Source: Octopus vulgaris (taxonomy: Eukaryota). Taken from it: DNA of 64,000 nucleotides. The stretch's first letter is position 1. Each line of letters begins with the position of its first letter. The translations under genes and the position numbers were made by a program. The DNA is taken from positions 29,884,001 to 29,948,000 of the forward strand of contig OX597827.1 of NCBI GenBank assembly GCA_951406725.2, written 5' to 3'. Below, one piece after another: positions 1 through 64,000 of the stretch. Under the pieces are notes generated by a model that did not search any database, was not told the origin of the DNA, and saw only the letters and a program-made list of their open reading frames with translations.

Positions 1-344
1 ACAGAAAAGAACCATTATATATCATGCATTTTATTGTGTTTTGTTATACGTGTAATCTCCCGGTCTACGGGAAAAGTTATTTTCGAGATTGTTTTTCTAT
101 ACGGTGCATTAGACTGGTGTATATACCAGTTTCTGTTAAGTTCAATTTCCAGCAAAGGACTGCTTTATTTTACATCTTGTTGAGGCTTACAAACACAATA
201 TTATTCAAGTGCGTTTCGCTGGTGGAGTCATTAGAGGCTTGACTAAGATTTCTTGTGGCGCCTTCAGCTCTTTACATTCTGTGTTCAAATTCTGCCATGG
301 CCTGCTTGAGTGGTAGACTTAATCCATGACCTGATGTAGAAACT

Positions 345-1348
345 GTCCAACATTGGAGTCCGTGGAAAGCTGCTGCAGTGGATAAAGTGTTTCCTAACAA
401 CATTGTGCTTAAATAGAATTAGTCATTAAAGATATCATTTCATACAATACAATAGACCGAACATGCCTTCTGTCGGATCTGTTTGCTGTTGTCCAGCAGA
501 CGGAAAAAGAACAATACGCTTCTAAATAAAGATAAGTTTAATTTGATCCACTTTGGAAAAGCGGATACTCTGAAACTATTATATGACCTTCCCTCGGGCG
601 ACTCTCTAGTGTTATCCAACAGCATCAAAGACCCTGAAGTAATTGTTGATAACAATCTAAGCTGGAGTTCCCACGTAAACAGCAAGGTTAACTTGCTCCT
701 GGATTCTGAGAACTTTCCGGTCTAGAGATGCCCACACCATCATCCTTCTCAACTCTACTTTTGCCCGACCCCACCTTGAATATTGTTTCCTACTGTGGTC
801 TCCCCTGCACGAAGCAACTCATTTTGAAAGTAGAATCAATCCAGAGGTCAATAACAAGAAAGATAGACGGCATGACAGGCATTAACTATTGGGGTCGACT
901 AAAAAAAACTCAATCTCTATTCTCGCCAACGCCGCCGGGAGCGTTGTATGATGTGGAAAATATTTCATCAATATTGCACAAATGTTGTTAGCATCAATTT
1001 TAAAATCCACCCAAGACTTGGCCCCCGTGCTATCCGCCCACTACAAAATTTGAACTCAGGACACAAAACAACATTACACCACAACTACTTTACCTTAACT
1101 GGTCCAGCTCTCCTTAATACCATTCCTAAATACGTCAAAACGGAAACGGATCACACGAATTTCAAAAGTTCACTGTAAAAATACCGGACCAACCTCCTAC
1201 ACCCGGATATGTCTCCAACAATAATAACTCTTTGCTAGAGTGGGCCATGGTGCCCCATATGTGACTAAAAAACTTCACCAGGTGATGATGTTAAGTTAGA
1301 CATTGCTTGAGCCTATACTGGTCGAAACCTATCAAAGTTATCAAAGTT
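345..1348 (+). mobile_element. Degraded 3' fragment of a CR1-group LINE (family B, same as 54325-55980)
   Basis: Frameshifted RT and C-terminal remnants (KLSNIGVRGKLLQWIKCFL, NKDKFNLIHFGK, INYWGRL, HPRLGPRAIRP) and a 3' tail matching the reverse complement of 54325-54420. Confidence 0.85.
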
Positions 1349-1575
1349 ATGCGTATGTCTAGACATGCAACTATATGCATGAGAATAGATAAATAAAACA
1401 AAACATACAAATCTTCGCATGAAGACACCAGATCCTGCATACATAGACAAATACATGCAAAGATACTCTGTTGATGTGGAAATTCCAATAAAGAAGCCTT
1501 GGATCTAGGGTAGAAACCGGTTCTTTCTCTATTGGCAAGAAATATTGAAATAAACTGAATAATGGCATGCATGCA

Positions 1576-1645
1576 GACATACATACATACATACATACAT
1601 ACATACATACATACATACATACATACATACATACATACATACATA
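1576..1645. repeat. (TACA)n microsatellite
   Basis: Direct observation. Confidence 0.95.
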
Positions 1646-1893
1646 CACGCATGCATACATACATACTTACTTACGGTGGGGTACCTTCAAACTCGAGCAG
1701 TTTTTCTCTCAAGATTTCTCAGTCCGAAGTTATGGTTAGTGGACGCCTTCTCAGGGTACTGTACAACGCGATCGAACTAAGAACATTGTGTTTTGGAAGC
1801 AAACTTAACTCCGCAGACACGCCTGCACTTAAATAGAATTAGTCATTAAAAATATCATGTCATACAATACAATAGACATTTCAAGTATGTGTA

Positions 1894-1932
<39 letters not shown>

Positions 1933-2123
1933 GTGCTCTTTTATTAGTGCAGAGAATGAGGTATTGTTGGTCTGTTTCGCTAAACCCCATTCATCTATTG
2001 TTTTTAAAAGTATCTGATCTTAAAATAGATTGTCAACTGGTGTGGCATAAACTCGTCCACAGGCATACACACGCACACACGCACACACACCACGCATACG
2101 CGTAGATACACACGCATGCTTAT

Positions 2124-5292
<3,169 letters not shown>

Positions 5293-5385
5293 TAATCCAA
5301 ACAAGAAAACAAAAAAGACAACAACGCAAAGAGGTGGAACAATTAAAGTATTATTAGGCGCTCAGGAAAAAAGGGAAGAAGGAGG

Positions 5386-5420
5386 GTATGACGTTTCGAG
5401 CGGGGCTCTTCGTCGGAAAC
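5386..5420 (-). ncRNA. Minimal type-I hammerhead ribozyme in the PLE1 pseudo-LTR
   Basis: Reverse complement GTTT-CCGACGA-A-GAGC-ccc-GCTC-GAAA-CGTC/ATAC; palindromic stem III ACGT; stem I weak with one mismatch. Confidence 0.7.
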
Positions 5421-5593
5421 ATAAGAGAAAGAAAGATCCCGAGGTGGGAGGACAGAGGGAAAAAAACGCGAGTGGTCTTCACGAGGTAAACATACTGAAA
5501 GGCAGGAAGTCGTAGACGAGAGGGGACAGGTTTTCAAAGACAGGAGAGCGGAAAAAGAAGGAAGGTAAAAACACAATGAGTAAGAAGAAGAGG

Positions 5594-7091
5594 GTGTGTA
5601 TGTGAGTATGTGCGTGTGTGTGTATGTATATATATGTAAGGCGACGGCTAGTGGCGAGCAGCGGTCGTAACGGTGTGCGAGATGACAAGTGTGTGTTTAT
5701 TAGTGCGTGCGTCTGTGTGTAAGTGTGTGTGCGTTGGGCGAAGGCTAGTGGACGTAGCAGTCACAGGTCAGTAGTAAAAGGAGGAAGAAGGGGAATGTGT
5801 GTGTGCGTATGTACGTGCCGTGTGTGTGTTTTGTTGTAGTATGTGTGTGTACGTGTGCGATTTGTTGTGTGTATGGCGAGTAACTTTGCTTAACAGAGTG
5901 TATATGTAGATGTGTGTGTGCTTATATGTGCGTATATGTATACTTGTGTGCATGTATGTATGTGTGCGAGTGTTTAGGTGTGCGTATGTATGTGTGTGTC
6001 TGTGTTTATATGTGTGTACGTATGTGTATGTGTGCGTGCGCGTGGAGGTATATGTTGGGTGTGTGTATGTGCCGGTGTGCATGTGAATTTGTGTGTGTTT
6101 GTACGTGTGTAAGTGTGTGTGCGTGTATTGTATATATATATGTAAATGTGTGTGTGTGAGTGCGTGGGAGTTAATGTATGTATGTGTGTGCGTGTGTGTA
6201 CAAAAAGTAGGGGTATTATATGTGTGTGTATATATATGCATGCAAGGAAACAATTTGCAACTGACGGAATGATGGAAAAATGCTCCCGCGGTGACAGGCG
6301 TAAGAGAAACCCAAGAACACGCTGGCCCCAGATACGAACCCGAGATTTAGCCAGAACCCACAGGCGTGGTGCATGCATGTATGTATGCGTGCGCGAGCGC
6401 GCACATGCATGTCTGTGCGCGTGCATGCGAGTGTGTGTGTAAGTATGTGTGTGTGTGGATGTGTGAGTGTGTATGTGTGTATGTCTGTGTGTATGTCTGT
6501 GTGTATGTGTATCCGATTGAATGTAAGTATGTGTGTGTATATGTGTGTGTGTATAGGTGCATGTCTGTATGTATGTGTGTGTATGCGTGTGAGTGTGTAT
6601 GTATGTATGTGTGTATGTGTGGAAGTGTGTGTATGTGCATGTGTGTGCGCGTGCATGCGAGTGTGTGTGTAAGTGTGTGTGTGTATGTATGTGTGAGTGT
6701 GTATGTGTGTATGTCTGTGTGTATATGTGTCCGTGAGAGTGTATGTAAGTATGTGTGTGTGTATGTGTGTATGTGTATGAGTGTATGTATGTATGTGTGT
6801 GTGTATGTGTGTATGTGTGGAAGTATGTGTGTGTATGTATGTATGTATATGTGTGTGTATGTATGTATGTGTACGTGCGTGTGTGTGTGTGTATGCATGT
6901 ATGCGTACATGCGTGTAGGTGTGTGCGAGTGCATGCATGCATGTGCGTATGTATGTTTATGTGCATGTGTGTAGGTATATATGTATGTGCGTATATGTGT
7001 GTGTGTATGCATGCGTGTGTATGTAGGTGTGTAGGCGTGTGTGTATAGGTGTATGTGTGTATGTATGTATGGGTGTGTGTCTGTGTATGTT

Positions 7092-7122
<31 letters not shown>

Positions 7123-8760
7123 ATGAGTGAAGGTATGAATGTATGTGTGTGTGTGTACATATGTAATGTATGTATGTATGCGTGTGTGTGCGTATGTATG
7201 CGTGTGTGTGTGTATGTAGGTGCGTATGTATGTGTGTGGGACTGTAGGTGTGTGTGTATGTGTGCGTGTGCGTGTATATGTTGGTGTGTGCGTATGTGAG
7301 TGTGAGTGTATGGGTGTATGTCATGCATGTGTGTGCGCGTGCAGGCGAGTGTGTGTGTAAGTATGTGTGTATGTAGGTATGTGTGAGTGTGTATGTGTGT
7401 ATGTCTGTGTGTATGCGTGTGCGTATGAGAGTATGTAATTATGTGTGTGTGTATATGTGTATGTGTATGGGTGTATGTATGTATGTATGTGTGTGTGTGA
7501 ATGTGTGTAAGTATATGTGTGTGTGCGTATATGTGTGTGTATGTGTGTGTATGTATGTGTGTATGTATGTGTGTAGGCGTGTGTGTATAGGTGTATGTGT
7601 GTATGTATGTATGGGTGTGTGTCTGTGTATGTTTGTGTGTGTGTGTGTATGTATGTATGAGTGAAGGTATGAATGTATGTAAGTGTGTGTGTGTATGAAT
7701 GTATGTAAGTGTGTGTGTGTACGTATGTAATGTATGTATGTATGCGTGTGTGTGTGTGTGTATGTATGCGTGTGCGTGTAGGTGCGTATGTATGTATGTG
7801 GGAGTGTAGGTGTGTGTGTGTGTGTGTGTATGTGTGCGTGTGCGTGTATGTGTGTGTGTGTGTGTGTGAGTGTGAGTGTATGTGTGTATGTCTGTGTGTA
7901 TGTATGTCTTAAGTATGTATGTGTGTGTATGTATGTATGTGTGTGTATGTGTGTGTGTGTGGGTATGTGTGTGTATGTGTGTGTATGTATGTGTGTAAGT
8001 GTGTGTGCGTGTATGTATGTAGGTATGTAGGTGTGCGCACAGGCATACATGCATGTGTGTGTATGTATGTATACATACGCACGCACGCACACGAAGCACG
8101 CTCACACACACAACACACAAACAATACAACGCACGCATATGGAGCCGACCCCACCCGAGGCCCGTGCCAAAGCGCGCGCGCGCTGACCCCCGAACACCCA
8201 CACCACGAGAACCGAAGATCCATCAACCCAAGAACCCGAAAGAAGGGGGGTGCGCCAGGATGCAAATATATGTATGTGTGTGTGCATTCGTGTAAACGTG
8301 TGCGTGTGTAGGTATGTATGTATGTATGTGTGTGTGCATACGTGTATGTGTGCATGTGTGTGTGTGTGTATGTAAGTATGTGTGTAAAGTATGTATGTAC
8401 AATGTGTGTGTGTGTGTATGTGTGTATGTATGTGCGTATGTATGTGTGTATGTATGTATGTATGTATTTATGTATGTGTGTATGTGTGTGTGTAAGTGTG
8501 TATGTGTGTGTGTATGTGTGTATGTATGTATGTGTGTATGTATGTGCATGTTTGTTTGTTTGTTTGTGTGTGTATGTATGTATATATATATGTGTGATTA
8601 AATGTGTGAATGTATGTACGTAGATGTGTATACGTATGTGTGTGTGTGTGTGTGAACGGGCGTGTGTGTGTGCGCGTGGGTATGTAAGGTGTGGAAGTAT
8701 GTGTGCGTACAAGTGAGTGAGTAGGTTGTGTGTGGGTGGTGTGTTGGAGGTAGGTGTGTA
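5594..8760. repeat. Compound (GT)n/(GTAT)n microsatellite array with internal duplications
   Basis: Direct observation; source of the His/Thr and Cys/Val pseudo-ORFs. Confidence 0.95.
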
Positions 8761-8858
8761 GGAGGTAGGTATGTGGGGGGTATTTTTTCGAAAAAAAAAA
8801 CTTAAGAGGAGGGGGCTGTGTTGAGTTCGTGTGGGGTAGTGGTTTGTAGGGTGAAGAT

Positions 8859-10458
8859 TTAGCGTTGCTCCAAGTGGAGCCTAGATAGTGGACGACCATT
8901 GTGTGGGGCGAGACCAAACACTGAGATGTCATCTGGGGAATGGCTGGCCGAGCGGAAGTGGCGTGCGACGGGAGAAAAAGAGTGTAGGCGAACGTCCCTC
9001 AGATGTTCTGCGAATCGGTCAGACAACCGGCGTCCCGTCTGTCCTACATACCGCATCCCGCATAGGTTGCATTTAATGCAGTATATGAGGCCAGACGAGG
9101 TGCACGTAAAAGAGTGTCTAATACGTACAGTTCGCCGGTTAGAGCCGGTGACAGCAGTGGTGTTGGTGATGAAGGGGCAGGTGTTGCAACGGGATCTAGA
9201 GCACGGGAAAGATCCGTGTGGGGCTGAGGGGGAAGGAGAGAGGGTGCTGTGGACCAGGAGGTCGCGTAGATTCTGGGCTCGTTTGAAGGAGGACAGGTGT
9301 GGGTTGGGGAAAATGGGGCGGGTTGTGGGATCGAGCTGGAGGCGACGGAAAAGGAGGGGGAAGGGTGTGCGGTTGGGGGGGTGAGAGGAAGGTGGTGCGG
9401 TCGATGCGACGGGCGCGGGCGAAGGCATTTGAGATGAGTATAGGTGGGTAACCTCGGAGTCTGAACAGGCGGGCCAGGTATTGAGATTGGGTCTCGAAAT
9501 CCTGGTCGCGGCTGCACAAGCGTCGGTGGCGGAGGAACTGGGAGTTTGGTGTGGAAGGGGTGGGAGGAGGAGAAGTTGAGATAGAGGTGGGAATCCGTGG
9601 GTTTAAAGAAGGCGGTGGTGGTGAGAGAGTGGGAGGGGTGGTCGATTCGGAGAGAGATGTCAAGGAAGTTGACAGAGGTGTTGGAGATGGTTGAGGTGAA
9701 TTGTAGGGAGGGGTGAAAGTTGGAAAGGAAAGAGATGAATTGGCAGAGAATTTCACGGGAAAGGGAGGTGGCACCTATGCAGTCGTTTATATAGCGACCG
9801 TATAGTTCAGGGGTCGGCCTGGAGAATTGGGAGAATACTTGGGCCTCAATGTAGCCAAGAAAGAGATTAGCGAAATTGGGGCCCATTCTAGTTCCCATCG
9901 CGACCCCGGACACCTGTTGGTACGTTTCCCCGGCGAACGTGAAACAGTTGAGGGTTAGAACGAGCTCTGCCAGGCGGAGAAGGGTGGGGGGCGCTGGGGC
10001 TGGGGTCGGGACGACGGTCGAGGAAGTGTTGGAGGGCTAGGAGACCGTCATTGTGGGGAATCACTGGGTACAGGGATTTTACATCTAAAGTGAAGAGGAG
10101 GTGTGAGGGGCTGGAAGGGAAGGAAAAGGAATTGAAGAGACGGAGGGCGTGGTTGGTGTCGTGTATGTGGGATGGGAGGGCTGCGACTAAGGGGGACAGG
10201 ATGCGGTCGAAGTATAGGGAAATGTGTTCAGTGGGGCAATTACAGGCAGAGACTATGGGACGGCCAGGATTATTGGGTTTATGGATCTTGGGAAGGAAAT
10301 AGATGGTGGAGCTGCGGGGTGTGCGGACGATGAGGTTGGTGGCGGTGGGGGGGAGAGCAGTAGAGGAGATGAGGTCGTGGATGGTGGAGGACACACGCTG
10401 TTGGTAGGAGGAGGTGGGATCGGAGGGGAGGAGGCGATAGAAGAGGGGATTTTGAAAT
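8859..10458 (-). pseudogene. PLE reverse transcriptase / GIY-YIG endonuclease, frameshifted
   Basis: YFLPKIHK..GRPIVS, LDVKSLY, GVAMGTRMGP, YGRYIND (YIDD mutated), FLDI, CSRSRCNTC and LIYCIKCNLCGMRYVGQTGRRLSDRFAEH spread across several frames. Confidence 0.92.
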
Positions 10459-10491
10459 ACATATATATATATATATATATTTATATATACA

Positions 10492-10882
10492 TAGAGAGAC
10501 TTAGTAATTTTAATATTTCTATTATTGAAAACAAGTGGATGTATTCCACCGAAGCTAGGTAAATAAAACCTTCGAACAGAGATTGTCAGAAGCGACACCT
10601 ACTGGTCTGGCTACGCTGCATTGAAAAGGGGCAATACCCCGAAACGCGTCTGTAGCTGCCGGTCAAGTAGTGTGGAGCGACTGACCTCCCTTGTTCGAAG
10701 GTTATATGGATACAGTTTGTGTATCAAATAGCTAACTTAAGGCGATGGCCTCATGGAGCTAATAAGCGGACAGCTTTATTCTTATTTTTATAAGAATGCC
10801 ATATTAGTATGGCGATAACTATTATTTTCCGGGAACGCTGCCGTTGTTCTCTTTTAGAGAGACTTAGTAATTTTAATATTTC

Positions 10883-10888
<6 letters not shown>
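10492..10888 (+). mobile_element. Non-coding retrozyme-like element A (period 363 nt, about 1.1 units) with HHR
   Basis: 34-nt direct repeat TAGAGAGACTTAGTAATTTTAATATTTCTATTAT at 10492 and 10855; internal HHR; (TA)n flanks; no ORF. Confidence 0.78.
10615..10656 (+). ncRNA. Minimal type-I hammerhead ribozyme (U3-A8 core variant)
   Basis: GCTGCA-TTGAAAA-GGGG-caata-CCCC-GAAA-CGCGTC/TGTAGC: 6-bp stem I, 4-bp stem II, palindromic ACGCGT stem III, predicted cleavage after 10650. Confidence 0.85.
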
Positions 10889-10941
<53 letters not shown>

Positions 10942-11002
10942 CATATATATATATTTATATATATATATATTTATATATATATATACATATATATATATAT
11001 TT

Positions 11003-11063
<61 letters not shown>

Positions 11064-11097
11064 CATATATATATATTTATATATATATATATATATA

Positions 11098-11694
11098 TAA
11101 GAAATATTGAGTTTCTAAATCTCTCGTAGAGAGGTGTACGGTGGTGGAGCGATATAATGGTTGTATACTGTCAATCTAACAAGAACGTGACAGTAGGGGG
11201 TACACCACCGTTATATAGCCCTAGGAGGCATCGAACGCCTCCTGACAGCTTCGACACATTTTATCCTGTGTCCTTATATACACATACGAAGGGGAGACAA
11301 ACACCCCCAACTGCCGGAACTGCATCTAGGGACACCGTGTTTAAGGATCATTGTCCTTCATCGGCCTAGAATAGCAGACACCGGTCAGCCGGCGATATCT
11401 GTCTCGACTTCGTATCTGTATATATCTATAGTCAGTGAAGTCTATTCACTGATTATCAAAATAAGAAATATTGAGTTTCTAAATCTCTCGTAGAGAGGTG
11501 TACGGTGGTGGAGCGATATAATGGTTGTATACTGTCAATCTAACAAGAACGTGACAGTAGGGGGTACACCACCGTTATATAGCCCTAGGAGGCATCGAAC
11601 GCCTCCTGACAGCTTCGACACATTTTATCCTGTGTCCTTATATACACATACGAAGGGGAGACAAACACCCCCAACTGCCGGAACTGCATCTAGG
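11098..11694 (-). mobile_element. Non-coding retrozyme-like element B (period 364 nt, about 1.64 units) with HHR
   Basis: 11098-11330 is repeated at 11462-11694; HHR at 11325-11370; (TA)n on both sides. Confidence 0.82.
11325..11370 (-). ncRNA. Type-I hammerhead ribozyme motif (U4C, G12U variant)
   Basis: Reverse complement TCTAGG-CCGATGA-AGGA-caatga-TCCT-TAAA-CACGGTGTC/CCTAGA; perfect 6-bp stem I. Confidence 0.8.
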
Positions 11695-11697
11695 AAC

Positions 11698-11756
<59 letters not shown>

Positions 11757-11758
<2 letters not shown>

Positions 11759-12370
11759 TATAAATAGATGTGTGTATTTTTACCTTGTTAACAATTAGCA
11801 CGGAAAAATAAATAAATAGTTACCAGGGCAGCAAAAATCTCACAAGTAAAGGTGTTGTAACTCCTTGTTTATAAAGGTAGAAACTTTGTGTTTACGTTGA
11901 ATATTTTGAATAATATGAATAAAAAATGGAGTTAACGCAGGTGTAAACAAGTATTTTTACTTTCGACACATGTTTCGAAAATTCCACTGGTACTATTCAA
12001 AAGAATAAATGGTATAAACAATGCAATCTACTCATCGGGAAAGTGAAAAAAACCAAACTCGTCAACACGACATTTTAGCAAAAAATGATGGATTTGTATA
12101 GCGATAGACAGAACGCTATTAATATTGTTTAAAAAAACGTTATATGATATAACGTCATAAGTAGCTAACAGAAAGAGTAGGGATATTAATAGTGAATGTT
12201 AAATATAAAGGAAATTAAAGTTTAAATTATATATAATGATAGAGGCTACTTATATGCACTAAATGTATGTTTTTGCCAATGCTTACATCTGTATGCTCGC
12301 TCAATAACCGTGTTTACTAGAGTATTTTTAGAAAAAATAATGAAAAATAGCTCAGAGTTGCAGAGAAGAC
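11757..12370 (-). mobile_element. Solo PLE pseudo-LTR-like fragment with HHR at 11959-12044
   Basis: Reverse complement ACTTTC-CCGATGA-(long degenerate stem II)-GAAA-CATGTGTC/GAAAGT; bounded by (TA)n. Confidence 0.7.
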
Positions 12371-12452
12371 AGATATATATATGTATATATATATATGTAT
12401 ATATATATATGTATATGTATATATATATATATGTATATATATATATGTATAT

Positions 12453-12522
<70 letters not shown>

Positions 12523-12557
12523 GTATATATATATGTATATATATATATGTATATATA

Positions 12558-12672
<115 letters not shown>

Positions 12673-13453
12673 TATATATATATGTATATATATATATTGT
12701 TATATTTCGGAATGGTCATTTTGCCAGTTTAGCCAATAAAAGCACACGCACTATATATTTGGTGTTACTTTGCTTCAGTGTTATTTATTTTTTACATTAA
12801 TCTTAATCTTATTTCGGCCAGAGTTCTTTCGTCACACTCCTATGACCGCATCAGTGGTCCTTTGTTTTCTTCTCACTTATTTGTGTCTCTCCTTACTAAC
12901 CGTCAGCCATTGTGTATTTCTATTGTATGTCTTCATTTGCGCATGCTTATATCTCTATGTGCGTTTATGTTTATTTAGTGTGTGTATGTGGGGGATGCCT
13001 ATAATATTTGTATCTTCTGTTTATATATGTTCATGTAATTTGTATTTTGCAGTTTGTTTTTTGTTTTTTGTTTTTGTTTTTGTTTATTCTTATTTTGTTC
13101 ATGTGTTTACATCCACCCATTATTATCATTACATATGCTTGTATGTATGTATGTATGTATGTATGTATAACAACAATACTAGTAATAATAATAATAAATT
13201 GAATCGAAAATATATATATATATATATATACACATATATATATACATATACACACACATATATATATATATAGTTATTTATTTATTTATCTGTGTATTTA
13301 TTATGTTTTCAGGATCCTCTATCGTCATATGTTGTGGTGTGTGTTAGTGCTCCATTCTAGTTTTCTCTATATGTATCTGTATATATATATGTATATATAT
13401 ATGTATATATATGTATATATATATATATGTATATATATATGTATATATATATG

Positions 13454-13487
<34 letters not shown>

Positions 13488-13560
13488 AAATAAATAAATA
13501 AATGACTATATATATATATGTGTGTATATGTATATGTATATATATATATATATGTATATA

Positions 13561-14134
13561 TTGTCATCAAAAAAGGGGGTAGAATTAATTAATTGTTAAT
13601 AAATTCGACCAAGCAGTATTCGGTATGTAAAGACCATTTACAGTATATTTGAAGTATTAATTTATAAAAATATGGTAAAGTACAAAAATTCACTTTACCA
13701 CACACCGAACTTTTCAGAAATAGCAGCCAAAGATTTGGCTATTTCTTCAACTGCAAATAAAAGTCTCCAGACAATGCATACTCAGAAAATAACTCACATA
13801 GGTATAAGGGAAAAACAATGAAAGATCACATCCATATACGATACCCGAGGACAGTCTGTTTCTGGATTTGTGGGTAAAACGCCACTTTTCCTTCATCAGC
13901 TCAGAGATTTCTTCTGATTTAGATTTGAAAATACTAAGAATCAAACATACCCGTCCGATATCTGTAACATCGGACAAACCATGCCAGACACCCAGTACTA
14001 GCGAATCCAATGCATTGTCTGGAGACTTTTATTTGCAGTTGAAGAAATAGCCAAATCTTTGGCTGCTATTTCTGAAAAGTTCGGTGTGTGGTAAAGTGAA
14101 TTTTTTTACTTTACCATATTTTTATAAATTAATA
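13561..14134 (-). mobile_element. HHR-bearing PLE pseudo-LTR/retrozyme with a 125-bp inverted repeat, nested in a TA tract of PLE2
   Basis: Arms 13655-13779 and 14010-14134; HHR 13845-13904 reverse complement CTGAG-CTGATGA-AGGA..TCCA-GAAA-CAGACTGTC/CTCGG. Confidence 0.8.
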
Positions 14135-14244
14135 TATATGTATATATATATATTTTTTTTTCGATTCAATTTATTATTATTATTACTAGTATTGTTGTTA
14201 TACATACATACATACATACAAGCATATGTAATGATAATAATGGG

Positions 14245-16146
14245 ATGATGTGGACAATTGTTCTGGGACCCCAGAAACGTACAGGAAATAATTTCCAAGC
14301 CTGGAACAATGATATCCCGGCACTGTATGGACTTCGCAAGGACCATAAAATAATTACTGACCCTATAGCAGGACCACCAACAAGACCAGTCTGTGGAGCG
14401 AATATCGCTAGCAATTACAGCATCTCCTACTTCCTCTCAATGATCATACGCCCTATAATCCGAATGTCACCTGATGTTTGTGACAGCACAGAAGATCTCC
14501 TCAGCAGGATCGATGACTGTAACAGCACTTGTGACCTGACAGGATGTATGGTGGGTAGCATGGATGTGGTATCCCTATACCCATCGATCGACGTAGATTT
14601 TGCGGTGGAGAAGTGCGTGGAGATGATCAATGAGAGCCAGGTGGAGTTCTGTAATGTCAACACAGAAGAACTGGGCCTCCTACTTAGACTGACATGTAAT
14701 ACTGAATACTTAGATAAACATAATCTTAGTAGTTTCTGCCCCAGTAGATGTTTAAGAGGTAGACCGCCCACAATTACTTCTATGACTAGGAAGACACATA
14801 TAGAAAGATGGCGCGGATGGACCAGAGCCATACGGAGCCCCGCAAATGTCCATCAGATAAAGAAAATGATCGCACATGCACTAGGAGCTAGTATAAGAAT
14901 TACCCTAAAAGGCCACACGTTTAAGTTTAATAATAAAATATATGCCCAGGACAAGGGGGCAGCCATCGGCGTTAGTATCGCTGGTGATGTGGCCAACCTT
15001 TTCATGGTATGGTGGGACAGAAGGCTTAAAGAACGCCTAACACAGAACTCCATACTCGTAAACATGTACTCTCGTTATGTTGATGATATCAACATAGTGG
15101 TAAAGGCACCCCCACAAGAGAGCAATGTTGATATAGTAATAGAAACTAATACTATGGAGAGCATCCAGCAAATAGCTAACTCCATCCACCAGAGTATTAA
15201 GGTCACAATAGACTACCCCACTAAACACCCCAACCATAGACTACCAGTACTAGACACCGAACTCTGGCTAGAAATTGTGAATAATAAAACCCAAATCCTT
15301 TATTCATACTATGCCAAACCTATGGCCTCAAAATACTTGATCCACCGGAACTCAGCCATTGCGGACAATGCCAAATTCAATATTTTGATGGCAGACCTCG
15401 TCAGAATAATGAGAAATGTGTCATGCATGTGCGAGCCCACAGAGTTAAAGAGACACATACAATATTTCATTCACCGCATGCAGTTCTCAGGTTACAGCCA
15501 TAAAGAAAGGATCAGAGTATACAATGGAGCCATTAAGAAATTTGATAATATATTATGTAATGATAGGAATGGTATTTGCCCACTCTATAGGAACAAGTCA
15601 TGGAACACTATAGAAAGGACAAAAAATAAAATAGGGAAGGTCAACTCTTGGTATGATAGCCATAAATACCAGAGTGTCATGTTCGTTGACACCACTCCTG
15701 GAGGTGAACTGGCGTATCGCTTTAGAAGGACCCTAGACAAACTTAAGCTAAGAATTAAGGTTGTTGAAAAGCCAGGCAACCCTATCAAATCTATAATTGG
15801 TAGAACCTATCCTTTTAGTAGAACCCCCTGTACAGATAGGTACTGTACTGTATGTAGATTTAGCCCACAAACAAACTGTAAAGCCAGAAATGTAGTCTAT
15901 AGTATAAGATGTATAGAGGGACGATGCAGTAAGAAGACAACGACATACGTAGGGGAAACGGCAAGAAGCATAGGAGAGCGGGTAAATGGGCATTGGAGAC
16001 AACTCAAAGAAGGTAAAAGCTCATCGATTCTGTACCAACACGCCGAACAAGAACATGGGGATCAATCAATAACAGAGAAATTAAAATATTATCCACACAT
16101 AGATCAGATGCAACAATTAGACAAATTACAGAAGCTACACACATAA
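14245..16146 (+). CDS. PLE reverse transcriptase with C-terminal GIY-YIG endonuclease (5'-truncated, probable frameshift near the C-terminus)
   Basis: LYGLRKDHK, TRPVC, GSMDVVSLYPSI, YAQDKGAAIG, YSRYVDD, LPVLD, CTDRYCTVC and VVYSIRC..YVGETARSIGERVNGH in one frame. Confidence 0.9.
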   Translation: MMWTIVLGPQKRTGNNFQAWNNDIPALYGLRKDHKIITDPIAGPPTRPVCGANIASNYSISYFLSMIIRPIIRMSPDVCDSTEDLLSRIDDCNSTCDLTGCMVGSMDVVSLYPSIDVDFAVEKCVEMINESQVEFCNVNTEELGLLLRLTCNTEYLDKHNLSSFCPSRCLRGRPPTITSMTRKTHIERWRGWTRAIRSPANVHQIKKMIAHALGASIRITLKGHTFKFNNKIYAQDKGAAIGVSIAGDVANLFMVWWDRRLKERLTQNSILVNMYSRYVDDINIVVKAPPQESNVDIVIETNTMESIQQIANSIHQSIKVTIDYPTKHPNHRLPVLDTELWLEIVNNKTQILYSYYAKPMASKYLIHRNSAIADNAKFNILMADLVRIMRNVSCMCEPTELKRHIQYFIHRMQFSGYSHKERIRVYNGAIKKFDNILCNDRNGICPLYRNKSWNTIERTKNKIGKVNSWYDSHKYQSVMFVDTTPGGELAYRFRRTLDKLKLRIKVVEKPGNPIKSIIGRTYPFSRTPCTDRYCTVCRFSPQTNCKARNVVYSIRCIEGRCSKKTTTYVGETARSIGERVNGHWRQLKEGKSSSILYQHAEQEHGDQSITEKLKYYPHIDQMQQLDKLQKLHT

Positions 16147-16263
16147 TAGAAAATAAACCTAGCCTGAATAGAAAACTAGAATGGAGCACTAACACACACC
16201 ACAACATATGACGATAGAGGATCATGAAAACATAATAAATACACAGATAAATAAATAAATAAC

Positions 16264-16326
<63 letters not shown>

Positions 16327-16729
16327 TTTCGATTCAATTTATTATTATTATTACTAGTATTGTTGTTATACATACATACATACATACATACATACATACA
16401 TACATACATACATACATACATACATACATACATACAAGCATATGTAATGATAATAATGGGTGGATGTAAACACATGAACAAAATAAGAATAAAAACAAAA
16501 AACAAAATACAAAATACAAAATACAAATTATATGAACATATAAAATTACAAATTACATGAACATATATAAACAGAAGATACAAATATTACAGGCATCCCC
16601 ACATACACACACTAAATAAACATAAACACACATAGAGATATAAGCATGCGCAAATGAAGACATACAATAGAAATACAAAATGGCTGACGGTTAGTAAGGA
16701 GAGACACAAATAAGTGAGAAGAAAACAAA

Positions 16730-16774
16730 GGACCACTGATGCGGTCACAGGAGTGTGACGAAAGAACTCTGGCC
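16730..16774 (+). ncRNA. Atypical hammerhead motif in the PLE2 pseudo-LTR
   Basis: GGACCA-CTGATGCG-GTCACA-ggag-TGTGAC-GAAA-GAACTC/TGGCC; the same motif occurs in 4 copies (12816, 16730, 53754, 54022). Confidence 0.65.
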
Positions 16775-16950
16775 GAAATAAGATTAAGATTAATGTAAAA
16801 AATAAATAACACTGAAGCAAAGTAACACCAAATATATAGTGCGTGTGCTTTTATTGGCTAAACTGGCAAAATGACCATTCCGAAATATAACAATATCTGT
16901 TTCAACACACGACTTCACATAAAAAATCTTGCACAACAAATATTTAAACG

Positions 16951-17035
<85 letters not shown>

Positions 17036-17039
17036 TGTG

Positions 17040-17073
<34 letters not shown>

Positions 17074-17730
17074 ATATATATATACACGTGTGTATGTATA
17101 TATATATATGTGTGTGTGTCTATACATATGTATACATACATATGTGTGTACCTGGATGCATATATATATATATATATATATACATATGTGTGTCTGTATA
17201 CATGTGTGTGTCTGTATACATAGATATATATCCATACACTTGTATGTGTCTGTATACACACATATATATGTATATCTTTATATATATACATATATAGGTG
17301 TGTGTAGATTGCATATATATATATAGAGAGAGAGAGAGGGGGGAGAGAGGGAGAGAGAGAGACATACATAATATGGTTCTTTGTTAAACAAACAATCATC
17401 AGGAACACAATACGTTCATACGCACAGTCGTGGCTGTACGGCTACAAAGCTTGATTAGCAATCCCGTAGTTACGAGTTCAATTCCCACTTGGGCAAGTGT
17501 CTTCTACTATATCCCCGGACAGCACTGTGTCTTATATGTGAATTGGTAGTGGAAACTGTGTCAAAGCCTGTCGTGTGCGTGTGTTTGTAAGTAGATACTG
17601 TGAAGATGTCGCTTAGTGGTTAGGATAATCGGTTCATGACTATAAGGTCCGGTGCTCGATTCGTGGCAGCACACACGCGAACACTCACATACACACACAC
17701 ACGCGAACACTCACATACACACACACACGC

Positions 17731-17805
<75 letters not shown>

Positions 17806-17894
17806 TTCTTTTATTGCTTTATTTGTTTCTGTCACTTGACTGCGGTCATGCTGAAACAAATAAAAGAACAAAAGAATATATAGCTATATATATA

Positions 17895-18276
17895 TCTCTC
17901 TCTATATAAACGGCAGTTTGTCTGTGTGTGTTTCTGTGTGTCTGTTTTCTCGTACCCTCACTCTGACCACGGCTTTCAACCGATTCTGATGAAACTTGAC
18001 ACACACATAGCCCAATGTCATAATTCAAAACTAACGCAGCGAAAATTTTGAAAAGTTCCCCCAGTTCTGAAAAAAATCGATAAATTCGACATGGGGTCGA
18101 GAATCAGAAACCCAAACCACAGACCGTCTAGGGGACGCAACTCCACCTTTTTTAACTCAAAAAAATTTACCATCATTTTTTTCCCATTTTTTTGCTATTT
18201 TTTGGCTATAACTCTCTAAAAATGCTTTATAGTTATTTCCCTTACAAACCTGAGCAACGCCGGGCGATACTGCTAG
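17895..18276 (+). mobile_element. Non-autonomous Helitron
   Basis: 5' TC, 3' CTAG preceded by GC-rich hairpin CCTGAGCAACGCCGGG, inserted between A and T of (TA)n with no TSD; near-identical copy at 24130-24514. Confidence 0.8.
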
Positions 18277-18461
18277 TATATATATATATATATAAAAGTT
18301 GAGTTGTGGGGTATCGCACGAGTGGGATTATATAAGAAAAAAGGTTTGAAAATGCAATTTAAACGATGTTTATTTACTTAAATGTAACTTTTGACAATCT
18401 TTTACCAAAGAGTGAAACCGGTTAAGTAAATAAACATCGTTTATTGCATTTTCAAACCTTT

Positions 18462-18504
<43 letters not shown>

Positions 18505-18931
18505 GGCGCAGGAGTGGCTGTGTGGTAAGTAGCTTGCTAACCAACCACATGGTTGCGGGTTCAGTCCCACTGCGTGGCATCTTGGGCAAGTGTCTTCTGC
18601 TATAGCCCCGGGCCGACCAATGCCTTGTGAGTGGATTTGGTAGACGGAAACTGAAAGAAGCCTGTCGTATATATGTATGTATATATATGTGTGTGTGTGT
18701 GTGTGTTTGTGTGTCTGTGTTTGTCCCCCTAGCATTGCTTGACAACCGATGCTGGTGTGTCTACGTCCCCCCCACTTAGCGGTTCGGCAAAAGAGACCGA
18801 TAGAATAAGTACTGGGCTTACAAAGAATAAGTTCCGGGGTCGATTTGATCGACTAAAGGCGGTGCTCCAGCATGGCCGCAGTCAAATGACTGAAACAAGT
18901 AAAAGAGTAAAAGAGTAAAAGAGTAAAAGAG
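18505..18931 (+). mobile_element. tRNA-derived SINE with CR1-type 3' tail
   Basis: A box TGGCTGTGTGG, B-box-like GGTTCAGTCCC, tail GGCGGTGCTCCAGCATGGCCGCAGTCAAATGACTGAAAC followed by (GTAAAAGA)n. Confidence 0.85.
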
Positions 18932-18965
<34 letters not shown>

Positions 18966-19066
18966 TTCTTTTATTGCTTTATTTGTTTCTGTGATTTGAC
19001 TGCGGCCATGCTGAAACAAATAAAAGAACAAAAGAATATATATCTATATATATATATATATATATG

Positions 19067-19142
<76 letters not shown>

Positions 19143-19145
<3 letters not shown>

Positions 19146-19350
19146 GAAGAACATCTGAAAAATGAAATACCTAGAAATGGATAATGTGGTACCGGTTTCA
19201 GATTCTTCAAAATACGTCTGCCAACATATATTTGATTTATCCTCATCAGCCACATATACCTCGACAATATTTCAAATGTTGCCACATCTATGCCAGTACA
19301 CTCGTCTGAACGCCAAAACGTTGACAGAACGAGAACAGTGAAGAAGTTTC
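19143..19350 (-). mobile_element. PLE pseudo-LTR fragment with canonical HHR (19184-19255)
   Basis: Reverse complement ATGTGG-CTGATGA-GGAT..ATCT-GAAA-CCGGTA/CCACAT; palindromic ACCGGT stem III; 3' end abuts (TA)n. Confidence 0.82.
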
Positions 19351-19354
19351 AATG

Positions 19355-20100
19355 AAAATAGTATCGACATGAGTTTTGATACCTCTTTCCAAGTGCACAT
19401 TACCAGGATGGTGACAAAGTTCAGACGACTGGGTGGGTGGATCCTAAGAACATTCAGAACCAGAGATAAGGAAACCATGATGGTCCTCTGGCGGACATTC
19501 GTCCTCAGTCGCCTGGATTACTGCTCACAGCTATGGTCACCCACCAGTGTAAAATTAACAGCGGACCTTGAAGCAATCCAGAGAAGATTCACAGAGAGAA
19601 TCGTCTCTTTGCAACAGCTCAGCTACTGGGAAAGATTGAAACAGCTAAGACTCTACTCCCTGGATAGAAGACGGGAGAGGTAATATATGTCTGGAAGATC
19701 CTGGAAGGAATTGTACCAAATTTTGGCATTGTAAGCTACACCAATGCTATAACGGGACGACACTGCATAGTGCCAAAGATCCCAGCAATGCCATCACGCT
19801 TCAGGACCAGCTTCTGCAACAGCCTGGGCTTCAAGAGCCCACAGCTTTTTAATATTCTTCCAAAGAGTCTGGGGAACTTGCACAAAGTAGATGTAGCGGT
19901 TTTTAAATCAAAGCTGGACATCTTCCTGTCGAGAGTCCCAGATGAACCTACCTCACGGCAAGAGGTGCGAATGAGAGTAGCTATATCAAACTCCATTCTT
20001 CACCAAGTGCCACATATTAGACGAGGTTCTTCGCAATAACAGTGTAGCACAAAACGGCGGTGCATCAGCATGACCGCAGCTCTGAGCTGAAACTAGAAAA
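19355..20100 (+). mobile_element. CR1-group LINE 3' fragment
   Basis: [35 protein letters not shown] and the conserved 3' tail. Confidence 0.9.
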
Positions 20101-20148
20101 AAATATATATATATACACACATACATACGTATATATATATATACACAA

Positions 20149-20215
<67 letters not shown>

Positions 20216-20217
<2 letters not shown>

Positions 20218-20901
20218 AATTAAGTACTGAACACGAAAAAGTGGACAGTCAACATGCTAGATATAGACGTCAAATCGCCATTCTCCACAAAAGATTATGT
20301 TCTCAGATCAAACTCAACACCAACCCAAGCAATAAACAAGTGAAAATATACGAAAAACAATACTCATCCATGTACTGAATCAGTTTCTACTATTATTATC
20401 CGTAAGGATACCCGTAGTCTTCGTCAGCATGGCCGATATGAATGCAATCTGCTGAACTAGATGCAAAAACGATACCGGAGTTTCATCATGTGCGTAGAGT
20501 TCAACCAATTACATTCGAATGTGTATTTCAAATGCCTTCCACCTTGGCGCGTTGAGACCCGAAGAAAATAGCCTGCAGCTAATAATTAGCAGCAGTCAAT
20601 TTATCGGTTAGAGAACATATTTATTTTTTATAAAATTAATTAAGGGTAGAAATCAATATTTATCAATTAAAACCAGTGGTCTAGCATATTAAAAAAATCC
20701 GAAGATTAAATATTTATATATACCAATTAAGGACTGAACACGAAAAAGTGGACAGTCAACATGCTGTCTATATCTAGCATGTTGACTGTCCACTTTTTCG
20801 TGTTCAGTCCTTAATTGGTATATATAAATATTTAATCTTCGGATTTTTTTAATATGCTAGACCACTGGTTTTAATTGATAAATATTGATTTCTACCCTTA
20901 A

Positions 20902-20907
<6 letters not shown>
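20216..20907 (-). mobile_element. HHR-bearing tandem/inverted PLE pseudo-LTR or retrozyme (period about 507 nt)
   Basis: Direct repeat at 20216 and 20723; palindrome 20634-20764 / 20765-20907; HHR 20368-20432 reverse complement CCATG-CTGACGA..GAAA-CTGATTCAGTA/CATGG. Confidence 0.78.
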
Positions 20908-20967
<60 letters not shown>

Positions 20968-21277
20968 TACATATATATATATACATATATTTATATGTAT
21001 ATGCATATGTTCATATATATATATATGCATATGTACATATATAAATATGCATATGCACACACACACACATACACATATATGCTGAGACCCCCTTCGGCCA
21101 TGAGTGACCATGGGATTGTACCTAGAAAGTTACTCTCCCAGGCACAGGTCCGGGCAAGGTTGTTTATGGAAAACCAGCAGTCACCCATACATACCGGCCT
21201 CCCCTCTCCTTGCCACCAGTGTTAGCCAATGGAAAGGCAAAGGTCGATACATCTTGGCACCCGTGACGTCGCAACTC

Positions 21278-21479
<202 letters not shown>

Positions 21480-22177
21480 ACGTAACGCGTAAATATGTAC
21501 CGTGCTTTCGCTGTTTTAGCTGTGTATGTAATCGCAAACAGCCTCTCAATTCTGCTGTTCTTTGACATAACGTCACATCCAAGTTGTGATACCTGGCGGG
21601 GGCGGGTAGCTGCAGCGGCATTAGGTTGGAACTTACTTTCAGCTGAGCTTGTTAAAAGGCTCAACACGCCGCCCGTTTCAGGAATTTGATACACGACGTT
21701 ATGAACGCGAGTTGAACCCCCAGTCATTCAAAACCAACCATTCTGATGCTTAGAATCGATTATCTAATTGATCTTTGATTAAGAGTGTAGAGTCTGAACT
21801 GAGGAACTGAAGGTTAAGTTATTAATATTTCTAGTAAGTCAGTTGACCGATTAGAGGTCATTTGAGTAAATGTGAGCAGTGTGAGTTATTTCGTGGGTGC
21901 AGTGTTAGTCAGTCTCCAATTCAAATAAAAGAAAGAGAACGCAATTTTTCGAATAAAAAGAAAAGGAAAGGTTTGCGACGTCTCCGCGTGGTTGCTTCCT
22001 ATTCTAGAAATAGTTCTCACATCTCATCCCAAATCAACCATTCTACTGTCTTAAAGATATCGAAAACAGTAGCACACACTAAATAATGTACTCCTACGTT
22101 TAACGTCTGGAAACGGAAAAGTATAAGGATGGTTGTGGGTATATGAAAGTTGCTCAACTAGAGCTGAATTGAGATTG

Positions 22178-22238
22178 AAGAAGAAGAAGAAGAAGAAGAA
22201 GAAGAAGAAGAAGAAGAAGAAGAAGAAGAAGAAGAAGA
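22178..22238. repeat. (AAG)n microsatellite
   Basis: Direct observation. Confidence 0.95.
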
Positions 22239-22477
22239 AACAAATGATACTAAATATTTTGCAGCAGACATCTGTCTATGAGGGCTGGCTGTTTCCCATT
22301 TGCGTTGAATACCGCCCGTTAACTGAAACCTCCCTGATCAGTCTTTTGTTGCAAGGGAGCTTTTTTTTCCCCCTTTGTTCTTCTTTTCTTTTTTGCACAG
22401 TTGTCATGCATTTAATTGTACACTTCATAACGAAAACCTTTTCACAAAGTCACCCTAGTGAAGCAAACTAGTAATAA

Positions 22478-22893
22478 TCCTTTCTACTAAAGGAACGAGG
22501 CCTGAAATATGGTGGGTGCGAGGGCGAGGGGACTAATCGATTACATCGATCCCAGTGTTTCGCAGGTAATTAATTTATTGACCTGGAAAGGATGAAAGGC
22601 AAAATCGACCTCGGCAAAAATTGAACTCAGAACGTAGCGACGGGCGAAATACCTATTTCTATTTCTTTATTACCCACAAGGGGCTAAACACAGAGAGGAC
22701 AAACAAGGACAGACAGACGGATTAAGTCGATTATATCGACCCCAGTGCGTAACTGGTACTTAATTTATCGACCCCGAAAGGATGAAAGGCAAAGTCGACC
22801 TCGACGGAATTTGAACTCAGAATGTAACGACAGATGAAATACGGCTGCGCATTTTGCCCGGCGTGCTAACGATTCTGCCAGCTCGCCGCCTTA
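22478..22893 (-). mobile_element. Two nested copies of a tRNA-like SINE (GGCGGCGAGCTGGCAGAATCG head)
   Basis: Same head and core (GAGTTCAAATTCCG..GGTCGACTTTGCCTTTCATCC) as the copies at 30146-30805 and 40430-40790. Confidence 0.8.
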
Positions 22894-23505
22894 AGCACAC
22901 CAGCAATAATGGTGATCATCATCATCATAATCAATGATCCCGATAGTGGTCGTCGTCGTCGTCGTGGTGCGGTTTTTTTTTTGTTTTGTTTTTTTCGTTG
23001 GGCACATGCGAGAAGATGCTGAAAAGCTCCTGGCTTTGAGTAAAAGAAACTACAGGAGAATCAGTTAATTACGATTTCAGAAATCACCACTACCGGGATC
23101 TTGATTATGAACATCATCATCATCATCATCATCATCATTATTACTGGTGTGCTTAAGGCGGCGAGACGGCTGAATCCAAGGCTCCATCATAGGAATTTAA
23201 ACACCAACGCCAGGGTATTTTTGTATGTATGTATGTATGTATGTATGTATGTATGTATGTATGTATTCATGTATGCAGGTATGTATGTATGTATGTATGC
23301 ATGTATGTATGTATGTATGTATGCATGCATGTATGTATATGTGCAGACTTGTATGTTTTGTTTTATGCATGTATGTATCCTAATGCATAGAGTTGCATAT
23401 CTAGACATGCTCATATATGCTTAAATGATAAACCTCTGGAAATTTTACAGATTTTTACATTTCCAGTAATGGATTGGATCTGTAGTCTTCGAGTTAGCTT
23501 TCTCC

Positions 23506-23538
<33 letters not shown>

Positions 23539-23775
23539 TGTATGTATGTATGTATGTATGTATGTATGTATGTATGTATGTATGTATGTATGTATATGTG
23601 GAACAAATTATGCTTATGTGGATAAATATGCATATATGTGTGTTTATACGTATATATGTGTGTATATATGCACATAAATGTGTATCCTATAAAGATATAT
23701 AGACGGACACATCCATTTGCACACATATACACGCACACACGCATGCATACAAACGCGTGCATACACACGCACACA

Positions 23776-23807
<32 letters not shown>

Positions 23808-24129
23808 GTCATCTAACTTGTATCGACTGGCAGCAATCCGTAACTGGATTGGTTGACCCTAGACTGACCGTTGGTTGAAGAGGCTCTTCTGCCCAGACTG
23901 TATCATGTAGTTTCGCCGTCGAAATGAAGATCAATGCGCCCAGGTTCACATCCGCCATGCTGCTCTCCAATACTTCACCATGGCCCTGACTCGGGGATTC
24001 TTAGTAATTGAAGTTACCTTCTCTATATACCCACTGTTGGGTGGCCGTTGACTCTTACTAGTTCCTCCACCCTTTCACAGGTTTCGTTTTCCATGCACAC
24101 ATACATACATACATACATATATATATATA

Positions 24130-24513
24130 TCTCTCTCTATATAAACGGCAGTTTGTCTGTGCGTGTTTCTGTGTGTCTGTTTTCTCGTACCCTCACTCTG
24201 ACCACGGCTTTCAACCGATTCTGATGAAACTTGACACACACATAGCCCAATGTCATAATTCAAAACTAACGCAGCGAAAATTTTGAAAAGTTCCCCCAGT
24301 TCTGAAAAAAATCGATAAATTCGACATGGGGTCGAGAATTAGAAACCCAAACCACAGACCGTCTAGGGGACGCAACTCTACCTTTTTTAACTCTCAAAAA
24401 AAATTTACCATCATTTGTTTTCCATTTTTTTGCTATTTTTTGGCTATAACTCTCTAAAAATGCTTTATAGTTATTTCCCTTACAAACCTGAGCAACGCCG
24501 GGCGATACTGCTA

Positions 24514-24514
<1 letters not shown>
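24130..24514 (+). mobile_element. Non-autonomous Helitron, second copy
   Basis: Near-identical to 17895-18276; TC...hairpin-CTAG ends within (TA)n. Confidence 0.8.
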
Positions 24515-24552
<38 letters not shown>

Positions 24553-25307
24553 CACACATACATACATGCTGGCAGAAAGGCCACCCTGCGGGCAGTTTTC
24601 TGCTAACCACTTGATAATATTTTCACATTTGATTTCCAATTCTAATAATTTTTATGACATTTTACGTCTAATCATTTCTTTGTATAATAGTGCTCACTTG
24701 CTTGGTAAATATTGCTTTCCTTATTTTATCATAGTCATAATCTCTCTTTTTCAAAACAAACACCAAGGTATTCCAACTACGGAGGGGAAAGCAAGTTTTG
24801 CCTTGTCAAGTTTTACCATCCCCTTGAAACAACATAGAGATTTCAATTCAACAGCCCATCTGTAAGCTTTGCAGTATGAACAAACATTGTCAAGGAAACT
24901 CCATGCATTATGTGGTTGTACAATAGGCAGAACGGCCTGTTCTTGGAAATTATCGAAACTGGCTTTCATTGCTAATCCATTAATAGAATTCTTCCCAGTT
25001 TGAAAATTTTTCATTTGTACACCTGCTGTAAATATTCGGTTTCGTCTCTCAGCACTGGCGTTTCTCTTTGTATCACACTGAAGTTTGGAAGGCTTCCCAT
25101 TTCATACTGATTATCAATAGGCAGTTGAACAGTCACAGATGGTAGAAGCTGACACAGTGTCTTACTTTGAAGTAGAATATTCTCCTCTCGAGATACCCTA
25201 ACCCAGTGGTTTCCAACCAGGGTTCCGCCAGTACAGTCCAGGGGTTCCGCAAGAAGTTACATAAATGCTAAACTCGACAGTAAATTTTAATTCTCCTGTG
25301 CAGATAT

Positions 25308-25495
25308 TGTGTGTACATGTTAGGCCTACGTGTATATCTACGAGTTGCACGCCAGCGTAGATGACCCTGATCCTTGGTGTGTATGTGTAGGCCTACGACG
25401 TGTACAACTACGAGTTACTCGCCAGCGTAGATGACCCTGATCCTTGGTGTGTACATGTACGTGCACATCTACGAGTTGCATGCCAGCTTAGATGA
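25308..25495 (+). repeat. About 3 tandem copies of a ~60-70-bp unit in the hAT 5' region
   Basis: CTACGAGTTGCACGCCAGCGTAGATGACCCTGATCCTTGGTGTG recurs. Confidence 0.8.
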
Positions 25496-26032
25496 TGGTT
25501 TAGTTTTCTTTTGTAAAATACGAGTGACTATATTTGGAAGAAACATTTTAACTGCGTAAGCCATTTATTTAGGTGTTGTTGTTAATACGCCTTTTAAAAT
25601 ATCTTTAGCTTTTTAAAAGGTGTTTTTGTAAAATATTTTTCTTGTATGACTTCTATTAATATATGGTCAAATGTTAAGATTAAAAAATCCGGAAGAGAGT
25701 TGAATTACATATGTAGAAAAAAAATAAGAAATAGGGAAACTGATACTAAATTATAAGATATGTAAATATGCATAAATATTAATTCCTTACAAATTTCTAA
25801 ATTAGAACAATGAACAAATAAATGACATTTTAAATTCAAATCCGAAAATATATTTTAATTATTATATGCATATTGTTTAAATATAATGAAATACCTAGTA
25901 CTAAAAAAAAACATTAATAAAAAAGCTAAATTTTACATCATTTAACTCGCTACACTTTAAAGATCATTTCGTCCTGCCACTATTAGGTTTGCTTTCATAT
26001 ATATATACAATTCTGCTTACAGCCTTACAAGT

Positions 26033-27887
26033 ATGGATAGATTTCTGAAAAAAACGTAAGTTAGATACAGATGAAGAGACGCAGGGTCTGAGGCAGTCTG
26101 TTGAAGCTGCAGCCACTGCCAGTGATGCTGCCTCGTCGAAATTACCAAGAAATGATGGAATTAACCTGCAACTAAAAGTTCGTCAATATTGTGAAAACTA
26201 CATAGCTCTGGGAATGGAAACCCAGACTGCTCTTCACCTTTGTGTACTGTTTCTGGGGAGAAGCTGGCTAATAGTACTATAGCACCAGCCAAGCTGAAAC
26301 GACACTTAACAACTAAACATCCAGAGTTGTCAGGCAAAAAAGAACAATATTTTAAAAGAGAATTGGCATTTAATAAAAGGCAAGTTTGCCAAAAAGTTCA
26401 AGTTGAGTGACAAAGGACAAGAAGCAAGTTATGCTGTGGCGGAGATAGTTGCAAGAAAAATGAAATCTCATACCATCGCTGAAACTGTAATTTTACCTGC
26501 ATGCCAGGAAATAGTGAGGATAATGTTTGGAGAGGATGCTGTATCAGATCTAAATAAAATTCCATTTTCTGACAACATAATAAGTAGGCGCATTCAAGAC
26601 ATGTCAGGAGACATTGAGTGCAATATTAAGTCAAAAATACTGAAACATAAGTTGTTTGCACTTCAAGTTGATGAGAGTACAGACATCACTGGTAAATCAC
26701 AGCTCCTTGTATTCGTTCGTTTTATTAATGATGAAACTATTGTAGAAGACGTCCTGTATTGCAAAGAGTTGCCAGAAACAAGAAAAGGACAAGATGTATT
26801 TGATGTTTTAAATTCATATTTAGAGTATTGTGGATTGAACTGGAAAAACTGTGTTGGTATTTGTACAGATGGTGCCCCTGCAATGACAGGATGTCTTAAA
26901 GGCTTTGTCCCAACCGCACAAAAACAAAATTCAAATGTTTCATTCATAGAGAAGCACTAGTTGCTAAAACTTTTGGACCTGAACAAAAATCTGTATTGGG
27001 TATGGTAGTGAAAATAAATAATTACTTCAAAATGAGGCCACTTAAATGTCGACAGTTTGCGAAACTTTGTGTGGGTATGGAAGCAGACCATTTCACCTTA
27101 ATCCAGCACACAGAAATACGATGGTTGTCAAGGGGAAAAGTATTGTCTCGTTTTTACGAATTAAGAGAAGACCTTTTGACCTTTTGTTTGCAAGAAAACC
27201 TGAAAGACTTTGTAAAATGTTTGAGTGATGACCATCGGTGTTCCAAGTTAGCATATTTTGCCGATATATTTCATGAGCTAAGCCTCTTGAACAATGGCAT
27301 GCAGGGCATGAACGAAAATATATTGTCTTCTACTGACAAAATAAATGCTTTTCAGAAGAAATTGACAATATGGAAGAAACACATAGCTGCAGGAAATTTG
27401 GAAATGTTTCTAAGTGTTTTTAAAAGGAATTGTCAAGAAACTTCGTTACTGATTTTGAACCATTTGCACACTTTGTTAACAAATCTTGACAAATATTTTC
27501 CATCGATATCTGTTGACCAGTATGACTGGATTAGAAACTCATTTGTGGAATTTGAGCCATTTGAAGAACAGTTCACATTATCAGAAGAAGAAGAACTTGC
27601 TAGTGTTTTAAATGACAGAACTTTAAAGTTGAAGCATTCTGAGCTTCACCTGAATGCATTTTGGTTGCTGGTTGAAAAGGAATATCCTGCAAACGCCCAG
27701 AAAGCGCTGCGACTTCTTGTGCAGTTTTCAACCACCTACTTCTGTGAATTTGGATTTTCAACTCTGACAGCCATCAAGCACAAGAAGCGAGCACAATTGC
27801 TGTCTGTGGAAGATGAACTTCGTGTGTGTCTATCGACCCAATCTTAGGGAGTTGTGCAAGAAACACCAGGCTCAAGTTTCTCATTGA
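26033..27887 (+). pseudogene. hAT transposase (ZBED5/SCAND3/Buster-like), frameshifted
   Basis: BED remnant [51 protein letters not shown]-terminal QAQVSH. Confidence 0.92.
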
Positions 27888-30145
27888 GTTTTTGATGAGA
27901 ATAAATGTAATCTATTCAAACTAAAGTTTTTTTAATACATGATTTAATAATAACTGTAGATGCAAGAATAAAATTGCATATGTACGTGACAATTTTTTAC
28001 AGTTTGTGATTTTATTGTAAATAAATCTGAACATGAGTATTTTCATTTCATTAATTAAATGCTGTTTTTTTTTTTGCGTAAGACAATTAAATTATTGCAC
28101 AGGGGCTCCTCGAGCCAGTGGAATGTTTCCTTGGGGTTCCGCTCCAGCAAAAAGGTTGAAAAGTACTGCACTAACCAGTCGGTCATGTGTAGCAGAAACA
28201 GAATCAACTCTACGTCAAAGTGCGTATTCAGGCATCTGTTTCAGTCGCTTTTCACTGGTTTTTATTTGATTTACTTTCCCGTCTTTTTCTCTGCTGTCGT
28301 GCCTTTGCTGCTAAATATTCTTTTTCAGTCGCATATTTTCTGGACGCCCCATGTTAAATTGCAAAATTCTAATGTGATATTTGTTTAATAACGAAACAAA
28401 ACTTGGAGTGTGTGTGTGTGTGTTCATTTTACAGAGACAGTACGTGTGTTTACATTAAAGAGACAGTGTGAGTTTGTGTTTACATTAGAGAGACAGTGTG
28501 TGTGTAAGAGAGAGAGAGAGAACATTACAAACAATGAATGAAATAAAGATGAAATGAAAAAAATCTTATACTGAATATTTAAATTTGTGAACTTGAAATA
28601 TTCAATAATAAAAGGTAGTTCAAAAAGTAAATTTTCCTGAAAACTTCATTTCACAAAAAAATCTCACTTGCTTAGTAAATATTTCTTTCGCTAATTTATC
28701 GTAGTTGTAATATATCTCTAATTTAAACAAACTTCAAGGTAACCCAACTACATTTAGCGTGCTTGAAATAGCATGTGTGTACGTGACTATAATTTTCCCT
28801 CGCATGGATGAGCGGTGTTGTTGTCTTCAATGAGGTTATCAGGTCAGACATTTGTTTTCCATCGCACTACTCGCGTATTAGTACACGCTCAACCACTGCG
28901 AAAAATAGAGAGATTGTAGCAAAATCCTTACGAACTTTGCGGCTTATGGAATGAATAATAGGCATGAAAAATACTAATAACAATAAGCAACTTTGCATAA
29001 ATGGGGTTGAATAAAGAGGAAATTATTAAAGGCACAAAGTTCGAAAGGTTTTAGTCACTGCTTCACATCTCTACCATACTTGAATGAATATAGACTCTTA
29101 CTGTACTTAATCCTTGGAGAAATTTTATTGAATTTAAACCTGAGAACGCTCGTTTGACATTTCTGAGTTGTTCGTTACCAAGAAAATCTACATGGACATT
29201 TTTTTTTCGGTAGAAATGCCAGAAGCGATCAAAATATGCCACAAACATGGTTAATTAGAAATTTTCGTTGAAAAATAGGGCTTTGTGTAAAGAAATGGTA
29301 TCACAAACTTCAAAGACATTGTTTAATCATGGAATACTAAAGACGTTCACATTGGCAGTTTAGTTGTGGTACAAAGGCCATTATTGACGGAAAATGTGTC
29401 AATAATTGTTACAAAAAAGCATGGATTTTGGTTATTTTCCTTGACAAACAGAGTTTTATCCATCACAAATGCACTCATAATACACCTTGTAACTTGCTGA
29501 ATTTTTTGACACCGAAAACACAAAAATTGGCAACGTAGATTAGAAGGAAGTCCAAATATTGCCCGAAAATTACCTCAAAGTTGGGCAACCCAACATCGTT
29601 TTCGAGATTATTTTTGTAGTAAAAAAAGAGTTGTGCAAAAGACATACTTCATTTGGAATCCGAAAGATTACTGAATCTTTTGATACCTCATACATCAAAA
29701 TCGGCAACTCAGTTTTCAGATCCATAAAACATACACACACACAACTCTCTTATATATATATACAGATTAAAATCTACTCCGCAGTGACTCCAAGAATATT
29801 TAAATTTGTGAAAAACCTGTAGTTCAAATATTCAATAAACTTCAGAGATTGAAATTACGAGAAATTTCTTGGAACATGAATTTATTAAAAAAAATTCCCA
29901 GACGGCCAAGCCTTTAATAATTGCTTTCTTTTAATAACTGTTACATACCAAGTTAATAAGCAGCTTTCTCCATGATTATATATATATATATATATATGAT
30001 TGTATACTTCTTAGTATATTGTGTCTTGCACCATGTGTTTCGCGTTAAGTCGTGCATTACAGATAGGATCTTATTGAGCTTGATTTTATTGTCAATAAAT
30101 AATGTCGGATGGTCAACAAATAATGTTGCAATATTTTCCCATCTT

Positions 30146-30805
30146 AGGCAGCGAGCTGGTAGAAACTTTAGCACGCCGGGCGAAATGTTTAGCGGAATTT
30201 CGTCTGCCGCTACGTTCTGAGTTCAAATTCCGCCGGGGTCGACTTGGCCTTTCATCCTTTCGGGGTCGATAAATTAAGTACCAGTTACGCACTGGAGTCC
30301 ATGTAATCGACTCAATACCTTTGTCTGTCCTTGTTTGTCCCCTCTGAGTTTGGCCCCTTGTAGGTAATAAAGAAATAAGAAACATTAGCACGCCCTGCGA
30401 AATGCTTAGCATATTTCGCCTGTCTTGACGTTCTTAGTTCAAATTCCGCTGAGGTCGACTTTACCTTTCATCCTTTCGGAGTCGAAAAATTAAGTACCAG
30501 TTGCGTACTGGAGTCGATCTAATTGACTGACTCCCTTCCCCAAAATTTCCGGCCTTTTGTCTAGAGTAGAAAAGAATGTAGTAGAAGGCGGCGAGCTGGT
30601 AGAATCATTAGCAAGAGCCGGACAAAATGCTTAGCGGCAGCATTTTGTCTGTGTTTACATTCTGAGTTCAAATTCTGCCGACCTCGACTTTCGTCCTTTC
30701 GAAGCCGAGAAAATAATTACTAGTAGAGGACTGGAGTCGATGTAATTCGCTTAAACGCCCCCACCACCACCAGAATTGCTAGCCTTGTGTCAATATTTGA
30801 GACCA
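30146..30805 (+). mobile_element. Three consecutive copies of the tRNA-like SINE
   Basis: Repeated GAGTTCAAATTC..GTCGACTT..CCTTTC cores; the first copy ends in the Tx1-like tail. Confidence 0.8.
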
Positions 30806-31714
30806 ATATGCTACAGTAGCACTTCTTGCAGGAAATGGAAAATGAATGAAATTGTAGAGACTAAACAATAATCCCCCACAAAAATGGAGAAATTCAGAGA
30901 CTATTTTCATTAATTTTTTGTTTGTTTTTTTTTTTGCTCTTACGTGCAAAAAACACCAGTTCTGTCTGTTTAATTTATAAGGAACATTTAACGGATACAG
31001 TGCTTGCTAATTTAAACAGGACACCATACTGAAAATACATTTTATGTAGAGTTTGTTTTTATTTTTGCATTACTCCTAAATTTTCCGAGAGTGCAAAAGG
31101 CATTTTATGGTCAGGTTGATCTTGAGCGCTACAGGTAGCATGTAACCCAGTACAACCTGTCGCATGGTCGGGTCATCGGTGAGTAAATTGGCAACCCAAT
31201 CAAGCTTGCTTGGTGAGGAGGGTGATTGTTGGACACCCTACGGAACGAAAAATAAGACCCATCAAAAGGGTGGAAGAACTACTGTGTAGTCAACGGCCAA
31301 TTCAACAAGTACCTTGTCGCGGTGAAGTGCCTGTGTGCTCCATTGACCCGGAGAGCTTTGCTGGTGGGAAAGAAATCTTCAGGCAAGTCTTACCAGGCCA
31401 GACAGGTCGAAAGGTAGGAGTGTGACAAAACCGTAACGACAATATATCGAAGCATCAGCAGCAGGGCGTGGATTTAGTTATCGGCAGAACCTAACAGATC
31501 ATATTCCTGGCTTTGAACTAGCAGGATGTCATGCAGAGGATCTTGAATACAAGACAATGGATGAGATCCTAATATTCCTAGTTAGATGGAAACTACGGGA
31601 CCACATTCAGAAGCGCCCTGTGACTCCTATAGTATGCGCAACCGAAACCCCTAAACAAGGGTGTCCTGTGGGACAACCTAGATAAGATGAGATGTAAAGG
31701 TATTTTCTTTTTTT

Positions 31715-32460
31715 AATATAGCTGATTCAATAATCTATCATATGAGAACTCTTATTCAACTATAAATGTTATGCTTGATAAACAACTTGTGTTACTTGCG
31801 ACAGACAGAATCACAGAAATTATTCAGTCAAAGATTGTGCAGATGAAACAAAATATAATTCCAGTGTCAAATGTTTCGATTCGTAAACGAATTGCAGAAA
31901 TTTGCAATAGCCAATATGTGCACCTTCTTGAAAGAAATATAAGTTTTAAATCTGCGATTCGAACACGGTTCAACAATTGCTGTTGGTTAGATGTTAGTTT
32001 GAAAGCACGAAGATTTACTGTTTTATCGATAATCAGATAACCGTACAACTAAAGACGTTTTCTTCAAAGTGGACCTTCTTTAGAGGAATAGAACAACTGT
32101 GTTGGTGTTTGTGCAGCAAAGACGGGGCAAAATGTAAGGGTTTCAAACTGAAGTTAAATCTGAAAGCATTGTATTATGCAACACTATTCATTCATTGCGT
32201 GATTCATCAAACGTCTTTAGTAGTTAGGTAATTTTCTTGAGAGTAAAGTGTGGTAATATAAGATGCGATTAAAATTATGAACTTCATTAAAAGTCACACA
32301 TCGACTGTCAACTCAAGATATCCAACTTAAGTAAACTTTTATCGTATGCAGAAGTGCGTTGGCTGTCGAAGGGAAGAACCTTGACACGAACTATAAATTT
32401 TAAAAAACGCGGTAATCTAGATTTATTTTAATCAGAAGAGAGATGATATTGTAGAAGTCT
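31715..32460 (+). pseudogene. Highly degraded second hAT transposase remnant
   Basis: IHCVIHQ near 32188 and EVRWLSKGRTL near 32351. Confidence 0.6.
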
Positions 32461-33490
32461 TTATAAATTATGCAATATGCCAGACATTTGAAGTTAAGCT
32501 TTCATAAACGAGTATGATCTGGCAGCTGGCACCATGCTTTCTATAATTCTTATAGCTGCTAATATAGCCATGAGCAAGGATGGAACACCCTCTCTTGGCT
32601 CAGTAGAACATTGGGGTTTGTGGCTGCTGGAAGGAGAGAGGAGAGCAGCGACAACCGGTACTCATGTCCGTTGAGTTGACAGAATCTATGTGAAACGAAG
32701 TAGCTTGAACAACGACACAACGTGCCACCAGGTCCGAGAATCGAACCTACTATTTTACGATCGTAAGGCCAACATCCTAACCACTAGTCCACGCACCTTG
32801 CGGAACTCATTAATTATAAGGATTCTCTGAAAGAAGAGAACACAAATATTCACGAGTTAGTAAATATCCAGATCAATGCTGCATCCCTCTGCATTCTAAG
32901 TTCACATCCCATGTAGGCTGATGTGACCTTTTATCCTTCTGGTTACGATAAAATAACTCATCAGTGTAATAGTGAGATGCATTTAATCCAACACACACAC
33001 AATCACACACACAAACACACACACACACACAGAGAGATTGTAGGCATAAATGTGTGTGTCCTTGTATCCAAATTAAAAAAGGCGTCGATAAAATGGAAAG
33101 TGAGTCGGTTATTGGGTGTTTCTTTAATCGCATATAGCCCTGCCCACGGACTTTGAGTATAAATTAGAAATTTTTACTATTATTCTCATCATAATCACCG
33201 TCGTTGGGTGTGTCCTGCCGCAATGGTTCTGTGAAAGTTTTCTTTGTGTAAGCGAATTTATTAATTGTAAGCTTCCCAAACAACTCGTAAAAGAAAGAAA
33301 ACCACTGCGGTTTCATCGAAAAGGTGTTTAACGAGCATGAAACAAGTCACTCTACCCGACACACGTCCTTCATAAAATAGTTTTTTTTTTCTTTCTGGCG
33401 TTAGATTTCGTTAAAATTTCTTGTTTATGCTGTTGTTGTTGCTAATGTTGTTTAGTTTTGGGTCACTCCTGAACAAACAGACGCATGAAA

Positions 33491-34665
33491 GCAGTTTCGC
33501 ACCTCTCCTTGAAAAATGCATTTTCTTGAAAAAAATTATTTCGGATTCCTACGTTTAAGATCTCGGAGATTACGAATATGCGAAAATTGTAATTTGTTTG
33601 TTTAACGTAGTTTGATTTTTCGAATTTTAACCAATCCTATGCTCTCTTTTGAGCTAAAATCATTTGTTGTCTAAAACTGAGACAACATCCTGTAACTAAC
33701 CCTAAACCTCAACCCTAACCCTAAATTTTGTTTTTTCTTAATTGTTAAATTAATTTAATTGTTACGCGTGTAAAAAAAACTAAAGCAATGGAATTAAATT
33801 AATTTAACAATTAAGAAAAAAAATTAGGGTTAGGGTTAGGGGGAGGTTTAGGGTTAGTTACAAGATGTTGTCTCGGTTTTAGACGCAGCAAATGATTTTA
33901 GTTGAATGGAGGTAATCGATTGGTTAAAATTGCCGAAATGCTCGGATTTTCAGACGAAATATCTTACAAACTATAGAATTTTCTCAATAAAACCAAGAGA
34001 AAATGATGTTTTATAAACACATTCTACCAGTATACGAAGTTTAAAAGTGTTTAGTTAACTAGAAATTGTGTTGACATCTGCCGTTCAAAAGGAAAAGATC
34101 CGATTTCGAATATGCAAGAAACCAGGTTTTCAAAATTTTAAATTCAATAAGCATATAGATAGGTGTATGAAGAGATAGTTAGATATGAATGTCTTCCTGG
34201 GGCTAAAAACAACAGTAACGCCGTCTTCTATACGACCGCCACATTTAATTGACAAATATATTTTTTTGAATATACGGACAAGGATAAATAGATAGACAAA
34301 TAAATAAATGGATGAAAAAGTTCAAAATTTAAAATTGAGGGAAGGGGTGACATTTGAGCTCTTTATTAAACTTTATAACATTAATTATTAAACATTAATG
34401 TTTGTTTCTCATAAAATGGTGTCTAATTCTTATTTACACAAGTAAAACGCAAATTCTCTTCAGTTTAATGTTTTTGTCTGGATTTAATTTCGATTTGCAT
34501 ATGCTCGTCAATTCGCTACGATCTTTTTCAAGTTAACAAAATCAAAAATTTTTAATGGGGAGGGGGGCTAAATTACATATTCGTAATCTCCGACATCTAA
34601 AACGTAGGAATCCGAAAAAAATTTTTTAAAAAAACTGCATTTTTCAAGGAGAGGTGCGAAACTGC
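33491..34665. mobile_element. MITE-like element with ~90-bp terminal inverted repeats
   Basis: GCAGTTTCGCACCTCTCCTTGAAAAATGCA...TTACGAATATG at 33491-33580 is inverted at 34573-34665; TSD not evident. Confidence 0.75.
33625..33931. repeat. Imperfect palindrome with CCCTAA/TTAGGG repeats
   Basis: Arms about 33625-33760 and 33792-33931. Confidence 0.75.
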
Positions 34666-34744
34666 ATTAGCTCCGAAAGGCGTTATCTGCCATGACCATC
34701 CCGTCTTTCATTCAGAGATATTGTATCTAGGAATTGTTTGTTCC

Positions 34745-35020
34745 TTCTCAAGCAATGCCTGGCTCATAATGGGCCGGTTTCCCGGTTTCATTGGCGTATA
34801 GGTTCCCCACCTAGATGAGACGCCGGTCCATCAAAGGTGAGCTGCTAGATGCAGGAAGAAAGACTGAGAGAAAGTTGGGGCGAACGAGTCAGCAGAAGTG
34901 TGCCATTACCTTCTGCTGGAGCAGTGTGGAGCTTAGGTATTTCTTTCATAAACACACACATCACCCAGTCTGAAATTCGAACCCGCGATCCCTCTAACCA
35001 CTAGGCCATGTGCTTCCACG
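34745..35020 (-). mobile_element. tRNA-derived SINE, degraded
   Basis: Head matches 53350-53495; A-box-like TGGCCTAGTGG and B-box-like GGTTCGAA on the minus strand. Confidence 0.65.
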
Positions 35021-36374
35021 TATCTAGGAATACATTATACGATTTGTCCTGCTATTTACAAAAGAACAAGGGAGGCTTATGAAATATGTTGCTGTTGTTT
35101 CTAGAGGTTCCAGCGACCATGTAGAAACACGTTTATTGTCAAACTTTGTATTCTTTGATAAATGGTCACGAGCGTAGAGAACAACGAGAAATAAAACAGT
35201 GACGTACATAGTCATTCGTAATATATTCTGGCAGATTCGAACGTGAATCACTGCTGTATACCGTCGTCGGAGAACAACTTCTCCTTTCAGATGATGTGTA
35301 TTCATTACACACTCAATTGATTCAGGTAGGCGGACTAAAAGACACTACAGGGTTTCGAGATAGTTGTGTCTTCTCAGTCAAAGCTATTCTTAGATCAATG
35401 AATATAAACAAGAATCGTGAATCTTGTTTATAGAATTCAGTAAATTAATTATTTACTGATGTCTGCTGATGTCTACAAAGCCGTGAATAGATAGTCAATA
35501 CACGATAAACAGCGAAAATCGAAACAATTATGTACCTGTCCATTGGTAATACGTTCCGTAAAATTCGAACCTGAATATGCTAATCGCTGCTGTATTCTTT
35601 GTTTAATATATTTGAAATTAAGACCAACATTTTGCCTACAAAATACCTCGTGTTGGTCGTATTCATTCAAAACTAAATTAACATCGAGGCCACGTGTACC
35701 TGGGCTCTCAACCGGCCAGAAATAACAGCGAGTTTCTAATTATCAATCACTGCTGACTTAAAAAAACAACAACGACACATTATTAAGGAATGTGATCATA
35801 AATAAGCCGAAAGTGAGGTGACTTTATAACTAAAATATTTTTGATAATAGGTTCGTTGAAAAGATGCCTCGCGTCTAAACAAGAGCAATAATAGCGCATG
35901 AACAAAGGCAAGAATTAAAGGTTCCACCCAACACAATCGTGATTTACTGAAAAATAAGAGATTAATAGAAAATGCGACAATCCTAAGAAAAGCGAATACC
36001 GAGAAATATTGTTGCGGACGTGAGAAAATGCTTTGTATCGTTTTACAAGAAAAAAGCTCGTAACAGTTATTAATTATTGTTATTTTTAATGTACAAACAT
36101 GAGGGGGTTTATTTAACGCTGATTTAGAGTGTAATTATATATATTTTAGAGTTTGGATTATACTCTGTAATTACTCAGTGTTTCGCGGATATTGCACGTT
36201 ATAATAATAATTTGTTATAATTTCTGAAGAATATGTAAAATACATACAGCGTAGCTCAAAAGTAGGTTTACAGTTATTCAACTATTTCTTTCATATATTA
36301 ACTGTTTACGTTATTTACATTTGACGAATATTTGTCCTCATCTTGTTTGTTGTTACAACTTTTGGGCAATAAAG

Positions 36375-36410
<36 letters not shown>

Positions 36411-37109
36411 GTGTGTGTGCGTGTAGATTGATAGGTAGACAGAGAGGGATGGATATATATAGATAGATATGCGTATAGCTCTGTATAATAATTGAATGGA
36501 CACCTGTTACATCCGTCTGCGTTCTATTTTTCAATCCCACGAATGTAGACCGTGCTTCACAGTATTGCCGATTCTATAAAATAAAGTACAAATTGAATAT
36601 CGGCAGTCGATTTGATCGGAAATACTTCCTTATCTAGTCGAACCTGTGTGACCTTGTGCTGACGTCAGACATTTCATATTGTTTTTCACCATCCACACCG
36701 TTGTTAGTGTTTCTAATGACAATTCTTTATAAGTGAACTCGTTGATTATACGCCAATTGTCCAAAACAAGTTCTTTTGAGAAGTGACGCCACGCTGCGGG
36801 TTCCGCTCGAGAGGGTGTCGTTCAGTGGACGGGAAATAACCACCTGTCTGTTTTATTATTTGTTTTATTATTACCCACAAGGGGCCAACAAAGAGGGGAC
36901 AATACAACCTGATGTGGGGTCAGATTCTCGGATGGGGTTACAAAAGGATGAGTTTAAAAATTCCAAAAATTCACAAAAAATGCAAAAATTATAAATTCGA
37001 ATGAAAAAACAGACCGGAAGACATTACAGGTGGAGTGGGGGCGGGTTCAGCTCGGACCCCACGAGCCCCGCCTCACCACTGATACTTTTGGTTTCGTTCT
37101 GATTTACAT

Positions 37110-39947
37110 TTATGTGGTGTCATTCATTCTCAACTTCCGTGCTACATCCTTCCATCGTTCTTCATACACTCTTTTAGTCAGGCATTTTCTCTCCAGCCCT
37201 ATCTTCCTTTTCAGGTGGTAGATGAAGTAATTCATCAATCCAGGGCCGGATATGAACTTGCCTGACCGTATACCTTTCATTCTCGTCTTCCATATCACCT
37301 CTTTCGCAATTGCTACCACAACGAGAAAACAATTCTTACCTTCTTTCGCGAGGAAATCTGGTGGGTCAATTTTTTTAATACACTCAGTCGACAGCTGTAC
37401 TCTTCGTGTGCTTGACAACAGCTGTTCGGCATAAACCCACACCTCAGACACGACCGAACAATGAACAATAGCGTGCGGGACGGTTTCCCTATCCCGCCCG
37501 CATCTTGGACACATCGGACTGTCTTGGCCACCGTGCCTTGCGAGTTTATCCCGAACAGGTAGAGCTCCTCTGTAGCATTGCCATGCCAGAGACTTCTGGA
37601 AGTTGTCCAGTGTCTTCGGCTCGAACGTACGTCGGAACAGACTGGCCAGCTGATTATCGTCGAGACCCAGGGTTTCCCCCAAGGTGTCTTCACATTTCGC
37701 CTCTACCAACCCTCTATAGAAGAATGTGGTGGAACCCCCACCGCAGGCGTTGCCCGAGCGACGGAATAGCAGGAGAGCCTTGCGACACTCCGTATACCAT
37801 GTGCCCAGTTTCGATCTACGATTCAACCAGGTTTCCCATCCACCGAAACTAGTGAACTTGGGAAACATCCGTTCTGCTAGCGAAGACCACACCCGTTCAC
37901 CATCCAGGTAGAGCCACAGATGTCTTAACCTCAGCGCATGTTTGCGCATCAACAGCCAAGGCATCCCTAGCCCACCCTTTAACGGTTGTTGACAGCAAGT
38001 AGAGCGTTTCACAAGTGGTTTCCCGCCCTTCCACAGGAAGTAGAAGAGCTGTCTTTCCAACTTGGTCAACCACGAATCAGGGCATGGAACGACGGAAAGG
38101 CGGTAGGTGATAACCGATGCGATAAACACATTGGCCACCTCCGCCCTCCCTTTCAAGGATAGCCACCGCCAAGACCAGGTCTTGGCTACTGCAGCCACCT
38201 TGCTCGTTACCTCGCCCCAATTCTTCTCTATTTGGAGGTCTGGACCGAACCAGACCCCTAGCAGTTTAATCGGACCCTCCGTCCAACGTCCCACGACGCT
38301 GTCAGGAGGCATCGACTTGCCTCTCCAGGTGCCGAGTTGCAAGCCGACTGACTTTTCGCGATTAACTTTTGCTCCTGTCACCGTCTCGTAATCCTCTATG
38401 GCCTTGCCTACTTTACATAGGTGGTCCATTTCGGTCACGATGATGGTGATGTCGTCCGCGTACGCTGACACTGATTTTCCATTACCTGGCTGTCTCGGGA
38501 TGCCGCTCAGTTTTCGCAGTAATGGCTCAAGAGCCATTACGTACAAAAGCGGGGAGAGCGGACACCCTTGACGAACCGAGCGTTTGATTTTGAACGGCTT
38601 CGACAAGAAGCCGTTCACCCGAACTACCGAGTCGATGTTGTCGTAAATTTGGATAATCCACCTGAGGAAGCCAAGGCTCAGCCCGAACTGTGCCAGGGCA
38701 GACACCAGGTAACGATGGTCGACCCTATCAAAAGCTTTGGATTGGTCTAAATGGACCAGTGCCCCACCCTTGCCAGAATCACTATTAAACCCCTCTATAG
38801 TGTACCGCATTAGATGGAGATTATCCTGAATGGTTCTGCCCGGAACGGCACATGTCTGTGCCTCCCCGATCAGACCATCCGCGACACGCGCCAATCTTTT
38901 CGATAACACTTTGGCCAAAATCTTCAACTCTGTGTTTAGCAGAGTGATGGGCCTGAAATTATCAATGCACTCCCCCTTGCTCGAGTCCTTTCTGACGAGA
39001 GTCACCACTCCCCGGCGCACAGATCTGGGTATAAGCCCGTTCTGCTGCCAGTTCGCATAGACCTCCGCCAGTAGGTGCCCGAACAAGTCTGGCATACTCT
39101 TATATAACTCGTAGGGTAGACCATCCAAACCCGGCGCCTTGCCCGCGCCGCAGTCCGCCATTGCCTCCACCACCTCCTCAGGCGTGATTGGCCCTTCACA
39201 GCCCTCCGCATCTCGCCCCGATAAGTGCGGCAGCCCGTCGAGTAGGTCCGTAAAGGCCCTCCTCCTATCCAGCCCGCCGCACTCACCGAAAAGCTGAGCG
39301 AAGTGCTCCTGAAAGGCCTCACACATCTCCTCGGGTTCGTCTATCAACTCACCTTGTTGGTTCTTCAAAGATCGAATCGTGGCATCGTTGCCATTCCGGG
39401 CTTCCACCACTCGGGCCCATCTCACGGCGTTGATTCCCTCACATCCCATATGACGGATTCTAGCCCTGACAATGCAGCCCATGTGTTTGGCCTCGAGGTG
39501 CTGGTTTAACACCAGTCTCTTGGCCGCCACCTGAGCCTCAGAGTCAGTTTTCATGGCTTCCTCTAATTCCTTAACTAGAGTAGTTTCCCTTCTAGCCTCT
39601 CTAGACACTACTCCTATGCTATATCTAATAGACTCAAACTTGATGGCTCGTTTGAGGGCGTACCACCATTTGTTATTAATGATGGCACCAGACAGCGCCC
39701 TCTGAATTATGGTCCTAATCCGGTCTCTGTACTCCTTAATCGCCAAAAGGGACGTATTAAGTTTCCAGTAACCGGATCCTCTATTTCTAACCTTATCTAT
39801 GTCAAGCTTACAAGTGACCATTTTATGATCACTGTAGCTGATCGGGTAAAACTGTGGACACTTAGCTATTTTACTGTCTACCTTTCTAATTAGAATTCTA
39901 TCTATGTATGACCTGGAAGATCCGTCGCTGTTTGACCATGTCCACAA
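37110..39947 (-). CDS. Tx1/L1 ORF2: C-terminal part of APE endonuclease, RT and C-terminal Cys/His finger (5'-truncated, otherwise open)
   Basis: SYIDRIL, YSDHK, GYWKLN, KAPGLDG, NFRPITLLN, LDQSKAFDRV, RQGCPLSP, AYADD, CPRC..ETVPHAIVHC. Confidence 0.93.
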   Translation of the reverse strand: MWTWSNSDGSSRSYIDRILIRKVDSKIAKCPQFYPISYSDHKMVTCKLDIDKVRNRGSGYWKLNTSLLAIKEYRDRIRTIIQRALSGAIINNKWWYALKRAIKFESIRYSIGVVSREARRETTLVKELEEAMKTDSEAQVAAKRLVLNQHLEAKHMGCIVRARIRHMGCEGINAVRWARVVEARNGNDATIRSLKNQQGELIDEPEEMCEAFQEHFAQLFGECGGLDRRRAFTDLLDGLPHLSGRDAEGCEGPITPEEVVEAMADCGAGKAPGLDGLPYELYKSMPDLFGHLLAEVYANWQQNGLIPRSVRRGVVTLVRKDSSKGECIDNFRPITLLNTELKILAKVLSKRLARVADGLIGEAQTCAVPGRTIQDNLHLMRYTIEGFNSDSGKGGALVHLDQSKAFDRVDHRYLVSALAQFGLSLGFLRWIIQIYDNIDSVVRVNGFLSKPFKIKRSVRQGCPLSPLLYVMALEPLLRKLSGIPRQPGNGKSVSAYADDITIIVTEMDHLCKVGKAIEDYETVTGAKVNREKSVGLQLGTWRGKSMPPDSVVGRWTEGPIKLLGVWFGPDLQIEKNWGEVTSKVAAVAKTWSWRWLSLKGRAEVANVFIASVITYRLSVVPCPDSWLTKLERQLFYFLWKGGKPLVKRSTCCQQPLKGGLGMPWLLMRKHALRLRHLWLYLDGERVWSSLAERMFPKFTSFGGWETWLNRRSKLGTWYTECRKALLLFRRSGNACGGGSTTFFYRGLVEAKCEDTLGETLGLDDNQLASLFRRTFEPKTLDNFQKSLAWQCYRGALPVRDKLARHGGQDSPMCPRCGRDRETVPHAIVHCSVVSEVWVYAEQLLSSTRRVQLSTECIKKIDPPDFLAKEGKNCFLVVVAIAKEVIWKTRMKGIRSGKFISGPGLMNYFIYHLKRKIGLERKCLTKRVYEERWKDVARKLRMNDTT

Positions 39948-40290
39948 TGGAGGAGGAGGGATTATGGCAGGGCCAGATTATCACAATGGCAATACAAGCG
40001 GAGGCCCAGACACTGGAGGAAATACCAGAGGTGCTGAGGCTCGATGAGGAGGAGAGAGTACTGGTATTTGTAGAAGGAAGAAAACCGAGGTGCTTCGGCT
40101 GCGGAAAAAAGGGACACGTAAGAGCGGAGTGTCAACCTAAACCGCAGGTAGAAGCACCGTCGGAAAAAGAAGAAGCGGAGAAGAAAAAGAAAACAGAGGA
40201 AACCAAAGAGGTGGAAAAATCTGCAAGTGGTGCAGAAAAGGAAAAAGAAAACGAAAAAGAGGAGGGGTGGTCTAAAGTTACCCAAAAAAA
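39948..40290 (+). pseudogene. Inverted Tx1 ORF1 (gag-like) fragment with CCHC zinc knuckle
   Basis: EGRKPRCFGCGKKGHVRAEC, lying inside the TSD pair. Confidence 0.85.
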
Positions 40291-40429
40291 GGAAATAACC
40301 ACCTGTCGCAGATGCACACCTACCGCAAAATATTGATCCTTAAATATTATTAATAGTGGTTACAAATTATTAATGGTTACAAATTTTACCACAAAGGCAG
40401 CCATTTATGGGAGTGGATAAGTCAATTAG

Positions 40430-40790
40430 ATCAACCCCAATGATCGACCCTGAAAAGATGAAAAGCAAAGTCGACCTCGGCGGAATTTGAACTCAGAACG
40501 TAACGACAGGCGAAATACTTCCAAGCATTTTCCCCGGCGCTTTAACGATTCTGCCAGTTCGCCACCTTGGTATAATAAATAATAATGCAGCGAAAGGCAG
40601 CGAGCAGGCAGAATCGTTAACGCGCCAGCTAAAATGTTTAGCGGCATTTCGTTCGTCTTTACGTTCTGAGTTCAAATTCCGCTGAGGTCGACTTTGCCTT
40701 TCATTCTTTTGGAGTCGGGATCGATGTAATAGACTAGCCTCCTTCACCACCAAAAGATTTCAGTCTTTTTTGCCAATAATAGTAAGAATT
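40430..40790. mobile_element. Head-to-head pair of tRNA-like SINE copies
   Basis: Minus copy at about 40430-40570 and plus copy at about 40596-40790, same family as 22478 and 30146. Confidence 0.75.
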
Positions 40791-40794
40791 ATTA

Positions 40795-41040
40795 CTTTAT
40801 TTATATTATTTACATTTGATGGATATTTGTCCTCATCTTGTTTGTTAACACAACGTTTCGGCTGATATAACCTCCACCCTTCATCGGGTGTCTTGGAAAA
40901 ATTTCGAACCTGGGATCTCATTCCTAATGTATTTTTCGATGTTGTTACTATTATTATTATTATTCAGATCACTGCCTGGAATCGAACTCGGAATCTTGGG
41001 GTTAGTAGCCCGCGCTCTTAATTATTACGCCATATGCGCA
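40795..41040 (-). mobile_element. tRNA-headed SINE-like element with an internal hammerhead ribozyme
   Basis: Reverse complement: TGGCGTAATAA (A-box-like), GAGTTCGATTCC (B box), (AAT)n, then GACAC-CCGATGA-AGGGTG..CAGCC-GAAA-CGTT/GTGTT at 40847-40892. Confidence 0.75.
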
Positions 41041-41395
41041 TGGGCATTATTATTGTTATTCATACGCATTGGTCCAGTTTTGGCTTTGATCGAGCAGAGT
41101 TTGTAAAGAAATGTTCTGTCACTTTATTACTTTCTAATTTCAAATCCCAATAAGGTCAACTTTACCTTTCATCCCTCCAGGATTGATAAAATAAAATACC
41201 AATCAAGTACTAAATAATGTTATTCTCAACTGCCCCACTCCCCTCAAAATTGTTGACTCTGTGCCTAAATTTGAAATCAATATAGCATTACGCAATTTAG
41301 CATCCGTTACTTATTTAATACGATAAATGTGTGTGTACATACATACATACACGCAAACACACAGGTGTGTGTATATATATAAATATATATATATT

Positions 41396-41442
<47 letters not shown>

Positions 41443-41459
41443 TTGTATGTAAATGTATA

Positions 41460-41750
41460 AAAGGTGGCATTCCGTCGGTGACAACGACGAGTGTTCCAAT
41501 TGATCCCACCAACAGAACAGCCTGCTCGTGAAATTAATGAGCAAGTGGCTGGGTATTCCACAGACACGAGTACCCTTAACGCAGTTCTCATGTAGATCCA
41601 GTGTGACACAGAATGTGATAAAGGTGGCTCCTTGAAATACAGGTGCTACATATTTTAGGCAGCTGAGTGGGCTAGACCGCAGCCGGGATCGAACTCACAG
41701 CCTTCAGATCTTGAACCGATTACTCTAATGACTAAGCCACGTGTCTTCAC
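41460..41750 (-). mobile_element. Degraded tRNA-derived SINE
   Basis: Reverse complement TGGCTTAGT and GAGTTCGATCCC boxes; 3' end abuts (TA)n. Confidence 0.6.
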
Positions 41751-42029
41751 TATGTGAATAGTTGTGTGTGTGCGCTGCGTTAGAAATAACAATCATATAT
41801 ATATATATACACACAACACAACCAGACACACACACACGCACGCATGCACACTCATACACACATACGCACACGTATACTTCTGTACATACATTCGTAACCT
41901 GAACATGGTAAAAATCGATTCCAGTACCAATGGATTTTCATTCGGATGTCTATAAAATTACAATCAATCATATTTTGGGAGTTGATTGAATTCCGTCCCG
42001 CCCCAAATGCGTATACTTGAGTCTTAGAA

Positions 42030-42315
42030 TTCTTCCTCATCGTCGTCGTCCTCTTCTTCTTCGTTGTCGTCGTCGTCATCGTTATCTTCATCATCGTTGT
42101 CGTCATCTACGCTGTTGTCATCATCGTTATCATCATCACCATCGTCATCACAATCGTGGTCTTTATCATCGTCATCACCACCATTCTCATCTCCATCATC
42201 ATCCTTCTCCTCCTTATCATCATCATCATCACCATCATCATCACCATCATCATCGTCCTCAACTTCCTCCTCCTCCTCATCATCATCACCATTATCATCA
42301 CCATTGTTATTATCA
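42030..42315. repeat. Degenerate (CAT)n/(CGT)n trinucleotide array
   Basis: Direct observation. Confidence 0.9.
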
Positions 42316-42757
42316 GTTGTGCCTCACCAGGATGGTTTCAAACGTGTATGTTTCCTGACATGAAATAAATCAATCAACCGCATGCCATTTGTCCAAACGG
42401 CCTTGTAGCGACAAAAGAAACTCGCTATTGTGATTCTCCTGAGAGGCGGTCAGCGGACAGGAAGCGGCCCACTGGCCCAGACGCCCGTCTGCAGCAAAAT
42501 AATACTGTTTAACACGAGTATTGTTTAGAACTTGTCAGACTGGATTGAAGTCGTTGTTGCTGTGTATTTAGTCGCAGCCCAGCCTTGAGCACGAAGGCGA
42601 ATGTGGGAAGGCGTTCTAAGAATGACCATCCCGTTTTCTGTTCAGCGGTGAGCTGGCACAATCGTTATATATATCGTTATACATATATATATATATATAT
42701 ATATTTATATATTATATATATATATATATATTATATATATATATATATATATAGCGC

Positions 42758-42804
<47 letters not shown>

Positions 42805-42911
42805 TGTGTGTGTGGTAAAAAAAGGGAGGATGAGAATATCGGTTATTCACCACGTGGTGAGTTGTAATGCCGAAAAAATACATATATAAAACAAAAGAAG
42901 GAAAATGCACA

Positions 42912-42964
<53 letters not shown>

Positions 42965-42972
<8 letters not shown>

Positions 42973-43204
42973 ATGTTACATTACTCGGTAGTCAAGATAA
43001 AACTCTGAGTTTCAGATGCCGAAGTGGAAATCCACAACACCATCTCTTCCGAAGAGATGGTGTTGTGGATTTCCACTTCGGCATCTGAAACTCAGAGTTT
43101 TATCTTGACTACCGAGTAATGTAACATATTGTATAGATAAATTTCCTCTATTTACATAATATTGAGGTCTCTTTCTTTCTTTTGTTATCTTACCGTTTTA
43201 TCAA
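42965..43204 (+). mobile_element. PLE pseudo-LTR 3' fragment with a perfect ~85-bp-arm palindrome and truncated HHR
   Basis: Arms 42965-43049 and 43051-43135; CCGAAGA-GATG..CATCT-GAAA-CTCAGAGTT lacking the 5' strand of stem I. Confidence 0.7.
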
Positions 43205-43227
43205 TATATATATATATATATATATAT

Positions 43228-44118
43228 CACCTTGATCACCTTGACCGACCAGTCCGTCGAGCGTCCATTTGACACCGCTGGTCACAGTACGCTGTCCACT
43301 CCTCTCTGTATCGCGCCTTTCTCATCCAATTGATCCCAATCGTCCTCCTGAAATCGTAACTCCACCGTCGTGGAGGCCTTCCGGATGGTCGTTTCCGCTC
43401 GCGCGGGTACCACTCAACAAATGCGCGGATCCACCGATTATCGGTGAGCCGGGAGACGTGTCCAGCCCATCTAAATTTGCTGCGTGTATACTCTGCGATG
43501 ACATCCCTCACGCCGGACTTCTTTCTGATGATCTCGCTGTCATCACCCGTACGAGTGCCGGTCAAGAAGAGAGTGAAGCAAGGAGATACGATCTCCCCAA
43601 AAATTATCACCGCATGTCTCGAGCAGATCATCAGAGGTATCGACTGGCAAGGCGGTGTCAACATCAATGGCGAGCTCCTCACCCATCCTCCGTTTCGCTG
43701 ACGAAATCGTACTTATCGCTGAAACCACGGATCAGCATCAGACCATGCTGACGGAGATCGACATCAAAAGCTCTGCAGTACCAACAGGTCGAATGGTGAT
43801 CGGCAGAGATGAAATAGAGGAGGTAAAGGAATATGTCTACCTGGGACAGGAAGTGAATATGTGCCGAGATATCGAAAAGGAGATCTCACGGAGAGTAAGG
43901 GATGGATGGAAGGCGTTTAATGGCATAAGGGATGCGCTCAAGGGAAGGTTGGACAGGACCACCCGCGCCAACCTCATCAACAGTACAGTTCTACCTGCAA
44001 TGTTATATGATAGTGAAACATGGGCTACCAAAAAGCGAGAAGAGCAGAGACTGGTTACGGCCCAAAGAGCCATGGAAAGGTCAATGCTTGGTATTTCGTT
44101 GAGAGAGCACATCAGTAG

Positions 44119-44121
<3 letters not shown>
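43228..44121 (-). mobile_element. RTE-clade LINE 3' part with 5' inversion
   Basis: Minus part 43228-43539 has KFRWAGHV..WYPRERKRPSGRPPRRW and a (TCAAGGTGA)2 tail; plus part 43540-44121 has VKQGDTISPK, RFAD, YVYLGQ and LYDSETW. Confidence 0.9.
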
Positions 44122-44158
<37 letters not shown>

Positions 44159-44363
44159 GAGGAAAAAATAATAAGGCAGAATGCTAAATTGAAAGTAAAA
44201 TTTAATAAAAATGGGTGTATAAAAAATTAAAAAAGAAAAAATAAATCAAACGGCTTTCATAGCAAGGCAAAGTTTCAAGATTTAGAAGGGGAAAAAATTT
44301 TTTTTTTATATTGAGGAAGGGAAAAAAAGAAATTTACAATGTTGTTTTCAAAAAATAATATAT

Positions 44364-44404
44364 ACTAGCATTATGACCCGGCGTTGCCGGGTCATAATGC
44401 TAGT
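44364..44404. repeat. Perfect 19-bp hairpin made of two Helitron-like 3' ends
   Basis: ACTAGCATTATGACCCGGC-GTT-GCCGGGTCATAATGCTAGT. Confidence 0.75.
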
Positions 44405-44889
44405 GCATGTATATATGTATATATAAATGTGTACATATTACATGTACATCTATATATATACAACCACACATAAAATACAAAGTTATATCTTGATATCGCT
44501 AGTGATAACAATACTCAAAATATATAACAGACTGGAATTATAGGCCCATCTCTTGCAATTTCGATCAATTATATCTTGTCCTCCCTCTTGTTTAGAAGTG
44601 TGGCTACAATCCAGCCTACCTCTACATCTGGGGTAACATTTTTAAATTTTTATCCGGGACGTCCTACGTCCCAGATATAAAGGTAAAAATAAAATATTTC
44701 CACTTTGCAATGTTCGAGTCGAGTACTCCCTTGCACGCTCCGTTGACTCGAGCCTTGCTTCTATTGTGGCGAATTTACCGCTTCTGGTTAGACACTTGAT
44801 ATCTTTCATAGTCGCACCCAGACACTTTTCAATGGTGCTTTCCTCCAGGTGTTCAAATCTTTTTTTTTTCTTTACATTGTCTCATAAGA

Positions 44890-49829
<4,940 letters not shown>

Positions 49830-49832
<3 letters not shown>

Positions 49833-50058
49833 ATCAGCAACAATATAGGGTGAAATTAATTAATTTGGAATAATCATTAATTACACCAAGTAGATTTCGG
49901 CATGTAAAAGCCTCATTCGAGGAAAGTTTAAGTAATACTAAGTAATTAAGGGTTTAGCAACGAATTGCCTCACCACACAGCTATAACTCTTTGACTGCTA
50001 TTTCCAAATTGGGTGTGTGGTGAGGCAATTCGTTGCTAAACCCTTAATTACTTAGTAT
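49830..50058 (-). mobile_element. Short PLE pseudo-LTR-type terminus with a 45-bp inverted repeat
   Basis: Arms 49935-49979 and 50014-50058; terminus GTCATCA..AGGGT(G/A)GAAATTAATTAATT resembles the 13561 element. Confidence 0.6.
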
Positions 50059-50089
50059 ATATATATATATATATATATATAAATATATG

Positions 50090-50145
<56 letters not shown>

Positions 50146-50177
50146 GTTCCGTTTTTATCTATATCCGGTTCCGTTTT

Positions 50178-51476
50178 ATATATATCCGGTTCCGTTTTGC
50201 TGTTTAACTCAGCTCCTACAACACTATCACTGGGTGCTGAAACGGCTGCTCAACCACTCAAATGTGGAAGTGATATATCTCGACTTTGCAAAGGCCCTTG
50301 ATAAAGTCGATCATGGAATGATATGTCACAAACTGCGTGATCTCAACATAGTTGGAAAACTGGGAGAATGGCTTCATGACTTTCTGAAGGATAGAAGTCA
50401 GGTGGTAGTAGCCAATGGGGCCACCTCCATTAACACACAAATAGTGAGCGGTGTTCCGCAGGGCACTGTTCTGGGACCACTACTGTTCATAATGGCCCTC
50501 TCAGACATGCCCTCAGCCACGCAAAGAGCCACGATCACAAGTTATGCAGATGATACAAAAGTTTCACAGGCAATACAGAACCCTGAAGACACTAAGCACC
50601 TGCAATGTGAGCTGGACGAAATATACAAGTGGGCTGAAAAGAATAGCATGCAGTTCAATGCTGGAAAGTTTCAAGCTTTATACTATCAGCATGCAAAACT
50701 GAATGCAATACCTAATGAATACACTGGACCCGGAGGGATTGCAATCCCAGAGGCACAATCAGTGCGTGACCTGGGTATTCACATGAGTGATGACGCGACC
50801 TTTCATGTACATGCTGCTAAACTGACAATGAAATGTAGACGGCTGGCTGGATGGATTCTTAGAACCTTTAGAACAAAAGAACAAGAAACCATGATGGTCC
50901 TCTGGAAGACACTTGTCCTAAGCCACTTTGACTATTGCTCTCAGCTATGGTCACCATCCAGTGTCAAGTTGATCACAGAACTTGAGGCGATCCAACGAAG
51001 CTACACAAAGAAGATAGCCTCTATGCAGAATGTAAGCTACTGGGAAAGACTCAAGAGATTAAAATTATATTCCCTGGAGCGTAGGCGGGAAAGATATGCC
51101 ATAATATACATCTGGAAGATCCTGGAGGGAAGTGTCCTGAACTTTGGCATCGAGAGTTACGCAAATGCCAGAACTGGGCGCCACTGCGTGGTGCCTAGGA
51201 CTCCAAACCTGCCATCAAGGTGTAGGACAAGATTCTGTGATAGCCTGGGCTTCCGAGGCCCACAGCTCTTCAATATCCTCCCGAAGAACCTGAGAGACCT
51301 GCATGGGGTGGATACAGATGTCTTTAAAATGAAGCTGGATCTCTTCCTGTCAGGTGTCCCAGATGAACCAACTTCACGGCAGGAGGGGCAGATGAGGGCA
51401 GCTGCATCGAACTCTCTCATGCACCAAATAGCAGTTGCTAGAAAGCCTCCATGAAGTGAAACCAAGTAGCAACACT
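50178..51476 (+). mobile_element. Near-identical duplicate of the 3' half of the upstream CR1, lacking the terminal tail
   Basis: The ORF at 50087-51454 matches the C-terminal ~420 aa of 46708-49698 with few substitutions. Confidence 0.92.
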
Positions 51477-51962
51477 TTTCTGGTTAGTTCCGTAATGGAA
51501 TCGGTGGCTTATATTTATTTGCTGCCGATAAATTTGGCGCGAGTGTGACGATTTGAACATTTTAGGTCAGATATTGCCGAGGTAGCAAGAGGAATGCCTC
51601 GTGAAAAATATCTGTTCCGACTTGGCTATTTCTTACTGATGAGTCTAAGGGCCTATGGTGGATTGGCTTGATTTAATTTAATCAGGTTAGTTTACCATTA
51701 AACGGTAGATGAAACGGTGCATCGTCTAAGAAATTACAGGGTAAATGTTTTTCAATTTTCTCCTGGTTTACGGAATTAATGTTATTTTGCGGTTAAAGCT
51801 TTTGGCTGTTATTTCTAGTGGGTGAATGGCCTATTATGGCCGTTCCTTGATTGCGATGTTGAACTTAAAAATGGTTTATGACTATTTAATTTTTTCCCAC
51901 TAGGCCGCTGGTGGCAAAAGAATTCTACAAAATTTTTTTGCCACCCTATATTGATTAATTAT
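51477..51962 (+). mobile_element. PLE pseudo-LTR/retrozyme fragment with HHR
   Basis: HHR at 51628-51734; 3' end CACCCTATATTGATTAATT abuts (TA)n and resembles the termini at 13561, 20634 and 49830. Confidence 0.75.
51628..51734 (+). ncRNA. Canonical type-I hammerhead ribozyme with long stem II
   Basis: ATTTCTTA-CTGATGA-GTCTA..(~19-bp helix)..TAGAT-GAAA-CGGTGCATCGTC/TAAGAAAT; 8-bp stem I. Confidence 0.9.
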
Positions 51963-51981
51963 GTATATATATATATATATT

Positions 51982-52190
<209 letters not shown>

Positions 52191-52197
52191 TATATAT

Positions 52198-52281
<84 letters not shown>

Positions 52282-52282
<1 letters not shown>

Positions 52283-53053
52283 TTTTTACTCTTTTACTCT
52301 TTTACTTGTTTCAGCCATCCGGCTGAGGCCATGCTGGGGCACCGCCCTTGTTGCTACCCTCTCTAAGTCCAGTTTGCCGTGGCTGGCCACTGATCTAAGA
52401 GAGAGTTTGTAGCTGCTGCCCTTAGGTTACCTTCGTACCTTGCAGTGGGTTCATCTGGGATCCCGGAAAGCAGCTTGTCTAGATGTTTTTTGAAAATGTC
52501 CACATCCGCATCATGTAGATCTCTTAGTTTTCTTGGCAGTTTGTTGAAAAGCTGAGGGCCCCTGAACCCCAGGCTATTACAGTATCTGCTCCTTACCCTG
52601 GATGTGGAAGACGGGACCTTTGGCACCACACAGTGACGTTCTGTACGGGGATTGGAACAGCTCTCAATTCCAAAATTTGGTGCTAGTCCCTCCAGGATTT
52701 TCCATATGTATATCACTGCATATCTCTCTCGTCTTCGTTCCAAGGAGTACAAATTGAGTTCCCTAAGCCTCTCCCAATAGTTCTTTTCTTTCATGGTGGA
52801 AATCCTCTTGGTGAAATGTCTTTGGATTGTCTCAAGCTCTGTGGTTAGTTTGACACTATGCGGTGACCACAGTTGGGAGCAGTAGTCCAGGCGGCTTAGG
52901 ACAAATGTCCTCCATAGTGTCAACATGGTCTCGCAGTCTCTTGTCCGGAATGTCCTCAGGATCCAGCCAGTGAGTCGTCTGCACATTGTCGCCACCTTCG
53001 CGATGTGTGAAGAAAAAGATGCATCGTCACTCATGTCTATCCCCAGGTCCCGT
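52282..53053 (-). mobile_element. CR1-group LINE 3' fragment (divergent subfamily)
   Basis: RDLGIDMS..IPDEPT plus the conserved tail and (GTAAAAGA)n; (TA)n on both sides. Confidence 0.9.
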
Positions 53054-53063
53054 ATATATATAT

Positions 53064-53272
<209 letters not shown>

Positions 53273-53274
53273 TT

Positions 53275-54324
<1,050 letters not shown>

Positions 54325-54328
<4 letters not shown>

Positions 54329-55980
54329 GAATAACTTAGAAAGGTTTTGGGCCAGTATTGGCCCAGGCCATGTCTAACTTAATAGCACCACCTGGCGAAG
54401 TCTTTCAGTTCAGGATTTGGGCACCAAGGCCCATTCGAGCAGAGAGTTATTGTTTGCGGAGACATATCCGGGTGTGGGTGGTTTGTCCGGTACTGTTTGA
54501 AGGAATTTGTCCAAAGACTTCTTGAATTTTGTGTGGTCAGTTTCTTTTTTGACGTGTCCTGGTGTAATGTTGAAGAGAGCGGGTCCAATTGAGGTGAAAT
54601 AGTTGTGCCGTATTGTCGTTATGTGATGCGATTTAGATTTTTGTTGTGGACGGATGGCACGTGGTCCAAGCCTTGGATGCATTTTGAAGGTGATGCCAAC
54701 ATCATTCGGACAGTGCTGATGGAATATTTTCCACATCATAGAGATAATGTAGCGTTCACGGCGTCGTTGGAGTGAATACAATTTCAGCTTCTCTAGTCTA
54801 CCCCAGTAGTCAAGGTCTGACATGCCATCTATCTTTTTTGTGATTGACCTTTGGGGAGCTTCAATTCTCATAATATTTTGTTTTGTGTAGGGAGAGCACA
54901 GTGGACAGCAGTATTCAAGGTGGGGTCGGGCAAAAGTGGAGAAGAGAAGGATAATAGCGTGGGAATCTCTCGACTGGAAGGTTCTGAGAATCCAGGAACA
55001 CATTCTGCGGGCCATGTCAACTTTGCTGCTTATATGTGTAGCCCAGCTTATGTTGTTGTCCACTGTTACTCCCAGGTCTCTGATGTTGTTGGATGCCATG
55101 AGAATTTCTCCAGAAGGAAGAGAGTATGGGAGTTTCAGAGCGTCCTCCCTTCTAAAGTGGATCAGTTCGAATTTGTCTTCATTTAGCAACATGTTATTCT
55201 TTTCCGCCCATTGGACAACAGCCAGTAGGTCTGACTGAAGGTTTATTCGGTCATCCACGCCATTGATGACCTTCTGGAGCTTGGAATCATCAGCGAAGGT
55301 TCTGATGTTACTGTGTTTGATGGTGTCAGTAATATCATTTATGTAGATGATGAAGAGAAGTGGGCCCAACACAGTGCCTTGTGGGACACCACTGCTGACT
55401 TTGGTTGGGCTGGATTTGACTCCTTCGACTACAACATGTTGGGTTCTGTTAGACAGGAAGCACTTGATCCATTGCAGCAGCTTTCCAGTGACACCAATAT
55501 TGGACAGCTTTCTCAGAAGGATCTTATGATCAACCCTGTCAAAGGCCTTGCTGAAATCAAGGTAGATGACATCAGTGTTGAAACCTTCTCCCAAGGCTCT
55601 CAAAATGTCATCAAAATGATGCAGTAGCTGCGTCAGGCAATCTCTCCCATTACGGAATCCATGCTGGTTGGGGTTCAGCATATTATGACTCTCAAGGAAG
55701 TGAGTCATACGCGATCTCAGCACCCTCTCAAATACCTTGATGATATGAGAGGTGAGTGAGATTGGACGGTAATTCACGGCAAGCGATTTGTTTCCTTTTT
55801 GAAAACTGGGACAACAGACTGGGATAGAAGGTCTTCTGGTATATATCCAGCATCCAGTGAGTTCCGCCACAGATTGGCTCGAGGGGGTGCAAGTTGGTTT
55901 TGACACATCTTCAACACACAAGCAGGGAACCTATCGGGACCTACTGCTGAATTATGCTTCATTTCCTTTATTGCTGCTAT
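54325..55980 (-). mobile_element. CR1-group LINE family B, RT plus 3' end (ORF 54410-55921)
   Basis: [47 protein letters not shown]. Confidence 0.93.
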
Positions 55981-60428
<4,448 letters not shown>

Positions 60429-63400
60429 TCTTTACTTTTACTTTTACTTTACTTTTTCTAGTTTGAGCTCATGAGCTGTGGCCATGCTGGGGCACCGCCA
60501 TTTGGTGTTGCTACTTGGTTTTACTTCACGAAAGCTTTTTAGCAACTGCCATTTGGTGCATGAGAGAGTTCGATGCAGCTGCCCTCATCTGCACCTCCTG
60601 CCGTGAAGTTGGTTCATCTGGGACACCTGACAGGAAGAGATCCAGTTCCATTTTAAAGACATCTGCATCCACCCCATGCAGGTCTCTCAGGTTCTTCGGG
60701 AGGATATTGAAGAGCTGTGGGCCACGGAACCCCAGGCTATCACAGTATCTTGTCCTACATCTTGACGGCAAATCTGGAGTCCTAGGCACCACGCAGTGGC
60801 CCCAGTTCTGGCATTTGTGTAACTCTCGATGCCAAAGTTTGGGACACGTCTCTCCAGGATCTTCCAGATGTATATTATGGCATATCTTTCCCGCCTACGC
60901 TCCAAGGAATATAGTTTTAATCTCTTGAGTCTTTCCCAGTAGCTTACATTCTGCATAGAGGCTATCTTCTTCGTGTAGCTACGCTGGATCGCCTCGAGCT
61001 CTGTGATCAACTTGACACTGGATGGTGACCATAACTGAGAGCAATAGTCAAAGTGGCTTAGGACAAGTGTCCTCCAGAGGACCATCATGGTTTCTTGTTC
61101 TCTTGTTCTAAAGGTTCTGAGAATCCATCCGGCCAGTCGTCTACATTTCATTGCCAATTTAGCAACATGAACACGAAAGGTTGCGTCATCGCTCATGTAA
61201 ATACCCAGGTCACGCACTGATTGTGCCTCTTGGATTGCTATTCCTCCCGGTCCAGTGTATTCATTGGGTATTGCATTTAGTTTTGCATGCTGATAGTATA
61301 AAGCTTGAAACTTTTCAGCATTGAACTGCATGCTATTCTTTTCAGCCCACTTGTATATTTCGTCCAGCTCACATTGCAGGTGCTTAGTGTCTTCAGGGTT
61401 CTGTATTGCCTGTGAAACTTTTGTATCATCTGCATAACTTGTGATCGTAGCTCTCTGCGTGTCTGAGGGCATGTCTGAGAGGGCTATTATGAACAGTAGT
61501 GGTCCCAAAACAGTGCCCTGCGGAACACCGCTCACTATTTGTGTGTTAATGGAAGTGGCCACCTGACTTCTATTCTTCAGAAAGTCATGAAGCCATTCTC
61601 CCAATTTTCCAACTATGCCAAGATCACGCAGTTTGTGACATATCATTCCATGATCGACTTTATCAAAGGCCTTTGCAAAGTCGAGATATATGACTTCCAC
61701 ATTTGAGTGGTTGAGCAGTTGTTTCAGCACCCAGTCATAGTGCTGCAGGAGCTGAGTTAAGCAGCTTCTTCCTGGTCGCAAACCATGTTGGGTGTCAGGC
61801 AGCAAGTCATTTTCTTCAAGGAAGGTGATTAGTTTCCTTCTGACTATTCGTTCCATGACCTTGCTGATGTGTGAGGTCAGAGAGATAGGTCTGTAGTTCT
61901 TGGCCTCTGCTCTGCTACCACCTTTATGAATAGGGCATATTTTACCTTCCTTCAGTTTTTTTGGAAGTTTGCCAGCTGCTAGGTTTGCCGGGAATCCATC
62001 GGGGCCAATAGCTGATTCTGTTTTCATTTCATCTATGGCCTTTATTACATCGTCTTCCTTTATATCGATGTAATTTATCGTCGCCGCCTCTGATTTTATA
62101 TCTGCAGTGGTAAAGAAGTCAGTTGGATTGGTGATTTGGAAATGCCCGAGGGGTGGAGTGAAAACACTCTTGAATTGCTCATTCAGTATTTCACTTACCC
62201 TCATTGGTTTTCCTGTGAGTGTGCCATCCTCTTCAAGGAGTGGCCCTATCCTACAGTGCACCGTAGCTGTTTCTTTGGCATACCTGTAGAAAGCTCTGGG
62301 GTTAGATTTTATGTTGTCTATAGCCCAGGCTTCTTTGTCTGCTCTTTCCTTTTCATGGGAGAGTTGCAGACATTTTTCAATTTCCAACAGTTTTATTTTC
62401 AGGCGGGACTTTTCACTGCTTTCAATCTGTTTGTTTAGGCGATTTGAAATTTTTGTACGCTGTCTCATTAAGATTTTCCTCTCTCTGGGGATTTTGTTCT
62501 TGTGTACAGTGGCCTTTCTCTCTGGGACACATTTGTAGCATATGGCTTGCGTTACAGACATGAATTGTTGAAGTTTCACGTCGATGTCTGGCGAGGAGTG
62601 ACATTTAGGCCAGTTTTGTTTGAGGATCTCTTTCTCAATTTGTTTCCAGTTTGCCTTATGGTAGTTCAAGCTGGAAAGATTCTGAGGTTTCTTGTAGGCT
62701 GCATGTCCGTGCTCTCTTTTGGCCCGTACATGGTCAGCTCTACCATGTTGTGATCCGAGAGTAGTGTCGGTGTCACTTTCACATTATGGATGAGATCCAT
62801 ATTATTTGTGACTTATTAGAACTTCTATTTTTATAAGGCAGTCTTCAAACTTGCCCACATGGCTTGGGGCATCTGGAGGGCAATATGTAGCACACACAAC
62901 TACATCAAGTTGCCTAATATGTACAATTAGTGTGTCACACAACGAGTTTGAGTATGACAAGAGGACCTGGGGTGTGAGGTCCTCACGGATGTACATAGCT
63001 ACTCCTCCATGACTCCTTTCTTTTCTGTCGGTCCGTAGTACAACATACTGTGGTATGTGTAACTCCGCATCTGCTATGTCCGGTTTCAGGTGCGTTTCTG
63101 TAAGTGCTATGCATAAGGCTTGATTGCATGCAACAAAGTCTCTCAAGAATGGGATCTTTGTCCTGTTACTGAGTGTTTGCAGCCCTCTGATGTTCAGTAG
63201 GAGCATCGAGGTGAGGTGTATGTTGTTGCCGGCGGTGTCCATCCTGGGTCTGTTTGCTGTGGTTGTCTTGTATATAGTGGGTAGTGCCACCTGCGGGCTT
63301 GGGTTTGATGAAGCCAGGTCAGCTGCTGTACAATCTTTTGTGCCAAGCACAAAAAAGATTGCTGCTCAGCAGCTGCCCTTTCAACAATATCATGTTTGCG

Positions 63401-64000
63401 GTTTGTGGCACGCACAACATCTGCGTACCTCCGCTTTGGGGCAGGTGGTGCGTGGACCTTCCCTTTTCCTTGTGTTGATGGCTTGTCCATCTGCCTCGTG
63501 TCTCTGCGGCAGGGTCCCCGATGTGCAAAGCGGCAGCCTGCACCTTCCTTTCCATGCCAGCAGGTACCTCTCAGGTAGAACCTACACACCCGTGTGCGCT
63601 GCTTGTTTCCATCCTTTGCGGTTCCACTTCCATTCCTGGTTGTTTCACCCTTTGGTCCTGCTTGAGCTTTTCCTTTAGCTCTTTCAGTCCTTCTTTTAGT
63701 TCTTCTTCCTCCCTCTACCTCTTCCCCGGGTTCTCCGTCTCCATGGCCCTTGCTGCCGGTTGGAGAACTTGCACCTGGGTTCACTTCCCGGGCAGGTTTC
63801 TCATTCAAAACCTCCTCCCGGGCGTCCACCAGGTGGGGGTGACTGCTTTCGTCGTCTCCATTCTTGCCATCTTTGCCCCGCTCGTTCTCAAAGATGGCAT
63901 CAAATGCGCCAATGTGCGACCGTACAAGCGCATAGGAGCGCACGAATTCCCGTCTCTTTCGCTCCATCTGAGCCGCTGTCCTCTTGTAGCCGTTGTTCTT
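60429..64000 (-). mobile_element. Near full-length CR1-group LINE (family A) with ORF1 and disrupted ORF2; continues beyond the window
   Basis: ORF2 pieces at 62802-63350, 60687-62669 and 60526-60792, with a deletion near 62805; intact 3' tail and (GTAAAA)n. Confidence 0.93.
63194..63967 (-). CDS. CR1 ORF1 (C-terminal part) with CCCH-type zinc finger
   Basis: CRFYLRGTCWHGKEGAGCRFAH, conserved in the 2489-5243 copy; overlaps the ORF2 frame. Confidence 0.8.
   Translation of the reverse strand: MERKRREFVRSYALVRSHIGAFDAIFENERGKDGKNGDDESSHPHLVDAREEVLNEKPAREVNPGASSPTGSKGHGDGEPGEEVEGGRRTKRRTERAKGKAQAGPKGETTRNGSGTAKDGNKQRTRVCRFYLRGTCWHGKEGAGCRFAHRGPCRRDTRQMDKPSTQGKGKVHAPPAPKRRYADVVRATNRKHDIVERAAAEQQSFLCLAQKIVQQLTWLHQTQARRWHYPLYTRQPQQTDPGWTPPATTYTSPRCSY

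What the first reader, a model, noticed from the sequence alone, without database searches (positions are those of the whole stretch)
10492..11694. Tail-to-tail pair of distantly related 363/364-nt hammerhead retrozyme-like elements with shared 3' motif and covarying structure
Seen: element A (+, period 363) and element B (-, period 364) are ORF-less tandem units, each with one type-I HHR, and both 3' ends point into the same (TA)n tract. Primary sequence is diverged but the architecture matches. The cleavage site lies about 238 nt (A) and 233 nt (B) from the 3' end. Terminal motifs are GAGAGACTTAGTAATTTTAATATTTCTATTAT (A) and GAGAGATTTAGAAACTCAATATTTCTTAT (B). Compensatory helices sit in equivalent places: GATACA/TGTATC vs GACACA/TGTGTC, AGGC/GCCT in both, and a long-range pair around the HHR (CTTCGAACA/TGTTCGAAG vs ATACGAAG/CTTCGTAT). 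Established: metazoan non-LTR retrozymes are short tandem HHR repeats that yield circular RNAs and are thought to use PLE machinery. Inference: this is a structurally conserved, TA-targeting retrozyme superfamily whose 3' motif is the RT recognition or priming signal. I do not recall such a family being described.
Basis: partly seen in the sequence, partly recalled or inferred. Interest (0 to 1): 0.87.

Follow-up and report, generated by a model that had tools for sequence, protein, structure and literature searches.

The report
Three-lineage hammerhead retrozyme superfamily, Penelope-pasted
Two short non-coding repeats that sit tail to tail in a TA microsatellite are young copies of two distantly related lineages of a thousands-strong family that keeps one predicted RNA fold around a hammerhead motif; they are likely parasites of a known kind (retrozymes), likely copied from RNA circles by a Penelope-type transposon enzyme, and self-cutting and circles are untested.

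Summary
Observation largely confirmed. A (1.09 units of 363 nt) and B (1.65 units of 364 nt) are homologous (58% identity, z=12). Their shared 3' motif occurs 3,487 times in the genome (control 0). Three lineages (A, B, C; 54-61% identical) keep one fold: 30 of 58 pairs change on both sides, against 4-9 when slid. Hammerhead cores differ by lineage (U3/A8, U4C, canonical); the window's B copy carries a private G12U and is probably dead. Insertions end at two fixed sites 54-63 nt apart, both next to (TA)n; 66 of 84 two-ended insertions use one of each: the Penelope 'tail'. Inherited variants are in all units of an array (24 of 26), which points to repeated copying of one monomer. No unit was found as the pLTR of a coding element. 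An intact 1,312-aa Penelope-like family has the same 56-nt two-end geometry and is the best candidate driver, without sequence similarity. The tail-to-tail pairing is incidental co-targeting. Class known (non-LTR retrozymes); this scan noted such elements, TA targeting and tail included, on other DNA before. RNA evidence is lacking. New member of a known kind; interest 0.4.

The parts
10492..10888 (+). Element A insertion: 34-nt 3' fragment (10492-10525) plus one full 363-nt unit (10526-10888); identical to the majority of 35 near-full A units
10570..10700 (+). A: long rod (outer arms 10570-10578 / 10692-10700) that extends hammerhead stem I
   Evidence: predicted fold; inner part covaries
10615..10656 (+). 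A: type I hammerhead motif, U3/A8 core, palindromic stem III/loop 3, predicted cut after 10650
   Evidence: (U3 and A8 in 45 of 45 copies)
10709..10761 (+). A: two hairpins shared by all lineages (10709-10725 and 10729-10761)
10766..10844 (+). A: multibranch domain; inner 3' end E2 (10825) lies in its single-stranded loop
   Evidence: (6 of 7 closing pairs change on both sides)
10846..10888 (+). A: terminal hairpin and shared 3' motif; outer 3' end E1 at 10888, finishing in TAT
10889..11096 (.). (TA)n tract, the shared target into which both 3' ends point
11097..11694 (-). Element B insertion: full 364-nt unit (11460-11097) preceded by a 234-nt partial unit (11694-11461) whose 5' end is exactly the hammerhead cut site
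11097..11137 (-). B: terminal hairpin and shared 3' motif; E1 at 11097
11138..11211 (-). B: multibranch domain with E2 (11152) in an AC-rich single-stranded loop
11325..11370 (-). B: type I hammerhead motif; lineage-wide U4C (11363), private G12U (11343); predicted cut after 11331
   Evidence: (C4 in 37 of 39; G12U in 1 of 39)
11695..11700 (-). Short extra piece at B's 5' junction, a repeat of unit positions just downstream of the cut site
8859..10459 (-). Neighbour, not part of A: 5'-truncated, decayed Penelope-like RT + GIY-YIG fragment (pyrimidine-rich Neptune-type family, 'NepY'), head to head with A across a short TA tract
12686..16952 (+). Neighbour: 5'-truncated copy, with an inverted arm (12686-13288), of the Penelope-like family whose intact copies encode 1,312 aa; candidate driver

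Best explanation
A and B are young, separately inserted copies of two lineages of a ~360-nt non-coding repeat superfamily, likely non-autonomous retrozymes whose folded RNA is likely copied into (TA)n tracts by a Penelope-like RT-endonuclease. Shown by sequence: a conserved covarying fold, a hammerhead motif at one homologous place, two fixed 3' ends (E1, E2) next to TA, head-to-head inverted arms that pair one E1 with one E2, random 5' truncation, arms that run through the cut site and past one unit, and arrays whose units share inherited variants. Inferred mechanism: the few loci with two whole ribozymes are transcribed; the ribozymes (probably as dimers, through the palindromic stem III) cut out a monomer that is ligated to a circle; a PLE protein binds the 3' multibranch domain, nicks both strands of a TA tract, and primes one cDNA at E1 and one at E2 using a 3-5 nt TAT match; RT goes round the circle, stops at random, and the two cDNAs join by microhomology. 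The most likely driver among the families I sampled is the 1,312-aa PLE. The tail-to-tail pair arose because B and A landed in the same TA tract.
For: Homology and fold. Abundance: 3,487 motif matches, control 0. Ends: E1+E2 in 66 of 84 two-ended insertions, E1+E1 1, E2+E2 0, 17 with an end elsewhere (p=5e-11 for 1 vs 66); TA run next to 87 of 131 E1 and 51 of 78 E2 ends against 6% background; 52 of 86 inversion junctions overlap by 1-6 nt. The tail equals the distance between two RT start sites in vitro (PMC11167929). Monomer step: non-CpG variants seen in 3 or more insertions are in all units in 24 of 26 cases, private ones in 8 of 91; a 5.5-unit array shares 10 substitutions across units and has 2 unit-specific ones; only 3 of 99 arms hold two whole ribozymes, so linear copying alone would shrink arrays. 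Driver: two TA-abutting ends 56 nt apart and E1+E2 in 6 of 6 two-ended copies; a closing helix at the same distance from E1 (0 of 150 shuffles). Coral, mussel and axolotl retrozymes give circles (PMC7229834).
Against: No RNA, cleavage or circle was shown. Both young lineages have variant cores; U4C lowers activity in vitro (PMC3088659), the active fold costs 5-8 kcal/mol in the monomer, and 8 of 9 frog retrozyme dimers did not cleave in vitro (Li 2026). In the anole PLE, ribozyme cleavage was not needed for insertion (PMC11167929). Variants seen in exactly two insertions are split (10 in all units, 14 in some), and homogeneous master arrays or local tandem expansion could mimic a circle. The 3' domain has no significant sequence likeness to any sampled PLE end (p 0.08-0.94); the helix test was set up after seeing that fold, and NepY also scored (5 of 150). 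Three same-strand junctions join retrozyme pieces to NepY, none to the 1,312-aa family. Covariation rests on three or four deep lineages and no tree-aware test was run. Samples are biased to E1-bearing or full-length copies.
Confidence: 0.7

Rival explanations
1. Same PLE-driven insertion, but from linear uncut read-through transcripts of a few homogeneous master arrays; the hammerhead is a passenger or is used for something else and no circle is needed.
For: 5' ends do not gather at the cut site (1 exact, 6 within 8 nt, of 226; genome-wide pattern gave 4 matches, 2 true truncations). [quoted passage not shown] Autonomous PLEs form tandems too (PMC8557442).
Against: New variants end up in every unit of arrays (24 of 26; 10 shared in the 5.5-unit array), which needs a one-unit bottleneck; unit length stays 354-367 nt over ten subfamilies; all six stem I pairs change on both sides, so the ribozyme fold is under selection.
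Confidence: 0.2
2. The driver is another PLE: the pyrimidine-rich Neptune-type family next to A (NepY), or an unsampled clade such as a Naiad.
For: Three same-strand junctions of retrozyme pieces to 5'-truncated NepY, one with a 2-nt overlap inside the unit (L120), in L053, L098, L120. NepY is young and abundant. Naiads prefer (TA)n and have tails (PMC8557442); I did not sample them.
Against: NepY shows one 3' end (36 copies) and no second end or matching inverted arm in 30 loci; two of the three junctions are complete E1+E2 insertions beside which NepY could simply have landed. The 781-aa family has a 31-nt tail; Naiad tails are given as 30-40 bp.
Confidence: 0.3
3. The units are solo pseudo-LTRs (5'-truncated ends) of an autonomous PLE that I did not sample, not independent elements.
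For: Same end structure as PLE insertions; frog retrozymes are related to pLTRs (Li 2026); the window itself holds a pLTR-only inverted insertion of the 1,312-aa family (53627-54244). One 32-nt C fragment lies 1.56 kb downstream of a decayed endonuclease (L104).
Against: Arms longer than one unit continue into the previous unit, not into an ORF (20 of 99 arms); none of 147 insertions shows a recurring ORF-to-unit arrangement; 19 relatives of the L104 endonuclease lack the motif downstream; no frame over 98 codons.
Confidence: 0.07
4. The tail-to-tail A-B pair is a functional or co-mobilised compound element.
For: The two 3' ends are 208 nt apart, far closer than a uniform spread of about 2,500 insertions would give (my estimate).
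Against: The pair occurs only at this locus among the 60 best-hit loci; near-identical A copies lie alone; other mixed neighbours occur in other combinations and orientations (L088, L197, L014); shared TA targeting explains the closeness.
Confidence: 0.02

Closest known systems
Metazoan non-LTR retrozymes (Cervera and de la Pena 2020, PMC7229834; Li, Clavereau and Pollet 2026, 10.64898/2026.07.22.740005)
   Same: Short ORF-less head-to-tail repeats with one type I hammerhead per unit, highly self-paired, thousands of copies, size like the mussel's 350-390 bp, co-resident with PLEs.
   Different: Circles and cleavage were shown there, not here. In the parts I read, no two-end tail, inverted E1+E2 arms, TA targeting or covariation between lineages at 55-60% identity is reported. 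Frog retrozymes often resemble pLTRs in sequence; these resemble none of the PLE ends sampled. Most copies here are under one unit.
Penelope-like elements, pLTR and tail (Frangieh 2024, PMC11167929; Arkhipova 2013, PMC3846280; Craig 2021, PMC8557442)
   Same: Partial tandems, head-to-head inverted 5'-truncated arm, optional tail at one end, AT-rich or (TA)n targets, both strands primed, start site in an AC-rich stem-loop, hammerhead upstream of the start sites.
   Different: No ORF; tail 54-63 nt instead of 30-40; both ends finish in a short TAT match to the target, whereas the anole element started at sites not homologous to the cut DNA.
Variant hammerhead cores: U3-A8 of Cercyon PLEs (PMC4209133) and U4C of a viroid (PMC3088659)
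   Same: Identical core changes; palindromic short stem III suited to dimer cleavage.
   Different: Here the variants are fixed in sister lineages of one repeat superfamily, beside a canonical third lineage, with a long stable stem I.
Non-autonomous Chlamys elements such as MRC1 (Craig 2021)
   Same: Non-coding PLE dependants with head-to-tail multicopy insertions.
   Different: Those share 3' sequence with their autonomous partners and Chlamys mostly lack hammerheads.

Membership tests
Non-LTR retrozyme | Short (about 150-450 bp) head-to-tail repeat unit | tested here: met
   Units 354-367 nt; arms up to 5.5 units, 20 of 99 over one unit in the motif-selected sample
Non-LTR retrozyme | One type I hammerhead motif per unit | tested here: met
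   Descriptor scan and alignments; variant cores in A and B, canonical in C; not detected by Rfam models; window B copy has G12U
Non-LTR retrozyme | No protein-coding capacity, not attached to a coding body | tested here: met
   Frames of 46-98 codons; no recurring link to six PLE proteins in 147 insertions; sample, not whole genome
Non-LTR retrozyme | Highly self-paired RNA structure | tested here: met
   Fold z -6.7 to -9.5; covariation
Non-LTR retrozyme | Self-cleavage of the transcript | not testable with these tools
   Needs in vitro transcription
Non-LTR retrozyme | Expressed as monomeric linear and circular RNA | tested here: inconclusive
   Only assembled contigs of uncertain type were available; indirect sign of a monomer step
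PLE-mobilised element | Optional 3' tail from two fixed RT start sites | tested here: met
   E1 and E2 54-63 nt apart in all three lineages
PLE-mobilised element | Partial tandem plus head-to-head inverted 5'-truncated arm | tested here: met
   84 of 147 insertions are two-ended; 86 inversion junctions
PLE-mobilised element | Microsatellite or AT-rich target | tested here: met
   138 of 209 E1/E2 ends next to a TA run of 8 or more; background 6%
PLE-mobilised element | Terminal sequence shared with an autonomous partner | tested here: not met
   No significant alignment to the ends of three PLE families or profile hit in PLE loci; only geometry matches; other clades unsampled
Autonomous PLE pseudo-LTR | Repeat flanks an RT + GIY-YIG ORF and overlaps its start | tested here: not met

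The most novel reading that the evidence does not exclude
These retrozymes are long-lived viroid-like RNA circles that evolve under selection on their whole fold and hijack one co-resident Penelope-like family by structural mimicry alone: their 3' multibranch domain copies the shape and the ~56-nt two-start-site geometry of that element's RT initiation domain with no sequence likeness, and the enzyme reverse-transcribes the circle by rolling from both sites, one per target strand. The covarying domain would then be a ready-made map of the cis element that PLE reverse transcriptases recognise.
Probability: 0.3. Interest if true: 0.7.

Novelty: new member of a known kind. Interest (0 to 1): 0.4.

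Why it matters
How animal retrozymes are put back into genomes, and what RNA element a Penelope RT recognises, are open questions; Li 2026 says the mechanism remains to be worked out. This family offers insertion-level evidence for PLE mobilisation (tail, one start site per strand), a covariation-backed model of the domain holding both start sites, three natural ribozyme cores in one scaffold, and an intact candidate enzyme, so the published in vitro PLE assay could test it directly. The locus itself is ordinary: two of thousands of copies, one with a dead ribozyme.

Tried and rejected
Rfam scans found no hammerhead; the motifs were found with a relaxed descriptor. Expression: no RNA holder listed; contigs of four runs guessed to be RNA covered A in pieces but cannot show strand, ends or level; neither is evidence for or against. 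Presence of B in other organisms' runs was left untested. 5' ends defined by ribozyme cleavage: rejected as a rule; the exact match in the window's B copy is 1 of 226, and its G12U has no second copy that could be a source. Candidate autonomous parents suggested by motif spacing of about 2.5 kb (L091, L092) were local duplications or separate insertions without ORFs. The L104 endonuclease link was not repeated in relatives. Hits of the NepY query to B (residues 1-25) are an artefact of a query that began inside B3 and were ignored; hits labelled N216, N228, Pen178 lie mostly in flanking repeats included in those references and were ignored. A coding remnant in the tail was considered and dropped: subfamilies differ by non-triplet indels. 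Sequence homology of the 3' domain to PLE ends: not significant. Covariation in the 1,312-aa family's own helix: too few diverged copies to judge. A covariance model was not built: the 3'-domain alignment was out of register for B. The motif was not found in the one held supplement of Craig 2021, which may lack the consensus sequences. Supplements of the Li 2026 preprint are closed. Literature searches found no paper on this family; repeat databases could not be searched, so it may already be catalogued there.

Full report
1. The observation. The window holds element A at 10492-10888 (+), a 34-nt exact repeat at period 363, and element B at 11097-11694 (-), a 234-nt exact repeat at period 364. 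Their 3' ends face one TA tract. A relaxed descriptor finds a type I hammerhead in each; Rfam finds none. A has a U3/A8 core in 45 of 45 copies read; B has C at position 4 in 37 of 39. The window's B copy also has G12U, which occurs once in the genome; G12 is a consensus core base (PMC3088659, passages) and, from recall, the general base, so this copy is probably inactive. Each locus has a single ribozyme motif.

2. A and B are homologous. Their majority sequences align end to end at 58% (227 of 389 columns), z=12 against 500 dinucleotide shuffles, and the middle and 5' parts are significant alone (0 of 500). Both fold far below shuffles (z -6.7 and -8.2 linear; -7.8 and -9.5 circular) into one layout: a small hairpin, a long rod capped by the hammerhead, two hairpins, a multibranch domain and a terminal hairpin.

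3. The family. The window lies in a 2.8-Gb animal genome; my guess of a cephalopod rests on recall and was not tested. A and B searches gave 1,501 and 2,228 first-look candidates, 40 scored each, with full-length hits 90-100% identical. A pattern for the shared motif gives 3,487 exact matches and 0 for the reversed control; by my hand count the first 100 form about 73 clusters, so roughly 2,500 insertions carry the exact motif. I fetched loci around about 70 of the first 100 matches as a motif-selected sample and 30 of 34 matches of a second pattern. From 276 fragments I derived subfamilies A, A2-A5 (82-92% to each other), B, B2-B4 (87-95%), C (older, copies 89% to their consensus, canonical core) and a weakly supported D; lineages are 53-69% identical and units stay 354-367 nt. 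Twenty public runs of ten studies and six organism labels hold A or much of it.

4. Covariation. RNAalifold on 16 genomic units predicts 64 pairs, 29 with changes on both sides, covariation term -9.06. After I dropped 11 pairs (a misfold of the ribozyme core and two terminal helices) and added the 5-pair terminal hairpin, 58 pairs are 93.9% paired with 30 double changes; 0 of 500 column shuffles reach this and slid partners give 4-9. The ten consensus sequences give 30 of 58 against 2-7, and A, B and C alone 25 against 1-5. All six stem I pairs and six of seven closing pairs of the multibranch domain change on both sides; the terminal hairpin has none. Caveats: the structure came from the same alignment, relatedness is not modelled, and the count of further pair types was not above shuffles (491 of 500).

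5. Insertion anatomy. Of 147 unique insertions, 84 have two outward-facing 3' ends. Ends fall at two sites: E1 (unit end) and E2, 63 nt (A), 55 nt (B) or 54 nt (C) upstream. Pairings are E1+E2 66, E1+E1 1, E2+E2 0, and 17 with an end elsewhere; the sample is biased to E1-bearing copies, but 1 against 66 is still p=5e-11 under independent choice. TA runs adjoin 87 of 131 E1 and 51 of 78 E2 ends, against 6% of 2,460 random positions; 52 of 86 inversion junctions overlap by 1-6 nt. Both ends finish in TAT running into TA. E2 lies in the single-stranded loop of the multibranch domain, E1 about 40 nt past its closing helix. This is the PLE tail, which Frangieh 2024 (PMC11167929, parts 1-2 of 4 read) mapped to two RT start sites, with both target strands cut and extended; inverted arms with the tail at one end are described in PMC3846280 and PMC8557442 (passages).

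6. Template. 5' ends are spread along the unit: 1 of 226 is exactly at the cut site (the window's B) and 6 within 8 nt; a genome-wide pattern gave 4 matches, 2 true truncations. RT therefore reads through the site. In the motif-selected sample 20 of 99 arms exceed one unit and only 3 hold two whole ribozymes. Among youngest-subfamily insertions (39 A, 26 B), non-CpG variants seen in three or more insertions are in every unit, both arms included, in 24 of 26 cases; private ones in 8 of 91; those seen twice in 10 of 24; CpG variants seen three or more times in 4 of 8. A 5.5-unit array shares 10 substitutions across its units with 2 unit-specific ones. This requires a one-unit bottleneck followed by repeated copying; a circle is the simplest cause, homogeneous masters or local expansion the alternatives. 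The active ribozyme fold costs 5.4-7.6 kcal/mol in a monomer, and the palindromic stem III can pair between two units (-8.9 to -10.7), as proposed for animal hammerheads (PMC4209133, part 1 of 4 read).

7. Partner. No unit was found as a pLTR. I sampled four PLE groups. The family with intact 1,312-aa frames, one copy of which lies 1-5 kb from B, ends at two TA-abutting sites 56 nt apart (25 and 15 copies) and pairs them E1+E2 in 6 of 6 two-ended copies. Its end region folds a closing helix at the same distance from E1 (score 9.6, 0 of 150 shuffles; retrozymes 5.5-9.0, 1-9 of 150; NepY 6.6, 5 of 150; 781-aa family 4.3, 15 of 150), a test defined after seeing that fold. Sequence similarity is not significant for any family. 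NepY has one end (36 copies) but three same-strand junctions with retrozyme pieces. The 781-aa family has a U3/A8 ribozyme and a 31-nt tail. Naiads were not sampled. I put the 1,312-aa family at about 0.45 as driver.

8. The pair. A with B occurs only here among the 60 best-hit loci; other mixed neighbours within 350 nt are L088 (A4/B4), L197 (B2/C) and L014 (A/A2). Shared targeting of TA tracts explains it.

9. Known and new. Non-LTR retrozymes, their circles and the proposed PLE dependence are described by Cervera and de la Pena 2020 (PMC7229834; passages and parts 2-3 of 6 read) and Li 2026 (10.64898/2026.07.22.740005; parts 1-3 of 5 read; supplements closed). The variant cores are known (PMC4209133; PMC3088659, passages). 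Seven searches found no paper on this family, on covariation across retrozyme lineages or on the tail in retrozymes; repeat databases were out of reach. This scan's earlier notes list 12 findings of the kind in at least 3 genomes, with TA targeting, U3/A8 and the two ends; none matched this sequence. I had reached my reading before seeing them. Verdict: a real, well-supported new member of a known kind; what it adds is the cross-lineage structural model and a testable driver. Interest 0.4.

Noticed in passing
window 12686-16952; L151-L162: Young, abundant Penelope-like family with intact 1,310-1,312-aa frames, a long asparagine-rich insert, a minimal hammerhead with an A9C-type core, a 56-nt tail and inverted arms; targets (TA)n.
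   Followed up: partly
window 53627-54244: pLTR-only inverted insertion of the same family (98-99% identical), without coding body.
   Followed up: no
window 8859-10459 (-); L098, L111, L247-L288: Pyrimidine-rich Neptune-type family with many long open frames (up to about 1,200 codons), a minimal hammerhead with a changed position 6, and one 3' end only in the copies seen; unusual for a PLE.
   Followed up: partly
L120:732-1949, L098:1-2287, L053:1982-2858: Direct same-strand junctions between retrozyme pieces and 5'-truncated NepY; possible template switches.
   Followed up: partly
L217-L242: Neptune-type family with intact 781-aa frames, a U3/A8 hammerhead with palindromic stem III and two ends 31 nt apart.
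   Followed up: partly
window 11694-11700: B's 5' end coincides exactly with the hammerhead cut site and carries a short duplicated piece; 1 of 226 ends does so.
   Followed up: yes
window 2490-5240, 46694-49790, 50199-51454, 54410-55930, 57046-62783: Several apurinic-endonuclease LINE copies also bounded by long (TA)n tracts, some near intact; one interrupts or is interrupted by TA expansions.
   Followed up: no
window 26310-27847: Frameshifted transposase-like coding stretch (hAT-like by recall), and a 955-codon LINE frame at 37110-39977 (-).
   Followed up: no
L066:412-2411: 5.5-unit A array whose units share 10 substitutions; a possible source locus with several whole ribozymes.
   Followed up: partly

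Follow-up and report, generated by a model that had tools for sequence, protein, structure and literature searches.

Retrozyme-type insertions of Octopus vulgaris with two fixed 3′ ends and 5′ ends mostly scattered relative to a predicted hammerhead cut site

Metazoan non-LTR retrozymes are elements for which the available text of Cervera and de la Pena (2020, PMC7229834) proposes circular RNA templates and mobilisation by Penelope-like elements (PLEs). Their vertebrate counterparts are argued, in the accessible part of a more recent preprint, to be non-autonomous PLE derivatives (Li, Clavereau, Pollet 2026, bioRxiv 10.64898/2026.07.22.740005). PLE insertion units, as the available portions of two accounts describe them, have a one-sided tail and an inverted arm (Arkhipova 2013, PMC3846280; Craig 2021, PMC8557442). 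For the Anolis PLE, the accessible text reports two internal start sites of the reverse transcriptase (RT) in vitro, extension on both strands, dispensable cleavage and a predicted dimer (Frangieh 2024, PMC11167929). Thus far, PLE mobilisation of retrozymes and the two-start idea have been either proposed or shown only in vitro.

Here, we describe an insert in Octopus vulgaris whose testable features identify it as a metazoan non-LTR retrozyme, and whose insertion footprint is that of a PLE. It lies in a 64,000-nt window, by which we mean the whole stretch of DNA analysed (GCA_951406725.2, OX597827.1, 29,884,001-29,948,000, forward strand); the genome searched for its relatives comprises 2.8 Gb in 227 contigs. 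As in metazoan retrozymes, the unit is short (within 150-450 bp), non-coding and arranged head to tail, with one type I hammerhead motif and a highly self-paired monomer. As in PLE-mobilised elements, there are two alternative 3′ ends, a tail on one of two inverted arms, and AT-rich or (TA)n targets. Two other assignments were rejected. An autonomous PLE would encode RT and GIY-YIG domains, and the 364-nt unit is too short for such an ORF. Plant LTR retrozymes carry type III hammerheads in their LTRs; the motif here is type I and the layout tandem or inverted.

The insert consists of 364 + 233-234 nt on the minus strand, between (TA)n tracts (Table 1). Along that strand, the order is (TA)n, a short extra piece, the 364-nt unit, the first 234 nt of the unit again, and (TA)n. 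The two repeat copies are 364 nt apart and show no difference across unit nt 1-234 (100% identity). The partial unit shares its last bases with the TA tract and is therefore assigned a length of 233-234 nt and not one value; its 'long' 3′ end, at unit nt 234, is presumably where the RT started. At the other junction, the upstream copy ends at TCTAGG (11689-11694), and GGAACTGCAT, present at 11680-11689, is repeated at 11693-11702 and followed by (TA)n. This re-copy overlaps unit nt 1-2 by 2 nt and the TA tract by AT. Since the GG at 11693-11694 is common to the repeat end and the re-copy, the 5′ breakpoint falls between +1 and +3 relative to the predicted cut and is not provably +1; beyond a single mismatch at 11695, two further bases agree with the read-through sequence. 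The re-copy is the only clear case among 59 single-arm loci, where three other automatic calls are 7-nt matches.

Table 1. Positions of the two retrozyme-type elements, their predicted parts and their flanks in the window
Feature	Position	Strand	Basis or remark
Homologous family A element, 363-nt unit + 34 nt	10492..10888	+	used as independent replicate
Family A hammerhead-like motif, U3-A8 core	10615-10656	+	predicted cut 10650/10651
(TA)n tract at 3′ end, tail to tail with family A element	10889..11099
Partial second family B unit, nt 1-234, ending at the family's 'long' fixed 3′ end	11097..11330	-	sequence identity
Unit nt 179, the family's 'short' fixed 3′ end, unused in window copy	11152, also 11516 in first unit	-
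Type I hammerhead-like motif, C at core position 4, short stem III	11325..11370	-	motif scan
Full 364-nt family B unit, predicted cut to predicted cut	11331..11694	-
U in place of G12, private to window copy	11343	-	core counts
10-nt direct re-copy of unit nt 6-15 at 5′ junction	11693..11702	-
(TA)n tract at 5′ end	11701..11756

An earlier sequence-only reading of this locus had given the same anatomy, with the cut at 11331/11330, a stop at TCTAGG, a short duplication and (TA)n, and in these respects it is confirmed. Its view of a retrozyme-type insertion is likewise supported, and priming at (TA)n fits the flanks. It further held that the insert starts exactly at the cut; a start at +1 to +3 is supported, an exact +1 start is not provable. 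Of the 364 + 233 nt it counted, the monomer stands, and the second figure becomes 233-234 for the reason given above.

In the predicted minus-strand hammerhead, TCTAGG (11370-11365) pairs with CCTAGA (11330-11325) to form stem I, the core CCGATGA lies at 11364-11358, stem II is AGGA/TCCT, and the cut GTC/CCTAGA would fall between 11331 and 11330. Two hammerhead-like motifs emerged when the whole window was scanned (11364, minus strand; 10621, plus strand), and an Rfam scan of the window gave no match at the gathering threshold. The ribozyme assignment is built on motif, fold and covariation, with cleavage as its prediction. The B unit is predicted to fold into a rod with paired ends, closed by hammerhead stem I (z = -9.96; 0/100 shuffles equally stable), and the family A unit has the same rod layout with paired ends. 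In a comparison of seven related sequences, both partners differ in 8 of 13 named pairs, one example being C3-G8 replaced by U3-A8; owing to the relatedness, this tally carries no probability. Each unit has one type I motif; in the window copy, the core is mutated. In older B subfamilies (L303-L332), stem III is perfectly palindromic, and in younger ones a single gained base breaks the palindrome. According to the available text of PMC4209133, hammerheads of this kind with palindromic stem III act as dimers; the broken palindrome possibly reflects a shift from dimer to monomer cleavage. At L300:9700-9900 lies a third relative, more distant from B (71% identity over ~100 nt), with a canonical core and compensatory stem changes. 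Further sister families probably exist.

To sample family B, an anchor motif (unit nt 149-166) was used, which has 1017 matches in the genome. The loci behind the first 100 of these matches (56 loci, 55 kept, 89 arms) constitute an unselected sample, and the full set of 135 loci adds others chosen by BLAST or by junction motif. Overlapping duplicate loci were counted once, and L069 was left out because it is located within a larger tandem duplication. From the 89 arms given by 100 listed matches, family size is very roughly 900 arms; therefore, 2-3 arms would end by chance on any given nucleotide of the 364. The unit is non-coding, with a 364-nt period and multimers present in the family, and insertions show variable 5′ truncation, inversion, and AT-rich or (TA)n targets. 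Their 3′ ends cluster at unit nt 179 and 233-234, with a canonical end in 159 of 215 arms. Among 91 head-to-head loci in the full set, 78 have two canonical outer ends and 13 a non-canonical end. Every one of the 78 combines one short with one long end, as do all 31 such loci in the unselected sample. At least one junction is crossed by 134 of 215 arms (two or more by 20), and by 41 of 89 in the unselected sample. Crossing of a ligated or multimeric junction, which the earlier reading suggested for the window copy, is thus the rule in the family. Rare variants are common to both arms of one locus in 9/207 cases, compared with 0.1% in shuffled pairs. Very short arms (30-38 nt) recur and come from either start site (L061, L116, L137, L139, L144; L028, L106, L119), possibly due to an early pause or the collision of two RT complexes.

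Family A behaves similarly. Its 3′ ends, at +175 and +238, can be aligned to those of B, and 41 of 42 head-to-head loci with two canonical ends have one short and one long end, with 5 further head-to-head loci having a non-canonical end (69 loci examined). Pooling both families, 119 of 120 head-to-head insertions follow this pattern. Family A is very young, its best copies being 99-100% identical; it has 1050 junction matches, and its arms cross up to 8 junctions. Rare variants are common to both arms in 9/88 cases, against 0.16% in shuffled pairs. Comparing the long A arms unit by unit did not tell a circle apart from a recent array. Both flanks are TA-rich at 54/91 B and 36/47 A head-to-head loci; at the remaining ones, duplications of at least 6 nt were called automatically, some probably spuriously, at 15/37 and 3/11, respectively. 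At some non-TA sites, target duplications enclose both arms.

The sequence-only reading interpreted the 5′ end of the window copy as a DNA record of ribozyme cleavage in vivo, and it named randomly distributed 5′ ends of other copies as the observation that would speak against this. The 5′ ends are, for the most part, scattered. Of the 45 passes over +1 in the unselected B sample, none stops at -2 to +3. In B, the interval +1 to +8 ranks 137 of 357, and its stop rate of 3 per 586 nt is similar to the 26 per 5553 nt at -60 to -1 (p = 0.53). Genome-wide, the base ahead of the first 17 nt of the B unit is C in 306 matches and a different one in 7. These seven matches comprise two point mutants, two inversion junctions (6-nt complementarity within stem I explains one of them), two clean starts (L035, L036) and the window copy. 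This amounts to 5 true +1 ends in 313 passes, where ~1.6 would be expected from the flanking stop rate of ~0.005 per nt (p = 0.02); without the window copy, 4 ends remain (p = 0.07). More than 98% of B passes cross the predicted cut site. A tolerant +1 pattern gave 11 matches, of which 4 were new, namely one point mutant and three unrelated sequences. An apparent hot spot of 5′ ends at unit nt 69 (10/211) was rejected as a single-reference artefact, the distribution being flat with two references.

In family A, there are 10 true +1 ends versus 3.2 expected (17 non-C and 1033 C matches), and +1 to +8 is the top-ranked interval, where 7 stops occur in 543 nt, compared with 14 in 5511 nt upstream (p = 0.002). 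One caveat is that the first bases at A +1 resemble the flanking microsatellites. A control position, +70, which has the same first four bases, yielded 7 true ends among 14 matches, for an estimated 1260-1540 passes. Relative to this matched control the +1 excess is only 1.7-2.1 fold (p = 0.10-0.19), and a cleaved-end route is therefore possible but minor, accounting for at most 1-2% of passes. At one head-to-head A locus (L189), the arms end at +1 and +2, both at the predicted cut, and are separated by 44 nt of other sequence; no other single locus is as good a candidate for having had a cleaved linear template. The window copy itself is only weak evidence for ribozyme cutting in the cell, and we doubt that it is a record of such an event.

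The sequence-only reading also reported UAAA for the conserved GAAA in the internal hammerhead and asked how frequent this G12U change is. The T at 11343 is indeed present. Across 51 sampled cores from 29 loci, position 12 is G in 50 and T in one. Only three exact-context cores in the whole genome lack G12, and the sole T among them is that of the window copy; contigs of four other sequencing runs have G. G12U was accordingly rejected as a family device. With G12U private to one copy and G in 50/51 cores, read-through needs no dead ribozyme, and the earlier proposal of a dimer disabled by G12U becomes unnecessary. Some indication in its favour persists in the 5′ re-copy and in the changes that mark the window copy. 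The latter are near-private and lie at unit nt 305, 324 and 352. The once-copied 130 nt contain all three (p ~0.03), and the two 234-nt copies are alike, a hint that the changes were already on the RNA template. G12U itself was probably an incidental mutation.

What kind of template gave rise to the insert? Almost all sister copies read through intact sites, and so the window copy likely derives from circular RNA. We favour, at a probability of roughly two in three, a single-armed copy made from a circular retrozyme RNA by a borrowed Penelope-like RT, with the near-cut stop being due to chance. By analogy with the retrozymes in the available text of PMC7229834, tandem copies would be transcribed, self-cut and ligated to a 364-nt circle. 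A Penelope-like protein would cut both strands of AT-rich DNA, and one cDNA would be primed at nt 234 and another at nt 179, from the same RNA source. These cDNAs would run through the junction, stop at scattered points, and join head to head or lose one arm. For the window copy, this would mean priming in (TA)n, a start at nt 234, passage through the junction and loss of one arm, and its stop near the predicted cut would most likely be coincidental. Two internal start sites suit a circle because a circle needs internal starts, and linear templates could hardly maintain arms with as many as 8 junctions. It should be noted that uncleaved linear multimers give a DNA pattern identical to that of a circle, and that the variants shared between arms could alternatively come from gene conversion after insertion. 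The slight +1 excess, the unusual 5′ re-copy and the confinement of three changes to the once-copied part all count against the circular, Penelope-based account. They would fit a linear RNA template with a ribozyme-cut 5′ end, from which the RT ran off before slipping back by 13 nt and joining to (TA)n. In that case, the internal site would have survived through G12U, incomplete cleavage or reopening of a circle during copying. The end at +1 to +3, the two other clean B starts, the ten A +1 ends and the raised A stop rate at +1 to +8 point in the same direction, and we consider such a minority route unlikely but worth keeping in view. Its weight is reduced by the matched +70 control and by the fact that two of the five B +1 ends are inversion junctions. 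An exact-pattern search of the genome found no second G12U copy that might have been the source. In a dimeric hammerhead, moreover, a dead core would spare the partner's site, not its own. If the octopus motif acts in the dimeric mode described in the available text of PMC4209133, G12U would spare the partner's site, the opposite of what this scenario needs, an objection that is not decisive because the young stem III could fold as a monomer.

It is also conceivable that uncleaved linear read-through transcripts of tandem copies serve as templates, such that the ribozyme is mostly a passenger and the layout is inherited from the source loci. The crossing of the site by >98% of passes is in keeping with this. 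In the accessible text of PMC11167929, insertion of the Anolis PLE is unaffected by hammerhead mutants and no RNA-seq reads start at the cut; similarly, only 1 of 9 Xenopus retrozyme dimers was cleaved in vitro, as far as the available text of the preprint goes (bioRxiv 10.64898/2026.07.22.740005). Under linear templates, unit number would decay, because a copy cannot exceed the length of its template, but arms with 2-8 junctions persist in young families. Furthermore, covariation between families A and B is seen both in the motif and in the rod that closes the ends, and no long B array was found among 100 listed of 306 junction places or among the 40 best-scored loci. We therefore regard passenger status of the ribozyme as rather improbable. 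Returning to the circular template, a more ambitious and tentative extension, which we would not bet on, is that the two young families record the whole Penelope mechanism, with one circle primed twice from the two ends of a single cut, invariably once at each of the two fixed sites, and ~1% of passes, including that of the window copy, running off a ribozyme-cut 5′ end. If this is true, the +1 excess of 5′ ends would measure in vivo cleavage or circle reopening.

Which PLE might act as the partner? An abundant young PLE lies next door (window ~8830-10450, minus strand) as a 5′-truncated copy; it has 15424 first-look candidates in the genome, and we take it to be Neptune-like. Its full units are ~6.2 kb, tandem at L299-L301; a hammerhead-like motif precedes the ORF, and a long (CATA/CA)n stretch follows it. 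No shared sequence was detected between families A or B and either this adjoining PLE or a second PLE family, and Pfam assigns no family to two neighbouring PLE ORF pieces. A ribozyme-only search pattern had 226 matches, in older B subfamilies; in the 30 loci read, no PLE protein match adjoins a 364-nt unit, and neither these loci nor the two PLE families include an autonomous partner with A or B ends. At a single locus, at least 1.7 kb of the ORF of the abundant adjoining PLE directly precedes a family A arm, fused to its 5′ end in the same orientation and with no TA spacer (L266:2255-4001 joined to 1820-2253). This may be an RT template switch, which would name the partner, or a post-insertion deletion. 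Elsewhere in the window, a 672-aa frame (14128-16143, plus strand) encodes a PLE-type RT, with only a sub-threshold Pfam RVT_1 match, and is presumably Naiad-like. Long reading frames with LINE-type endonuclease and RT (37113-39977, minus; 46414-49695, plus; 60690-63365, minus) sit among very long (TA)n tracts.

Taken as a single-copy proof of in vivo ribozyme cleavage, the locus does not stand. As a family, these elements are short and young and offer hundreds of insertions, which lend quantitative genomic support to PLE mobilisation of animal retrozymes and to two internal RT starts, one per cut strand. They also provide exact RNA positions (179 and 234 in B, 175 and 238 in A) and a 364-nt substrate with which rolling-circle reverse transcription can be tested. 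A literature search, with subscription papers and supplements outside its scope, returned no histogram of 5′ ends against the cut site for any retrozyme family and no count of the short-plus-long rule.

Finally, we compare the octopus families with known systems. Like the metazoan non-LTR retrozymes of PMC7229834, as its available text presents them, they have a non-coding unit of the 350-390 nt class with one type I hammerhead, a short stem III, a self-paired fold and tandem copies. In contrast to them, the octopus copies are partial tandems dispersed through the genome, most of them in head-to-head arrangement, and their 3′ ends fall at two fixed sites; circles and cleavage, which were shown for those retrozymes, are predicted for the octopus families. 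With the vertebrate retrozymes in the accessible part of Li 2026 they share the element type and co-occurrence with PLEs. There, the link to PLEs consists of pLTR homology and distribution; here, it consists of insertion ends, with no parent pLTR found in the two PLE families compared. Like the endonuclease-positive PLE units in the available texts of PMC3846280, PMC8557442 and PMC11167929, the octopus insertions have an inverted 5′-truncated arm, a one-end tail, (TA)n targets, two RT starts and hammerhead read-through. Unlike them, they have no ORF, and their tail measures 55 nt in B and 63 nt in A, as opposed to 30-40 bp. In those same texts, PLEs have the one-end tail 'optionally' or 'often', whereas in families A and B it is near-absolute (119/120).
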